DNA of 63,858 bases, the filler included, from Stramenopiles sp. TOSAG23-2 (Eukaryota): NCBI GenBank assembly GCA_900128395.1. It is 17 parts of 17 records of this genome, joined end to end, with 100 filler letters (N's around TTAATTAATTAA, not from the genome) between each part and the next. Parts side by side here need not be neighbours in the genome. Positions count along the whole stretch, not along the records: positions 32,917 to 36,913 come from LT651031.1; 16 more parts are not named here. One strand, given 5' to 3'. Every line of letters starts with the position of its first letter. Position 1 is the first letter of the stretch. Positions 1-63,858 of the stretch are shown here, in pieces. The position numbers and the translations under genes were made by a program. Under the pieces are notes generated by a model. That model searched no databases, was not told the origin of the DNA, and worked only from the letters and a program-made list of their open reading frames with translations.

Positions 1-1
1 T

Positions 2-538
2 CGTGGCCATATCGCACGTAATAAATATATGCAATTGCTTAAATCACTAGCTGCTACAAAGGAGAAAGAAGCAGAAGCAAAGCGTAAAGAGGAGGAAGAA
101 GAGGCAGCTGCGAAAAAAAAAGCGGAAGAAGAAGAAAAGGCTAAACAATTAAACCCAGGAGCTACAGTATGGTTAAAAGATGTTTACGGGAGGTGGGACG
201 CAGAGGATGGATATGAAAAAAACCAAGTATTTAAATGTACATTTAATTCTAAAAAGAAAAATGGGGATATGAATGTAACACTTCATGATGAATATGACGA
301 AGAGATAGAAGACATGGTTGAGGATGAACTGATATTAGCAAAAGATGCCATCATAAAAGAAAGGTATCGAATATGGACTATGAACCCTGAAAGAGACGGC
401 TGGGAAGAAAATACTACATATACAGGATATGTTAATTCAATACGAAGTGATGGTAAATTTGAAGTTACATTTGATGATGGGGACCAAGAAAGTGATATCG
501 AATTTGACGAAATTATTCGATTCCAGGAAATAGTGTAA
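2..538 (+). CDS. 5'-truncated protein: IQ-like motif, charged coiled coil, two Tudor/SH3-like modules
   Basis: Frame is open from base 2 (RGHIARNKY, tail of an IQ motif). Two similar modules follow, the second ending YTGYVNSIRSDGKFEVTFDDGDQE, a Tudor-like pattern. Confidence 0.55.
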   Translation, partial: RGHIARNKYMQLLKSLAATKEKEAEAKRKEEEEEAAAKKKAEEEEKAKQLNPGATVWLKDVYGRWDAEDGYEKNQVFKCTFNSKKKNGDMNVTLHDEYDEEIEDMVEDELILAKDAIIKERYRIWTMNPERDGWEENTTYTGYVNSIRSDGKFEVTFDDGDQESDIEFDEIIRFQEIV

Positions 539-650
539 TATATTATATATAAAATGTTCTCTTACTACTCATATATTATATAAATTTCTTTTACTCCCGT
601 TCATTAACATCTTAAATCAAAAATGATTTATAAAGTTTAGTAAAAATTAT

Positions 651-899
651 TTAGTATTCAAAAGATTGTTCCTCTGTCTGTGATTCAGAGTTAGACGAAA
701 GAGATACTCCTTCATAAAGTTGTAAATCACATGGTTTAATCAATCTAAATGTTTTTGTATTGTCATTATCCAATTTAACTTTTAATTTTCCATCCTTACG
801 TGAGGTCGCTTCAATAACTGTCCCTCTACTTCCTTGTTTAAATGTTGTCTTACCTGTTGTATAGTCCTTCGTTAATTGTAATATATATGTGTTTTTCTC
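651..899 (-). pseudogene. ATG-less open frame with SH3/KOW-like beta-barrel pattern
   Basis: Manual translation: LQLTKDYTTGKTTFKQGSRGTVIEATSRKDGKLKVKLDNDNTKTFRLIKPCDLQLYEG...*. Bounded upstream by an in-frame TAA; absent from the ORF track. Confidence 0.4.
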
Positions 900-1159
900 T
901 TACTCATATGTTATTTGTAATATAATATATATATTGATATATATATATGAACATAGCCGAAGTAAAGGAGCATGCAGCTTCTAATTGGATTTCTACCACA
1001 TGTAGAGATATACAAACTGCGATTATTAAAACTTGCGCTTATAATAATCGTTTTGCTTTAAAATGTGCATTTGGTGAGTCGTACAATGACTTGTACCCCG
1101 GTACAATTTATTCTCCGCCTTCCTATAATGTTCGTTTTCATCAACTGCTACGAGTAGTT

Positions 1160-1380
1160 GATACCATCTATTTACCTTCATTTGTTTTCTCTATTATGGG
1201 AATATCAACACATTAGTGTGAGATAGATTATTTCAGCTATTTGTATTCTTTTGTGAAGAGTAGGAATTATCATTTGAGTAAATTAAAACAATAAGTTATG
1301 CATTAATTAATAAATATATACAATAAATTATATGCGTAAATTAAATTATTATACGTCGTATATCATATCATATGATGATA
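1160..1380 (-). repeat. Dispersed AT-rich repeat, copy 1 (homologous to 13720-13955)
   Basis: Reverse complement CTCACACTAATGTGTTGATATTCCCATAATAGAGAAAACAAATGAAGGTAAATAGATGGTAT aligns with 13876-13953; flanking ATTTAATTTACGCA and ATTTACTCA blocks are also shared. Confidence 0.8.
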
Positions 1381-1434
1381 TAAAGATATACGAGGCGTAT
1401 GATAATGATAATCTACAAAGAATAAATTTAACCA

Positions 1435-1682
1435 CAAGCCAATATTAATAAAATCTATCTCACAGAAATCGAAGACAGATAATACATCGTACTGTTCTAG
1501 AGTATATCTCAATAGTCCGCGAAACGTGCCATTATTTCTAAAATATTTTTAATAAAATCAAGCCAATATTAATAAAATCTATCTCACAGAAATCGAAGAC
1601 AGATAATACATCGTACTGTTCTAGAGTATATCTCAATAGTCCGCGAAACGTGCCATTATTTCTAAAATATTTTTAATAAAAT
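1435..1682. repeat. Perfect tandem duplication, 2 x 124 bp
   Basis: 1435-1558 is identical to 1559-1682; may be real or an assembly artefact. Confidence 0.9.
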
Positions 1683-1762
1683 GCACAAATGCAGAATTTA
1701 TCTACCACCAAATATCATATCATACGAAAATATGATCGTATATTTTTATGGCACAATTATTT

Positions 1763-4021
1763 TTATTTAATATCGAAAAGTTTCTTCATTTTAATAACCA
1801 ACATCCAATCAGTTTTTTCCAAATCATCTTTGAAGTTTTGTTTTAATGCATCAATGGAACCTCTTGTAATTTTACTATAAAGGGCATTGTTATAATCAAA
1901 ATGACGCCCGTATGCAATGTGCATACTTTCAGCGGTTGGTTCAAATTTCACAGCAACCGAACTACCAGCCTTAACAAGATTCATTTCTTGATGATCTTTT
2001 TCTATAGACGATACTTTCCCAATTACCATTGGTTCCCCTTCTTCATTTTTAATGGTAGGGATACAAAATGGAGTTCCTATCTTTAATATACCTTCTACAA
2101 CATCGCATCCTAATACTATTGGCGATTTCTTCATAAATATACAATCAGATTTAATAGCCAATATACATGGGAAAACAGCTTCACCAGCAGCTTCTTCCCG
2201 TCTTTTAGCTTTCAATTCATCTAAATATGCAGTAAATTGATCAAATAAATGATAGATAATCTCAGCAGTAAAGATTGTAACACCAAGCTCCAACGCCATT
2301 GCAGTAGCATCTTTATCAACCTTTACATCGAATGCTAAAATAGTTGCATATTCAACTTTATGTTCAAGCATAACGGATGCTCTCATAACGTCTTTTTTAA
2401 ATACAGGACCGATTGAAACTGCACTTACTGGAATTTTTGATACTTTCAAAAATTCTAACAATGCCTCCAATGCACCTAACGTTGATGCTTGTACATATAC
2501 ACCTCTGCCATCAACTGATACTCGGCTTAACATGGACTCTAGTTCCTCTTGCACCGTTTCTTTTAATTCCTCCAAGTTGTCACCTTCTTTTTCCCTATAT
2601 ACAAGAACATTTGTCCCTGCAACAGCCGTATCTAAATTTTGTGCAGAAACTTTGATACCCATGGCTGCTTTGATTTGTTTATGCTTTTCATAATCATTTT
2701 TAACCCTTAATTCACGCATGGCACGAGGTGTTAGCAATGCTCTTACCTTGGTCACGATTGGACCTTTCGTACCGCAAACGACAAGATAATCTTGATTTGT
2801 AATCAAACCATTGATCAATATGACATCAATAGTCGTTCCAAGACCCTCAACAGCTTTGACTTCTAGACAAGTGCACTCGAATGCCTTAGAATACATAATT
2901 TTTTTCGTCATCAACTCTTGCGTCAATTGCACGGCTAATAAAAGTAAATCAGGAACACCTTCCCCAGTCATTGCCGATGTTGGGACAACGGAAACAACGC
3001 GGCGATAATCGTCATTGTCATAATAAAGTGCTGCATTCAAGCCCTGCTCCATTAATTCCCCTAGGATCTTTCCAGAACGATTTTCAAATTCTTCAATCAC
3101 ATATTTTTTTTGCGCTGCAAGCGCTTTACGGATTGGGCTGTTTTTACAGACTTTCCAATCATACAATCTATCAACTTTATTCAATGCAACTATGAAAGGT
3201 GTTTTTCTTGATCGTAACAAATTGATCGATTCAATTGTCTGTGGTTCCAAACCGTGCATAATATCAACTACCAATATAGCAATATCACACAAGCCTGATC
3301 CACGGGAACGTAAATTTGTAAATGACTCGTGACCCGGTGTATCAATGACAAGCAAACCTGGAACCTTCAATTCCAACTTTAAGCTTTTATTTAACTCTGC
3401 TGTTTTGATTTTGATTTGGTCCATAGGCATGTATGTAGCACCAATCTGTTGCGTAATACCACCAGCTTCACCATCTTGTACATTGGTCCTACGTATTTTA
3501 TCAAGTAATTTCGTTTTACCAGTATCTACATGACCAAGGACACATAAAATAGGTGAGCGCAAATCATCTTTCGATCGTTCATCCAACGCCAATTGCCTCC
3601 TAGCCTCACGCTTTTCACGCGCTAGCTCTAGATCTTCTTCATCATCTTCGCTTTCTTCCTCCACTGTAGGTTTTTCTGCTTGAATAGCTTTTGCTTTTTT
3701 CAATTCTTTCTTCTTTGCTGCTTCCTCTTTCAACTCTTCATCACTATCATCATCCCAATCATCTTTCAGCTGATCAATTTCTTCCACATCGCTATCGTCA
3801 AGATTTTCCCAGCCCCCATCATCAGAAGATTCTTCCTCTGCTTTTGCTTTTTCTTCCTCTTCCGCTTTTAATCTAGCTGCTTCTTCCTCCTCTTGTTTTT
3901 TACGCAAAGCTGCTGCTTCTTCTTTTCTTTTTTTTTCTTCCGCTGCTTTTTTTTGTGCAGCACTTTGTTGATTTTTCTTCTTTTTGCCGTAGACAACCTT
4001 TTTTTTCTTACCTCCAGTGTT
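1763..4021 (-). CDS. EIF5B: Eukaryotic translation initiation factor 5B (5'-truncated)
   Basis: LRSPILCVLGHVDTGKT, VIDTPGHESF and NKVD GTPase motifs; QASTLGALEAL domain III; frame open to the contig end (KKKVVYGKKKK). Confidence 0.97.
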   Translation of the reverse strand, partial: NTGGKKKKVVYGKKKKNQQSAAQKKAAEEKKRKEEAAALRKKQEEEEAARLKAEEEEKAKAEEESSDDGGWENLDDSDVEEIDQLKDDWDDDSDEELKEEAAKKKELKKAKAIQAEKPTVEEESEDDEEDLELAREKREARRQLALDERSKDDLRSPILCVLGHVDTGKTKLLDKIRRTNVQDGEAGGITQQIGATYMPMDQIKIKTAELNKSLKLELKVPGLLVIDTPGHESFTNLRSRGSGLCDIAILVVDIMHGLEPQTIESINLLRSRKTPFIVALNKVDRLYDWKVCKNSPIRKALAAQKKYVIEEFENRSGKILGELMEQGLNAALYYDNDDYRRVVSVVPTSAMTGEGVPDLLLLAVQLTQELMTKKIMYSKAFECTCLEVKAVEGLGTTIDVILINGLITNQDYLVVCGTKGPIVTKVRALLTPRAMRELRVKNDYEKHKQIKAAMGIKVSAQNLDTAVAGTNVLVYREKEGDNLEELKETVQEELESMLSRVSVDGRGVYVQASTLGALEALLEFLKVSKIPVSAVSIGPVFKKDVMRASVMLEHKVEYATILAFDVKVDKDATAMALELGVTIFTAEIIYHLFDQFTAYLDELKAKRREEAAGEAVFPCILAIKSDCIFMKKSPIVLGCDVVEGILKIGTPFCIPTIKNEEGEPMVIGKVSSIEKDHQEMNLVKAGSSVAVKFEPTAESMHIAYGRHFDYNNALYSKITRGSIDALKQNFKDDLEKTDWMLVIKMKKLFDIK

Positions 4022-4023
4022 TA

Positions 4024-4123
4024 NNNNNNNNNNNNNNNNNNNNNNNNNNNNNNNNNNNNNNNNNNNNTTAATTAATTAANNNNNNNNNNNNNNNNNNNNN
4101 NNNNNNNNNNNNNNNNNNNNNNN
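4024..4123. other. Artificial contig linker (N44-TTAATTAATTAA-N44); one of 16
   Basis: Identical 100-nt linker with stops in all frames also starts at 8146, 12268, 16386, 20502, 24614, 28719, 32817, 36914, 41008, 45097, 49186, 53273, 57350, 61426 and 62643. Genes run into the linkers unfinished. Confidence 0.99.
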
Positions 4124-4186
4124 TATATATACATATATAACATATAATTAGGTTTTCTTTTACATCCATTTATACTTATTACAATC

Positions 4187-5884
4187 ATGTCCTCATCGGG
4201 TAGAAAGAATACAACCTTAAAACGTAAAAAATTTAGTGCTGTTAATCAAAGCCATATGTTATCAAAAGAAGGAATTAAAGAATATGCTATATCGGTTGGT
4301 GTAGAAGCAGATTGTATGCTTGATAATAAAATTTGGGACGTTATTGGTGCTAGTGGTGAATATAGTCTGAAAAAAGTTGTTGAGGAAGCTCAGAAATATA
4401 CCAGGGCTGGTAAACGTGCACGTGTATCCCGGGAAGATATTAATTTAGCAATAAAATCTATGGGTGGGAAGTCTATTTATGGAATTGTATCTCAAGTTGA
4501 TGAGACTGTTCAAAGGAATCAAGATTTAAAAACTCTTGTCAAATCAAAAACAGCATTGGAAGCTGCTGAAATTTTGCCAACTTGTAGTATAGCGTTGGAC
4601 ACCTTATGCGACATGGAATTGCCGCCTGTACCACTGGAGCCCGCAATAACAGCACACTGGCTTGCAGTAGAAGGTATTATGCCTACTATACCGCAAAATA
4701 TAGATGTGAATGTCAACGAGGACGATAAGAACAATAATAGTAATTACAATAGTAAACATAAGAGTAAAAGCAATGGGGTTGGCCATAGCAACAATAGCAA
4801 AAAGAGCAATAGAAATGAACATAAACAACAAAATTTAATAAATACTAGAACAGGTGTATTATATCACAATTTATCGGAAGAACAACAGGTATATTTATAT
4901 CGTTTGCAATATGATGCATTAGTAAATGATGAAACCAATAGAAAAGATAAAGTCAATACTACGAAAACAGGAATGTCTACATCAACAATGAACTTGCCTC
5001 AATTGATGGAAGTAAAGGCTGTGGATATACGCAAAGCAGCAATTCGGCAAATCAGTTGCGATACTGCAGGTGCATTGCAACCATTAGTACCATATTTAAT
5101 CCATTGGATTGAAGTAACCACACAAAGTAATTTAAGAAATTTGCATATATTAAATTGTATAGTTGATGTAGCAGGTGGATTAATTGATAATCCAAATATT
5201 GATCTTGAACTTTACTTAGATCGCTTAATGCCATCATTATTGACATGCGTTGTCAGTAAACGTTTGTGTCAAGATGATGCAAAGGATGATCACTGGGCAT
5301 TGCGAGATCATGCGGCTGACATTGTTGCACGAGTTTGTGATAAATTTGGCGGTAAATATCCAAAATTGCAATTGAGAATTGCAAAGACATATCGTAAAGC
5401 ATTATCAAACCCGCATACACCATGGACGACATCATATGGAGTGTTAATTGGTTTGTGTAATCTAGGTGTTCGTGTAATTGAAACAGTATTGTTGCCAAGG
5501 TGTGAAGATTTTATAAAACGTTTGAAGGATGCTATGGATGGAATATTTGTTCCAGAGGAAGAAAGAAAGAGCAAAGGTGGTCAAAGAATTAGTAAGCGTG
5601 TGCAAAATAACCAAGTGTTAACGGAGGAGGAAAAGTTAAAGAAAAAGAAATCAGATGAATTAAAACAAGAAAATGCTCGTAAATGTTGGGGGGCATTATT
5701 GTTTACAGTCGGTAAATTATATACATATGAAGGTTTTGACGGTAGTGATGATAATAATGATATTAACAATGACTTAAAAAAGCAATTGCTTACATTATTT
5801 GGTGATGAACTATTGGCATATATTAAAGAAAAAGATAGTAGTAACAATGGTAGTGGTAACACTAATGGGAACAATATTTTATGA
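4187..5884 (+). CDS. TAF6: TFIID subunit 6
   Basis: N-terminal histone fold, AHWLAVEGIMPTIPQN, HNLSEEQQVY, LQPLVPYLI, DDHWALRDHAA HEAT-domain motifs. Confidence 0.93.
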   Translation: MSSSGRKNTTLKRKKFSAVNQSHMLSKEGIKEYAISVGVEADCMLDNKIWDVIGASGEYSLKKVVEEAQKYTRAGKRARVSREDINLAIKSMGGKSIYGIVSQVDETVQRNQDLKTLVKSKTALEAAEILPTCSIALDTLCDMELPPVPLEPAITAHWLAVEGIMPTIPQNIDVNVNEDDKNNNSNYNSKHKSKSNGVGHSNNSKKSNRNEHKQQNLINTRTGVLYHNLSEEQQVYLYRLQYDALVNDETNRKDKVNTTKTGMSTSTMNLPQLMEVKAVDIRKAAIRQISCDTAGALQPLVPYLIHWIEVTTQSNLRNLHILNCIVDVAGGLIDNPNIDLELYLDRLMPSLLTCVVSKRLCQDDAKDDHWALRDHAADIVARVCDKFGGKYPKLQLRIAKTYRKALSNPHTPWTTSYGVLIGLCNLGVRVIETVLLPRCEDFIKRLKDAMDGIFVPEEERKSKGGQRISKRVQNNQVLTEEEKLKKKKSDELKQENARKCWGALLFTVGKLYTYEGFDGSDDNNDINNDLKKQLLTLFGDELLAYIKEKDSSNNGSGNTNGNNIL

Positions 5885-6272
5885 CTATGATATTTTATAC
5901 GTATGTGCGTACGCTTCGTATGAAAAAGACGAGAGAGAGAGTATAACATACGTGTGTGATGATAATTATAATGAGTATGATACTGTAGTGTTTAAGTAAT
6001 ATTTTACAAAGAGAGAGTATATTTTAAATATGTATTTTTATATACGTATATTTTTGCTTTTTTTTAAAAATATAAAAACACATTTCTTTTATAATACGAC
6101 GCGTATTTCTATATCTAATTACGTATACGAATACATACGAAACTCGTAAAAAATATATTTTTTTGTATTTTTAAAAATAAGGTATTGATATATATATATA
6201 TCGTATATATGATATATATGATATATTAATATATATATTATACCAAGTACATCTATTAAATACACATACATT

Positions 6273-6913
6273 TCACTCCTCATCCTTTGGTTTCCATGTT
6301 TCATGCTCTACATCCTCTTTAAAGATTGTATCGCCTTTACGCAAACGTAAATTTTTATATGGGTTTTCTCGATCTCTAATACTAACAATAATTGAAAATG
6401 TTGCAAACAAATCATCATCATCAATATTATCATTCTTCTTTTGTTTTTCTAAATACTTTTTATAATTAAATTTATTGCCACCTCCATAAACACCTACATA
6501 TAATGTTTCAGCACCTTTTGGGAATTCTTTTAAATTAGATGGTAATTTTATAGTCTCACCACCTATACTTTTAGATATCCATGTGGATGTGGTTTTAGTT
6601 GGTTTCATTTTATTTGGCGATATATACAAATCAGGATCACCGTCTGTAACTTTTACTTGTATTTCTACATTATGAAAATGATGATGGTCATTATATTTTG
6701 GTAGACAAGCTTGAAAATAAACATATTCACCATATTTTACACGTGCATTTTCATATAAAACGTTTGGCCTTAATAACTGTCCTCCAGCAACAACTAATGT
6801 ATTGGGATTTATCAAATCATTTTGCTCAATATAATATGTGATTTCGTTACAAGTATTTAAAGGTGGTGGTTTATTATTATTTGATAACAGTTTCTTATTT
6901 TTACTTCCAATTG

Positions 6914-6947
<34 letters not shown>

Positions 6948-7208
6948 GTCTTTGTTAACATTATGGTTGTCATTAATGGCATTGGTATTCTTATCCATCA
7001 AATTGACTTTTTCTATAATCTTCTGATCTATATCTATGCTAAAGAAAAAATAATTCCAACCAAAAATCCAAATAGATATAAATATAAATATAATGCAAGA
7101 AAGACATGTACAAAAGATTTTTTTTTTTTTCTTTGATTGTCGTTTATATACCATAGTTGATTTTCTTCTAAGACGCCTTTCATGTTCCTTTAATAATGTC
7201 GGTAACAT
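6273..7208 (-). CDS. Type II membrane protein with luminal beta-sandwich (PPC-like) domain
   Basis: First ATG at 7208; basic stretch followed by one TM helix; GDPDLYIS and LYVGVYG motifs. Confidence 0.6.
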
Positions 7209-7405
7209 GATAGGGTCTAAGACTTGAAAGAAAAAACAAATAAAAACTGTGACGATGAATGGAGGTTGAGATGTATATATATTATATGAATCTATTTTAT
7301 GGTACTTAATGATTGTAATTTTCAAACTTTGAATTTAAATAATAGTGCAATAATTGAAAGAAGAAATAATATTTGCACATTTTTTATCCCATTATTCGGC
7401 GGTGC

Positions 7406-7462
7406 ATTCCAGCATTCCAGGCATTCCAGGCATTCCAGGCATTCTGGCATTCTTCTGGCATT
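7406..7462. promoter_or_regulatory. GC island, (CATTCCAGG)n micro-repeat, about 200 bp upstream of ATG 7208
   Basis: Tandem 8-9-mers in otherwise very AT-rich DNA; further islands at 7712-7790 and 7886-7909. Confidence 0.5.
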
Positions 7463-8467
7463 ACAGTAGCTCATCTATATTCTATACCCATACCACTAAA
7501 AAAATATATCACAATAATTTCAATAATGCTATGTGTTACAATGCTATACATATGCTATTTCAAAAAATCAATAGTGTATTGTTTTAAATAGTGGCCTAGG
7601 CAAAGCGAGGAGGTGAGGAATTCTGGAATTCGAAATACTACATCATGTATAGAAATATACTTATAATATGAAACTCCTATCGTGAATAATAGAAAGGAAT
7701 TAGCATTGATTCCGCCAGGTTTGCCAGCTAGCAGCTAATTAGGCCAGGTTTGCCAGCCAGGCCAGGTTGCCAGGTTTGCTAGGTTTGGATTTCCATGGAT
7801 TTTCCATATTATATTACTACTAGTATACTAGTATTGCACTTTGCCTTTTTATTTATAATTTTTTTTTGAATTTTTTTTAGTCATACTGGCTGGGCTGGCC
7901 GGGCTTGGCATCACAAGAAATAATATTTAGTATCAAGCACTCAGTACTTTTTATGAAATAATATGACTAATAATTAATACACCACCACTAAAAAACATGT
8001 ATGTTGTATTTCAAAATAAAATAGATATGAAACGAACGAATATCGTGAATTTCCTTCTCTTTTATTTTTAGCATTAATATATGAATATATTATATATATA
8101 CACTACTTCATCATTATGATTGCAGCATCTGCACAAGCAAAACAANNNNNNNNNNNNNNNNNNNNNNNNNNNNNNNNNNNNNNNNNNNNTTAATTAATTA
8201 ANNNNNNNNNNNNNNNNNNNNNNNNNNNNNNNNNNNNNNNNNNNNATTTGAAACATATTTGAATACATATGATATCCGTCTCTTTAAATATGAATGGGTA
8301 CATGTATAAATGTATGTTTTCTTGTGTGGTTTCTACAGTATTTCAAGATATATATATATATATATATATTATTTTTATTATTAGACGACCATATTCACTC
8401 AAAACTTTGCTAACCAACGTCTCACTATATCCAGGCAGGTATTAGATAATACCAGGTAGCACTAATT

Positions 8468-8506
8468 GCAATCTGGCAATCTGGCAATCTGGCAATCCGG
8501 GCAATG
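8468..8506. promoter_or_regulatory. GC island, (CTGGCAAT)n micro-repeat upstream of PRA1
   Basis: Same unit recurs at about 59030-59097 on another contig. Confidence 0.5.
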
Positions 8507-8680
8507 ATATTGAATTTTGATGCGTTTTTCCAAGGAGTATTATCTGAAATGCAAATCTAAAATCGTTCATGCTTTTTTAAAAATATATTAAGTATATAAA
8601 TTTGTATACTAATAATTATATCAAATCAAATTGTAATCTTAGTATACAAATATATATACTTAGTATATTTTTAAAAAAGT

Positions 8681-9543
8681 ATGAGCAGGTAAGATATTAT
8701 GAGTAGCTCCTCGTCCATGTATTATTATATATAATAATAATAGTAAATTTATTATTTTTATATTTTATATCGACGAACTTATCACATATTATTCCACATA
8801 TATGTAGACTTTGTATATCTATTATAATAATAATCCTCACAATAATTGAAATATTAAATAAATGATATATATACATATATGATTATAAATACACACTGAT
8901 GGCCTCGTTGAATTCCAACAGAAATATAACAGCATCAATGTCAGACACGTTACGTTCACGTTTAAACAATCTAAACGTACCAGAGTTTGCAACAAAATAT
9001 TATTCCACGATACAGCAACATGATTGGAGAGGCACATTGCGTTCATGGGAAGATTTTGCTACTGCACCACAAAAAGAAGATGGCGGCGTACAGATTCCAG
9101 CATTTAATATACCGACCGGGGAACAATTGAGACCTAGAGTTATTAGAAACATTTCATATTTCGTAACTAACTATGTCATGGTATATAGCATACTTACGGT
9201 CTATGGAATAGTTTCGGACGTGTATAATTTATTTATGGCATTTGCGTTAGGTGGTATGTGGTATTTTGTCGTAAATATTTTCCCAACATTAAGAGCCCCT
9301 AGCATTAATGGGACGAAAATTACACAAAAACATTTATATATATTGTTAATATGTGTTAGTGCTATAGTTGGGTTCGTTTTATTAGGAGAAATTTTTTATA
9401 TGGTTTTGACGTTTGGCTCTGTATTTTCATTTGCTCATGCATGTCTACGCGTCCCATCATATCATGATTCTCGTAAAGTAAAAACAGAGAAAACAGATGA
9501 AGATAGTGTAATTGATAATATTGAAAATAGTGATGCAGTATAA
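8681..9543 (+). CDS. PRA1: PRA1-family (prenylated Rab acceptor) protein; probable exons 8681-8688 and 8922-9543
   Basis: LRSWEDF and RVIRNISYFVTNY motifs, two hydrophobic hairpins, HACLR. ATGAGCAG|GTAAGA...CTGAT...CAACAG|A splices in frame. Confidence 0.85.
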
Positions 9544-10172
9544 ATAAAAACAACACGTAAAGACTATACAGAGAAAATAGAAAATATAGAAATAAAATCA
9601 AAACATCTATGTAAGAATTATCAATAACGGCGGTGCATTTTGCATCAACATTCAACATATATCAAGCAAAAACGTGTGTGTATTAACAGGAGGTACATAT
9701 TGCCACCTATTACTGGCAAGGAAAATCTCTGGTGTCCAGCAGAGTTAGAGTATACTGTAATTTTGATGATAGGAATTTTTGCTAGTAGTCTAATAACACT
9801 ATTAGTATAAAAATATTAACGTTATAAACACTTTCGCTACTATGCCAGTATGCCTGATTTATATGCCATAGTATCTATACGATATAGTTGTTTAATATAT
9901 ATTATGCGTATTTTTCAACCCATATGTATGTGCATATCTTCTATGTTACATGTAGCTACTATTATTAGTGAGTCGTCTATCATATTGTAAATCAAACAAA
10001 AATACAAAACACTAAATTATACAAAAAATATAGGCAAGCAAACAATTATATAAAGTTAACAGATTTTTTAATTGCTCCAATTTTAAAAGACATAAATCAG
10101 AGATTTAGTTTAAATAATAGCAATAACATTAAAATATAAAAAAAGAATTCACCATCACATCTTCTTAAAAAA

Positions 10173-12233
10173 ATGGCAAGTGTTACTGATAATTTGGACA
10201 ATAATACTAATAGTAAGAATATTAGTGAAACGAATATTGATACTAACTTATCAACACGCCGTCAACGCGAACATTTACAAATTGATGCTACAAAAATTCA
10301 AGAATCTTGGGAAGAGAAACAGGTTGGTAATAATATGGCTGTGCATGGTCCTTTTGAACCAAGCAGTTTGTCAAAAGAAAAAATAAAATCGCTTGCGCAT
10401 ATTGGAGATGTTGCAAATAAGAATTCAGTGAAAACAGTTGCAAAAAATCAAGAAGAGGAGGATGACCTTGATGAAGCTAATGCGGAAATAAAAAGACGAC
10501 CATCTGGATTTTGGAGATATGTTAATGGTTGTTTTGGAGGAAATTCGTCAAACAAACAACCACTTAAACCACGAGCACCGAAAAAAATTACTTCAACTGT
10601 TTCTAGTAATATTGAAACTAAAATTCCAATAGCTTCACCAAAACATGAACTGTATGGCGAGACAAAAAAAGAATTTATTTTGGAAAATAATAACAATAAT
10701 CAAAATATTGAAAATGTAAATGTTGACGATAGTACAGTAATTAAAAATGACAAAGAATCAACGACAATAAGTGCACCAATAATAAACAAAAGTGACAGTG
10801 TACCACCAATCAATCATATGGAACACGGTAAATTTGTTGAACAAATTTTTCCAATAATATATTCTAATTTTTACGATTCTGATTGGGAAATACGTCGTGA
10901 TGCACTTTATCAAATCCAAGATATTGTAGAAGCTATTGGTGCAAATCCACATTCACTGGAAAAATCAGGTATTGATTCCAACAATAACAACATCCTTATC
11001 AATAACCCGAACATGGACGATAGCAATCCATCAAATGGAGAGGACGATTTAAACAAAAATCTTGACCAATTTTTAGCTGCATGCCATGTTGTCAATCATT
11101 TTTTAAGCGGAGCAGAACATGTAATGAAACTTATTGTTGTATCATACGATGTTTTCGTAAGTGCCGTTGAAAGTTTTTCTACATTGTTACAATTACAATC
11201 AACAGAGAATGAAAAGTTTGTAAACAAATTTCATGAAAAAAATCAACCAGTTATTAATGTTATTAAAACGTTAGTCCATAGAATTGGAGAAAACAATAAA
11301 AAAATTTTTAAAAACAGTGCTAAAACTTTAATCTTTTTGGGTCGTCAAAAAATATTAAAAGGAAGCAAACTTGTAGCAAGTGAATTTATAAGTGAAATAC
11401 CAGAGATAGAAAATAATCAACGAAGTGCAATTTTGTCTTTACGAGCACGCTTGCAACTGTGTACAAAAAGTTTTGTAACAGAATTTGGATTTAATCATGG
11501 AATTGTGAAAGATGGATTTGACATGGAAAAATTGATACGAAATATCATTTTACCAGCATTTTTATGCTCTGATTCCAAATCATACACATATGCAATTTCA
11601 TTGTGCGTTAAATCATATAATGAAGTTGGAAAATCATTCTATAAGAAATTAAAGGAATTGAAAGTTCCACGAAAAGCATTAGATGAAATTAAACATACAA
11701 TAAAAGGAAACAAACAAGCAAGTAAAGAAGAAAATATGAATGACAAGAATGTACCTCAAGAAGATGTTGAAACTATCAAGAAAGGAAATAAGGAAAGGCA
11801 AGAGGTAGAACAAGGCAGTGAATGTACTCAAAAACAATCTGAAGAGCAAGTTGAAAAGGAACAAACGTCATCTGATATTTCACCACCACCAGGATTAGAA
11901 ATGCCATTGAACAAGAAAACAAAAAAGAAGAAAAAAAACAAGAAAAATAAAATAAAATCAATGTCAAAATCAAAATCGAAAACAAATTTATTGACAATTG
12001 GTAATATGCAAGAGAAATCAATGTTAAAACCATTGGAAAATTCTTTGCAAGCTAGCAATGCATTGAATTTAAAGCCATTACCAAGCCTCAAACCATTGAA
12101 AAAAAATAAGTTGCCAAGTAAATATGTTTTAACATGTACTTCGATCGAAAATAATAACATGAATGACGTTAATATTATCACCCCATTGGAAGGAGCTGGC
12201 GATCCATTTCAAAAGAAAAGATTGTTAGTTTAA
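10173..12233 (+). CDS. TOG/HEAT-domain protein (CEP104-like TOG)
   Basis: DSDWEIRRDAL, LVHRIGENNKKI and LRARLQL HEAT motifs between disordered tails. Confidence 0.55.
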   Translation: MASVTDNLDNNTNSKNISETNIDTNLSTRRQREHLQIDATKIQESWEEKQVGNNMAVHGPFEPSSLSKEKIKSLAHIGDVANKNSVKTVAKNQEEEDDLDEANAEIKRRPSGFWRYVNGCFGGNSSNKQPLKPRAPKKITSTVSSNIETKIPIASPKHELYGETKKEFILENNNNNQNIENVNVDDSTVIKNDKESTTISAPIINKSDSVPPINHMEHGKFVEQIFPIIYSNFYDSDWEIRRDALYQIQDIVEAIGANPHSLEKSGIDSNNNNILINNPNMDDSNPSNGEDDLNKNLDQFLAACHVVNHFLSGAEHVMKLIVVSYDVFVSAVESFSTLLQLQSTENEKFVNKFHEKNQPVINVIKTLVHRIGENNKKIFKNSAKTLIFLGRQKILKGSKLVASEFISEIPEIENNQRSAILSLRARLQLCTKSFVTEFGFNHGIVKDGFDMEKLIRNIILPAFLCSDSKSYTYAISLCVKSYNEVGKSFYKKLKELKVPRKALDEIKHTIKGNKQASKEENMNDKNVPQEDVETIKKGNKERQEVEQGSECTQKQSEEQVEKEQTSSDISPPPGLEMPLNKKTKKKKKNKKNKIKSMSKSKSKTNLLTIGNMQEKSMLKPLENSLQASNALNLKPLPSLKPLKKNKLPSKYVLTCTSIENNNMNDVNIITPLEGAGDPFQKKRLLV

Positions 12234-12674
12234 AGTTTTTGCAAAAAAAGGAAAAGAAGAAGAGTATNNNNNNNNNNNNNNNNNNNNNNNNNNNNNNNNN
12301 NNNNNNNNNNNTTAATTAATTAANNNNNNNNNNNNNNNNNNNNNNNNNNNNNNNNNNNNNNNNNNNNTGGCCTGCCTTATTAGGGCTTGCCCAGCTTGCC
12401 CGCAAACCAATATTTAATGTAAGCTTGTACTAATAAAAGTGCACTAAAACACTACCAGGTAATTAAATTCTACTACTATAATTCTAGAATAACAGTCTTT
12501 TTTTTTTTTTATAATATGGCGATTATTTATTACAACAATATATTTGATACTACTGGACTAATAAACCGTTGGATGTAATTTCATCATAATTCTAAAACAA
12601 ATTGTTATTATATGTATATAATTTACATATATATGAATAAATGAAAGCGAAAGTAACATTTATAAAAATTCAAA

Positions 12675-13424
12675 ATGTGCAACCTTTGTTATTATCATGG
12701 GAGCCAAACACTTATTGCGCTTCTAATGACTTTATGTTGTTTAAATAATGTAGTAAACACTGTAGCCGACGACGATGACCCAAGTGGTTATTCTAGAGCT
12801 GGTATGAAAATATGTCCGTGCTTTTGTTCAGTTAGGACAGGAGATGATCAATCCCCATATTGGGATGAACATTTTGGCGATGAAGTATTAAATGAAAAAA
12901 ACCTGCCTGCGGCTCAATGTGCTACTAGTTCATGTCTTGACCCTTCCTATACGCAACATATGACCTACTGTAAAGATTACGTTAACTATCACTTTTGTCC
13001 AAGAAAATTTAATGGAGTTAATAACACTAATACTGCCGAGTACATTAAAGCTCTTGATGCACATGCAGAAAAGTGCACCGAAAGTACAGTGACAATGGAG
13101 TATGAAAACGCAAATATAAAAGAACACGAGAAAACATGCCTCTCCAATATCCGAGCTGGTGCTTGTTACATAGTCTTTCCTACATGTACAAGTACGAATA
13201 TTCCAGTTGGTACCTGCAGTAGTTTTTGTGTACACGAACGAACTGGCTGTAGAAGCACAGGGTCAACCTATGGGCATAGAGATTATCTTACGTCAAATTG
13301 CCAGAATGATGGCCGTTTTGTCAATTCGGTAGAAACTAAAGTATGCACTGGAGGTGCAAGTGCTCTATTTCATTTTGGGGAAGCATTTTTCAACATTTTA
13401 CTTGTATTATTATTGTCAATATGA
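12675..13424 (+). CDS. Secreted, probably GPI-anchored Cys-rich protein with frizzled-like CRD
   Basis: N-terminal hydrophobic signal; CYIVFPTC...CSSFCVHERTGC pattern; hydrophobic C-terminus after TGGA. Confidence 0.65.
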   Translation: MCNLCYYHGSQTLIALLMTLCCLNNVVNTVADDDDPSGYSRAGMKICPCFCSVRTGDDQSPYWDEHFGDEVLNEKNLPAAQCATSSCLDPSYTQHMTYCKDYVNYHFCPRKFNGVNNTNTAEYIKALDAHAEKCTESTVTMEYENANIKEHEKTCLSNIRAGACYIVFPTCTSTNIPVGTCSSFCVHERTGCRSTGSTYGHRDYLTSNCQNDGRFVNSVETKVCTGGASALFHFGEAFFNILLVLLLSI

Positions 13425-13719
13425 TAGTAAGTTTACATTCTTAACTTGTTAGTTTATGTATGCATAGACATAGTGGTTATGATATCATAGGAATTGTCAT
13501 GCTGAGTACGAATTTGTAAAAATTAAAAAAAATCATCAACGTGTAGTATTTCGTATCATACTTGCCAGCTGGCATAATGACATATAAATGTGTATAAAAT
13601 AAGTATATATATATATATATATATACGAACTTATATTATAAATTATATATTATTATATATATATATATATATATTAAATAAGAGAATTTTTTATATGCAT
13701 ATATATGATATATATGATA

Positions 13720-13955
13720 TATATGATATGATATATATCATTTATTTAATTTACGCACATAATTTATTTAAATATAATTTAATTTTATCATACGCATAAT
13801 TTACTCATGATAATTCTTCATATCATATATAAAATGTTCTCTTCTTCATATATATCATACAATTATATCTATATCTCACACACTAGTGTGTTGATATTCT
13901 CATAATGGAGAATACTTCGTATAACAAATGAAGGTACTCGTAAATAGATGGTATG
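13720..13955 (+). repeat. Dispersed AT-rich repeat, copy 2
   Basis: Homologous to the reverse complement of 1160-1380, with small TA-bounded insertions. Confidence 0.8.
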
Positions 13956-14504
13956 TCTAATTATTTTGATAAATATTTTTATATAATACCCGATATATAT
14001 TATATTTTGATCAAAATAAATTGTGTAATATCTCTATAGAGATTTTAAAAAAAATTACTTTTCAAAAGATATCTCTCCTCATTTTATATTCATACTTCGT
14101 ACGAAGTATTAATGTATCAATGTATCATATTATATATATGCATATACATGTTAAGATTCATATCATATTTTTTTATATAATATACAAAAATAATATTGAA
14201 AAAATTAAAAACATTAAAGGAAAAATATTTATATATATATGTCTATGTTTTAACCAATATATATATCATATGCATATGCATATATATATATTTTATATTT
14301 ATATATTTAATAAAAAACATAACATTAAATTTACTTTTTTCTTCTTTTTTTTGACATCATTTTAAAAGTTTACGATATTAATGCAAGTTGTATCATATTA
14401 GTATGATATCACAAAATCATATCTTTACAAGGTGTATTTCATTGATTACCAAGTGTTGCTACACTATATATATTAATATACAAGTGGGCATATATAAATT
14501 ATAT

Positions 14505-16334
14505 TTACAAATTTGACAACAGTTCATCATCAGCAATTGCAGCGATATTAGATGCGGCATTGCTTAAGTCTCCACTTTTAAATGGTGGCAATGCACGTTT
14601 TGTTTCGTCATATCCAAATTCCAATCCACCTTCTAATACAGCATCAAGAGCTTCTTCAACGCGATCAACAAGAATAATTTCCATTTCATTTCTGATCTCC
14701 TCTGGAATTTCAACAACGTCTTTTTTATTTTTTGATGGTAAAACAACACGTCGCAATCCTTCGCGGTGAGCAGCAAGACACTTTTCTTTAATACCACCAA
14801 CTGGAAGTACTTTGCCACGTAACGATATCTCTCCAGTCATAGCCGTATCCGAACGCACTAATTTGTCAAGAAACAAAGATGAAAGAGCACTCGTGATCGC
14901 AACTCCAGCGGATGGTCCATCTTTAGGAATGGCACCAGCTGGAAAGTGTATATGAACATCCGAAAATTTGAACAGTGGCTCTCTTTCTTCAAACACAGAT
15001 TGCTCTTGCAAACCAAGTTCAACGGTATTTGCACGTATCCAACTCAACGCTATTTGTGCGGATTCTTTCATTACATCGCCAAGTTGACCAGTAAGCTTTA
15101 AACCACCACTTCCACGATATCTTGTGCATTCGATAAATAACAATTCGCCTCCAACACTTGTCCATGCTAATCCAGTTGATACACCTGGGACTGTGACTCT
15201 CATCGCAGTCTCTGATTGAAAGCGTACAGGACCCATAATTTCCTCAACCAACTCAGGTGTCAACACAGGTGCATAGAATTTGCCAACACTTCCATTGCTA
15301 CTCCATTCTGCTACACGAACGGCAATATTTCGACACAATGCAGAAATATCTCTTTCAAGACCACGGACACCGGCCTCTCGAGTATAACTACGAATTAAAA
15401 ATTTCAACGATTCAGTTGGTAACTTAAAATCTTCTGGTTCCAACGCATGTCTTTCAACAGCACGTCTTACTAAATGTCTTTCGGCAATTGCAACTTTTTC
15501 ATTCATGGTATATCCAGGCAATTGAATAATCTCCATACGATCACGAAGTGGGCCTGGAATTGTCGCAAGGTCATTTGCTGTTGCGAAAAATAAAACTTCA
15601 GAGAGATCAAACTCACTATTAATGTAATGATCGACGAAGTGTGAGTTTTGTTCTGGATCTAAAATTTCAAGTAAAGCAGATGCTGGATCGCCGCGGAAAT
15701 CTCTTCCCAACTTATCAATTTCATCCAATAACATTACTGGATTTTGCGTACCAGCTTTTTTCATTCCGGCAATAATGTTGCCAGGCATTGAGCCAATATA
15801 CGTACGCCTATGTCCACGGAGTTCCGCTTCGTCACGTACACCACCCAAAGCCATACGATGGAACGTTCTTCCCAATGCCTTAGCAACGGAATTACCTAAT
15901 GAAGTCTTTCCAACTCCAGGAGGTCCTAAAAGACATAATATAGCACCCGCTGAGCGACTTTTCGTTTGCTCCTCTTCTTTCATTGCTTCTTCTGATTTTG
16001 CTTCTTCTCCTTCTTCAGTTGAGGAAGCAGACTCTTCTGTACCCCCGGCACCTACATCTTTCGATGGTCGTTCTTTCATTTGATGCAATTGTTTGATAGC
16101 TAAATATTCTACCAAACGTTTCTTCACTTTCTCTAATCCATAATGATCCTCATCCAATTGTTCTTTCACCCGAACTATGTCCATAGCATCATCCGAGTAT
16201 TTACCCCATGGCAGATCAGCCATCCATTCTAAATAAGTTTGAATCATGGAGTATTCTGGTTGCACAGGTTGCATTCTTCCAATGCGTTTCAATTCCCTGG
16301 TGACGACTTTACGCGCATCTGGTGGCAATGGCAT
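14505..16334 (-). CDS. LONP2: Lon protease, probably peroxisomal (5'-truncated by inverted chimera)
   Basis: GPPGVGKT Walker A, GHRRTYIG, LLDEIDK, PKDGPSAG catalytic Ser, GGIKEK Lys; C-terminal SNL is a PTS1-like variant. Confidence 0.93.
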   Translation of the reverse strand: MPLPPDARKVVTRELKRIGRMQPVQPEYSMIQTYLEWMADLPWGKYSDDAMDIVRVKEQLDEDHYGLEKVKKRLVEYLAIKQLHQMKERPSKDVGAGGTEESASSTEEGEEAKSEEAMKEEEQTKSRSAGAILCLLGPPGVGKTSLGNSVAKALGRTFHRMALGGVRDEAELRGHRRTYIGSMPGNIIAGMKKAGTQNPVMLLDEIDKLGRDFRGDPASALLEILDPEQNSHFVDHYINSEFDLSEVLFFATANDLATIPGPLRDRMEIIQLPGYTMNEKVAIAERHLVRRAVERHALEPEDFKLPTESLKFLIRSYTREAGVRGLERDISALCRNIAVRVAEWSSNGSVGKFYAPVLTPELVEEIMGPVRFQSETAMRVTVPGVSTGLAWTSVGGELLFIECTRYRGSGGLKLTGQLGDVMKESAQIALSWIRANTVELGLQEQSVFEEREPLFKFSDVHIHFPAGAIPKDGPSAGVAITSALSSLFLDKLVRSDTAMTGEISLRGKVLPVGGIKEKCLAAHREGLRRVVLPSKNKKDVVEIPEEIRNEMEIILVDRVEEALDAVLEGGLEFGYDETKRALPPFKSGDLSNAASNIAAIADDELLSNL

Positions 16335-16485
16335 AGTTCGGGTGAAAGAACAATTGGATGAGGATCATTATGGATTAGAGAAAGTNNNNNNNNNNNNNNN
16401 NNNNNNNNNNNNNNNNNNNNNNNNNNNNNTTAATTAATTAANNNNNNNNNNNNNNNNNNNNNNNNNNNNNNNNNNNNNNNNNNNN

Positions 16486-16757
16486 GTTCCATACAAGCGC
16501 AAACTTCTAAACAAGACTAAAGAAGGAAGGATAAAACTATTCGACCACACCGGGACAACGATAGCATGTTTTGCTGCCATAAAGGAGGCAATACGGGGCT
16601 TACGATATGACTTCGGATATGGTTTCTTTAATTGTATTAAAGCATTTATTTCAGCTGAAAACTCATACGGTTCAAACACATACGGCACAACGACAATATA
16701 ATAAAAATACAAGGTTGTAAAATATGCAGCTATTCGGGTGAATATGGGACTAGTCAT
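16486..16757 (-). CDS. Possible N-terminus of a membrane-anchored protein (3'-truncated)
   Basis: ATG at 16757, hydrophobic stretch, open to the contig edge; the antisense frame is also open, so strand is uncertain. Confidence 0.3.
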
Positions 16758-17437
16758 ATTGCCGGCAATGCAATTCGACAAACGGAAAGAATAAATTCAT
16801 CGAACCTCAAATTTCTTTTATGTTAGCGAATCTTGGTAATGCCTGAATAATGCCTTCGACAAATAATTTAAATTGATGAAAAAAAGAAAAAAAAAGATAT
16901 GCATACTTATTGTATTATTATATTACTATCCTCAACAACAATTTGTACACTACGAATAATCAGTACTGTGTACCTGCTAATACACCTACCACCTGTGGTA
17001 AACTACATTAACATGGTCTAATACTACCTTAATTAGTGTAGAATCGTCGTCGATTAAGATTTGAGACCACCCTTCCTCGTAAGTGCGTAAATGCGTTAGC
17101 TAAAGCGGCCTAAAAAAGCAGCCTGAAAGATGGAAGTTTCTGCCAGAATTAGAATGTGCCAGAAGCAACAATCTTGTAAAAAGTGCATGCTGGGCTAAAA
17201 AAAATGATAAAATGGGATTAAGCACGGACGTGCGCACATTTACAGTAGTCTACCAGGTACTACACACATCTTCTATTCTTCTTTTTTTAGTTAAAATAAA
17301 TATATTATAATAAATAATTGATTGAATGCATCATAGTGAAGCCAGTCAACTAAAAGAAGAACAGCAAAGACGAACAAGAACAAAAACAAATTTAGCAACA
17401 ATTGGACAGTAATAACATATCGCACAACGAAGGTATA

Positions 17438-20179
17438 ATGCACCATCGCTCTCACGATAACAACAGAGAATTAACAAGACAGGTACATAAAATTTTGGAT
17501 GAATGTGCTACAAAATTGAAAGATGATCCAAGACGATATACATCTATGTTTATAAAAGAAAAATTGAATAATATTATGTTATATTTACTCAACCCGGACA
17601 GCTCTGGAACTATCGTATCTAGTCCTGAAATTATCCAAATGATTCATAGTTTTTGGAAACGTCAAAAAAATAATGTTATCATTTGTGATGTATGCGTCGA
17701 TGTTTTGCTGGGAATAATAAAAGAAAGAAAAGTCAAAATAAAAAACCACTTCGGCAATGATTTAGGATTAAAAAAATTTAAGCCTGCTGGCCCAAATACA
17801 AACGGACCTGAATATACATTCAATGAATATCTTGACCAACGTAGTTTCATTTATAACTGTATTAGGTTGCGTTTAAAGCAAGTGTTAAAAATGTTTGAAG
17901 ATGAAAATTATCGTGAATGTGAAAAGATATTAATTATCGTGGAGCAAAAGAGTGACATCATAAGCAAAGCATTTAAAGATCTAATTCCAGATGATGATCA
18001 TGATAGCGACGACCTTGAAAAATTATATCACTTTAAACATGTAGTAATTCCGAAAATGAGAATTCAGTTGGATAAAAAGTTGAAAACCAGTGGTAATAAC
18101 GACAATCATAGCAGCAGAAAACGAAATATATCTAACAATAATAATAATGGCTCATCGATTCTCAAAGAAAGTGTAAATTTTAAAAAACAACGTATTGAGA
18201 AACCGAAAAAGAAAAAGAAGAAGAAAAAGAAGAAGAGGAAGAAAAAGAACATGATGATGATGATGCCAATGAGTAGTGAGGATGAAGAGAGCGACGAGGA
18301 GGAGGAGGAAGAAGAAGATGATGATGATGAAGAATTGACTCCAATAGCTGATAATAATGGGAGCAAAACACCAATAGCCGATGATGATGATGGTAGCGGT
18401 AGCGGTGGCAGAACACCTGTAATAGTAGAAAGTGATGTTACCCCTATAGCAGAGGATGGTGGCAGAACTCCTATAATTGTAGAAAACGATGCAACACCAA
18501 TAGCTGATAATGACGATGGTGAACATACACCAATTTTATTTAATACTACTATTGAAAGTAATTTTAATAATGAAATTGCGGATGAGGAGGAACAAAAGGA
18601 GGTTGATGTAATGAATTTACTTAGCCGTGCTGGTCAACGTAAAGAATGTATTAACAAGTATGCAAAACTAAATTATTTGTCGCAACCAGAATCACTTTCA
18701 GATGAAATGATAGATAAATTGACACGTCGAGATACTAAAGATTTCTTTGTAACACGTCGCATGAAACTAACCTTGCCCAAAAATTGGCTTGATGAGGTCA
18801 ACCCACCGCGTACATTAATTAAAACAGAAGGAATGAATATTAATAATACAGATTCAGATTTATGGATGAATGATTTTGAACGGTATTGGAATAATGGTGA
18901 TTTTATTTTAACACGGATAAAAACTGGGACTAGTCCAGATAAACCTTCATTTCTTGCTCGAAAAGTTAATGCAAATACGTGGGAGTCCGAACCGGAAAAA
19001 AAGTTTGATTTATTCCTTGGGAGCGTTACAAACAATGAGCTTAGGAATGCAAATAAAAATAAAGCTATCACTATCACAAATGCTATTTATAAAGACGATG
19101 AAGGTGTGATGAAGGAAGATGAGGATAAAATACAAATTGAACTTGATATGTATGATATTACAAAATTAGGTGATTGTACATTTGGTGACGAAAATTTAAT
19201 GTGCGATGATTGTGAAGACAAGTTGAAAAATTCAAATGCTTTTATTTTTAACTATGGTGCACCGCTTAAATTTGTTTTAGTATGTCGTAAACCGAAAGCA
19301 AGTTATACAGAAGGAACTAATAATCATAACCACGCAGATAGTATACACTACGAGCATTTCCCAATGATTGAATTTGAGATTAATTATGGCTTAATGGATT
19401 TGAAGCGAGACTACAATGATAAAAAATGCATGCAAATACGAAAAGCAAAATATGGAAAGGAGGGTTGGGGAACGGCGGCACTATTGCAATATGATGCAGT
19501 AAAATTCCAATTCGATGCATATCAACGTGCTAATGTAGCAGTTGGAAATGTATCAGACAAATCAATTACGCAAGCAGGTTTAGAACTGGAGTGTGACATT
19601 ATCGCAAAAGCCCATTTGTTAAGGAAATTAGAAAGAGACAGAAAAGATGCAAGAGCAAAAACAGGACTTCTTGAACATAATATTTCGCAGCAAAGAAAAT
19701 GCGACAATAAACGTTGTAGTAATGGCTATCAAACATATAAATTATTCAACAGTAGTGGTTGGGGAAACAATTCTAACAATGGCAAATGGGTATGTAGACG
19801 ATGTTCTTGTGAATGTGGCGAAAGTTTAGTTGAACTCAAAGTTGAAGACAGATATAGGTGCGAACAAGATCGAGTTAGTAAACGATTAGCAGCAGATGGT
19901 GATATTTGGATATGTTGGAACCGAAATTGTGATATAGTATACGATCGACGATTTTTATCTTATCGTGGCCGTTGTCAAAGAACAGGATGTAAAGGAATTT
20001 TAGATCCTGATGGGAAATGCGATTTTTGTACTTGCCGTTATTGTCGTAAGCCGCTTGATCGCGATAGTGAGAATCCAACATTATGGAAATGCAATAATAA
20101 TTGCCCATATAAAGTTGAGACGGATATTGAAAAAGGATTTGTTAAGGGTGTTGTGAGATATATCACTGAAAGTCGTTAA
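17438..20179 (+). CDS. Hypothetical protein with TP(I/V) repeats and Cys-rich multi-zinc-finger C-terminus
   Basis: About 2.7 kb ORF; poly-K and acidic tracts; many CxxC/CxxxxC pairs in the last 160 aa. First ATG is 17438. Confidence 0.7.
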   Translation: MHHRSHDNNRELTRQVHKILDECATKLKDDPRRYTSMFIKEKLNNIMLYLLNPDSSGTIVSSPEIIQMIHSFWKRQKNNVIICDVCVDVLLGIIKERKVKIKNHFGNDLGLKKFKPAGPNTNGPEYTFNEYLDQRSFIYNCIRLRLKQVLKMFEDENYRECEKILIIVEQKSDIISKAFKDLIPDDDHDSDDLEKLYHFKHVVIPKMRIQLDKKLKTSGNNDNHSSRKRNISNNNNNGSSILKESVNFKKQRIEKPKKKKKKKKKKRKKKNMMMMMPMSSEDEESDEEEEEEEDDDDEELTPIADNNGSKTPIADDDDGSGSGGRTPVIVESDVTPIAEDGGRTPIIVENDATPIADNDDGEHTPILFNTTIESNFNNEIADEEEQKEVDVMNLLSRAGQRKECINKYAKLNYLSQPESLSDEMIDKLTRRDTKDFFVTRRMKLTLPKNWLDEVNPPRTLIKTEGMNINNTDSDLWMNDFERYWNNGDFILTRIKTGTSPDKPSFLARKVNANTWESEPEKKFDLFLGSVTNNELRNANKNKAITITNAIYKDDEGVMKEDEDKIQIELDMYDITKLGDCTFGDENLMCDDCEDKLKNSNAFIFNYGAPLKFVLVCRKPKASYTEGTNNHNHADSIHYEHFPMIEFEINYGLMDLKRDYNDKKCMQIRKAKYGKEGWGTAALLQYDAVKFQFDAYQRANVAVGNVSDKSITQAGLELECDIIAKAHLLRKLERDRKDARAKTGLLEHNISQQRKCDNKRCSNGYQTYKLFNSSGWGNNSNNGKWVCRRCSCECGESLVELKVEDRYRCEQDRVSKRLAADGDIWICWNRNCDIVYDRRFLSYRGRCQRTGCKGILDPDGKCDFCTCRYCRKPLDRDSENPTLWKCNNNCPYKVETDIEKGFVKGVVRYITESR

Positions 20180-20601
20180 AAAAATCTTTATTTGATATGT
20201 GTGTGTGTGTGTGTGTTAATTCTCCTTTCAAATTATAGCAACTATTGTGCTATTCTTACGTGCTTACGGCAAGGAGAAAAAATAAAAAAAGGGGTCTAAC
20301 TTTTTTAAAAATATATTAAGTATGTATTTTGGTATACTACAGTAATATTTCTATTTGACCAAAAAAAATAATTTCAGACCGTTTCAAAAGTTCAAAGGTT
20401 AAGCAAAAGTTCAAAGGTTATCGTTAAAATCTCATATTTTTTTGGAAGAAAATATTATTAAAAATAAATAGAATGAACAAAGTTATAATCAAAACCATAA
20501 TNNNNNNNNNNNNNNNNNNNNNNNNNNNNNNNNNNNNNNNNNNNNTTAATTAATTAANNNNNNNNNNNNNNNNNNNNNNNNNNNNNNNNNNNNNNNNNNN
20601 N

Positions 20602-21189
20602 TTCCGATCTAATAGTCATAATAATAGTTATAACCAACATAGATATGATGACAGAAGTTATAATAACAGACAAGGTAGTGGTGGATATAATGACGGTGGG
20701 AGGGATAGTAGAAGATATGAACAAGATAGGCGATATGACAATAATAGCAATTATAACAATAGGAAAAGAACAAGGGAGAATGCATATGATAACAATAGCA
20801 ACAACAGCAACAACAACAGCGTTTACAATGATGGAAGAAATTCAGACAGTATTAAACGTAGTAGGACAATGCCAATACAGTCTTCACGACCCCCACCAGT
20901 TGCACCGCAAGCATCTTCATCTTCTTCAAAACCTGGATTAGAAAGGTTAACTTCTGCTCCAACAACTAATAACAGAACTGTGTCTGAAAAAGCGAAAGGG
21001 GGATCAGGTACGAAAAAGACGAAAGACCAAAAGTTGGTTGAAGTTGAATCAAAAATTCGTTTTAAGAAAATTCCAAATTCTAAATTTGATTTGTTAAAGA
21101 TTCAATTCAAAATTGATGGGATTGAGCAACGAATAAAACATTTAGATGACAGACTTGCAGCTTTAGATAATATGGAATATTCAAAGTAA
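20602..21189 (+). CDS. 3' end of a protein with R/Y/N/D low-complexity region and terminal coiled coil
   Basis: Frame open from contig start and continuous with track ORF 20869-21189. Confidence 0.65.
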   Translation, partial: FRSNSHNNSYNQHRYDDRSYNNRQGSGGYNDGGRDSRRYEQDRRYDNNSNYNNRKRTRENAYDNNSNNSNNNSVYNDGRNSDSIKRSRTMPIQSSRPPPVAPQASSSSSKPGLERLTSAPTTNNRTVSEKAKGGSGTKKTKDQKLVEVESKIRFKKIPNSKFDLLKIQFKIDGIEQRIKHLDDRLAALDNMEYSK

Positions 21190-21372
21190 AAATATATATA
21201 CTCGCGTATGTTTTTTAAAAAGTCAAAAGGAGAAGGAAAACAAGAGAGAGAGAGAGAGAGAGAGAAAAGGATGTATTTTCTACGCGAGATACGTCGTATG
21301 ATCGAGTATAAAATGTGATATTAAAATGTGCGTGTGAGAAAACTTTTTACAAAATTTCGTACGATGTTTTTT

Positions 21373-22957
21373 TTAAAATATATATTCACTACTTCCACCG
21401 CCATTATAATTAGTAGCTGCTGATGGAGTTAATAATCTCTCCTCCTTCTGTTTCAAATCCTCGTAATCTTTACGTAAATACCGTTCTTTGACAAAAACCA
21501 TAATGATAATAATAGTACCTAATACAGTACAAGGCATTAAGAAATTTATATCTGATGTTCTAATTGACGTTTTAAAAACCAATAAGATCAATGCGCCTGC
21601 GTTATTAAAAATAGTAATTAAACCCCCAGACGTAGCCTCTGTAGTTGGATATGTCAATTCTACACCAAATTCATAAAATAGTGGATTTGTACTGCCTAAA
21701 AAGAAACTAGAACCTATGATTGCAATAGCTAATGAAGTAAACGATGTTTTAAATATCGGTGTATTCATTGTTAAAAATGGCAAGGATAAGGTAAACCATA
21801 TAAATAGTATGGTTGAACATGTCAATAACAATAGCATTGCTAATTTATATCGCCGTTTAAAATATTCCACTCGATCAATTACAGGTCCTAGTGCAAGGCC
21901 ACCGATGCAATATGCAGCCGTAGATGATGCGCCTAATACTGCACATTGCTTTGTTGTTAAAATCGCATTAGGTATGATTGTATCCAAACTCCCACTCCAT
22001 ACGTTATATATACCACCAACTGCACCACCTACAATAGCTAGCCATACGAATTCAGGAATTTGCATTGCTTTTTTTGTATCTTGCCAAAATAGATATGGAG
22101 ATGTATCATTACTTTCTAATTTAAATTGCTTTTCCCTGGAATCAGAAGATGGTGATGCTGGTGTTGGTGGTTTACTTGGAAAATATGCGATGACAAATAA
22201 TAATGCTACCATTACAATTCCAAAATGAATCCACAACAACTTTGGTAAATTATCTATAGAATCATTTACAACAAATGCGCCAAAAAAACCAGTGAAACTG
22301 CCAACTGCGTGTAGTAGTAAGTGAGGTTAGAAAGACCATATGGATTGAATTTTGAATGCACTTTACAAAAAAAAACTTACTATTATTGGCAATGACTGCA
22401 ATGCTTGTTGCAGTACCTCTCTCGTTACTTGGAAACCATGTAGCTGACAATAACGTGCATGTAGCCATAACCAACGGCCCAACTGCAGCATTGCATATTT
22501 GACCTAAATGCACACATGGGATCATATACCACGGTGGCTGTTTACTATCATGGTGGGGGTTGTAAAATATTGTTGGTATGACTCTCAAAGCCACTGCTGC
22601 CGTTTCTAAACCAATTGATAAAATAACAACCTTACGGAGAGCATTTTTTCTTGTGGAAAGATACATAGTAGGAAAAACTGTAACAAGATAAATTATTGGA
22701 CCCCAATTTAAGAATAAATCTACTGTAGATTGCCCAGGTCCACTTTCATTTGTACATTCTGCTTCTGTTGTGCATAACTTATAATATCGTTTTGTTGTTT
22801 CTGCAACTGGTGAATATGTCAACCATATCATACTTTGAATTAAACTAACTAAAGAATAAACAAACAGCACATACCAACGTACAGGATATGCTTTAAAAGT
22901 TGGATTTGATGATGTTGTTGTTATTGTATTAGATGATGATGATGATGTATATCCCAT
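21373..22957 (-). CDS. MFS transporter, DIRC2/SLC49 (FLVCR) family; intron 22305-22380
   Basis: YPVRWYVL, WLTYSPV, LLSATWFPSNERGTATSI, YEFGVELTYP. A 76-nt GTAAGT...CTAAC...GCAG intron joins the two track ORFs in frame (ANN|IGSFTGFF). Confidence 0.92.
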
Positions 22958-23189
22958 GATGATTCTATTTTAATATCTATTGGTATATCTCTTTTTATCT
23001 AGATAATTGTATCTACCGTGTATTGATTGATTGATTAATATTATGATACAATGGATCGAACAAGATAGAATGAAAAGTCTTTTGTCTATATATATATTTT
23101 CAGATGAACCTGTCGTAGGTAACATATATGATATATGAATTAGAATATAAAAATACCATTATAAGAAGCGACCAGTGATTTTGTGTGTA

Positions 23190-23278
23190 GGCGGCTATCC
23201 AGCTATAATGAGCTAGGAGCTACTCTGTAGAGCTACAGTAGAGCTAGCTACCTGCTAGACTACAGCTGGCGGCTACCA
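23190..23278. promoter_or_regulatory. AGCT-rich GC island in divergent intergenic region
   Basis: Repeated (G)AGCTA units bracketed by GGCGGCTA, between head-to-head genes. Confidence 0.4.
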
Positions 23279-23634
23279 TATACACAGTACACAGGCCAAA
23301 AAGAAAAAAATAATGGGATGGATACGGTCACATCAAAACCACAGTATTTTCAGCACATCAAATCCAAATTAAAAGTTTTTAAATAATGTTGAACATAGTC
23401 GTCTATAAATGGAAATATGAAATATAATAATGCTATATGCCTACTATACCAGGTACAATATAATAATAGTAGTATGTAAATGATTATAATTATTCGAAAT
23501 ATAAATATATAAATACCCACAAAAGATAGATAGATATCAATGTACATATCAATGTACCAACAAGACAAAAGAAGACAAGATATATATAAAAACAATACTA
23601 TATCAAATACAAAGCAATTATATCATTACAAAAC

Positions 23635-24613
23635 ATGATTTCTAAAATGAAAATCACTATGGCAAATATGATATGTACATTTCTCTTCATGTTATTTACC
23701 ACAACATTTACAAATGCTGCGTTACCGCCTGGTATTGAAGATGTGCTATTTTGCCCAAAGAATTATTGCCTTACAAACAATCCGAAGGCGGTTTATAAGA
23801 TGGGAAGGCTAAGTAGTTTAAAAATCTGTAAAATGAAAGCTAGTGGAACATATCAACACGATTTTGTTCCTGTTACTGTATGGGGAACTAGACAAGAAAA
23901 TGCAAAACAAAGATTGGAAACACTCTTGAAACGAAATTTTCATGAAAATCCATGTGAAGATGATGGCATGATGGTGAAGGATGAAAATTTTTATGACATG
24001 AGCAGCGACGCATTTGATGCAAATGCTTTTAACGTACCTCGACCAGATGGATTGACTCAACCTATTGATCCAGGTTTCGGTCCAGGTAATGGCGATGGTG
24101 GTTATCCAGGCGATGGTGGTTATCCAGACGATGGTGGTTATCCAAGTTACGACTCGTTGCAAAGTCAAAAAGACGTTTATGAAACTATTTGTAAGAAAAA
24201 GAGTGGATTCGAATGTAAATCAGTAAAGAAAATTAATCTGCCAGCTGGGAAGCAAAGGGTTGTTTGCAGAAGCAAGACATCTTGCGCTTGGTTTAATGAA
24301 GCCAACGGTAAATTTTATAATGTTATATTACATAAAAAAAATCCAAACAAAGTCTTACGAATCTCGGTAAACCAAGGACAACTTCAAAGTATTTTAGATA
24401 AAGCTTCTGGAGGTAGTATGTCTTTCGATGAAATGGACGATGAAAGAAATGACGTAATGTCTGAATCTGATACTTTGAAATCAAACCCTGATTCATTTGT
24501 TGATATTGGCCATAAAATAATTGATGATGTTGCTGGTTCTTCTTCAGCTGCTGCAGCAAAACTGCCAATGAAATCAAAAACAAGCACTGCTACTAATAAA
24601 AAAAAAAAAAAAA
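23635..24613 (+). CDS. Secreted hypothetical protein with Cys motifs and DGGYP repeats (3'-truncated)
   Basis: Signal-peptide-like N-terminus, CPKNYC motif, three DGGYP units; runs into the linker. Confidence 0.65.
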
Positions 24614-24714
24614 NNNNNNNNNNNNNNNNNNNNNNNNNNNNNNNNNNNNNNNNNNNNTTAATTAATTAANNNNNNNNNNNNNNNNNNNNNNNNNNNNNNN
24701 NNNNNNNNNNNNNG

Positions 24715-27264
24715 GAAAACAATGTATCTAGTCAATTGTGGGAGAAAGATAATTTTAATATGGTAGATGATGAAAATTTAATATGGTTACCTGAACATCT
24801 AACTCCTTCTAGACTGGAACGAGCTTTACGAACTAATAATTATATTGGCATACCAGATCATATACATATTGTAAAAATCGACAAACGAAGAATTGGCGTT
24901 GGTACTGGGTTTCTTTCAAATATGAATAAATGCAAAGTACAATATAATGTGTCAAAGGAAGAAGCTGCAAAGTACAAGTTACCAGAATATATGATTGCAA
25001 AATTGACGCCAGCAGATGCTGATTTACAAACACGCATACGTTGTCGTGCCTCAAGATATTTATTGACAGAATTTAGTATGTATAAACATTTCATGTCGAA
25101 ACGAATTGTCAATCATGAAAGAAAAGGTTCTTTTATACCAGTACAGCGTAAAGATGGTGGTAAATCGTCTGCGTCATCGAAATCATCCTCTGAGGATGGA
25201 TACAATGTTGCTACATTATTATATGGTACTTACAATCCTATATTGGATCGCAGTACAATCATTTTGGAAGATCTATCAGAACGGAATGGACGAATGAGGG
25301 ATCAATTAGAAGGTCATGATTATGAAGAATCTAAAAAGATTTTAAAATATGCAGCTGCATTTCATGCTGATTTTTGGGGTATCAAACCATTGGAAATTGA
25401 CCAGGATTTAAATTTTGTCCGAGAAGTGGTTGGTGCTTCGGTATATCTTAAATTTAATGGTGAAAAATATGTAAATGGTATTGAAGGAATGTATACACTG
25501 GCTGGTGAATTAGGCTTTGCTAGAACTAGTATCCCAGCACGTTCATTACGTTTATTTGGGGAAAATTTTGTTGAATTTTTAAGTGCATGGTTACCTGTGG
25601 ATGAATTAAATGATGAGACTGGAATCAGTGGAACCAACACAGCTGTAACGCTTTGCCATGGAGACCTACGAAGTGATAATACATTTTTTTGCGACAATGA
25701 TATTAACGTTGTACCAATTGATTATCAAGCTGTCAGAAAATTTGTTCCAGAATTAGATATTGCATATTTCCTATCCCAATCATTGGATCCAGCTGTGCGA
25801 CGAGAGACACAAACAGATTTGCTACTTCAATATTACCATGATATGATCTCTTATCGTGGTGGAGTTGAAAATTTTTATCCATTGGAGATCATGTTGGCAA
25901 GATTACAAACTGCTATTATATATGCAAATCGTACATCCTTATTGCTTGAAGGTATTGGTGGTAGAGTTCGTGATCCTGAAGTATCGGAACGTGGTGGTGA
26001 TTTATTTGAGGCAATGAATTCGAGAGGGATGATAGCAATGGAAGAATGGGGTTCTTTAAATGCTGCTAAAGCACAAATTGAGAGAGGGAATCGCCAACCT
26101 ACCGTTGAAGAAGCACGTAAATTAATTAAAGGCACGTCGTTAGAAAGTGTTTTATGGGAAGAAAAGAGAAGGAATCAGTCATCGTTAAAAACTACTAGTT
26201 ATACGGTAAAGGATGATTCTACCACTATGTTAATATCTGATATTGATGGTACTATGATTGGTGATGATGCAGCAATACATCGTTTTAACCATGTTTGGAA
26301 AAATGAAATAAAATCAACGAAACAAATATTAGTATATAACACATCAAGGTCGTTAGATAGCTTTAAACGATTACGTTTAACTCGTAAAAGTCCGTTGCTT
26401 ATGCCTGATTTATTTATAGGGAACAATGGTTGTACTATGTGTACATTTAAAAATGGTGATGTTGAACAATTTGAATTGATCGATTCCTATACAAATTATT
26501 TGATAAAAGAAAATGGTGGATTTGACAAGGAGCAAGTACGAAACGTTACAAATAATGTAGTAAAACGTGTTATGGGGGATATACCAGGCGAACCTGTCAT
26601 GCCAGATCCAAAAACTGGTAGTAGTAGAGATGTGTTAATGAAACGTGAAAAATTTATATTATATCAAAGAGAAGATAAACCAGTCAATCCATTGAGAGTT
26701 TGCATTACGATGAGAACGAAAGATACACATAGGGATACAAAAATAATGGAAGAAGCATTATTGAAAGAATTCGATAAATTAACTTTGGAAAATAATTTTC
26801 CACCTGTATATATCAATGTAAGTTGGGTACAATTAGCACCTAGACGTGAAGGTGGTGATTATTCATTAAGAGCATCTGGATCTGATTCACAAGACATGGC
26901 ATTATTAGATATTGTACCACAAAGTGCTGGAAAAGGTGTTGCCGCTATATATGCACGTGAAGTTATTTTTAATGGTTTAATGAAAGAAAGCAATGTAATG
27001 GTTGCTGGAGATGGATGGAATGATGCGCCAATGTTTTTTGACAGTGGTAATGAACGTGGCTGTTTCGTCGGCAATGCAGAGAAAGAGCTCGTAGATGAAC
27101 ATATAATGATACCAAGGAAACGACATTATCATGCAAATGGATATTATGGTGCGGATGGTTTGATCGATGGCTTAAGACATTTTGGTTTTGCAAAATCAAA
27201 AAATGAAAGTGATGTTAAGATATTAACAATGGAGGAGCAACAAGTAGATAATTCGAAGTTGTGA
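24715..27264 (+). CDS. Fusion: ecdysteroid-kinase-like/APH phosphotransferase + sucrose-phosphatase-type HAD-IIB phosphatase, PTS1 (5'-truncated)
   Basis: ILEDLS, AAFHA, CHGDLRSDN, IDYQ, DIAYFL kinase motifs; ISDIDGT, YNTSRS, KG, AGDGWND, VGNA HAD motifs; ends SKL. Confidence 0.85.
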   Translation, partial: ENNVSSQLWEKDNFNMVDDENLIWLPEHLTPSRLERALRTNNYIGIPDHIHIVKIDKRRIGVGTGFLSNMNKCKVQYNVSKEEAAKYKLPEYMIAKLTPADADLQTRIRCRASRYLLTEFSMYKHFMSKRIVNHERKGSFIPVQRKDGGKSSASSKSSSEDGYNVATLLYGTYNPILDRSTIILEDLSERNGRMRDQLEGHDYEESKKILKYAAAFHADFWGIKPLEIDQDLNFVREVVGASVYLKFNGEKYVNGIEGMYTLAGELGFARTSIPARSLRLFGENFVEFLSAWLPVDELNDETGISGTNTAVTLCHGDLRSDNTFFCDNDINVVPIDYQAVRKFVPELDIAYFLSQSLDPAVRRETQTDLLLQYYHDMISYRGGVENFYPLEIMLARLQTAIIYANRTSLLLEGIGGRVRDPEVSERGGDLFEAMNSRGMIAMEEWGSLNAAKAQIERGNRQPTVEEARKLIKGTSLESVLWEEKRRNQSSLKTTSYTVKDDSTTMLISDIDGTMIGDDAAIHRFNHVWKNEIKSTKQILVYNTSRSLDSFKRLRLTRKSPLLMPDLFIGNNGCTMCTFKNGDVEQFELIDSYTNYLIKENGGFDKEQVRNVTNNVVKRVMGDIPGEPVMPDPKTGSSRDVLMKREKFILYQREDKPVNPLRVCITMRTKDTHRDTKIMEEALLKEFDKLTLENNFPPVYINVSWVQLAPRREGGDYSLRASGSDSQDMALLDIVPQSAGKGVAAIYAREVIFNGLMKESNVMVAGDGWNDAPMFFDSGNERGCFVGNAEKELVDEHIMIPRKRHYHANGYYGADGLIDGLRHFGFAKSKNESDVKILTMEEQQVDNSKL

Positions 27265-27531
27265 ATTTGGAGAGAGATCTATTATATATGAGATACGAAT
27301 ACTCATTTAGATATTCAGAAATTTTGTGTGTTTTTTTGGTCCGTAATTATTTTAAAATAAAATCAATAAAATATGCTTATATGATAAATTATGGTATCAT
27401 ATGATATTTAATGTGTGCTAGTACCACACAACGCACATAATGTATGATACACGTTTCGCAGTACAGAGACAGAATACGAATATTTTAATAAATAATATGA
27501 CTGAAAATGTTACACTCTCCTAATCACGATG

Positions 27532-28707
27532 TTATCGCTTCTTCCTCTTTAGTTGTACTAACCCCCCACCCTGCGGCTGAAAGTTATCAACGTTGTCATC
27601 ATCATTTTTTCGCTTGATTGGATTTACGTTACTTTCCATATTATTATTATCATTATTTCGTTTCACTGATATCAAAACATCTCCAAATGCTCTGGCAACA
27701 TCGGGTGTCCAGTCATTTTCAAAACGCCCTAGTCTATGTTGCCGACCAGCAACAACAACGTCAGTTATAGTCAATGTAGGTACTTTTCCTGCCTCTACTT
27801 TAACAGCAAGATTAGAAAACGAAGACATTAAATCATCAACACTTTTTGCAGATCCAAGATCATTTAAAGCTGCATTTGTATTTCCAATTTCTAATTCACA
27901 ATATTTAGGTACTTTATATGCACGTCCGATCATTGGGTTTTGCCAAGGAATAGCTGGAGCAAGCGATAATGTATTTCCACGAACTTCACCGCCTTTTTTA
28001 ATTGAAAAGCGATAAAAATCAGCTCCAAGAAGTTCTAATGGGGAGAAACATGCATACCCAATTAAATCAAATTTGCTTGAGATAATCTCAATTTTGTTAT
28101 TATTATTTTGAAGCATCTTTGGATCAACAATCATGCCTTTAGAATCAATGTTTTGAATAAAACCGGTTACAAGTTCAACACCTGCACTTTTCCCCACCCA
28201 ATTATACTCATACGTACCTTCAGGTGCCGCTGCAAGATTCCACTGGATATAACCAACAACCCAATTTTTATTTGGTGGACATTGTATTTTTTTTGCTGAT
28301 ATATACTCCATATTGTATTGTGTAAGGACATTTAAATGCATGGACATTGTATATGAATACGCACCGTCAGAATCTATCCAACTTGCATCTAAAGAGAAAT
28401 CTGGACTAGTTGGTAGTCCAGAATTGGAACCAAATGGCAAAAATGCTTTATACGAGAATCGTTCTAGCTGTTTATAATCAACAATTTTTTCATATGCAGG
28501 GTTTGAATCTATAAGATATTTATCTTTTTCATCACGACTTAATTCTTTCCCACCAGCTAAAAATTCTCCAACTCGAGCTATTGCCACGGAATTATATGCC
28601 CAATTTGCTCCTTTGGAAATTAAGACTCGGCTAACTATATTTTTCAAAGCATCTTGTTCTAAAAATGTGTATTGGTTATTATTATTATTTTCATTATTAA
28701 AATCCAT
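27532..28707 (-). CDS. Hypothetical protein with C-terminal NLS-like KRKKR
   Basis: 391-aa ORF with globular-looking composition; no family recognised; may extend past the contig end. Confidence 0.65.
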   Translation of the reverse strand: MDFNNENNNNNQYTFLEQDALKNIVSRVLISKGANWAYNSVAIARVGEFLAGGKELSRDEKDKYLIDSNPAYEKIVDYKQLERFSYKAFLPFGSNSGLPTSPDFSLDASWIDSDGAYSYTMSMHLNVLTQYNMEYISAKKIQCPPNKNWVVGYIQWNLAAAPEGTYEYNWVGKSAGVELVTGFIQNIDSKGMIVDPKMLQNNNNKIEIISSKFDLIGYACFSPLELLGADFYRFSIKKGGEVRGNTLSLAPAIPWQNPMIGRAYKVPKYCELEIGNTNAALNDLGSAKSVDDLMSSFSNLAVKVEAGKVPTLTITDVVVAGRQHRLGRFENDWTPDVARAFGDVLISVKRNNDNNNMESNVNPIKRKNDDDNVDNFQPQGGGLVQLKRKKR

Positions 28708-28818
28708 CGTTCTTAAAGNNNNNNNNNNNNNNNNNNNNNNNNNNNNNNNNNNNNNNNNNNNNTTAATTAATTAANNNNNNNNNNNNNNNNNNNNNNNNNN
28801 NNNNNNNNNNNNNNNNNN

Positions 28819-28856
<38 letters not shown>

Positions 28857-28900
28857 TATAATGCGTATGTTTATCTATCGATCGATCGATAAAAACTTAC

Positions 28901-28970
28901 CTTTAAATTCATCATCTCCGAAAAAATCACGTTCCCATATACGACCATGTAATCCTTTTATTAATGTTGA

Positions 28971-29002
<32 letters not shown>

Positions 29003-29339
29003 CACTTTGATTATGTTGCATACGAAAGAAAATATTTACATTCCATTCATTTGTACTTGTCACTGCTGTAAATGCACGTGATGTTGAAATGTCACCATTA
29101 TTAATTCGTTTTCCTATATTTAAACGTTGCATCATAACATTGTTATTATTGTTTCCCCCATTACCATTATCTAAATGGACAACACAATATAAACAACTTG
29201 ATGATGTTACACAATTAGATGAATAAAGTGTGCTTGATTGTAAATTTATTACATCCAATATATTCAAATGTATAGTATAGTGATAATTATCGTCACTGCA
29301 ATCTGGCAAATAAGAGGATAACATATCGACATATTTCAT
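28901..29339 (-). CDS. Exon of a C2-domain-like protein
   Basis: IWERDFFGDDEF resembles a C2 Ca-binding loop; followed by AG|GTAAGT donor at 28900. Confidence 0.4.
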
Positions 29340-29859
29340 GATGAATTTGTTGTTTGTTGTTGATGTGACAATTGTTTGTGTTGCGTTTGATTCTGTTATT
29401 AATTGGTATTAATACAGTTCGTGATAATACTGTTTTGAATGATCGATATCGATATGTGTTTGATCGAAAATGATATTGTCGAAATGTATGTAAAAAATGT
29501 GTCCCTCCCACGATATCTCCTTGATTAATTTGTGATATTATAAATATTTTATAATCAAATATTATTTTACCGGACTTTATAATGTGTGCGTTAATATGAT
29601 ACTTTTATATATGAAAAAATGACGAGGCAGCCACTCAATCAATGTGTTGAGTTTCTTTTTGATTAAAAAACCAAATAAAACATTCAGAATAAACAACTAA
29701 ATGACTATGTGTGTATAAATCTCTCTTTACACCTCTTTGTATTAATTGACATATTATATATATATTTGATCATTCAATTCAAAAAAGGATAAATAATTTA
29801 TTTAATGTGTATAGGGGTATCGTAGTTGGTAGTATATAAATAAATATATATTAATTAAT

Positions 29860-30115
29860 TAATTATTATTTTATGTCCATATATATGAACATCCCTTCCA
29901 CTTGTTGATACCCGTTTGATCCATCTATTTGTTGATCCATCTATTTGTTGTATAGCATTTAAATGTGATATCATATTAGAACTAAGTTGATTATTCATTA
30001 GCCACAATCTCTTTAATGTATTGTTTGTTTTTAATCCATCAATAATACTTTTATCAGTAATATTATTTAGGGTCAACCACTTTAATGTATTGTTTGATTT
30101 TAATCCTTCACCAGT
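29860..30115 (-). pseudogene. Decayed RNI-like leucine-rich-repeat fragment
   Basis: EGLKSNNTLKWLTLNNIT and DGLKTNNTLKRLWLMNNQL units; no credible start upstream. Confidence 0.6.
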
Positions 30116-30297
30116 ACATGTCCAAATGATATGTTTGATATATATGTATATATGAAACTTTTTTATATGTATAGTCATATTCGTGCAAAAAAATGGCCTA
30201 TTTTGCATTTTATGAAAATAAGATCCCTTAAACTGTACGTAGGAGCAGATTCTCCCACTAGAAGAGGATTTTCCACATCTAAAAAAATACATAAACA

Positions 30298-31260
30298 ATA
30301 TATAGTAAAACAATATAATAAAACAACAAGGAGGAAGGAGGAAGGAGGGCTATAAAAGCTATTATATATAAGCTATAAGACCGATCAAATTCTATCAAAC
30401 TCCGACTGAATTTGAACATAAAATAACACATATATTAATGTAATAGAAATATATAGTAAAACAATATAATAAAACAACAAGGAGGAAGGAGGAAGGAGGG
30501 CTATAAAAGCTATTATATATAAGCTATAAAGCCGATCAAATTCTATCAAACTCCGACTGAATTTGAACATAAAATAACACATATATTAATGTAATAAAAT
30601 ATGCAAACATGCAGACATTTCTTGACCCTTATTTATACTTCACCTGGATCTTAGACTGCTACAAATCCCTAATTCCTAAAAATAACAAAATAACACATAA
30701 CACGTATATCAATGTAATAAAATATGCAGACATGCAGACATTTCTTGAACCATATTTATACTTAATCCATATTTATACTTCACCTGGATCTTAGACTGCT
30801 ACGAATCCCTAATCCCTAAAGTTAATAAAACAACGCCTATCACAACCTTTGAACATAAAAATAACAAAATAACACATATATTAATGTAATAAAATATGCA
30901 AACATGCAGACATTTCTTGACCCTTATTTATACTTCACCTGGATCTTAGACTGCTACAAATCCCTAATTCCTAAAAATAACAAAATAACACATAACACGT
31001 ATATCAATGTAATAAAATATGCAGACATGCAGACATTTCTTGAACCATATTTATACTTAATCCATATTTATACTTCACCTGGATCTTAGACTGCTACGAA
31101 TCCCTAATCCCTAAAGTTAATAAAACAACGCCTATCACAACCTTTGAACATAAAAATAACAAAATAACACATATATTAATGTAATAAAATATGCAAACAT
31201 GCAGACATTTCTTGACCCATATTTATACTTAATCCGTATCTTAGACTACTACGAATCCCT
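30298..31260. repeat. Nested tandem repeat array (151-bp x2, then 295-bp x about 2.3 with internal subrepeats)
   Basis: 30301 matches 30452; 30609 matches 30904 (identical 61-aa track ORFs). Confidence 0.9.
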
Positions 31261-31386
31261 CATCTCATCAAACATAGAATTTTCAACACAAAATCAATTA
31301 AAGCAACGAAAACAAATAGAGAAAAAGGTAAAAAATGGATAATTGACGACTACAAAGTGATGTAAAACAAATGTGAAAGCAATAAA

Positions 31387-31959
31387 ATGATCAAAATATA
31401 TATTAAAAAATACCAACCATTGCTACGGTTAAGAAAATTACAACAGAAATATAAAAGTACGAAGAAAAATAATAATCATCATCAACATCATGTTAAAAAA
31501 ATATTATCAAAACCAACATGGTCCATTAAAGAAACGTTAATTGATAATAATGTAAATACTACTACTACTACTACCACTGCCACTAGTACTACTACTATCA
31601 ATGATACTGAATTAAATCGCTTGGCAAATTTATCACAGATAGAAATAAAGGAGGATGAAAAAGAGATCTATAAAATACGTTTAAATAAAATATTAAATTT
31701 TGCATCGACTATTGATAATAATTTGGAAATACAACAACATCATGATAATAATAATAATAATGAACATTTTACAACATTAAATCATGAATATAATTTATTA
31801 TTACGAGAGGATCAACTGTCTTTAAAAAGCAATAACGACAATGATGATAATGTCATATTACAAAACGCAACAACAAGTAAATGGAATTATTTTGTTGTTG
31901 ATCAAGCAATCAATGAAAAATTACATGATGATGATGAGGAGGAGGAGAAGGAAGAGTGA
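31387..31959 (+). CDS. GATC: Mitochondrial Glu-tRNA(Gln) amidotransferase subunit C
   Basis: Basic presequence, PTWS, ELNRLANLSQI, LNKILNFASTI, LRED, ILQNA, YFVV. Confidence 0.8.
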   Translation: MIKIYIKKYQPLLRLRKLQQKYKSTKKNNNHHQHHVKKILSKPTWSIKETLIDNNVNTTTTTTTATSTTTINDTELNRLANLSQIEIKEDEKEIYKIRLNKILNFASTIDNNLEIQQHHDNNNNNEHFTTLNHEYNLLLREDQLSLKSNNDNDDNVILQNATTSKWNYFVVDQAINEKLHDDDEEEEKEE

Positions 31960-32299
31960 ACGAGAGTACATCAAAACATGTATAAATATATCATCATAAT
32001 AAACTAAAATTGAAAAAATAATTATATTTTTTATTTTTGTATAAAAAATAATGTAAATCACCTCTCGACCTTCTCACTTCTCAACCTTCTCCCTTCTCGG
32101 CCTGTGGGTAACCTCTGCTTAAACACACACATGCACATATATTGATATAAGATAGTTTCTCTCTCATATACACATGCCCAAAGAGAGTCCAGAGAGTCTC
32201 CTTTTTCGTATCTCCGTCGGAATCTCCCCACAGTCATTGAACCGTGAAACCTTCCAACTTCCAGTGGTCATAGTATTAAACCATCCAACTTGCAGTCAT

Positions 32300-32815
32300 T
32301 TACAAATCAGTACTGCGTCTTTTTCCTCCTCCTCTTGTTCGTCGAGAGGATTTATTATTACCATCACCACCACCATTTGCAGTAGCATTCAAACCTGACG
32401 ACGATGACGATGATGTATTATTACTTGTTGAGGATGGAATATCATCTTGTTGAAACAACGATTGCATTGCTTCATAATCAATCTTCTTTGTCTTTTTACG
32501 ATCCATGGTATGATATGCAGCATCTGCAGCTGAACTATAACTAAGTGGCTTCTTACCACCACCACCACCACCACCATGATCTTTCTTATCATGTCCACCT
32601 TTACCATCTTTCCCTTTCTTCATTTTATTTCGTTTGTTTGATTGATTATTCCCTCTATTTGATGAATTATTATTATTATTTTTACGTTTACGTCCAGTTG
32701 TATTTTTATTATTTTGTTTTGAATTCGTATTTGTTATTGTTGTATTGTTTGAACTACCATTACCACCAGACGAAAGAATATTATTACCAACTTGATTCGT
32801 ATTATTATTAGTCGT
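32300..32815 (-). CDS. BRF1: 3' end of probable TFIIIB subunit Brf1
   Basis: SAADAAYHTMDRKKTKKIDYEAMQSLF resembles the Brf1 TBP-binding block (TAxEA..ML..K.S.KINY..L..LF); open to the contig end. Confidence 0.55.
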   Translation of the reverse strand, partial: TTNNNTNQVGNNILSSGGNGSSNNTTITNTNSKQNNKNTTGRKRKNNNNNSSNRGNNQSNKRNKMKKGKDGKGGHDKKDHGGGGGGGKKPLSYSSAADAAYHTMDRKKTKKIDYEAMQSLFQQDDIPSSTSNNTSSSSSSGLNATANGGGDGNNKSSRRTRGGGKRRSTDL

Positions 32816-33370
32816 TNNNNNNNNNNNNNNNNNNNNNNNNNNNNNNNNNNNNNNNNNNNNTTAATTAATTAANNNNNNNNNNNNNNNNNNNNNNNNNNNN
32901 NNNNNNNNNNNNNNNNCGAGTCGAGCTTTACACCGATATGTGATTTTCAAGATCGGGTTAGTTTAGGGTTATATACTAAAAAATGACCAAAATATTGAAA
33001 AATTATCAGAAATATCAGCAAAATACAATGTGTCGATTTTTTCTATCTAAATCTTCTACAAATTAATCCGTTATAAGACACACCTCTTAACACATGTCTA
33101 ACGGAAAGAAGTACATGAATATTTTGATCTAATTATGTTTTAAATGAAACCGACAAGGTAATGAAATTTTTCAAAATGATGATTATTTTTCAAATTAGCA
33201 TGGGCATAGGCTGGACTAAAAATGGAAAATTTAAAAATTACAAAAGGTAGTTTATTGGATATATGTATAAGTAACTTTACCAAAATAAGTATCCACAATC
33301 AATTTATATATGCTTGGTAATAAATATACCAGGTATATCAATATTATTGTATCTACTTCATATTTGAATA

Positions 33371-33754
33371 ACCGTTAAAAGTTGAAAAAAACGCGTAACC
33401 CTATAGCTGTAACTCTACTTGATAGGTGCTTTTCACTTGTAGTGTCGGCTCTGTCTTACACCATTTAGTACAAAATTATTATACTATATTTTTGATAGAG
33501 ATCAATATTCCAAAAATGATATTTACAATTTATGTAAAAAAGTGATTTTCCAACTAAAATATACCGTTAAAAGTTGAAAAAAACGCGTAACCCTATAGCT
33601 GTAACACTACTTGATAGGTGGTTTTCAACTGTAGTGTCGGCTCTGTCTTACACCATTTAGTACAAAATTACTATACTACATTTTTGATAGGTACAAATAT
33701 TCCAAAAATGAAATTTACAATTTATGTAAAAAATGACATTTCCATCTAAAATAT
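33371..33754. repeat. Diverged tandem duplication, 2 x 192 bp, in gene-free region
   Basis: ACCGTTAAAAGTTGAAAAAAACGCGTAACCCTATAGC at 33371 and 33563, with scattered substitutions. Confidence 0.9.
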
Positions 33755-34199
33755 GATATTTTGTATAATTTCATATTTGCTGGTATTTATATATTATTTT
33801 AAGAAAAGGATGAAATTGTTCAAATGACGATGTAATTTTTACATGTTTTTGTGTTTTATAAAACGGATATTTTTATAATTTAATGATTTCTATGAATTTT
33901 ATAATTTGTTTTCGTTATTTCGGTAAATTAATAATTTATTCAAGTACAAATTTCAGTGTAAAAATTTGATGCCAAAAATTCTGCTATCCCTAATTTCTGA
34001 AAACAAGAAATGTCAAAATTATTTTGCCAATTGATAGGAAAAATGGTATACTAGTGGAGCCTAAGTTTAAAAAGGTATTTTCAATGTTTTTCCTTTGTTT
34101 TCATGTAATGAAATGAAAAATCCATCATTATAACAATGAATTAGAAGAATTTAGGTTGAAAATGATGATTTTGATGGAATTTGATGAAAAATATGCGCC

Positions 34200-34552
34200 A
34201 TGTAATGGTATGTAGTTTTAACATTAAAGCTAGGCGGCATCGTAGAGTACAAGTATAGTATATACCTATATCATACTAGCTACTGATCTACGAGGACTGA
34301 TGAAGAAGTGAAGAAGGTGGGTACACATTTTTATTATAACGAGGATATAAAATATATATAATCCATTAAATAATATGAAATGTAATGGTATGTAGTTTTA
34401 ACATTAAAGCTAGGCGGCATCGTAGAGTACAAGTATAGTATATACCTCTATCATACTACTGATGAAGAAGTGAGGTGGGTACGTGGGTACACGGTACACA
34501 TTTTTATTATAACGAGGATATAAAATATATATAATCTATTAAATAATATGAA
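34200..34552. repeat. Diverged tandem duplication, about 180-bp unit
   Basis: TGTAATGGTATGTAGTTTTAACATTAAAGC at 34201 and 34381; copies differ by small indels. Confidence 0.9.
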
Positions 34553-34622
34553 AATGAATAAATGTGCATACACCAAAACGAAAACAATTGCAGCATAGTA
34601 CATACATCTATTATATTGAAAG

Positions 34623-35281
34623 ATGTCTTCATCAGTAGCATGGAACATGAACGTTAAGAATGGCGCTGTTATTAAAATTCCAACAATTGATGTAAACGAA
34701 GCAGAAGACAATACTGTGCTAGAAGAGAATAATATGGAAAACGCGCCAATACTTAATAAAGAAACAAATGATAGCACTGTTATACATAAAGATGAAGTAC
34801 AATGTCCTCCACCTCTGTCTCCATCAACATCACAAATAAATTCAAGTAAACAGATACCATAACTTCCATTGGAACTACGATGGAAGTCAATCATGTTAAA
34901 AAAATAGAAAAGTGTATTAATGGTAATAAGAAAAGTATAATAAGAAAAAAAAATTTAAAGCAGAATTCAACAAAAATGTTAGACGAAAAAGCCATAGAAG
35001 AGCCGCAAACATTTCGTAGTGCAAAAGATTTCTTACACGCAGTGGATGGAAACGGGGCAAATAACAACAAAATAGGCACCCAAGATAGCCAACATATATC
35101 TTTTAATGGAAATACAAACGTCAATGCAAACCCATTCTCAAATAGAACCCGATGGATGCAACAACAACTTTTAAATAAAGGAAAGCAGAAAGATGATTAC
35201 CACGATGCGCAATTAAATTCACACGTTAGTTTTGCAGCTAATTGGAATGTAGATTATTCAAAAACGTTGAGAAAGTATTAA
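34623..35281 (+). pseudogene. Single gene split by a 1-nt frameshift (or sequencing error)
   Basis: One extra A in the run at 34848-34850 fuses both track ORFs (...NSSKTDTITSIGTTMEVNH...). Confidence 0.55.
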
Positions 35282-35929
35282 AATGGGGCAAGAGATAGGA
35301 AGAGAAATTTTATGATATATATATTACGAAGTATTTTTTTTTATTTAAAATAATACGAGCGTATTTTTTTATGTTTATATATTTATTTTTATTTTATTTA
35401 AGCATCATAATATTTATAAAAAATACGAAGTATACGTATAATACAAGTTGTTGTGTATACGAGTATATTATGATATGCATAGAACATTATGAAAGCAAAA
35501 AAAAGGCATTGTGTACTTCATATCATATGCATACTAAAAAAACCAAACGGTAGGTGTGTGTGTTTGTGAAAAATACCGGTATACGAGTATATTATGATAT
35601 GCATAGAACATTATGAAAGCAAAAAAAAGGCATGTGTATCATACTAAAAAAACCAAACGGTAGATGTGTGTGTGTGTGTGAAAAATACCGAGGAGAAGGA
35701 GTTAAAAATGTACAATTATTTAATATCACATACGAATGTATTTTATTCAAAAAAGAAATGTACTCCGTACATCTCATATATTATTTTAATACTCGTAATA
35801 AAAAATACGAAAAGAGTATTTTCGTACGAGCGCGTATTATTTTTTATTATGTTTTATTTTTATATAAATATAAAATTAACTAATATAATTTATATATATA
35901 TATTATATATATATATATATTTATATATA

Positions 35930-36390
35930 ATATATGAGTAAGAGAACGTTTTATATATTATGTGTATATTATGTGTAAAAATATTATAACTTAGATTTTA
36001 ACCATCATATATATTATGTGTAATAAAAAATCAAAAAATTTTTTTAAAAAAGGAGCAAAAATACTAAAAAATACGAGTATATTACGCCCATCATTGTGTA
36101 CGACGTACAGAATAATCATTTCAATATTCTTATTCTGGTTACGATTTTGTGGATGATAGTTTAGATGATGCCATGATGTATTCGTAAAATGACAGATATA
36201 TTTTGAAATGATTATTCTGTACGTCGTACACAATGATGGGCGTAATATATTTTTTAGTATTTTTTGCTCCTTTTTTAAAAAATTTTTGATTTTTTATTAC
36301 ACATAATATATATGATGGTTAAAATCTAAGTTATAATATTTTTACACATAATATACACATAATATATAAAACGTTCTCTTACTCATATAT
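35930..36390. repeat. Foldback inverted repeat, arms about 190 bp, loop about 78 nt
   Basis: 35930-36124 is the near-perfect reverse complement of 36203-36390; a third partial copy lies at 36767-36913; flanked by direct repeats (35432-35850 vs 36400-36730). Confidence 0.9.
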
Positions 36391-37013
36391 ATATATAAAC
36401 GTATAATACAAGTTGTTGTGTATACGAGTATATTATGATATGCATAGAACATTATGAAAGCAAAAAAAAGGCATTGTGTACTTCATATCATATGCATACT
36501 AAAAAAACCAAACGGTAGGTGTGTGTGTTTGTGAAAAATACCGAGGAGAAGGAGTTAAAAATGTACAATTATTAAATATATATCACATATGAATGTATTT
36601 TATTCAAAAAAGAAATGTACTCCGTACATCTCATATATTATTTTTATTTTAATAATAAAATTATTTTATAAAAGAGGTTTTTTAAAATAAAAATACGAAG
36701 AGTATTTTCGTATTATTTATTATTTTTTATTTTAATAAATATTCGTATAAAAAATTATACGAGTATATGTAATAAAAAATCAAAAAATTTTTTTAAAAAA
36801 GGAGCAAAAATACTAAAAAATACGAGTATATTACGCCCATCATTGTGTACGACGTACAAATAATCATTTCAAAATATATCTGTCATTTTACGAATACATC
36901 ATGGCATCATCTANNNNNNNNNNNNNNNNNNNNNNNNNNNNNNNNNNNNNNNNNNNNTTAATTAATTAANNNNNNNNNNNNNNNNNNNNNNNNNNNNNNN
37001 NNNNNNNNNNNNN

Positions 37014-37437
37014 GTGTTTCTACCATTGAAGCAGCAGGTATTTTAAAAATTCATTATAAAATGGTTTATTTTAATACTAACAATTTTGTTAGTTTTTTTT
37101 TCATTATTATTAGTATTATTTTAAAACACGTGTTAAACTCCTCTAATTAATTTTAAAAATATTTAAGGTATATACGAAAAATGGTCAATGTACTACCAAA
37201 ATACCAAAATCGTCATCATCATCTTTTTCTGGCATTTTATTACCTTAATATTGTGCAAGTGTTTCTACCATTACAGCAGCAGGTATTTTAAAAGTTCATT
37301 ATAAAATGGTTTATTTTAATACTAACAATTTTGTTACCTTTTTTTTCCATTGTTATTAGTGTTATTTTGAAACACGTGTTAAACTCCTCTAATTAATTTG
37401 AAAAATATTTAAGGTAGTATATACGAAAAATGGTCAA
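37014..37437 (+). repeat. Tandem 245-bp repeat at contig start
   Basis: GTGTTTCTACCATT..AGCAGCAGGTATTTTAAAA at 37014 and 37259. Confidence 0.9.
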
Positions 37438-37518
37438 AAGTCAAAAGAATGGTCAAATTAAAATGTAAAATATATTTCATCTATGCATATATATATCATT
37501 ATTTATATATAAAATTTT

Positions 37519-40455
37519 TTATTTTTTTCTACTGCTGCTACTTGTCTGATCTTCCTCTTCTTCTTCTACACCGGATAATGGCACCAATTCATCTTCACTG
37601 GAAATCGTAAATCCAGACAATAACTTTAACAAACTGCTACCGACTTCTAAAAAGTGACGTTCCAGTTCAAGATCATTTTCATTATCTCCATATTCATCTT
37701 CTTGTTCTTCCTCCTCTTCATCATTTACAATATCTTCTACAACATCTACTAATTCATCCAATGAATTGCAGATTTTTCTAATCATGCTTCCCCCTCCAAG
37801 TGAATCAACACTTGCTGTATTACCACCATCTAAACATGAATTATGCAATACTTTACATGCTAGAGTAGACATTTCCAAATCATTAGTTCCAGCATCACGT
37901 ATTACACTTAACAATTTATTAATACCTTGAGTATCTTTACTACGAATTAACTTTTTACCTTCATCGCATGCAGCTAAATTCATCAATACACCACATACAG
38001 ACATAACAATGTCACGATTTTCATGTTCTAAAAGCAAAACAAATATTTCATCACTCCTTGTTACAGATAAATAATCTCTTAATTTAGGACAACGTGAAAA
38101 GTTTGCAAATGCGCGCGACGCTTCCAATATTCCTTCTTCTTGATCATTTTCCAACAACAATTGTGTCATTAAATTAATGACTTTTTCACCTTCCGTTTCC
38201 ATGAAATGCAAAGAGGCAGATACTTTTTTATCATCACCACCATCATGATGATTTCCCGGTATAGCATAAAAGGATAAATTGCTAATTGCACTGACAACAT
38301 TTAATTGTAATTCTTCGTATTCAATACCTTTCACATCCGCCAATAAAGTGACCAAGGTTTTAATACCACTTGAACGTGCAAATCGATTACCTGGACCAGC
38401 AGCAATAGACATATTTGCTATTAAACGAACTATTTTAACTAATACTTCAGCAGTCTCTTTAGGTTTAATGGTTTCTTCTGATATTACAAAACTAGCTTTA
38501 ATTAAATTGACAGTATGAAATGCCAATAAATTGGATAAAGTTGTAATACCACTTTTATAACCTGGTGTGCTATTAGGCTCCACATCTTGTGAGTCATTGT
38601 CATCATCATCATCTTCTTCATCATCATCGCATTTAATTAACGCATCAGCAAGTATGCGTCGATTATCATCAGATGCACCAGCTGTTAAATTTCCAAGTAC
38701 AAAAAATGTTCTAACCAACATGGCATTATGATTTTTATATTTATTGCATAATGTAAGCAATGCTTCCAATGTCTGTTGGCCATTATCATCACTTTCCTCA
38801 CCAGCGATACGAGAACGACCAGCGGCATGCAAAGACAATTTGCTTAAAATGCGTACAATATTCAACATCAATTCAGAGTGTGTCATCGGAAACGTACAAA
38901 CGATATGGCACAATGTTTGTACCACACGTGCAGTCCAAAATTGTTTTAAATGCCTTTTATCACCGGATAAGTTGCGCAATGTACCTGTAATTTGAATTAG
39001 TAATTGTGCTACTTGTTTTTCATGTGGGCCTTGATATCCTTTCGATGCAGCAGTCATCATAGATCCTAATGTCGTTATAGCACCTTGCGTTGCCATCAAT
39101 TTCTGATTATCTTTGTTTAACGTACATACATTTTTCAATGTTCCAGTTGCATATGTTAAAATATCAAGCTTAAATCGCACACGTGCTTTTCTAGGTCTGT
39201 TTTTCTTTGTCCTACGTCTTCTATCTTCACCAGCTTCACCTGATAGTAACTCCAACAACGTATGTATAATACGTTCCTTTCGAAAGAGTTCATCATGCTT
39301 TTTCGATTTGCTTAATGAAAATAAAAGTCTCAATGCAGTTACCATTTGTTTGTGCCGTCGGCTAGTTTCATCGGCTTTGTTAACACCGTTTGTATCTTTG
39401 CTTTGTAAATCTTGCACAGCAGCCGCAGCTGCTATTCGCAATATTAATTTTGCAACACATAGTTGCAAACGTGGTATATTTAATTTCATTAGTTTGTATA
39501 AAGCACGCATTGCTTGCTGCCTTATACGTATCGTACTTTCCTCTATACTTTTACCATCCATACCAATTATTGAATAATTGGGGCTATCAATACCTCCCAT
39601 AGTCAAATCGCCTACAGAAGCTTCTACGGCAGCTAGTTTTAAAAGTAAAATATCTGTCGATGTTTTCGGATCAAGTTCCTTTAAAATTCCTTTTTCTAAA
39701 TTCTTTAGGGTTTGAAATCTTGCTGCAATTTCAGCACTAGCTGGATTATCTAATGGATTTTCTTCTTCATCTTCCTCTTGTTCCTCTTCTGCATATTTCT
39801 GTGCTTCATCCTCGTCTTCTTCCTGTTTCTTCTTTTTTTTCTTCTTTTTTTTACTCTTTTTACTTTTCTTCTTTTTCATTATCATTGTACTTTCTTTGTC
39901 TCCAACTACCTCATCTCCTTTTTTTGTAATAGTTACTTGGAATGGTTGATTTGTAGTATCGCATACCTCAACCATATTGTCACTAGAGTTTGTTACACCC
40001 CAACCCCATTCTGAGGCTGGTTGTTGCGTCATACTCATTTCATTTTCTTTTCTACTGCTACTACTACTAATGTCGTTGTGGCTGTTATCAACACAATTAC
40101 TATTATTAGAACTTTTATTACTACCACCACGTTTTTTCTTTTTCTTTTTCCTTCTTTGTCCAGATTGACCATAACCAGTATTAGTATTCAAAACGTTACC
40201 GCTATTATTGTCATAGAAATATTTATTATTATCATATCCATCATTCATATGAAAAGCAGCACTTGTTGAACCACCATCCAAATGAAATGCAGATGTTGGT
40301 CGACTTTCTGGACGATAATCTTCACCAGAAAATAATGAACGTCGCATTGATTCAGCAGGTGTTGTTGGCCGTTTAGGATCACTTAACGATGCACGTGCTT
40401 GTTCTAATACTTGATATATTGTACTTCTTTCATTTTTTGCATCATCAGATATCAT
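37519..40455 (-). CDS. ARMC2: Armadillo repeat-containing protein 2
   Basis: N-terminal QARASL..PKRPTTP..RSLF..RPTSAF; ARM repeats YATGTLKN, LLIQITGTLRNL, NIVRILSKLS, VLVKIVRLIANMSI, VCGVLMNL. Confidence 0.85.
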   Translation of the reverse strand: MISDDAKNERSTIYQVLEQARASLSDPKRPTTPAESMRRSLFSGEDYRPESRPTSAFHLDGGSTSAAFHMNDGYDNNKYFYDNNSGNVLNTNTGYGQSGQRRKKKKKKRGGSNKSSNNSNCVDNSHNDISSSSSRKENEMSMTQQPASEWGWGVTNSSDNMVEVCDTTNQPFQVTITKKGDEVVGDKESTMIMKKKKSKKSKKKKKKKKKQEEDEDEAQKYAEEEQEEDEEENPLDNPASAEIAARFQTLKNLEKGILKELDPKTSTDILLLKLAAVEASVGDLTMGGIDSPNYSIIGMDGKSIEESTIRIRQQAMRALYKLMKLNIPRLQLCVAKLILRIAAAAAVQDLQSKDTNGVNKADETSRRHKQMVTALRLLFSLSKSKKHDELFRKERIIHTLLELLSGEAGEDRRRRTKKNRPRKARVRFKLDILTYATGTLKNVCTLNKDNQKLMATQGAITTLGSMMTAASKGYQGPHEKQVAQLLIQITGTLRNLSGDKRHLKQFWTARVVQTLCHIVCTFPMTHSELMLNIVRILSKLSLHAAGRSRIAGEESDDNGQQTLEALLTLCNKYKNHNAMLVRTFFVLGNLTAGASDDNRRILADALIKCDDDEEDDDDDNDSQDVEPNSTPGYKSGITTLSNLLAFHTVNLIKASFVISEETIKPKETAEVLVKIVRLIANMSIAAGPGNRFARSSGIKTLVTLLADVKGIEYEELQLNVVSAISNLSFYAIPGNHHDGGDDKKVSASLHFMETEGEKVINLMTQLLLENDQEEGILEASRAFANFSRCPKLRDYLSVTRSDEIFVLLLEHENRDIVMSVCGVLMNLAACDEGKKLIRSKDTQGINKLLSVIRDAGTNDLEMSTLACKVLHNSCLDGGNTASVDSLGGGSMIRKICNSLDELVDVVEDIVNDEEEEEQEDEYGDNENDLELERHFLEVGSSLLKLLSGFTISSEDELVPLSGVEEEEEDQTSSSSRKK

Positions 40456-40833
40456 CTTATATATATATATAAAAAAAAAATAATGTCAAAAAATATTATT
40501 AAAAAACAATTACGAATACCAATATGTAATAATATGCAACAAGGAAAAACAAAACCCCAAGAATATGCTAATTATATATATATATATTCGGTATGTTAAT
40601 TATTTGTAAATAAGAATACATAAAATATATGTCCAGTATATTTCGAATATATACATGAATTATTATATTTCTCGATTCATTCAAAATATTTAAAAATCTA
40701 TAACGTCAATATATTTATTAATCCTATCCTCTATATATTACAAGCGTGGATATCTGTGGTTTAAGGTGACAAAATTAAAAAAAAAATAAATGAAGTGCCT
40801 ATATTTCACTCATTTTTGTATGATGTATTACAT

Positions 40834-41006
40834 TTGACCATTTTTCGTATATACCTTAAATATTTTTCAAATTAATTGCAGGGGTTTAACACGTGTTTTA
40901 AAATAAGCCTAATAACAAAGAAAAAAAAAACTAACAAAATTGTTTGTATTAAAATAAACCATTTTATAATGAATTTTTAAAATACGTGCTGCTTCAATGG
41001 TAGAAA
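40834..41006 (-). repeat. Inverted copy of the 37014 repeat unit
   Basis: Reverse complement of 37017-37188 with scattered substitutions. Confidence 0.9.
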
Positions 41007-41107
41007 GNNNNNNNNNNNNNNNNNNNNNNNNNNNNNNNNNNNNNNNNNNNNTTAATTAATTAANNNNNNNNNNNNNNNNNNNNNNNNNNNNNNNNNNNNN
41101 NNNNNNN

Positions 41108-41183
41108 GTAACGCTTCCAAGGTGGATTCATTTGTTGTACGTTGTCGTTTTGTAGGTGGTTGGTTAGTAGTCAAAGATGCCAT
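41108..41183 (-). CDS. First 25 codons of a possible transaldolase
   Basis: MASLTTNQPPTKRQRTTNESTLEAL resembles eukaryotic transaldolase N-termini (P.KRQR...S.L..L); too short to confirm. Confidence 0.4.
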
Positions 41184-41431
41184 AGTTTATGTATATATAT
41201 CTTTATATATATATATATTTTGTATATATATATTCTATATATCTATATTGTCTTCAACATATTTTTAGTATATATTTATTTGTATATATTTCTTAGATCA
41301 TTCAAATTTCATCAATTCTTCTCAACATAAACAGAAGTGATAATTAAAAAAAGTAATTAATAAAAATTATAAAAACGTATTATTACCTACTTTCGGCCTG
41401 ACATAAACACACACACACGATTTTCTCTCTC

Positions 41432-43144
41432 TCACAATTTAAAACTTGGGACAATTGCCACATTAATAGTACAACTCATCGATGCAGGCGATGAAGGACG
41501 TTTGACATTAGCGCTATTTGGTCTACTACTACTACTTGTTGTTGGCGTGACCGATAAACTAATTTTTCCTGATTTTCTCCATTGATGATTTGGTGGATTA
41601 TACACAACTGAATATGATTCATGGCTTTTACATGCTAAATCACCTAATGTTATACATAAACCTTCAGCATTTTCAGAATTACCACGTTGTATAAACCATG
41701 GATGCGATGAAAACGAAGATTCGACATAACTATCACCTGGTCTTAATAACATACGTGGATGGCGTTGCCCATCATAATTAATCCAAAATATTTGAAATGG
41801 TTCGATATCATGGTTTGAAAATTTTATAGTACATTCAACATCATCATCTTTTGAACTTATCTTTTTTAACATTGATCGTGGTGCAATTGCAAATGTCAAT
41901 CCATCCGATGTTTCGCCTAAATAATTTTCTGCTAAAACAGATGGTGTTTGATTACCACGTGATGCAGCAGCAGAGACTGGCCTTCGTTTACTTTTATATC
42001 GTTCATAATGTGACATGGGTGGCGGTTCTTGAGTTAATAAACTAGTAATTTTTCTTTCACCTAATAAATTTGTAGTGGTCGATAATGAATAACCAGCACG
42101 TACATGCAACACTTTCATATTACCTTTAGCTGTTGAAAAATAAAAGGTTGAATTTGTTGGTTGTAAATTAAAAATACGCAATGGTGTTGGAGGCTGTGCC
42201 TCTAAATGTTTTTTCTTACTATCTCCACTTGGTAATTTTGATGATACAGTCATCCCATTTTCATCTAATTCAGGTACTTTATTAAATCGTGGTTGAAATT
42301 TTCCACGTCGACTACCCCATTTTGGCCTTTGTTGTTGTTGCTGTTCCGTTGTTGTAAATTCATTAATACCAACTCTGCCAGATCGACGACGTAATGTACC
42401 AGTAGCTGTTGCTGGTCTTCTTGATTTTTTTTTATCATTTACATTTTTATTTGAGCTACTAAAAATTGCATTATCGTTGCTATTATTGTTTATTCCTATA
42501 TCCTCATCATCGCCATTATCATTGTTGTTACCATCAACACCTCGATATACTTGTCGTGTTGCACCTGCTGGTGCTGTACTTGGTTTATTTAAAGAAATAT
42601 TTTTATAATCAATTTTTATTGCATCAATTGCGGCTTGCGTTAAACGTGGTGGTGAATGACTTAATTCACGACGATACATTTTTCCACGTTGTAATGCTGG
42701 TTGTAATAATTTCAACGCTTCTGTCGCTTCTTCATATCCATCATATTCTAATCTTCCACGTCTTCCATCATATTCATATTCATAAATGGAAGGACCAGCA
42801 GTATGAAATTTCCAACCACCAATTTTACCAGCCTCTTTATGTTCTTTTGTAATACCACGATTCAGAGGCTCTTTACCTAATGATGGTTGTAAACGTACTG
42901 CATCAAATGGTCGTCGAAATTGTATTGCAGGTTGATATCTTTGAAATTTGTTTCTTCGTCTACTATTCTTATAATTATTAGTATTACTACTCTTTTTTTT
43001 AAAACTATTGTTAGAAGTGATAGTATTATGATTATTATTATTACCTGTCGTTTTTTTTGTCGTATCAATTTGTGTTTTTATTAATGGTATATTAAAACCA
43101 TGATATGTTTTTGGACCTTTAAATTCTGGTAATAAATTTTCCAT
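41432..43144 (-). CDS. Protein with C-terminal VHL beta domain
   Basis: IKFSN...IFWINYDGQR...LRPGDSYVESSFSSHPW; disordered N-terminus with RPxTA motifs. Confidence 0.75.
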   Translation of the reverse strand: MENLLPEFKGPKTYHGFNIPLIKTQIDTTKKTTGNNNNHNTITSNNSFKKKSSNTNNYKNSRRRNKFQRYQPAIQFRRPFDAVRLQPSLGKEPLNRGITKEHKEAGKIGGWKFHTAGPSIYEYEYDGRRGRLEYDGYEEATEALKLLQPALQRGKMYRRELSHSPPRLTQAAIDAIKIDYKNISLNKPSTAPAGATRQVYRGVDGNNNDNGDDEDIGINNNSNDNAIFSSSNKNVNDKKKSRRPATATGTLRRRSGRVGINEFTTTEQQQQQRPKWGSRRGKFQPRFNKVPELDENGMTVSSKLPSGDSKKKHLEAQPPTPLRIFNLQPTNSTFYFSTAKGNMKVLHVRAGYSLSTTTNLLGERKITSLLTQEPPPMSHYERYKSKRRPVSAAASRGNQTPSVLAENYLGETSDGLTFAIAPRSMLKKISSKDDDVECTIKFSNHDIEPFQIFWINYDGQRHPRMLLRPGDSYVESSFSSHPWFIQRGNSENAEGLCITLGDLACKSHESYSVVYNPPNHQWRKSGKISLSVTPTTSSSSRPNSANVKRPSSPASMSCTINVAIVPSFKL

Positions 43145-43969
43145 CTTACTAATTATAGAAGAAAAGGTTCAAGGGACTACAAGCGATATATATATCTACA
43201 TATACATAAACACATAAACAGAGAAATATGTTAATGTTTTTCTTTTGTCTTGTCTTTGTATTTCTATTTTTTTGATTGAAAATTATTTAATTATAAATCT
43301 ATATATATATACTATATGCACCTATAACTAGTTTGTATAACAATTGTATTTTGAAAGATGACCATGAATAACGGTCGATCGAAGAAATGTCGGAAAAATT
43401 TAAAATCATTTTGTAATATTTTAGTCCATTTTTGGAAAAACAGTAATTTCGACACCAGAGTTTAAAGGTTTTTTTTTGGGAAAATGAAGCTGAACAGCAC
43501 AACAGCGTGCAAAAATGTATGCCGACACTCATAATAAATATATGATTAAAAAATAATTACATGCATATTATATGTACAATCAATGAAGGATGCACACGCA
43601 CCATTTACATCGCCCGCCACGCTTTAAACCACAAAAACACATTCATTAAATTCCTGCATATTTATTTATCATTGTTGCAACATCTCTTGAATAATCTGTT
43701 GAATCATTTCAATCGTTTTTGTTTTTTTGCCAACTGTTGAAAAATTATCAGAGAGGTGAAAAAACACACGTAGGGATCTAAATCTAAATCGTAAAATGTT
43801 TTGCTAGACTTGTATCTAGAAGGTAAGATATCCGTATCCCCGTAAAGACATTTACGAATAGCTTTCTCAATATCAGCGTTACAGTCCCCCAGGATAGTAG
43901 AACATCAAGTAAATACTCTCCTATTTTCATTCCGTCATTACATGTAATTCTCACAGCTGTAATGAGTAA

Positions 43970-44383
43970 TCTCCACAAATTGGTCATACAGATGCTATTC
44001 ATAAACATCTTAATGCATTTAAAAAGTTTTGTCAAGATAACCAAGAGGCACTGAAAGAACAAGAAGTAGATAAACTTGCGAACAATATTATTGAATATTC
44101 TTCTCGGGTTTACATCAATGTTCGATTATTGTTACTCAATAGTAAAGAAAATTCTAGTGCTATCTGGCAGCATATTATTACTATAGGAGCTATTGTTTAT
44201 CCACAAGCTAAACTTAAGAAAGTCTTGAAGGAACAGCAAGAGGTTGCGGCATCTAATAATTCTCTCAATTCTGCTTTCATTTTATTATTAAGCATTTTTA
44301 ATAAATTTGTCAAGCTTCTGATTTCTGCTCCTCGTCTTCTTCTTTGGGTTTATGATAAGCGTTGTTTTTGGGGAACCTTATAG
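43970..44383 (+). pseudogene. Start-less fragment resembling a conserved iridovirus-like (Nucleocytoviricota) protein
   Basis: Manual translation HTDAIHKHLNAFKKFCQDNQEAL...IEYSSRVYINV...AIWQHIITIGAIVYPQAKLKKVLKE; family recognised from memory only. Confidence 0.55.
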
Positions 44384-45471
44384 TACCGAAAATGGAATTA
44401 TCTTTACCTAAATGTCAGTAGTAGATAGGTTTTGTGTTAAGGAAATCTAAGAAATTGTAGAAAAAAGTGGATAGAAATTAGAAAAAATACCAACATATTG
44501 AAATAACCGCAACAATTGGCAAAAAATTACAAGAAACCGTGGATTTTGTAAATAAAGTAACAATAATTTAATAGTGAATAGTGTATTTTTAATATTTAAG
44601 GATACCAGACGATTTAGAAACACAGCTGAAAGAAATTAGAACAAGTATTTATATGAATAACAAAATAAAATTAATGTACGACGCCGGCCACCCAAAATGA
44701 TTGCAATTACTTCCTCCTTATTTCGAACATTTGCCGGCGGCGTTAGCCCCTAGTATCTCCCAATGGGGCCTGTGAGCAAAACTGCCCGCGTGACATAGGA
44801 GAGTATATGTAGATTTAAGTACCATTATTTTTACTCTATAAGATAACCCCCTTTGTGTCCGTGCTAGAGTGGACAGATTACCCTTAGTTTTACCTTATTA
44901 GTAGATTAAGTATATGAAATATGCACTTAGATGTATTCCTATCAAGTGAGATCGAAAATGGATATATTACCTGACTTTTATCCGTAATGCTATTACTATG
45001 CTATTTGAAAATGGTATACATGCGTATAAAACATGTATGTGAACAATGTTTACATCAATACAACGCATCACATATCATATTTAGATACATACAAACNNNN
45101 NNNNNNNNNNNNNNNNNNNNNNNNNNNNNNNNNNNNNNNNTTAATTAATTAANNNNNNNNNNNNNNNNNNNNNNNNNNNNNNNNNNNNNNNNNNNNTATC
45201 ATGAGAGTAGAATCTAAATATAAAACTATACACGAGAGAAATATATTCGTACGAATATATTTATATACGAATACGACGTACGAATCGTAATTATAATACG
45301 ATGTTACGTATACGAAGTCCGTACCACGAAGGAGAATTGTACCGCGAGATGTTTAATAAATTTTAACGGTATATTTTTACTGTGTTCGTACGAAAAACCT
45401 TTTTTCTATGTACACGAAAGAGTCTGGCGACACAGACTAAACCACCACACATCAAAATATTAAGTTTTTTC

Positions 45472-46569
45472 TCAAACAATATCATCGCCTTTTAGTTCCT
45501 GTTCTATTGCTTTTTCGTTCATTTCTTTCTCTTTATCGAAGAACTCTTCAGCTTTCTCTATTGGTGTAACTTTTACAACTTGATCTCGTTTAAACAAACG
45601 TGTTTTAAGACGATCTTGAGATTTTTTTCGTTTTCCATGCAAATGTTTTTCAACATGCTGTTCATTATTTTTTTCCCATTCTTTAATCATTGTTTGAGTG
45701 AAACTTCTATTTCTCTTTTTACTACCACTTTTCTTTTTCTTCTTTTTCTTACTACTATTAACACCACTACCATCATCTTTTTTACTTTTTTTCTTTTTTG
45801 TTGATGGAATATAATTGTTTGAATGAGATTTCCAATACAATATTGCTTGTTCTAATGCATGATTATCGATAAAATCATCTTCTACTATTGGTACATCATT
45901 AGTCATCGGGGAAAGTATTGTATTAGAAGTATTTCGTTTGATATATTTAAGAATTTTTTTTTTTTCATATGTAAAACCATCCGATTTGCAAAAATAAGGG
46001 TGTTTCATAACCCTCATAGAAATTGGACATATGAAGTCGACGTAGGCATTCGAATGGTTTGCCATTTTTTCTATTATTTTCTCTTTTTGTTGTTGTTCCT
46101 TTGTTTTACTTCTAATTACAACATTCCAATTTTTTACATCTTCTTCCTCATTATTTTTCCCAATGTTTATATTTATATCATCATCATCATCATCATCATC
46201 ATCATCGCTGTTTGATTCTATAGCTTCTTTTTTCTTCTGTCGTTGCGTTAATCGCTTTTGTAATTTAGCTTTACTCTGTTTTCTTTTTGCTGTTATCAAT
46301 GCACTTTTAGTTTCTAATGAATCTTTGTAATTTTGTGCGACATTTGTTGTGAAAGATCTCTTGCGTGTTAATGGTTTTTTTTTAATTCTCAACTTTCCAC
46401 TTTTAATCCATTTATCAATTGCATATTTTAAGCTTTTATTTGCATATAATTTATGCGACTGTAATGGCTCGCCAGTAACTATACTAATTTTTTTACTACT
46501 ACTACTATTATTATTATTATCATTAATGTTCGTATTATTTAAAAACTTGGAAATATTTTCACGTTGATA
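45472..46569 (-). CDS. U-box protein with two U-box units (5'-truncated)
   Basis: FICPISMRVMKHP..DGFTYEK..SPMT..NHALEQAI; upstream in frame is the second half of another U-box (YQRENISKFL..VTGEPL..NKSLKYAIDKW). Confidence 0.8.
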   Translation of the reverse strand, partial: YQRENISKFLNNTNINDNNNNSSSSKKISIVTGEPLQSHKLYANKSLKYAIDKWIKSGKLRIKKKPLTRKRSFTTNVAQNYKDSLETKSALITAKRKQSKAKLQKRLTQRQKKKEAIESNSDDDDDDDDDDININIGKNNEEEDVKNWNVVIRSKTKEQQQKEKIIEKMANHSNAYVDFICPISMRVMKHPYFCKSDGFTYEKKKILKYIKRNTSNTILSPMTNDVPIVEDDFIDNHALEQAILYWKSHSNNYIPSTKKKKSKKDDGSGVNSSKKKKKKKSGSKKRNRSFTQTMIKEWEKNNEQHVEKHLHGKRKKSQDRLKTRLFKRDQVVKVTPIEKAEEFFDKEKEMNEKAIEQELKGDDIV

Positions 46570-46940
46570 CTACAACAAATGCAGCAACAACTACAACAGC
46601 GTCAGTGTCAACAGCTACTACATCAGCTGCATCAGTATCAATCGCTAATACAACATCAATTGCACCAACAACTACAACAGCGTCAGTGTCAACAGCTACT
46701 ACATCAGCTGCATCAGTACCAATCGCTAATACAACATCAATTGCACCATTGCCAACTGTAGCTACCACAACGATAGTGGCAACATCAAAAGTAACGACAA
46801 CTAAAATTTCTCCAACATCACGTTTATCAAATACACCCAAGGAAAATGGCGGGGAGGAGGAGTTGTCAAATAGTATCACAAATACAATGTCGACAATTTC
46901 AATTATTATTGTATTTATCATGACAATTGGTAATTTATAA
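46569..46940 (+). CDS. 3' end of Thr/Ser-rich mucin-like, probably GPI-anchored protein
   Basis: 72-bp repeated unit TTTTASVSTATTSAASV..., hydrophobic C-terminus, no ATG. Confidence 0.6.
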   Translation, partial: TTTNAATTTTASVSTATTSAASVSIANTTSIAPTTTTASVSTATTSAASVPIANTTSIAPLPTVATTTIVATSKVTTTKISPTSRLSNTPKENGGEEELSNSITNTMSTISIIIVFIMTIGNL

Positions 46941-47536
46941 AAAAAAAGAATCATTAAGACATATAGATGGAGATAATGTATATATAAAACAGAGAGAGAG
47001 AGAGAAAGGACAAGAAGAATGATGAACCATCAATTTAAAACAGATGCAAACCTCCATTTCTTGGATCGAGTATTGAGTACGAGTATATATACGAGTATAT
47101 ATATTTACCACGACGTGTGAGTGATTTATATAAAAATCAAAAACCACTTACGACGTATTAAAAAAATTTAAATTTTCTCCCCCATCAAATGACATTACCT
47201 GTATAGAGAATACTCAAAAGAATACACTCACGTTTTATTGCAATGCAAATGACACATCTCAAAATGTTTTTTTATAATTTTTTCAACCATACATCAATTA
47301 TTTTAATTTCGTAGTCTAATTTATTATTAAATTTTGTTACCTGTTATTTATATAGTAGTTGGTGTGGAATTTGCACATTTGATAGGTATATTTTAGATAT
47401 TTGTACTACTATGGGTGTATTTTAATTTTTTTGGTTAAAAAAGTATAGCTATACCTGGTATAGTTGAAGTAAAAAAAAGCAATAATGATGAGCATCACGT
47501 TAACGTGCATGAAAAAAAATTCATACAGTATCCTTC

Positions 47537-47863
47537 TTATAACTCGCTCGACCCATCCCTAATATACATTTCCATTTCTTCTAAAAGTTCATCCTTTGAT
47601 TTTCCACCACATTTCTTGTAGTAATCAAACAAATCAGTTATATGCGTTGAATTTGAATGAGTCATAAATTCAATAAAAAGTTTTAATCCATTATCAAGGC
47701 TAGGTGCAAATTCTTTAACTTCTTTTAATTGCTGGATTCTTCGATCTTTTTGTATTTTTTTATCCACCACATTACTTAATTTAATATCGTCGACAACTAT
47801 CATTCCTACTCCACTCTTACCAATTTTTTCGATTCTAGTATGGGTAAAAAAATGCCAGCGCAT
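47537..47863 (-). CDS. Short hypothetical ORF or gene fragment
   Basis: 108 aa with protein-like composition, starting 50 bp after the stop of the Cys-rich gene. Confidence 0.35.
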   Translation of the reverse strand: MRWHFFTHTRIEKIGKSGVGMIVVDDIKLSNVVDKKIQKDRRIQQLKEVKEFAPSLDNGLKLFIEFMTHSNSTHITDLFDYYKKCGGKSKDELLEEMEMYIRDGSSEL

Positions 47864-47912
47864 ACGATTTAAACAACCTCGAATTGTTTTGCCAGTCTTG
47901 GCCTATATGGCT

Positions 47913-48458
47913 TCAAATTCTTTTAGCTTGCATCACTGGTGGAGCAACCATCTGAACAACTTGTTGTTGAGGTGGGGCCACAACAGTGATATTGATGTTA
48001 TCAAATTGCTCGCCATACTTTTCTGGCATCAGTGTTGCCCAGTTCCCACAACATTTGCACACGCACTTATAGTTCGCACAGCAATTCAAGCAAAGAAAAT
48101 TAACCACACAAGGTGAGGTGTCGTTACAAGGAATTCCACATCTTGAGTCACAACAGCAACATTGTCCTTGTTGTGTACAGCATGTTGTGCACTGAACGCA
48201 ATAGCACCCGTTTTCGTTGCACGTAAAACATATCTTTTTCTCAGACTCCGTTGAATCAGTGCATTTACAACATTTGCACGAATCCATGCAACAGCAACAA
48301 GTCGACTCGTTTGTGCATCCAAAGCAATCAGCACAATCAGAGTAAAAGTTGCAGGTGTAACAACAAAATGCAAAGCAGGGCATCAACTTATTAATTTTTA
48401 CGTTTCCGTGATCAACAGATTGTTTTCGTGCATGTTGCACCGTAACTGTCTGGGACAT
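47913..48458 (-). CDS. Extremely Cys-rich small protein
   Basis: First ATG at 48458; 36 Cys counted in about 115 residues, including CCCC twice; no signal peptide. Confidence 0.8.
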   Translation of the reverse strand: MSQTVTVQHARKQSVDHGNVKINKLMPCFAFCCYTCNFYSDCADCFGCTNESTCCCCMDSCKCCKCTDSTESEKKICFTCNENGCYCVQCTTCCTQQGQCCCCDSRCGIPCNDTSPCVVNFLCLNCCANYKCVCKCCGNWATLMPEKYGEQFDNINITVVAPPQQQVVQMVAPPVMQAKRI

Positions 48459-49352
48459 CGTAATATCTTTTATCAACGTAAATAATGCGCGCTCAACAAA
48501 CGTTTGTTTAACAGTTATAGTAGTAAAAATGTACCCAAGGTTCAAAGGTTGTTGTTGGTGATATTATAACATAATATATTTACATTCTTCTTCTCTTCTC
48601 TTCTCGCTTCCTGCGTGGTATACTACAGTATATAATAACTTGATCATCATCATATATTCAAAAAAAAGTCAAGATCCAAAACAGCATAACACAGCATTGC
48701 GAGACTTCCAGACTTATAATAGTATAGATATTAATAGTTACTCGGTCCCTTCACACTAATGGTGTCTCCTCTATCTGTCTGCTTCACTCCTTTTAAAATG
48801 GAGCAAGGAGCGTAGCGACGTATAGAAATTAATAGTCGATAATATCTTGTTTATTCCATTTTCCGGCCTCAGAAAAGAGCTAGAGCTAGATATTAGGTCA
48901 TAACAAATATTTATTAAGGTAAATATCCCAGCAATATTACATCAGGAGTATATACAAATACGTACTTTGCCATATAGGATTTAGATTGGATTTTGTATTT
49001 TAATTTTAATTGTGTTTTGTTGTTTTTACATGCTGGCTGGGCTGGGCGCTGGGCATGCAATGATGTGGTGGTCTATTCCTTAATGCACGTTTTGCTTTTT
49101 GCTTTTGTCTAATTTTGAATAATTGAAGACTATAAATACAAATTTCTTTAGAGTAATAAGATATAGTCGTCTATACGTTGGATTTNNNNNNNNNNNNNNN
49201 NNNNNNNNNNNNNNNNNNNNNNNNNNNNNTTAATTAATTAANNNNNNNNNNNNNNNNNNNNNNNNNNNNNNNNNNNNNNNNNNNNAAAAAAAAAAAAAAA
49301 AATTTCGCCATCTTTAATGTAGATAACTCTAATTATAAAAAATTTAATTCTT

Positions 49353-50636
49353 TCACAATTTACTACTCTTCAACATTTTTTTCAAGACTAATTGAATAAC
49401 ATCTTCTGATACATTTGCATTTCGTAATATTTCTTCTGTATCTTCCCCTAAATTTGGGACTTTACCTTTTGGTTTAATAACAATTTGTTTTCCATTTGTA
49501 TGTGAACTAAAATCAACTGGTGTTGCGATTGTCTGAACTTCATCATGCCAATTTGATTTTGGTATTTTAACAATTGCTGGTTTTGCTTGTACATCATATT
49601 TCATTACATCTTCAGGTGTTTGTGCTATTGCAAATACAATATCTTCTTCCAAACAACCTTTTTCTAAATCTTTCATATTCATTTTCGCAATCGCTTCTTC
49701 AAAATGTTTATACAATAATTTCCCATTGATATTTGTACGCCGTAATGCAGTTTTATTAAAACGATTATCGGTAATTAAATCTGGTCGACCAATGACTTTA
49801 CATAAATTACTAAATTTTTGCCGTGTATCTGCTTTTATATAAATTAATTTCTTATCTTTTGTTCTATAAAATCCTGATAATGGACCTTGTCCCCAATATG
49901 GTTGCGTTGCAGAGTAAGGCGTCATGTTGCGTACATCTGCATGTTTACTATGATTTCCATTTAATATCAATGCATATGAATTAGCCCAACTATTTAGATA
50001 CAAACCACTGCGCATTAAACTTCCATCAACAACACAACCTTTACCAGTTTGTTTTTTTTGATATAATGCAGCACTAATACCACCTGCAACAGCTAAGCCA
50101 GTGGCATGATCGACAAAACCACCTGCTAACATTGGTGGTAACTTATTATCATAACTACGAAATGATTCTGCTAGACCTGCACGAGCCCATGCTGCAGTAG
50201 GTTCATATGCTGGTAAATCTTTGTCTGGGCCGTATCGTCCATAGCCAGTGATTCGTCCAATTACTAAAGCTGGATATTTTTTTAATAATTCATTTGAACC
50301 TAAATGTAAACGTTTTAATGCTTCTTCACGTAAATTAGAAACAAATACGTCTGTATCTTGAAACATTTTATCTAATATTTCCCTTTCAATTGGATTTTTT
50401 AAATCTAACGTAATTGATTGTTTTCCACGTGAATCTAGAAAAAACAGCGGAGATACTTGTTCTGGTTTATTTTTATCCACTCCGTTCAATTGAAAATATT
50501 GCATTCTTGATCTATCTCCATATGGTTCAATTTTTGTTACGCTTGCACCCCAATCCGCTAAAATACCTGCACACGATGGTCCAGCAATTGCAACTGCTAA
50601 TTCTAACACTTTAACATTGGATAAAGGTGATGTCAT
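49353..50636 (-). CDS. CaiB/BaiF family III CoA-transferase, peroxisomal
   Basis: PLSNVKVLEL..IAGP..LADWGASVTKIEP, RGKQSITLDLK, ITGYG..GP, PNLGEDT; ends SKL. Confidence 0.92.
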   Translation of the reverse strand: MTSPLSNVKVLELAVAIAGPSCAGILADWGASVTKIEPYGDRSRMQYFQLNGVDKNKPEQVSPLFFLDSRGKQSITLDLKNPIEREILDKMFQDTDVFVSNLREEALKRLHLGSNELLKKYPALVIGRITGYGRYGPDKDLPAYEPTAAWARAGLAESFRSYDNKLPPMLAGGFVDHATGLAVAGGISAALYQKKQTGKGCVVDGSLMRSGLYLNSWANSYALILNGNHSKHADVRNMTPYSATQPYWGQGPLSGFYRTKDKKLIYIKADTRQKFSNLCKVIGRPDLITDNRFNKTALRRTNINGKLLYKHFEEAIAKMNMKDLEKGCLEEDIVFAIAQTPEDVMKYDVQAKPAIVKIPKSNWHDEVQTIATPVDFSSHTNGKQIVIKPKGKVPNLGEDTEEILRNANVSEDVIQLVLKKMLKSSKL

Positions 50637-50882
50637 GTCTCTGTTTTCTTTGTATAATATTGTTATATTATTTGTACACGATCGTATCTTTGTTTCTGCT
50701 AATACAGTATGTATGTATATATTGGTTATTTATATTATATTGGTTGTTTTTTTGTACTAGAGAGGAGAGTTATAATAAATTCAATAATAAAGAAGAGAGT
50801 TAGACAGGGAGAAGACGGGGTGATTAATTCGCTATAATAATATTAATACGCACACAGCAGGCGGGGTATAGTTGTTGTTGTT

Positions 50883-52452
50883 GTTGTGGTAGTATTTAAT
50901 TGTACTATATAGGTAATACCCGTTACTATAATACTAGTCAATACAGACTTGGGACTGTTCTTATGTTATTTTTAGAGTCCTTTAAAATCGATTCCCCTCA
51001 GGATTTTTTTACGCTCAAACATTTACTCTTATATCATTCTTTCACATGCATATATATTTATTTATTTACTTTAATTATGCAGCCTTTTTAGTGTTAATGA
51101 AGCATAGTTTTAGTTTTTAATTAATAGCTGAAAATGTTTGAAAACTTTTGGAAACTCTAGAGGACTGCTGTGTATATATTATTTTGAAAACTTACCGATC
51201 TACTACTTGCATCACATGGCGCGGTTTTTTAAAGAAGATCTTTATCATCTATGACTACTACTTTTTTCTTTTTTGGACCCAAAAGTGGTTCAGGTTTATT
51301 TTCAGCGCGCCCTCGTTTCAAGCTCTTTAATTCTGTAAAAAGCTCTGCCGTGTGTTCACTTGCCTTACGTATAACCGTCTCCAAAAGTATTGCATTGCTC
51401 GTAAAATTGTTCAAGTTTTGGTCGAGGTCATCTTTGCTGCTACTGTTGCTTGAATTTTTCTTTGCTTCCTTTTCTGCTGCCACCAGCAATAACGTTTTTG
51501 CCCCTGGTGGCAGCTGTCTTGTCTCTCGTAGATTTAGAAACTGTTTTTTCTTTTCTTCGAACGATATGTTGTTGTCGAGACTTAGAATGTTGTTTTCTGC
51601 CTTGTCCAACATTGTGTCATATGCCGGATTAAGATTGTTAAGATTGTTACGTGGCGGAAAACGGCCTCCATTACGACCAGGTGGTCCATACTCGTTATTC
51701 GTTCTAGTAGAGCTGTTGTTGTTTCCTCCTATAACATGCTGGAAGCGACAGTTTTGTCCCCGCGTACATCTACCTTTTTGAAAATCAAAACATATGCTTT
51801 TGCTTTTTTGGGTGTTACCATAATTACTATAGTTTCTACCATTGTATCCTGGCAAAGCTGGCGGCCATCCAGGTGGAATAGTAGAGGTAGGCGGTTGTAT
51901 ATTTCCATTATTAGGTGCAGTCATGATTCTATGAAATATGTTCCAGTGTTTCAGTAATTTGCTCTTGGGATATATATATATATCTTTGTATTTGTACCTG
52001 TATGTGTGTGTGTATGTGTAGTATGTTATCTATGTTAGTTTGCTACAAGCGCTTCAATTACCAGTTTTCACAATTGTAAAAGTGTCTTTGCAGAAAAAAA
52101 TAGTTGTGGTAGTATTTAATTGTACTATATAGGTAATACCCGTTACTATAATACTAGTCAATACAGACTTGGGACTGTTCTTATGTTATTTTTAGAGTCC
52201 TTTAAAATCGATTCCCCTCAGGATTTTTTTACGCTCAAACATTTACTCTTATATCATTCTTTCACATGCATATATATTTATTTATTTACTTTAATTATGC
52301 AGCCTTTTTAGTGTTAATGAAGCATAGTTTTAGTTTTTAATTAATAGCTGAAAATGTTTGAAAACTTTTGGAAACTCTAGAGGACTGCTGTGTATATATT
52401 ATTTTGAAAACTTACCGATCTACTACTTGCATCACATGGCGCGGTTTTTTAA
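50883..52452 (-). mobile_element. LTR-like unit: two 350-bp direct repeats around an 870-bp interior
   Basis: 50883-51232 and 52103-52452 read as identical; the interior carries a CCCH ORF. Confidence 0.55.
51229..51924 (-). CDS. CCCH zinc-finger protein (possibly gag/ORF1-like)
   Basis: ICFDFQKGRCTRGQNCRFQH (C-x7-C-x5-C-x3-H); stop codon lies inside the repeat boundary. Confidence 0.8.
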   Translation of the reverse strand: MTAPNNGNIQPPTSTIPPGWPPALPGYNGRNYSNYGNTQKSKSICFDFQKGRCTRGQNCRFQHVIGGNNNSSTRTNNEYGPPGRNGGRFPPRNNLNNLNPAYDTMLDKAENNILSLDNNISFEEKKKQFLNLRETRQLPPGAKTLLLVAAEKEAKKNSSNSSSKDDLDQNLNNFTSNAILLETVIRKASEHTAELFTELKSLKRGRAENKPEPLLGPKKKKVVVIDDKDLL

Positions 52453-52586
52453 TCTTCTTGGATTCTACTTCTTTGTACTTGTGTAATCTAGTTTTTGTTG
52501 TCTCTATATCATATTCCTGGGTACTGTTTAATAGTTATTAGTATATTAGATATAGACCACCATAGCATACTATAATTATTACTATC

Positions 52587-53270
52587 CTACTTTTTATTAA
52601 ATATATCCTTCCACTGGCCTTCACTATCTGGTCCAAAATTTCTATTACTATTTATATTACTTGATGATTCATTATTAGTTTCATTTTCATTTAGATTGTT
52701 TACGATTGTTGTTGTTCCTTTGATTATATCTGTACAATATCGATCCTCATCATTTACAAAAGATGACGATTGGGATTCTCCAACACTATTATAACTTGGA
52801 TAATTAAGATGATTATTTGATAATAAAGAGTTATTATTATATGATGACATATAGCGAGGATTACTTTGTCCATTCTCTCTAGAACAACATTGTATTAAAT
52901 AATACATCAACCAACCTAGGAGCATTAATACCATTGTGCCAAATCCTCCTATCATGGTATAAAATGCAACTTTATCGTTTGGTTTATACCATTGCACTTC
53001 ATAATAATTAGTATCATCAGACGGTGAAGAACACCCATTGTACCAGCAAGAGCTATTTGAGTTTATTGGATGTTCCTTATTTGCAGCGTTATAAGCTATT
53101 CCAGAGTGAGCATAACCATACATTGATTCAATATCTGAATAAATTTTTCTATCTAATTCTTTTACATAATAATTTACATCCCAAATTCCATAATAGCTGC
53201 AGCTTGTGTGAGTATTATCCCTACGCTTCGATCCTGTACGAGTGGTGCTGCAACGAAATACAGTGCCTAT
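52587..53270 (-). CDS. 3' part of a single-pass membrane protein
   Basis: Frame open to the contig end; TM helix followed by CC and an N/S-rich tail. Confidence 0.6.
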   Translation of the reverse strand: MGTVFRCSTTRTGSKRRDNTHTSCSYYGIWDVNYYVKELDRKIYSDIESMYGYAHSGIAYNAANKEHPINSNSSCWYNGCSSPSDDTNYYEVQWYKPNDKVAFYTMIGGFGTMVLMLLGWLMYYLIQCCSRENGQSNPRYMSSYNNNSLLSNNHLNYPSYNSVGESQSSSFVNDEDRYCTDIIKGTTTIVNNLNENETNNESSSNINSNRNFGPDSEGQWKDIFNKK

Positions 53271-53675
53271 TTNNNNNNNNNNNNNNNNNNNNNNNNNNNN
53301 NNNNNNNNNNNNNNNNTTAATTAATTAANNNNNNNNNNNNNNNNNNNNNNNNNNNNNNNNNNNNNNNNNNNNGGGAGAGAGCGTCGTGTTTTTCCAAGTG
53401 GGCCATGTTGATCGCAAACTATTTGTATAAATTAAAAAAAAAAAAATAATAATAGAAAATAAATTCAATAAAGATACAAATTAAAATACTGTATAAATCA
53501 ATAAAATAATAATAAAAAGGCTAATGTTGCTAATTAGTACATAATTATAGATATGGTAATGGAAATCTGTTCGCATGTTATTTGCAATGTGCATTTCAGA
53601 AATTAATATAGTATCAGAAACAAAATAAATAAGCAGGTGAGAAAAAAAGAAATATAAAATACAGAAATAAATATT

Positions 53676-56009
53676 ATGAATAACAAATCAACAATTATTA
53701 TTGTTATTATAGCAATAATTGTATATTATGTATATTATCAATTAAACCCATTTATACAACGTATATTGGATATACGAACTATTACTATATCAAATGAAGA
53801 TAAAGCAAAAGATGCAATCAAGTTAGGAGTATTAGGTACAGCTGCAATTACTGAAAATGCAATTATTTACCCTGCTGGAAAGCTACGTCACATTGTGGTA
53901 TATGGTATTGCAGCACGAGATATTAACCGTGCATTATCATATGCGAAAAAATTTAAAATTCCAAATGTATTTGAAACATATGAAGATTTAATAAATGATC
54001 CAAATATTGATGCAATTTACAATCCGTTGCCGAATGGACTACATGCTTATTGGACAATTAAAGCATTAAATGCTGGAAAAGCAGTATTGTGTGAAAAACC
54101 CATAGCATCAAATGCGTATGAAGCAAAGGAAATGTTAAAAGCAGCTGAAAAAAATAATGCATTACTTGTGGAAGCTGTTCATTCACGATTTCATCCAGTT
54201 GCAAAGCATGTATATGATTTAATACATACGTCCAAGGTCATTGGTAATATTCAACATGTTTCAACAAACTTCAATATTAATGATCGATTATTTCCAAATC
54301 CTGGCGATAAAGATATTCGTTACAATGTAAATGGTCAATATCCGGAATTAGCAGGAGGTTCAACTATGGATGCGGGTTTTTATGCAATTAACTTCATGCG
54401 TTATTTTGCAAATGAGGAACCAATTTTAAATGAGATTCAAAGTACTATGGTTGAACGATTTGAAAATGTTGATTCAAGTGCAAATGCAAATTTCACATTT
54501 CCATCTGGATTTACTGGTGATATAGCTTGTTCATTTCGTAGTATGATTCCTTCTGCATCGGCAACAATAGAAGGAACAAATGGAAAAATATATGTCATGA
54601 ATTATTTAGCTCCATTTATTTACCACCGTATTGATATTTATGATAAAAATAATAACATTATTAAAACAGAAAAGCATTATGGTGGAGAAAATAATAACGA
54701 TGGTACTACAACATATCAGTATCAATTAAATACATTTGCAAATGCATTATACAACAACAAAAATGCAAGAGCATTGAAAGAAATTGAAGAGTCTGGTAGT
54801 ATGCAAGAAGCTATATTAAATATGAAAGTAATTGATATGGTATACCGTAAAGCTGGATTGTCAATACGTAAAGGTTTTGATTTTCAACATGTGACAGACG
54901 ATGTGAAGAAAGGGGAGGAGTCTGAGGAGGACAACAAAGAAGAAGTTAAAAGAAGAATGAAATGGAATCAATTAATTACCACTAACACTTTATTGGAAAG
55001 ATCATCGCATGGAATATCAGTAGTAAATATTAACGGTATTCGCAAGCTAGTCGTTTTTGGTGGTGAAAATATTGCAAGAACACCAATTGATAATAAAGTC
55101 CATGTTTTAAATTTATCCAGTCCATTCACAACAACGACAACGACATTGACATGGGAAGAACAGAAATTGTCTTCTGCAAGCAAAAATATCGATATCCCAA
55201 AAGCAAGAATTGCACATGCACAAGCATCTGTTGATAGTAAAATATATATATTCGGTGGTAGACAATCACTTACGATGGAGGAAGCCCCATTGAACGATTT
55301 ATACTCATTTGATGTTAGTACATCTATATGGGAAAATTTATCACCAACAAAGAGTGATATGATGGTTGATGTACCTACACCTAGATCGTTTCATAAAATG
55401 TTATCAGTGGGCAATACATTATATGTATTTGGTGGATGTGGAAAGAAAGGTAGATTATCTGATTTATATTCTTACGATATAATAGCAAAACATTGGGTAA
55501 AATTACCGGATAATGGCGATATGATTTCTGGTAGAGGTGGTGCAGGATTCACATATTCTATTGATTTAAAATCTTTATTTATTATTGGTGGATTTTCAGG
55601 AAAAGAAATGAATGATGTTTTTCGTTATGATATTGAAGCCCGGCGTTATTATGAAATTTATAGTCACGAAGACAAAAATAATCCGGTAAGACCTTTTAGC
55701 GTTAGCTGTGGTGGGGTATTAAATAACATGATATATTATTTTGGTGGGGAAGTTGATCCATCCCAAAATGGTCATGAAGGTGCAGGCGATTTTAGCAATG
55801 AAGTACAAATGTTAGATGGTATTACTGGAAAGGTCATGACTACACACAAGATAGCTGGTAATGAAAAACCATTAGCACGTGGATGGTCAGATGCCACAAC
55901 ATTTCTGGATGATAATGGGAATGAAAATTTAATTATTTTTGGTGGACTTAGTGGTAATGATGAAAATCCAAAACGATTAAATGATATTTGGATATTGAGG
56001 AAGGTGTAG
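53676..56009 (+). CDS. Fusion: membrane-anchored Gfo/Idh/MocA oxidoreductase + nitrile-specifier-like kelch propeller
   Basis: GVLGTAAI, YNPLPNGLH, LCEKP, GGSTMDAGFY; then RSSH, FGGE..PIDN, PRSFH, RGGAG, FGGEVDPSQNGHEGAG, ARGW, FGGL..RLND. Confidence 0.88.
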   Translation: MNNKSTIIIVIIAIIVYYVYYQLNPFIQRILDIRTITISNEDKAKDAIKLGVLGTAAITENAIIYPAGKLRHIVVYGIAARDINRALSYAKKFKIPNVFETYEDLINDPNIDAIYNPLPNGLHAYWTIKALNAGKAVLCEKPIASNAYEAKEMLKAAEKNNALLVEAVHSRFHPVAKHVYDLIHTSKVIGNIQHVSTNFNINDRLFPNPGDKDIRYNVNGQYPELAGGSTMDAGFYAINFMRYFANEEPILNEIQSTMVERFENVDSSANANFTFPSGFTGDIACSFRSMIPSASATIEGTNGKIYVMNYLAPFIYHRIDIYDKNNNIIKTEKHYGGENNNDGTTTYQYQLNTFANALYNNKNARALKEIEESGSMQEAILNMKVIDMVYRKAGLSIRKGFDFQHVTDDVKKGEESEEDNKEEVKRRMKWNQLITTNTLLERSSHGISVVNINGIRKLVVFGGENIARTPIDNKVHVLNLSSPFTTTTTTLTWEEQKLSSASKNIDIPKARIAHAQASVDSKIYIFGGRQSLTMEEAPLNDLYSFDVSTSIWENLSPTKSDMMVDVPTPRSFHKMLSVGNTLYVFGGCGKKGRLSDLYSYDIIAKHWVKLPDNGDMISGRGGAGFTYSIDLKSLFIIGGFSGKEMNDVFRYDIEARRYYEIYSHEDKNNPVRPFSVSCGGVLNNMIYYFGGEVDPSQNGHEGAGDFSNEVQMLDGITGKVMTTHKIAGNEKPLARGWSDATTFLDDNGNENLIIFGGLSGNDENPKRLNDIWILRKV

Positions 56010-56221
56010 AGATTTACATGTGTCGGAAAGCCCTGGATGTGGTTAACATGAATGAATAAAAGTGGTGAAATGTGTTGAATGAATAAAGTATGTACTTAAT
56101 TAAATAACTGTGAATTCTGGAATTCCTGGCTACGATAATCTGGTGCGACCTGTCCTGCAGACAAGATATGACGATTCTTCATCCCCATACACACATTACA
56201 CATGCCAAAACTTATTAATTT

Positions 56222-56995
56222 TTACAATCTACTGCCTACCATGCTCCCACCTGAAATTTGAAAGTTTTCCCCCGTCATATAAGATGCTTCATCAGAGCAT
56301 AAAAATGCAACAACACGACCAACTTCATCTGGTTCACCTAATCTTCTCAACATATAAGACCCAATTCGTTTCTTCTCCTCTGCTGGATCTTGCCACTGGT
56401 AGCCAGCAAATCGAGTTTTAATCACGCCAGGACAAATACCATTTACACGAATTTGAAACTTTGGATGGCCTAATTCAAGTGCTGCTGCCTTTACAAGTCC
56501 CATTACAGCTGTTTTACTAACGCCATAAATCGGTGTAGCGTCTCCAGGGAAATATCCACCCATAGATGCATTCATAACAATCGAACCGCCTTTGTTCATG
56601 TGTTCTACTGAATGTTTAATCCATAACCAAAACGATTTTACATTGACATCGAAAACTTTGTCATATTGCTCTTCCGTATATGTTAATATACTTCCCATGC
56701 CAGGTGAGACACCATAGTTTAAAATCAAGTGGTCAAATTTACCATATTTTTGAACCACCTGCTCAAGAATGTTCATGATACCCTCTTTTTTAGCAGCATG
56801 TTCTTTTATGCCAACTACATTTTCAACGCCAGCTGCTTTCAGCTCATTTACAGCTTTGGTGACATTTGGTTCACGTCGACTATTCACAACAATTGTAGCT
56901 CCTTCCATACCAATGTATTTTGCAGCTGAGAAGCCCATTCCATCTGTACAGCCAATTGCCAAAACTATTTTCCCCCTTAATCCTCTTTCTGGCAT
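56222..56995 (-). CDS. DHRS4-like peroxisomal short-chain dehydrogenase
   Basis: GCTDGMG, SRREPNV, YGVSK catalytic motif, IRVNGICPGVIKTRFA; ends SRL (PTS1). Confidence 0.88.
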   Translation of the reverse strand: MPERGLRGKIVLAIGCTDGMGFSAAKYIGMEGATIVVNSRREPNVTKAVNELKAAGVENVVGIKEHAAKKEGIMNILEQVVQKYGKFDHLILNYGVSPGMGSILTYTEEQYDKVFDVNVKSFWLWIKHSVEHMNKGGSIVMNASMGGYFPGDATPIYGVSKTAVMGLVKAAALELGHPKFQIRVNGICPGVIKTRFAGYQWQDPAEEKKRIGSYMLRRLGEPDEVGRVVAFLCSDEASYMTGENFQISGGSMVGSRL

Positions 56996-57579
56996 CTTTC
57001 AATTGTTTTTTTCCTTTGACTCGATTAATTTTTCCTTTACGATCTTTTGTTGTCAATATGACGAAATTACATATGTATGTACATGTTTATGTATATAGTA
57101 TATCTGAAAGATATGCAAAGATACGTATTAAATATGGTGGGTGGGTTTTCAAGTTTTCTACCAGTATAACCTTTTATAGGTATTATACCCTGAATCTACT
57201 CTGGTCCAGAACGCCAACATCCATTATGAATAGTGTTATTTTTTTCATATTTTGACACTTTTTCCACTATTTTAAATAGGATCTTAGTCTTGGCAGTCTA
57301 CAGAGCATTTTTTGTAAAAAATTCTACATTTTTGCACCTTTTTATGGATNNNNNNNNNNNNNNNNNNNNNNNNNNNNNNNNNNNNNNNNNNNNTTAATTA
57401 ATTAANNNNNNNNNNNNNNNNNNNNNNNNNNNNNNNNNNNNNNNNNNNNTCATTATACGACTCACCAAATGCACATTTTAAAGCAAAACGATTATTATAG
57501 GCGCAAGTTTTATCATAATAATCGCGGTTTGTATATCTCTATATATATAAATTTTTAAAATTTTTTTCTCTCTTTTTTC

Positions 57580-58761
57580 CTATAATTCATTTGTAGGTTT
57601 GTTTACCAAATAATCATCATCATATTTTTGATCTGTTGGTTGAAATACAATCTTCTCTTTTTCTTCTTCTCCAACTTTATCCTTTCCTTTATTACCTTTC
57701 TTGTTCTTTCGATGATGGACCTTTTTTCTTTTATGTTTATTTGGATTGGCAACAATTGGATTAGGTTCATTGCTTATTTCTATATCATTAACATCAAAAA
57801 GATCCGCAATTTTTTGCATGGAACGTGTTTTTTTTGAAGATAATTTAACACCAATATCAGCTTTTAACATACCATTCATTCTTAACATATATTGCAACAC
57901 ATATTTACAATTAATTGGATGTGCTTCCGTTTCAATACAAAATCGAATGTAGTCTTGACATATCGTATGTAAATCTAATAATTGACCATCCCTTTTAAAC
58001 ATGGATGTATTTTTCAATGCACCACGTGCAATCATAACTGACGATACGCCCGTCTCCTTCATTACATTCTCAACATCTTCATGTGAATATAAATCACCAT
58101 TAGCAAGCACTGGAATATTTACAGCATTGACTATTGGTTTTATTTCAGCCCAGCGTGCTGGATCTTTTGGCCTTTCCTTCTCCGACCTTGCATGTATTGA
58201 TATTGCATATGCACCAGCTTTTTCTAATGATTTACAAAAATTAACAGTTTCTTCAGTAGTATCAAGAAGACGTATTTTACAAGTTATTGGCATATCTGGA
58301 AATTTTGCTTTTAAACCACTTATTATATCACAAGCAACATCTGCTTTTTTCAACAAAGCTGCTCCCATACCACCTTTAATGGAAAACGATTTCGGGCAAC
58401 CCATATTAATATCTAGTGCATCAACATCCTTTGCAATAACTTCAGCACCTTTAATTGCACTTTCTTTTGAACTACTGCCTAACTGGAAAACTAATTTTCC
58501 TTTTTCCAAACTGCGTTTTGTACGGAAACATAAAGATCCATTGGGCATTAAAAAATCAACTGTGCCTAATTTCGTATTTTCAATTCTTGTACACTGCGGT
58601 AACTTGTGGTCAATAATTTCCGGACCCCATACGGTTGATGCACCATATTTTAATGATAATAACCGTAATGGTAATGTACCACAGCGTACCATTGGTGCTA
58701 AACACCATTTTCCATTTGCAAACATGGAAGTTGCTAATTCCGTTGCTATTTTGCTGGACAT
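57580..58761 (-). CDS. DUS2: tRNA-dihydrouridine(20) synthase
   Basis: LAPMVRCGTLPLRLL, DINMGCPKSFSIKGGMGAALL, TCKIR, IHAR, LANGD, MIARGA. Confidence 0.92.
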   Translation of the reverse strand: MSSKIATELATSMFANGKWCLAPMVRCGTLPLRLLSLKYGASTVWGPEIIDHKLPQCTRIENTKLGTVDFLMPNGSLCFRTKRSLEKGKLVFQLGSSSKESAIKGAEVIAKDVDALDINMGCPKSFSIKGGMGAALLKKADVACDIISGLKAKFPDMPITCKIRLLDTTEETVNFCKSLEKAGAYAISIHARSEKERPKDPARWAEIKPIVNAVNIPVLANGDLYSHEDVENVMKETGVSSVMIARGALKNTSMFKRDGQLLDLHTICQDYIRFCIETEAHPINCKYVLQYMLRMNGMLKADIGVKLSSKKTRSMQKIADLFDVNDIEISNEPNPIVANPNKHKRKKVHHRKNKKGNKGKDKVGEEEKEKIVFQPTDQKYDDDYLVNKPTNEL

Positions 58762-58966
58762 CGTCTATATAAATTATTAATGTTATTGTTATAATGAACT
58801 ATAATTTCATGATCCATTCTATGTATATTGGTATATGTCAAAAACGACATCATTCTATTTCTAATAATTTAAATTGCACATACAATTTATATTCTTATAA
58901 ATTATTACAGCACACTACTACATATCGAAATAGAAAGAAGAAGATAAGCACATATTATATAATAAT

Positions 58967-59161
58967 GCCATGGAATGCCAGGAATGTCTCTGGCAATCCT
59001 GCTAAGGCCTGCCCAGCCTGGCAATCCTGGCTGGCTGGCAATCCTGGCAATCTGGCAATCCAGCAATCTGGCAATCCAGCAATCTGGCAATCCAGCAAAA
59101 TGGTGCAACAAAGAAGAAGAGAATTAAGAGTGCTGTGGGAGAGCTGGCTGGGTTGGCCAGG
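58967..59161. promoter_or_regulatory. GC island, (CTGGCAAT/CCAGCAAT)n, in the DUS2/NEK2 divergent promoter
   Basis: Longest such array; no CpG across 58967-59097. Confidence 0.55.
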
Positions 59162-59507
59162 TTGATATTAAGGTATAATACTGAACACCTTAAAACCGCA
59201 ACATGAACGTTGCTTTTGTCGTCGCGGTCTGCTGCATCGTAGTCTATGCTCTGCTATGCTCTGCGATGTTACAATAGTAAAAAAAAAATAATAATAACTG
59301 TACAATTGTATTACCATACTAATTTTCAAACTAGAGTCTATATATATTCATAATAATATCGATATAAATATTAAATACAGTATACATCATATACAACAGA
59401 GATTAAAAACAAACAATATTAGTTATATATAACGATAATAAAGAAAGATTATAAGAGTTGTTAAACTAAAGAAAAAAAAGAAAGAAGAAAATAATAGTAC
59501 AATAATA

Positions 59508-60839
59508 ATGGATCAGTACAGAGTATTAGATTTAGTCGGTAAAGGCTCTTTCGGTGTTGTTAGAAAAATTCAACGTCGTTCAGATGGACGTATACTTGTA
59601 TGGAAAGAATTAAATTATGGTTCCATGAGTGACAAAGAAAAACAGTTAGTAGTATCAGAGGTCAATATACTTCGGGAATTACGCCATCCACATATACTTC
59701 GTTATTACGATAGGATCATTGATAAACCAACCACGAAACTTTTTGTTATTACTGAATATTGCGAAGGTGGTGATCTAGGCAAACTTATCAAACGATACAG
59801 GGCTAAAGCTGGTAAAATTGATGAGCAACGTATTTGGAAATATTTTGCACAAATTATTATGGCACTTTCCGCTTGTCATAGACGTAAAGAAAAAGGCATT
59901 TTGAAACCAATTTTACATCGCGACATTAAACCAGCAAACGTCTTTCTCGACCGACATGGCAATGTAAAAATGGGGGATTTTGGCTTGGCTAGGGAACTAA
60001 GTAGCCAATCAAAATTTGCACGTACAAATGTTGGTACACCATATTACATGTCGCCAGAACAAACGAACGGCTTGAAATATGACGAAAGATCGGATATATG
60101 GGCAGTCGGTTGCGTGTTGTATGAATTAGCTGCTTTACGACCTCCATTCCAAGCAAGAAATCAAGTTGCACTCGCAATGAAAATCAATGCTGGAAAATTT
60201 GATCGCATTCCGATGCATTATAGTGATGACTTGCACCGTGCAATACGCTGGATGTTGCATATCAATTTGAAAAACAGACCTAGAGTTGAAGAATGCCAAA
60301 GTATCCCACAAGTGAAGGCATATTACGCATCGCAACAACAAAAACAACAAACAGGAATAGCAGGCAACAACAATGTTAAAAAGGGGAACAGTGTTAAAAC
60401 TAGTACATCAACTAGTGCATTGGTTGCACGTGAAAGGAAGGTTTCAGAGAAAGAAATGGAATTATCCAGACGTGAAAAAAAATTAAATGAAAATATTGAA
60501 AAAATCAAAAAAGAAGATAAATTATTAAAAGAAAGAGAAAGTAATTTAAAACGCTTGGAGCAAAAATTATTAAGATTACAAACAGACTTAACACTTCGCG
60601 AGACACGATTAGAAACCGCTGAAATGGAAATGCGATTAAAGCAACGTACCGCTTCCGTTACAACTTCAAAAACAGCAACAAGTTATTTATCAAATAATAA
60701 TTATACAACGACAGGACAAAAAAAAATGGATAGTAATAAATGGGCATCATCGGCAAAACCGTTTGATAACAAAACAAATGCAATGAATTATCAAGGTTAT
60801 AATATTACAAGGGAAACTACAAAATTAACAGAATTGTAA
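59508..60839 (+). CDS. NEK2: NIMA-related kinase
   Basis: GKGSFG, LVWKELNYGSMSDKEKQLVVSEVNILREL, HRDIKPAN, GDFGLA, VGTPYYMSPE, C-terminal coiled coil. Confidence 0.92.
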   Translation: MDQYRVLDLVGKGSFGVVRKIQRRSDGRILVWKELNYGSMSDKEKQLVVSEVNILRELRHPHILRYYDRIIDKPTTKLFVITEYCEGGDLGKLIKRYRAKAGKIDEQRIWKYFAQIIMALSACHRRKEKGILKPILHRDIKPANVFLDRHGNVKMGDFGLARELSSQSKFARTNVGTPYYMSPEQTNGLKYDERSDIWAVGCVLYELAALRPPFQARNQVALAMKINAGKFDRIPMHYSDDLHRAIRWMLHINLKNRPRVEECQSIPQVKAYYASQQQKQQTGIAGNNNVKKGNSVKTSTSTSALVARERKVSEKEMELSRREKKLNENIEKIKKEDKLLKERESNLKRLEQKLLRLQTDLTLRETRLETAEMEMRLKQRTASVTTSKTATSYLSNNNYTTTGQKKMDSNKWASSAKPFDNKTNAMNYQGYNITRETTKLTEL

Positions 60840-61758
60840 AAAGAAATGAAATACGATATGATAACTTTGTTACATATAATACGCATGACTTTCATTAAAT
60901 ATTTATATACCAAGGTAGCGTCACTACTATCATAAATAAAACAGAAGAGTAAAAAGCAAATATAATAATAATAAATAAATAAAAAAGAAGAATATATAAT
61001 TTATACGAAGTATGAGATAAGAAACAGATATGGTATGATATGATGTTATGGTGATATATGATATATCATGCTCGTATATCAAGAGATATTAAATGGATAT
61101 TGGTGAATGGTATATAAATTCATACGAAAAAATATACGCGGATACGCGGAGATAGAGAGTGCGAGATGAGAATAAACCAAATGGACCACAGAGAGAGAGA
61201 GAGATTAAAAAATATTAATTGGATTTATTTTTTAATTTTTTTTTATTTTATAAAAATATACGTCGTATTTTTTTATATTAAAAAAATATTAAATTAAATA
61301 TATATCATCTGCCTCAGTTATTGTATTCTTTCGAAGACTATCTTTCTTTTTACGAATCACTACTATTCAGCAAAAGTTTTTTTCTGAGAAACATAAAGAC
61401 TAGAGTCCATAAATATGCGGTTTGTNNNNNNNNNNNNNNNNNNNNNNNNNNNNNNNNNNNNNNNNNNNNTTAATTAATTAANNNNNNNNNNNNNNNNNNN
61501 NNNNNNNNNNNNNNNNNNNNNNNNNTGTGCAGATCTTGTACACAAATATATATCTATAGATATAAATAAATTTATTATTATCATCATTTCCATTAAACGT
61601 GTCTACAATATAGTACCATAATCATAGTGAGAACATATTTACGTGTGTCAATATTATTTATCGAATATATATATATAAGATAATAATACATATAATAATA
61701 TACATTTTAGATCAATATTACTTATATCACAAATATAAAAGAAAAATAAAACGACATT

Positions 61759-62619
61759 ATGGCGACGCAAGTACTTGCACCAAAACATATTTATGGTATT
61801 AAAGCAAATTGTAAAGACAATGTATGGTATATGGATGACGGCATGGTAGTATATCCAGCAGGTAATCACATTGTTATTTTAGCAGTTGCATCTGGTGTAC
61901 AAAAATTTATTCCATGTAGTGTTGACTCAGATGGTATTACAGCTATAGCAATTAGTCCAAGTTTAAGATATATTGCCGTTGCAGAGCAAGGTGTGAAACG
62001 TGCTGTGATAAACGTATATGATTTACATACGTTGAAACGCAGAAAAAACTTTTCCAGCCCTGATATTAATTCTAAAATGTTTGTTAGTATGTGTTTCAGC
62101 GCTGATAATAAATTGTTAATCACGCAAAGTGGCCCACCTGATTGGTGTTTAATGGCTTGGCAATGGGAAAAAAGCAAAGCATTGGCTATGACAAAAATTC
62201 AAGCACCTGGTGGTCCAATGGCACAAATATATCAATGTAGTTGCTCCCCGTTAGAACGCTCAGTTACCTTGGTGACTGGTGATGGTTTATGTGAATTTTA
62301 TCGTATACAAGATCAAACGTTAAAACCTGTGCCAACGATGTCAAATGCGTCTGGTACAGAAAAATATTTATGTCACGCATGGTTACCAGAAGATAAAGTT
62401 ATCGTAGGTACGGATGGTGGTAGTATTGTCTTATTAGAAGGTGGTAACTTTAGTGGTGTTTTACCATGTTCCCCTTCCGATGGAAATGCAATACGTTGCC
62501 TAGCTGTATATAGTAGTGGATTTTTAGCTGGTGGCGACAATGGCGTTGTTCGTATTTTTGAATTAGCGGAAGATGGGCAATATAGCTTGTTAAAAAATTT
62601 AAAAATACATAAAAAATAA
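61759..62619 (+). CDS. CFAP57: Cilia- and flagella-associated protein 57 (WDR65), N-terminal WD40 part
   Basis: HIYGI..DNV..VVYPAGN..QKFI, YIAVAE, YDLHTLKRRK, GPPDW.L..WQWEK. Confidence 0.88.
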   Translation: MATQVLAPKHIYGIKANCKDNVWYMDDGMVVYPAGNHIVILAVASGVQKFIPCSVDSDGITAIAISPSLRYIAVAEQGVKRAVINVYDLHTLKRRKNFSSPDINSKMFVSMCFSADNKLLITQSGPPDWCLMAWQWEKSKALAMTKIQAPGGPMAQIYQCSCSPLERSVTLVTGDGLCEFYRIQDQTLKPVPTMSNASGTEKYLCHAWLPEDKVIVGTDGGSIVLLEGGNFSGVLPCSPSDGNAIRCLAVYSSGFLAGGDNGVVRIFELAEDGQYSLLKNLKIHKK

Positions 62620-63053
62620 TATTATTGTTTTGTGAAAACAATNNNNNNNNNNNNNNNNNNNNNNNNNNNNNNNNNNNNNNNNNNNNTTAATTAATTAANN
62701 NNNNNNNNNNNNNNNNNNNNNNNNNNNNNNNNNNNNNNNNNNTATGTTGATTTTCAATAATAATGTTATCACTACTATCAATCAAAGAAAATTCTAATAA
62801 TGAATGTGAATCACTCATTCTATTTCTGTCAAAATTAATCTAAATGATGATAATAATTGTAATAATACGTAAAATCTTTTTTTACTTATTAATCTATCTT
62901 ATTAACATATTTTGAGGTATAGATGATACATACGATGCTTTCATCTTCTTAGTTGTATTATTAGCGAGCATGCACACAAGCTATTATTGAAATTATTATC
63001 GCTATAATAAATAAATATATTAATAATAATATTAATAATAGTTGCACAACCCA

Positions 63054-63200
63054 AGCTGGCCAGCTGGCAAGTAGTAGTGCCAGGAGTGCCCACCACGAAG
63101 CCGCTGCCATGCTGCCAGCCTTCTGATGGTGGCAAGAGTGCCTGGAGTGCGCAAGCCTGGCAAGCCAGGCAAGGCCTGCTGGGCCTGGGAGGAAGATGCC
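63054..63200. promoter_or_regulatory. GC island rich in TGCCA/CTGG/CCAGG upstream of SET gene
   Basis: Same motif vocabulary as the other islands; 145-290 bp before ATG 63345. Confidence 0.5.
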
Positions 63201-63344
63201 CAACAAATAACCAAAAATAATAATATTTTGTATATATATTATTTTTTATAAAAAAATTAAAATAATGATTGTATTATAATACATACTATGCTAATCTATG
63301 TATATATATATAGTGTGTGTGTGTATAGAAATAATACAATAAAT

Positions 63345-63858
63345 ATGGAAAATGCTAATTTATTAATAAAGGATTTGTGGTCTATTTACGGCGTTGCCAA
63401 TGATAAAATAATTGTTAGTCCATCTTCGTGTGGTGGAAATGGCGTATTTTTAACATCAGATGTAAAACAAAACGAAAATGTGTTGAAAATACCTTTAGAA
63501 ATTATAATTACTGAAAAGATTGCGGTCAACTCACTTGTTGGTAAATCTATTAAACAAGTTTGGGGTGAAAATATTCCTGATCGTATCATTTTAACCTTGT
63601 ACTTATTGCATATGAAAACCATATATGGCTATAGTAGCCATACTAAGACTAATATAACAAATAATAATATTAATAATAATAATAATAATAATACTAACAT
63701 CATGAAAACCTATGTCAATTCACTGCCAAATAAATATAGCACACCAACTTTTATTGCCTCAATGGAAGAAGAAGAAGCAGACAATGGAGGTTTGAGTACA
63801 AAAATATTGAATCGTTTAACGGGCACTGCAGTTGGTAATCGAGAAAAAACGAGATGTG
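63345..63858 (+). CDS. SET-domain methyltransferase, SETD3/Rubisco-LSMT class (3'-truncated)
   Basis: Not in the track. GGNGVFLTSDVKQNENVLKIPLEIII, LTLYLL, YVNSLP..YSTP. Confidence 0.75.
   Translation, partial: MENANLLIKDLWSIYGVANDKIIVSPSSCGGNGVFLTSDVKQNENVLKIPLEIIITEKIAVNSLVGKSIKQVWGENIPDRIILTLYLLHMKTIYGYSSHTKTNITNNNINNNNNNNTNIMKTYVNSLPNKYSTPTFIASMEEEEADNGGLSTKILNRLTGTAVGNREKTRC

Follow-up and report, generated by a model that had tools for sequence, protein, structure and literature searches.

Downstream of genes in the DNA analyzed here, short words of the form TA-core-TA occupy places where a sibling copy or a related haplotype has a bare TA. What inserts these words, and could they be the scars of a transposon that targets TA? 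The window (the whole stretch of DNA that was analyzed, 63,858 nt) consists of 17 contigs, 15 of ∼4 kb and two of 1.1 kb, separated by linkers of the form N44-TTAATTAATTAA-N44. As the contigs are unrelated, repeat "siblings" present on different contigs are dispersed repeats and not neighbors. The window is gene-dense, with a base composition of 31% G+C, and the encoded proteins include eukaryotic housekeeping proteins, namely, eIF5B, TAF6, Lon protease, and kinases, along with VHL, EML/HELP, and U-box domains. Its long ORFs, including those of 900 aa, are open under the standard code, and for this reason a ciliate code was rejected, although table 6 inflates the ORFs. The TAF6 contig was present in 20 of the 24 public runs listed (11 studies), most of them labelled as marine or seawater metagenomes, and the closest named TAF6 relatives share only 25–30% identity; Lon proteins of relatives are 87% and 72% identical. 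The source organism is therefore an uncultured marine protist.

Core Words at TA and Their Location Relative to Genes

The sequence-only reading of this DNA had interpreted such words as footprints of mass transposon excision, and every word on which it was built was found where it had been placed (Table 1). The word TACTCGTA occurs at positions 13935 and 35790, TACGAGCGCGTA at 35825, and TACTTCGTA at 13913 and 14093. TACGAGTA is present nine times (1149, 35458, 35582, 36072, 36423, 36758, 36821, 47078, and 47090), five of the nine being repeat copies, and TACGACGTA/TACGTCGTA are located at 1352, 21290, 36099, 36220, 36848, 45272, 47149, and 61259. The possibility that TACGAGTA is the tip of a longer conserved repeat was rejected because the sequences following the word are unrelated. 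Sibling copies differed cleanly at TA-CGAG-TA (36072), whose counterpart in the opposite arm, near 36248, is a bare TA, at TA-CGAGCGCG-TA (35825), with a bare TA near 36711, and at TACTCGTA (13935), with a bare TA in the copy at 1161–1382, though the latter two copies are only 68.6% identical. The pair 35790 and 36653, also claimed from the sequence, shows the bare TA in a gapped alignment but needs a compensating 4–6-nt indel beside it.

TABLE 1. Positions of words, palindromes, and repeats in the window (coordinates count along the whole 63,858 nt).
Feature	Position	Remarks
TACGAGTA (1149), TACGTCGTA (1352), TACGAGGCGTA (1389)	1149..1399	Convergent 3′ spacer
Convergent 3′ spacer behind TAF6, TACG/CGTA-dense	5884..6273	TACGCTTCGTA (5910), TACGACGCGTA (6095), TACGAAACTCGTA (6136)
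TA-TGA-TA private to the window	5976–5982	Within TAF6 3′ spacer
Bare TA where haplotype L003 has TA-CGAG-TA	6005–6006	Within TAF6 3′ spacer
TACTTCGTA + TACTCGTA in dispersed repeat	13913..13942	Copy at 1161–1382 without either insert
Perfect 18-nt palindrome ATACTTCGTACGAAGTAT	14092..14109	Lon gene 3′ flank
TACGCGAGATACGTCGTA + TCGTACGA	21281..21365	190-nt convergent 3′ spacer
TACTCGTA	35790..35797	Sibling near 36653 is a bare TA in gapped alignment
TACGAAAAGAGTATTTTCGTA mini-palindrome running into TACGAGCGCGTA	35806..35836	Sibling at 36694–36712 without the 10-nt CGAGCGCG+TA insert
451-nt inverted-repeat unit, TA on both sides, ends TGAGTAAGAGAAC...GTTCTCTTACTCA	35933..36387	Candidate donor
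TACGAGTA	36072..36079	Left arm; also in copy at 36821; opposite arm near 36248 is a bare TA
TACGACGTA, odd palindrome	36099..36107	Mirror TACGTCGTA at 36220–36228; another copy at 36848
Word cluster behind U-box gene	45243..45320	16-nt palindrome around TTCGTACGAA; TACGAATA, TACGACGTA, TACGAATCGTA, TACGTA, TACGAAG
TACGAGTA twice, 12 nt apart (47078, 47090), and TACGACGTA (47149)	47078..47157	
TACGTCGTA within A/T-flanked palindrome	61259..61267	Downstream of kinase gene

In 17,420 nt of non-coding DNA with repeat copies masked, the four words TACGAGTA, TACTCGTA, TACGACGTA, and TACGTCGTA were counted 13 times, whereas Markov models of order 1, 2, and 3 predict 0.52, 0.99, and 1.76 occurrences, respectively, and a count of 13 was reached in none of the 300 simulations run for each order. 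Of the enrichment of TA-N-TA words over a Markov background that had been anticipated, the part that stands is the excess of these four specific words, whereas the broad class TA-(CG core)-TA was at the background level in non-redundant non-coding DNA (187 vs. 185–192). Over the same masked DNA, TACGTA, TACGATA, and TATCGTA showed no enrichment, and the complete scar TACGATCGTA had zero occurrences. The CG halves are arranged in a preferred order: TACG followed by CGTA at a spacing of 4–16 was observed 19 times vs. 3.4 expected (0 of 200 simulations reached 19), and the reverse order (CGTA followed by TACG) 6 times vs. 3.6 expected. Among the 20 end sequences tried, words combining a prefix of CGAAG with a suffix of CTTCG gave the top ratio (35 vs. 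11.9 expected), and end-sequence sets without any CGA or TCA/TGA words in common gave 0.5–2.0-fold.

The words are restricted to the 3′ side of genes. The density of TACG/CGTA was 14.2 per kb over the first 300 nt after stop codons, compared with 2.6 per kb over the 300 nt before start codons and 5.1 per kb within coding sequence, in agreement with the earlier claim that the inserts are concentrated downstream of genes. The CpG observed/expected ratio was 1.40 downstream and 0.92 upstream, and the association of CpG with TA was likewise borne out, as the CpGs that abut a TA number 67 of 133 downstream (≤300 nt), 11 of 71 on the upstream side, and 168 of 893 within coding sequence. A similar distribution was observed for TA-TCA-TA/TA-TGA-TA words (26 downstream and 3 upstream) and for TATGCATA (7 vs. 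0). In the related locus L001, described below, the word density was 30 and 45 per kb in two 3′/3′ spacers, 5.2 and 0 per kb in the 5′ spacers, and 1.8–5.9 per kb in coding DNA. A word was found up to 200 nt past the stop codon in 20 of 25 genes, and for three of the five wordless genes the downstream stretch was shortened by the end of the contig. The offset of the word from the stop codon is broad (12–133 nt, with some genes lacking a word), a variable gap of 0 to 12 nt separates the two CG halves, and the words are strand-symmetric (on the strand of the gene, TACG was counted 49 times and CGTA 44 times). Both (TA)n and palindromes are frequent in the spacers. The 5′ spacers equal the 3′ spacers in TA-richness and tolerate indels of 45–61 nt, and the counts of core-less TA-TA are comparable (175 vs. 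189), the 5′ spacers holding as many TATA runs, yet they contain almost no words.

Spacers of Near-Identical Wild Haplotypes

When metagenome contigs were scanned with TAF6 as the protein query, three loci were identified, L001, L002, and L003. Their TAF6 coding sequences differ from that of the window at 12–22 of 1698 bases (8–22 when haplotype pairs are included), i.e., by ∼1%, with zero gaps. The haplotype grouping ((window, L001), (L002, L003)) was supported by 10 variable sites, and none of the 30 variable sites conflicted with it. The spacers were far more divergent than the coding sequences, with 35 gap openings in 3576 nt between the window and L001. Similar scans for further orthologous loci, with the U-box protein in genome contigs and with the U-box protein and the kinase in viral contigs, yielded none, and the sole match of eIF5B in genome contigs was an unrelated bacterial IF2.

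In the 3′ spacer behind TAF6, L003 carries TA-CGAG-TA at a site where the other three haplotypes have TA, and besides this CGAGTA it has the private inserts +TCATA and +TGATA. L002 has private inserts of its own, again +TCATA and +TGATA, and the window has a private +TGATA. L001 shows TA-CTTCG-TA-CGATTCG-TA in place of TA-TG-TA of the window. A second 3′/3′ spacer was present in L001 and L003 only; here, L003 has TA-CTTCG-TA vs. TA (+CTTCGTA), L001 has TA-CGCGTTCG-TA vs. TA (+CGCGTTCGTA), and TACGAATTCGTA is common to both. The cores of the private inserts are thus few and fixed, namely, CGAG, CTTCG, and CGCGTTCG, together with TCA/TGA five times, and each insert brings a second TA along with its core. 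None of the inserted 5-mers is a tandem copy of the sequence next to it. Since the inserts are private to terminal branches, at least five of them are most parsimoniously read as insertions. The comparison of orthologous spacers, which the sequence-only reading had proposed as a check, was in its favor: the inserts are polymorphic among near-identical wild haplotypes, and their polarity favors insertion.

Indels of ≥4 nt were anchored on TA in 11 of 17 cases in the orthologous 3′ spacers and in 0 of 13 cases in the 5′ spacer at 7620–8145 (Fisher p = 3e-4); both counts were made by eye, and the AT-rich alignments behind them are ambiguous in part. Random spacer segments would appear TA-anchored by chance in 13–16% of cases, for which 11 of 17 gives a binomial p = 8e-6. 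Among the six 3′ indels without such anchoring are a deletion of 29 nt, two blocks of 19 nt, and the L001 spacer, which is ∼413 nt longer. Gain of the inserts would be fast, the L002 branch showing two insertions in ∼130 nt of spacer vs. three substitutions in 1698 coding nt. The insert GTATCATACG of L002 is repeated ∼45 nt downstream, and some inserts resemble words located 10–150 nt away, so that local templating is possible. Both the empty and the scarred state were observed at ≥8 sites of the two spacers compared among haplotypes, and an element-occupied state was seen at no site in these two spacers.

Possible Makers of the Words

The best explanation of the words, which we hold tentatively, is that they are the scars left when a TA-targeting transposon excises. 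Elements of the IS630/Tc1/mariner kind, which move by cut and paste, would insert and excise repeatedly, each insertion duplicating the TA target and each excision leaving a few terminal bases from one or both ends between the two TAs. The CpG class of scars would derive from ends like CGAAG...CTTCG or CGAG...CTCG (for example, CGAG, CTTCG, CGAATTCG, CGACG, and CGCGTTCG), and TA-TGA-TA/TA-TCA-TA would represent the canonical 3-nt class. The pile-up in 3′ flanks could arise if a compact genome tolerates insertions nowhere else or if the element prefers such sites. The canonical Tc1/mariner scar consists of TA, the first or last 2–4 bases of the element, and TA, as in TACAGTA/TACTGTA of Sleeping Beauty (PMC6943129). 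The CGA/TCG and TGA/TCA cores differ by a CpG-to-TpG/CpA transition alone, and such transitions were observed between copies and haplotypes, e.g., CATACGAATG vs. CATATGAATG. Hence, one element family with partly deaminated ends could account for both classes.

With respect to the donor, the claim of mass excision footprints fared unevenly: the inserts are real, duplicate TA, have fixed cores, and are concentrated 3′ of genes, but neither a donor with matching ends in ∼82 kb nor a transposase in 30 ORFs was found. An element with TA-CGA...TCG-TA ends, as had been proposed, was not found in the 64 kb of the window and 17.8 kb of related loci (together ∼82 kb), and a Pfam search of 30 ORFs of the window revealed no transposase domain. 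Longer ends of the type CGAAG...CTTCG or CGAG...CTCG account better for the words than plain CGA...TCG, and TACGATA/TATCGTA, the canonical 3-nt scars expected of a CGA/TCG element, are not enriched. The search for TA-flanked inverted repeats returned only the palindrome at 35914–36405 and inverted repeats of repetitive or low-complexity sequence, none of them CG-ended. Several 3′ flanks contain the motif TA-TGAGTAAGAGAAC preceded by unrelated sequence, and this motif forms both ends of the 451-nt inverted repeat at 35935–36385, the ends of which match the TCA/TGA cores. This unit is a candidate, unproven donor for the TA-TGA-TA/TA-TCA-TA class; its borders are uncertain because the similarity of the arms extends ∼20 nt further out. 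A 190-nt repeat containing TACGAAAAATGG, present at both ends of the contig at 37014–41007, was tried as an element end and rejected, as its border lies 16 nt past the TA and it is therefore not a terminus.

Several observations weigh against excision scars. The CG cores of 4–8 nt are longer than the 2–4 nt usual for the superfamily, and the insertion rate implied by the L002 branch (2 per ∼130 nt vs. 3 per 1698 nt) is very high. A randomly TA-targeting element does not predict strict restriction to 3′ flanks, which a functional 3′-end motif would equally show, and the 5′ spacers are equally TA-rich and indel-tolerant yet without words. The words might be 3′-end signals of genes at the DNA or RNA level (termination, cleavage/polyadenylation, or chromatin boundary) that are under selection and turn over fast by local duplication, the TA flanks being merely part of a palindromic motif in AT-rich DNA. 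Consistent with such signals are the strict 3′ location (14.2 vs. 2.6 per kb upstream, and 30–45 vs. 0–5 per kb in L001), the word downstream of the stop in 20 of 25 genes, and the clustering of words along with the likeness of some new inserts to neighboring ones. Moreover, the genome does use palindromic word signals; the promoter-like TACCAGGTA occurs 6 times vs. 0.14 expected, and in 5 of the 6 cases an ORF on its own strand follows 150–450 nt downstream. Transcripts of Mimiviridae end at palindromic hairpins (PMC4402537). We nevertheless consider 3′-end signals unlikely. Ordinary mutation inserts no given motif with TA duplication, yet at least eight such cases were seen among the four haplotypes, and the turnover of the words among haplotypes is about as free as that of the spacer around them. 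The stop-codon offset is broad, some genes are wordless, and the variable spacing of the CG halves is unlike the binding site of a single protein. The strand symmetry argues against an RNA signal, and the arms (3–5 nt in most words) and loops (0–3 nt) fall short of what an RNA hairpin needs; the enrichment of stems of ≥6 is only ∼2-fold downstream (24 vs. 11.8) and ∼1.5-fold upstream (15 vs. 9.6).

The high rate could be reached more easily by a resident enzyme acting at hot spots than by full cycles of insertion and excision, given that the per-site rate is at least that of point substitution. The words might in that case be scars of break repair at TA-rich, cruciform-prone 3′ spacers without a mobile element: a nuclease of the host, perhaps a transposase that has been domesticated, would make cuts at TA staggered by 2 nt, after which the TA would be filled in and templated or polymerase-biased bases would be added during end joining. 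No element was found in ∼82 kb, the spacers are rich in (TA)n and palindromes, and some inserts match words 10–150 nt away, as in templated end joining, all of which would suit break repair. Random or polymerase-biased additions, however, predict GC, GG, and CC as often as CG, whereas a few fixed cores recur on unrelated contigs, and TCA/TGA cores found five times cannot be untemplated. In addition, the 5′ spacers have as many TATA runs but lack such scars, and break repair without an element is in our view improbable. An artefact, whether from single-cell amplification, from co-assembly, or from chance alignment of AT-rich sequence, has a very small probability. The contigs are short (∼4 kb), the palindrome at 35914–36405 is shaped like an amplification chimera, and TA is so common that 13–16% of random indels look TA-anchored. 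The arms of this palindrome differ by several indels, and therefore it is not one molecule copied twice. The enrichment of the words persists after repeat masking and under an order-3 Markov model, and the same words with the same 3′ bias were observed in three independent metagenome contigs from other records, so that an artefact is nearly excluded.

Between a transposon and the alternatives, the excision of an element from TA targets remains our preferred reading of the words. It may also be proposed, with considerable doubt, that a highly active TA-specific system, nearly confined to 3′ gene flanks, writes fixed CpG-bearing scars at a per-site rate equal to or above that of point substitution; whether mobile element or domesticated transposase, this system would have produced at least half of the CpGs in the flanks, as well as much of the spacer sequence. 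If transposon scars and not point mutation build most of the 3′ intergenic sequence of a compact genome, mobile-element traffic would shape non-coding DNA where no element remains, the local CpG excess would be explained without selection, and this protist, abundant in the wild, would have a fast-evolving strain marker in its scars. If, on the other hand, the words are 3′-end signals, they would constitute an undescribed termination or polyadenylation code.

Comparison with Known Systems

Transposon footprints are a textbook class of mechanism. What is unusual here is the density of the scars, their rate, and their confinement to the 3′ flanks of genes in a wild protist population. In the part of the literature that was accessible to the search, such density, rate, and 3′ confinement were not found as a reported genome-wide feature, and a full-text search for the words themselves returned unrelated work only.

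The words share with the footprints of IS630/Tc1/mariner elements the duplicated TA, the few fixed bases between the TAs, and the near-palindromic form, which in a footprint is due to the two ends of the element being inverted repeats; TA-TGA-TA/TA-TCA-TA also has the canonical size of 3 nt + TA (PMC6943129). Unlike these footprints, the CG cores here are often 4–8 nt and are confined to 3′ flanks at 14–45 per kb, the rate of gain is comparable to that of point substitution, and neither a matching donor element (∼82 kb searched) nor a transposase (30 ORFs) was found.

In Paramecium, the eliminated segments are ∼26 nt or longer and are precisely removed from the somatic genome. The TA-bounded internal eliminated sequences and TA-indels of Paramecium are similar to the present inserts in being TA-anchored and tied to Tc1/mariner-like ends (PMC3464196). 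Ciliate TA-bounded elimination was rejected as an explanation, as pieces of 5–10 nt are added here, private to single terminal branches (insertions), in a genome using the standard code.

A resemblance was also noted to the hairpin rule of Mimiviridae, in which an AT-rich genome likewise has palindromic words in the spacers behind genes (PMC4402537). Unlike Mimiviridae, the present genome is that of a cellular eukaryote, with TAF6, eIF5B, VHL, and EML domains, and its palindromes are much shorter and do not occur behind every gene. The hairpin rule was rejected, as 24 palindromes with a stem of ≥6 were found in 5.8 kb behind 25 genes vs. 11.8 in shuffled sequence, and only 7 of them had ≥2 G/C pairs.

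The mobile GC clusters of yeast mitochondria are palindromic, G+C-bearing inserts of 30–50 nt that reside in AT-rich spacers and are polymorphic among strains. Like these clusters, the words described here are small, G+C-bearing, palindromic inserts that are polymorphic in AT-rich intergenic DNA; unlike them, they measure 5–12 nt, are found among nuclear-type genes, and duplicate TA.

Words of the gene 3′ flanks and CpG changes

The short TA-flanked words bearing CpG (CG words), dense in gene 3′ flanks, share this location with further words. Within 300 nt downstream of stops over the whole window, TATGATA/TATCATA was found 26 times against 3 upstream of starts, and TATGCATA 7 times against 0, a 3′-flank specificity equal to that of the CG words. 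Both often occurred in runs with each unit bounded by TA, for example, TCA-TCA-TGA-TGA at 1360-1385. The dispersed motif TGAGTAAGAGAAC(A/G)TTTTATATA, which begins immediately after TA, was always located in a gene 3′ flank, and in many cases a second module, AACTTAGATTTTAACCA, came after it. In the orthologous spacer behind the TAF6 gene, it was present in L003, a metagenome haplotype locus, and absent from the window. (GA)n and (GT)n runs were also observed no more than a few tens of bases from many stop codons.

Several copies or haplotypes differed by CG versus TG or CA exactly at the CG words, which is the pattern of CpG deamination. These differences hint at cytosine methylation in the gene 3′ flanks carrying the words.

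Positions of the features in the window and in orthologous haplotype loci (L001-L003)
Feature	Position	Remark
Linkers, N44-TTAATTAATTAA-N44	4024-4123, 8146-8245 and so on	between contigs
~190-nt repeat	37014-37441 and 40812-41006	both ends of the same contig
CG versus TG/CA differences	35731 vs 36590; 5903 vs L002/L003; 6131 vs L001	
Palindrome TACCAGGTA	8450, 12453, 17251, 23447, 33327, 47452 (minus strand); L003 ~3650	
TGAGTAAGAGAAC(A/G)TTTTATATA	545-575, 890-908, 13825-13848, 35935, 36385; L001 1310 and 1415; L003 5850	35935 and 36385 are ends of a 451-nt inverted-repeat unit
(GA)n/(GT)n runs	41385-41431, 20190-20220, 21245-21270, 5925-5940	
Lon protease gene	14505-16334	minus strand

A palindromic word upstream of ORFs

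The palindrome TACCAGGTA occurred six times in the window (0.14 expected), and five of the six copies were followed, 150-450 nt downstream, by an ORF on the same strand. The copy at 17245 was preceded by GTAGTCTA, which was enriched as well. TACCAGGTA resembles a core promoter or a site for a transcription factor.

Contig structure and haplotype difference

The window (1-63858) consists of 17 distinct contigs strung together in order of descending length. Features on different contigs are not genome neighbours. The ~190-nt repeat was present as two tandem copies behind a 978-codon gene and one inverted copy in front of it; the assembly probably broke inside this repeat. Relative to the window at ~7635, L001 carried ~680 extra bases in the 5′ spacer (L001 7430-8110), including a 114-codon low-complexity ORF, with the neighbouring coding sequence differing by 0.7%. 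The extra stretch amounts to a gene-sized presence/absence difference between the two haplotypes.

A bacterial-type Lon protease

Public data contain an identical but longer form (895 aa) of the Lon protease encoded in the window, and therefore the contig truncates the gene. The protein is of the bacterial type, its nearest named relatives being those of Myxococcota and other Deltaproteobacteria (53-55% identity) and of a chytrid (53%).
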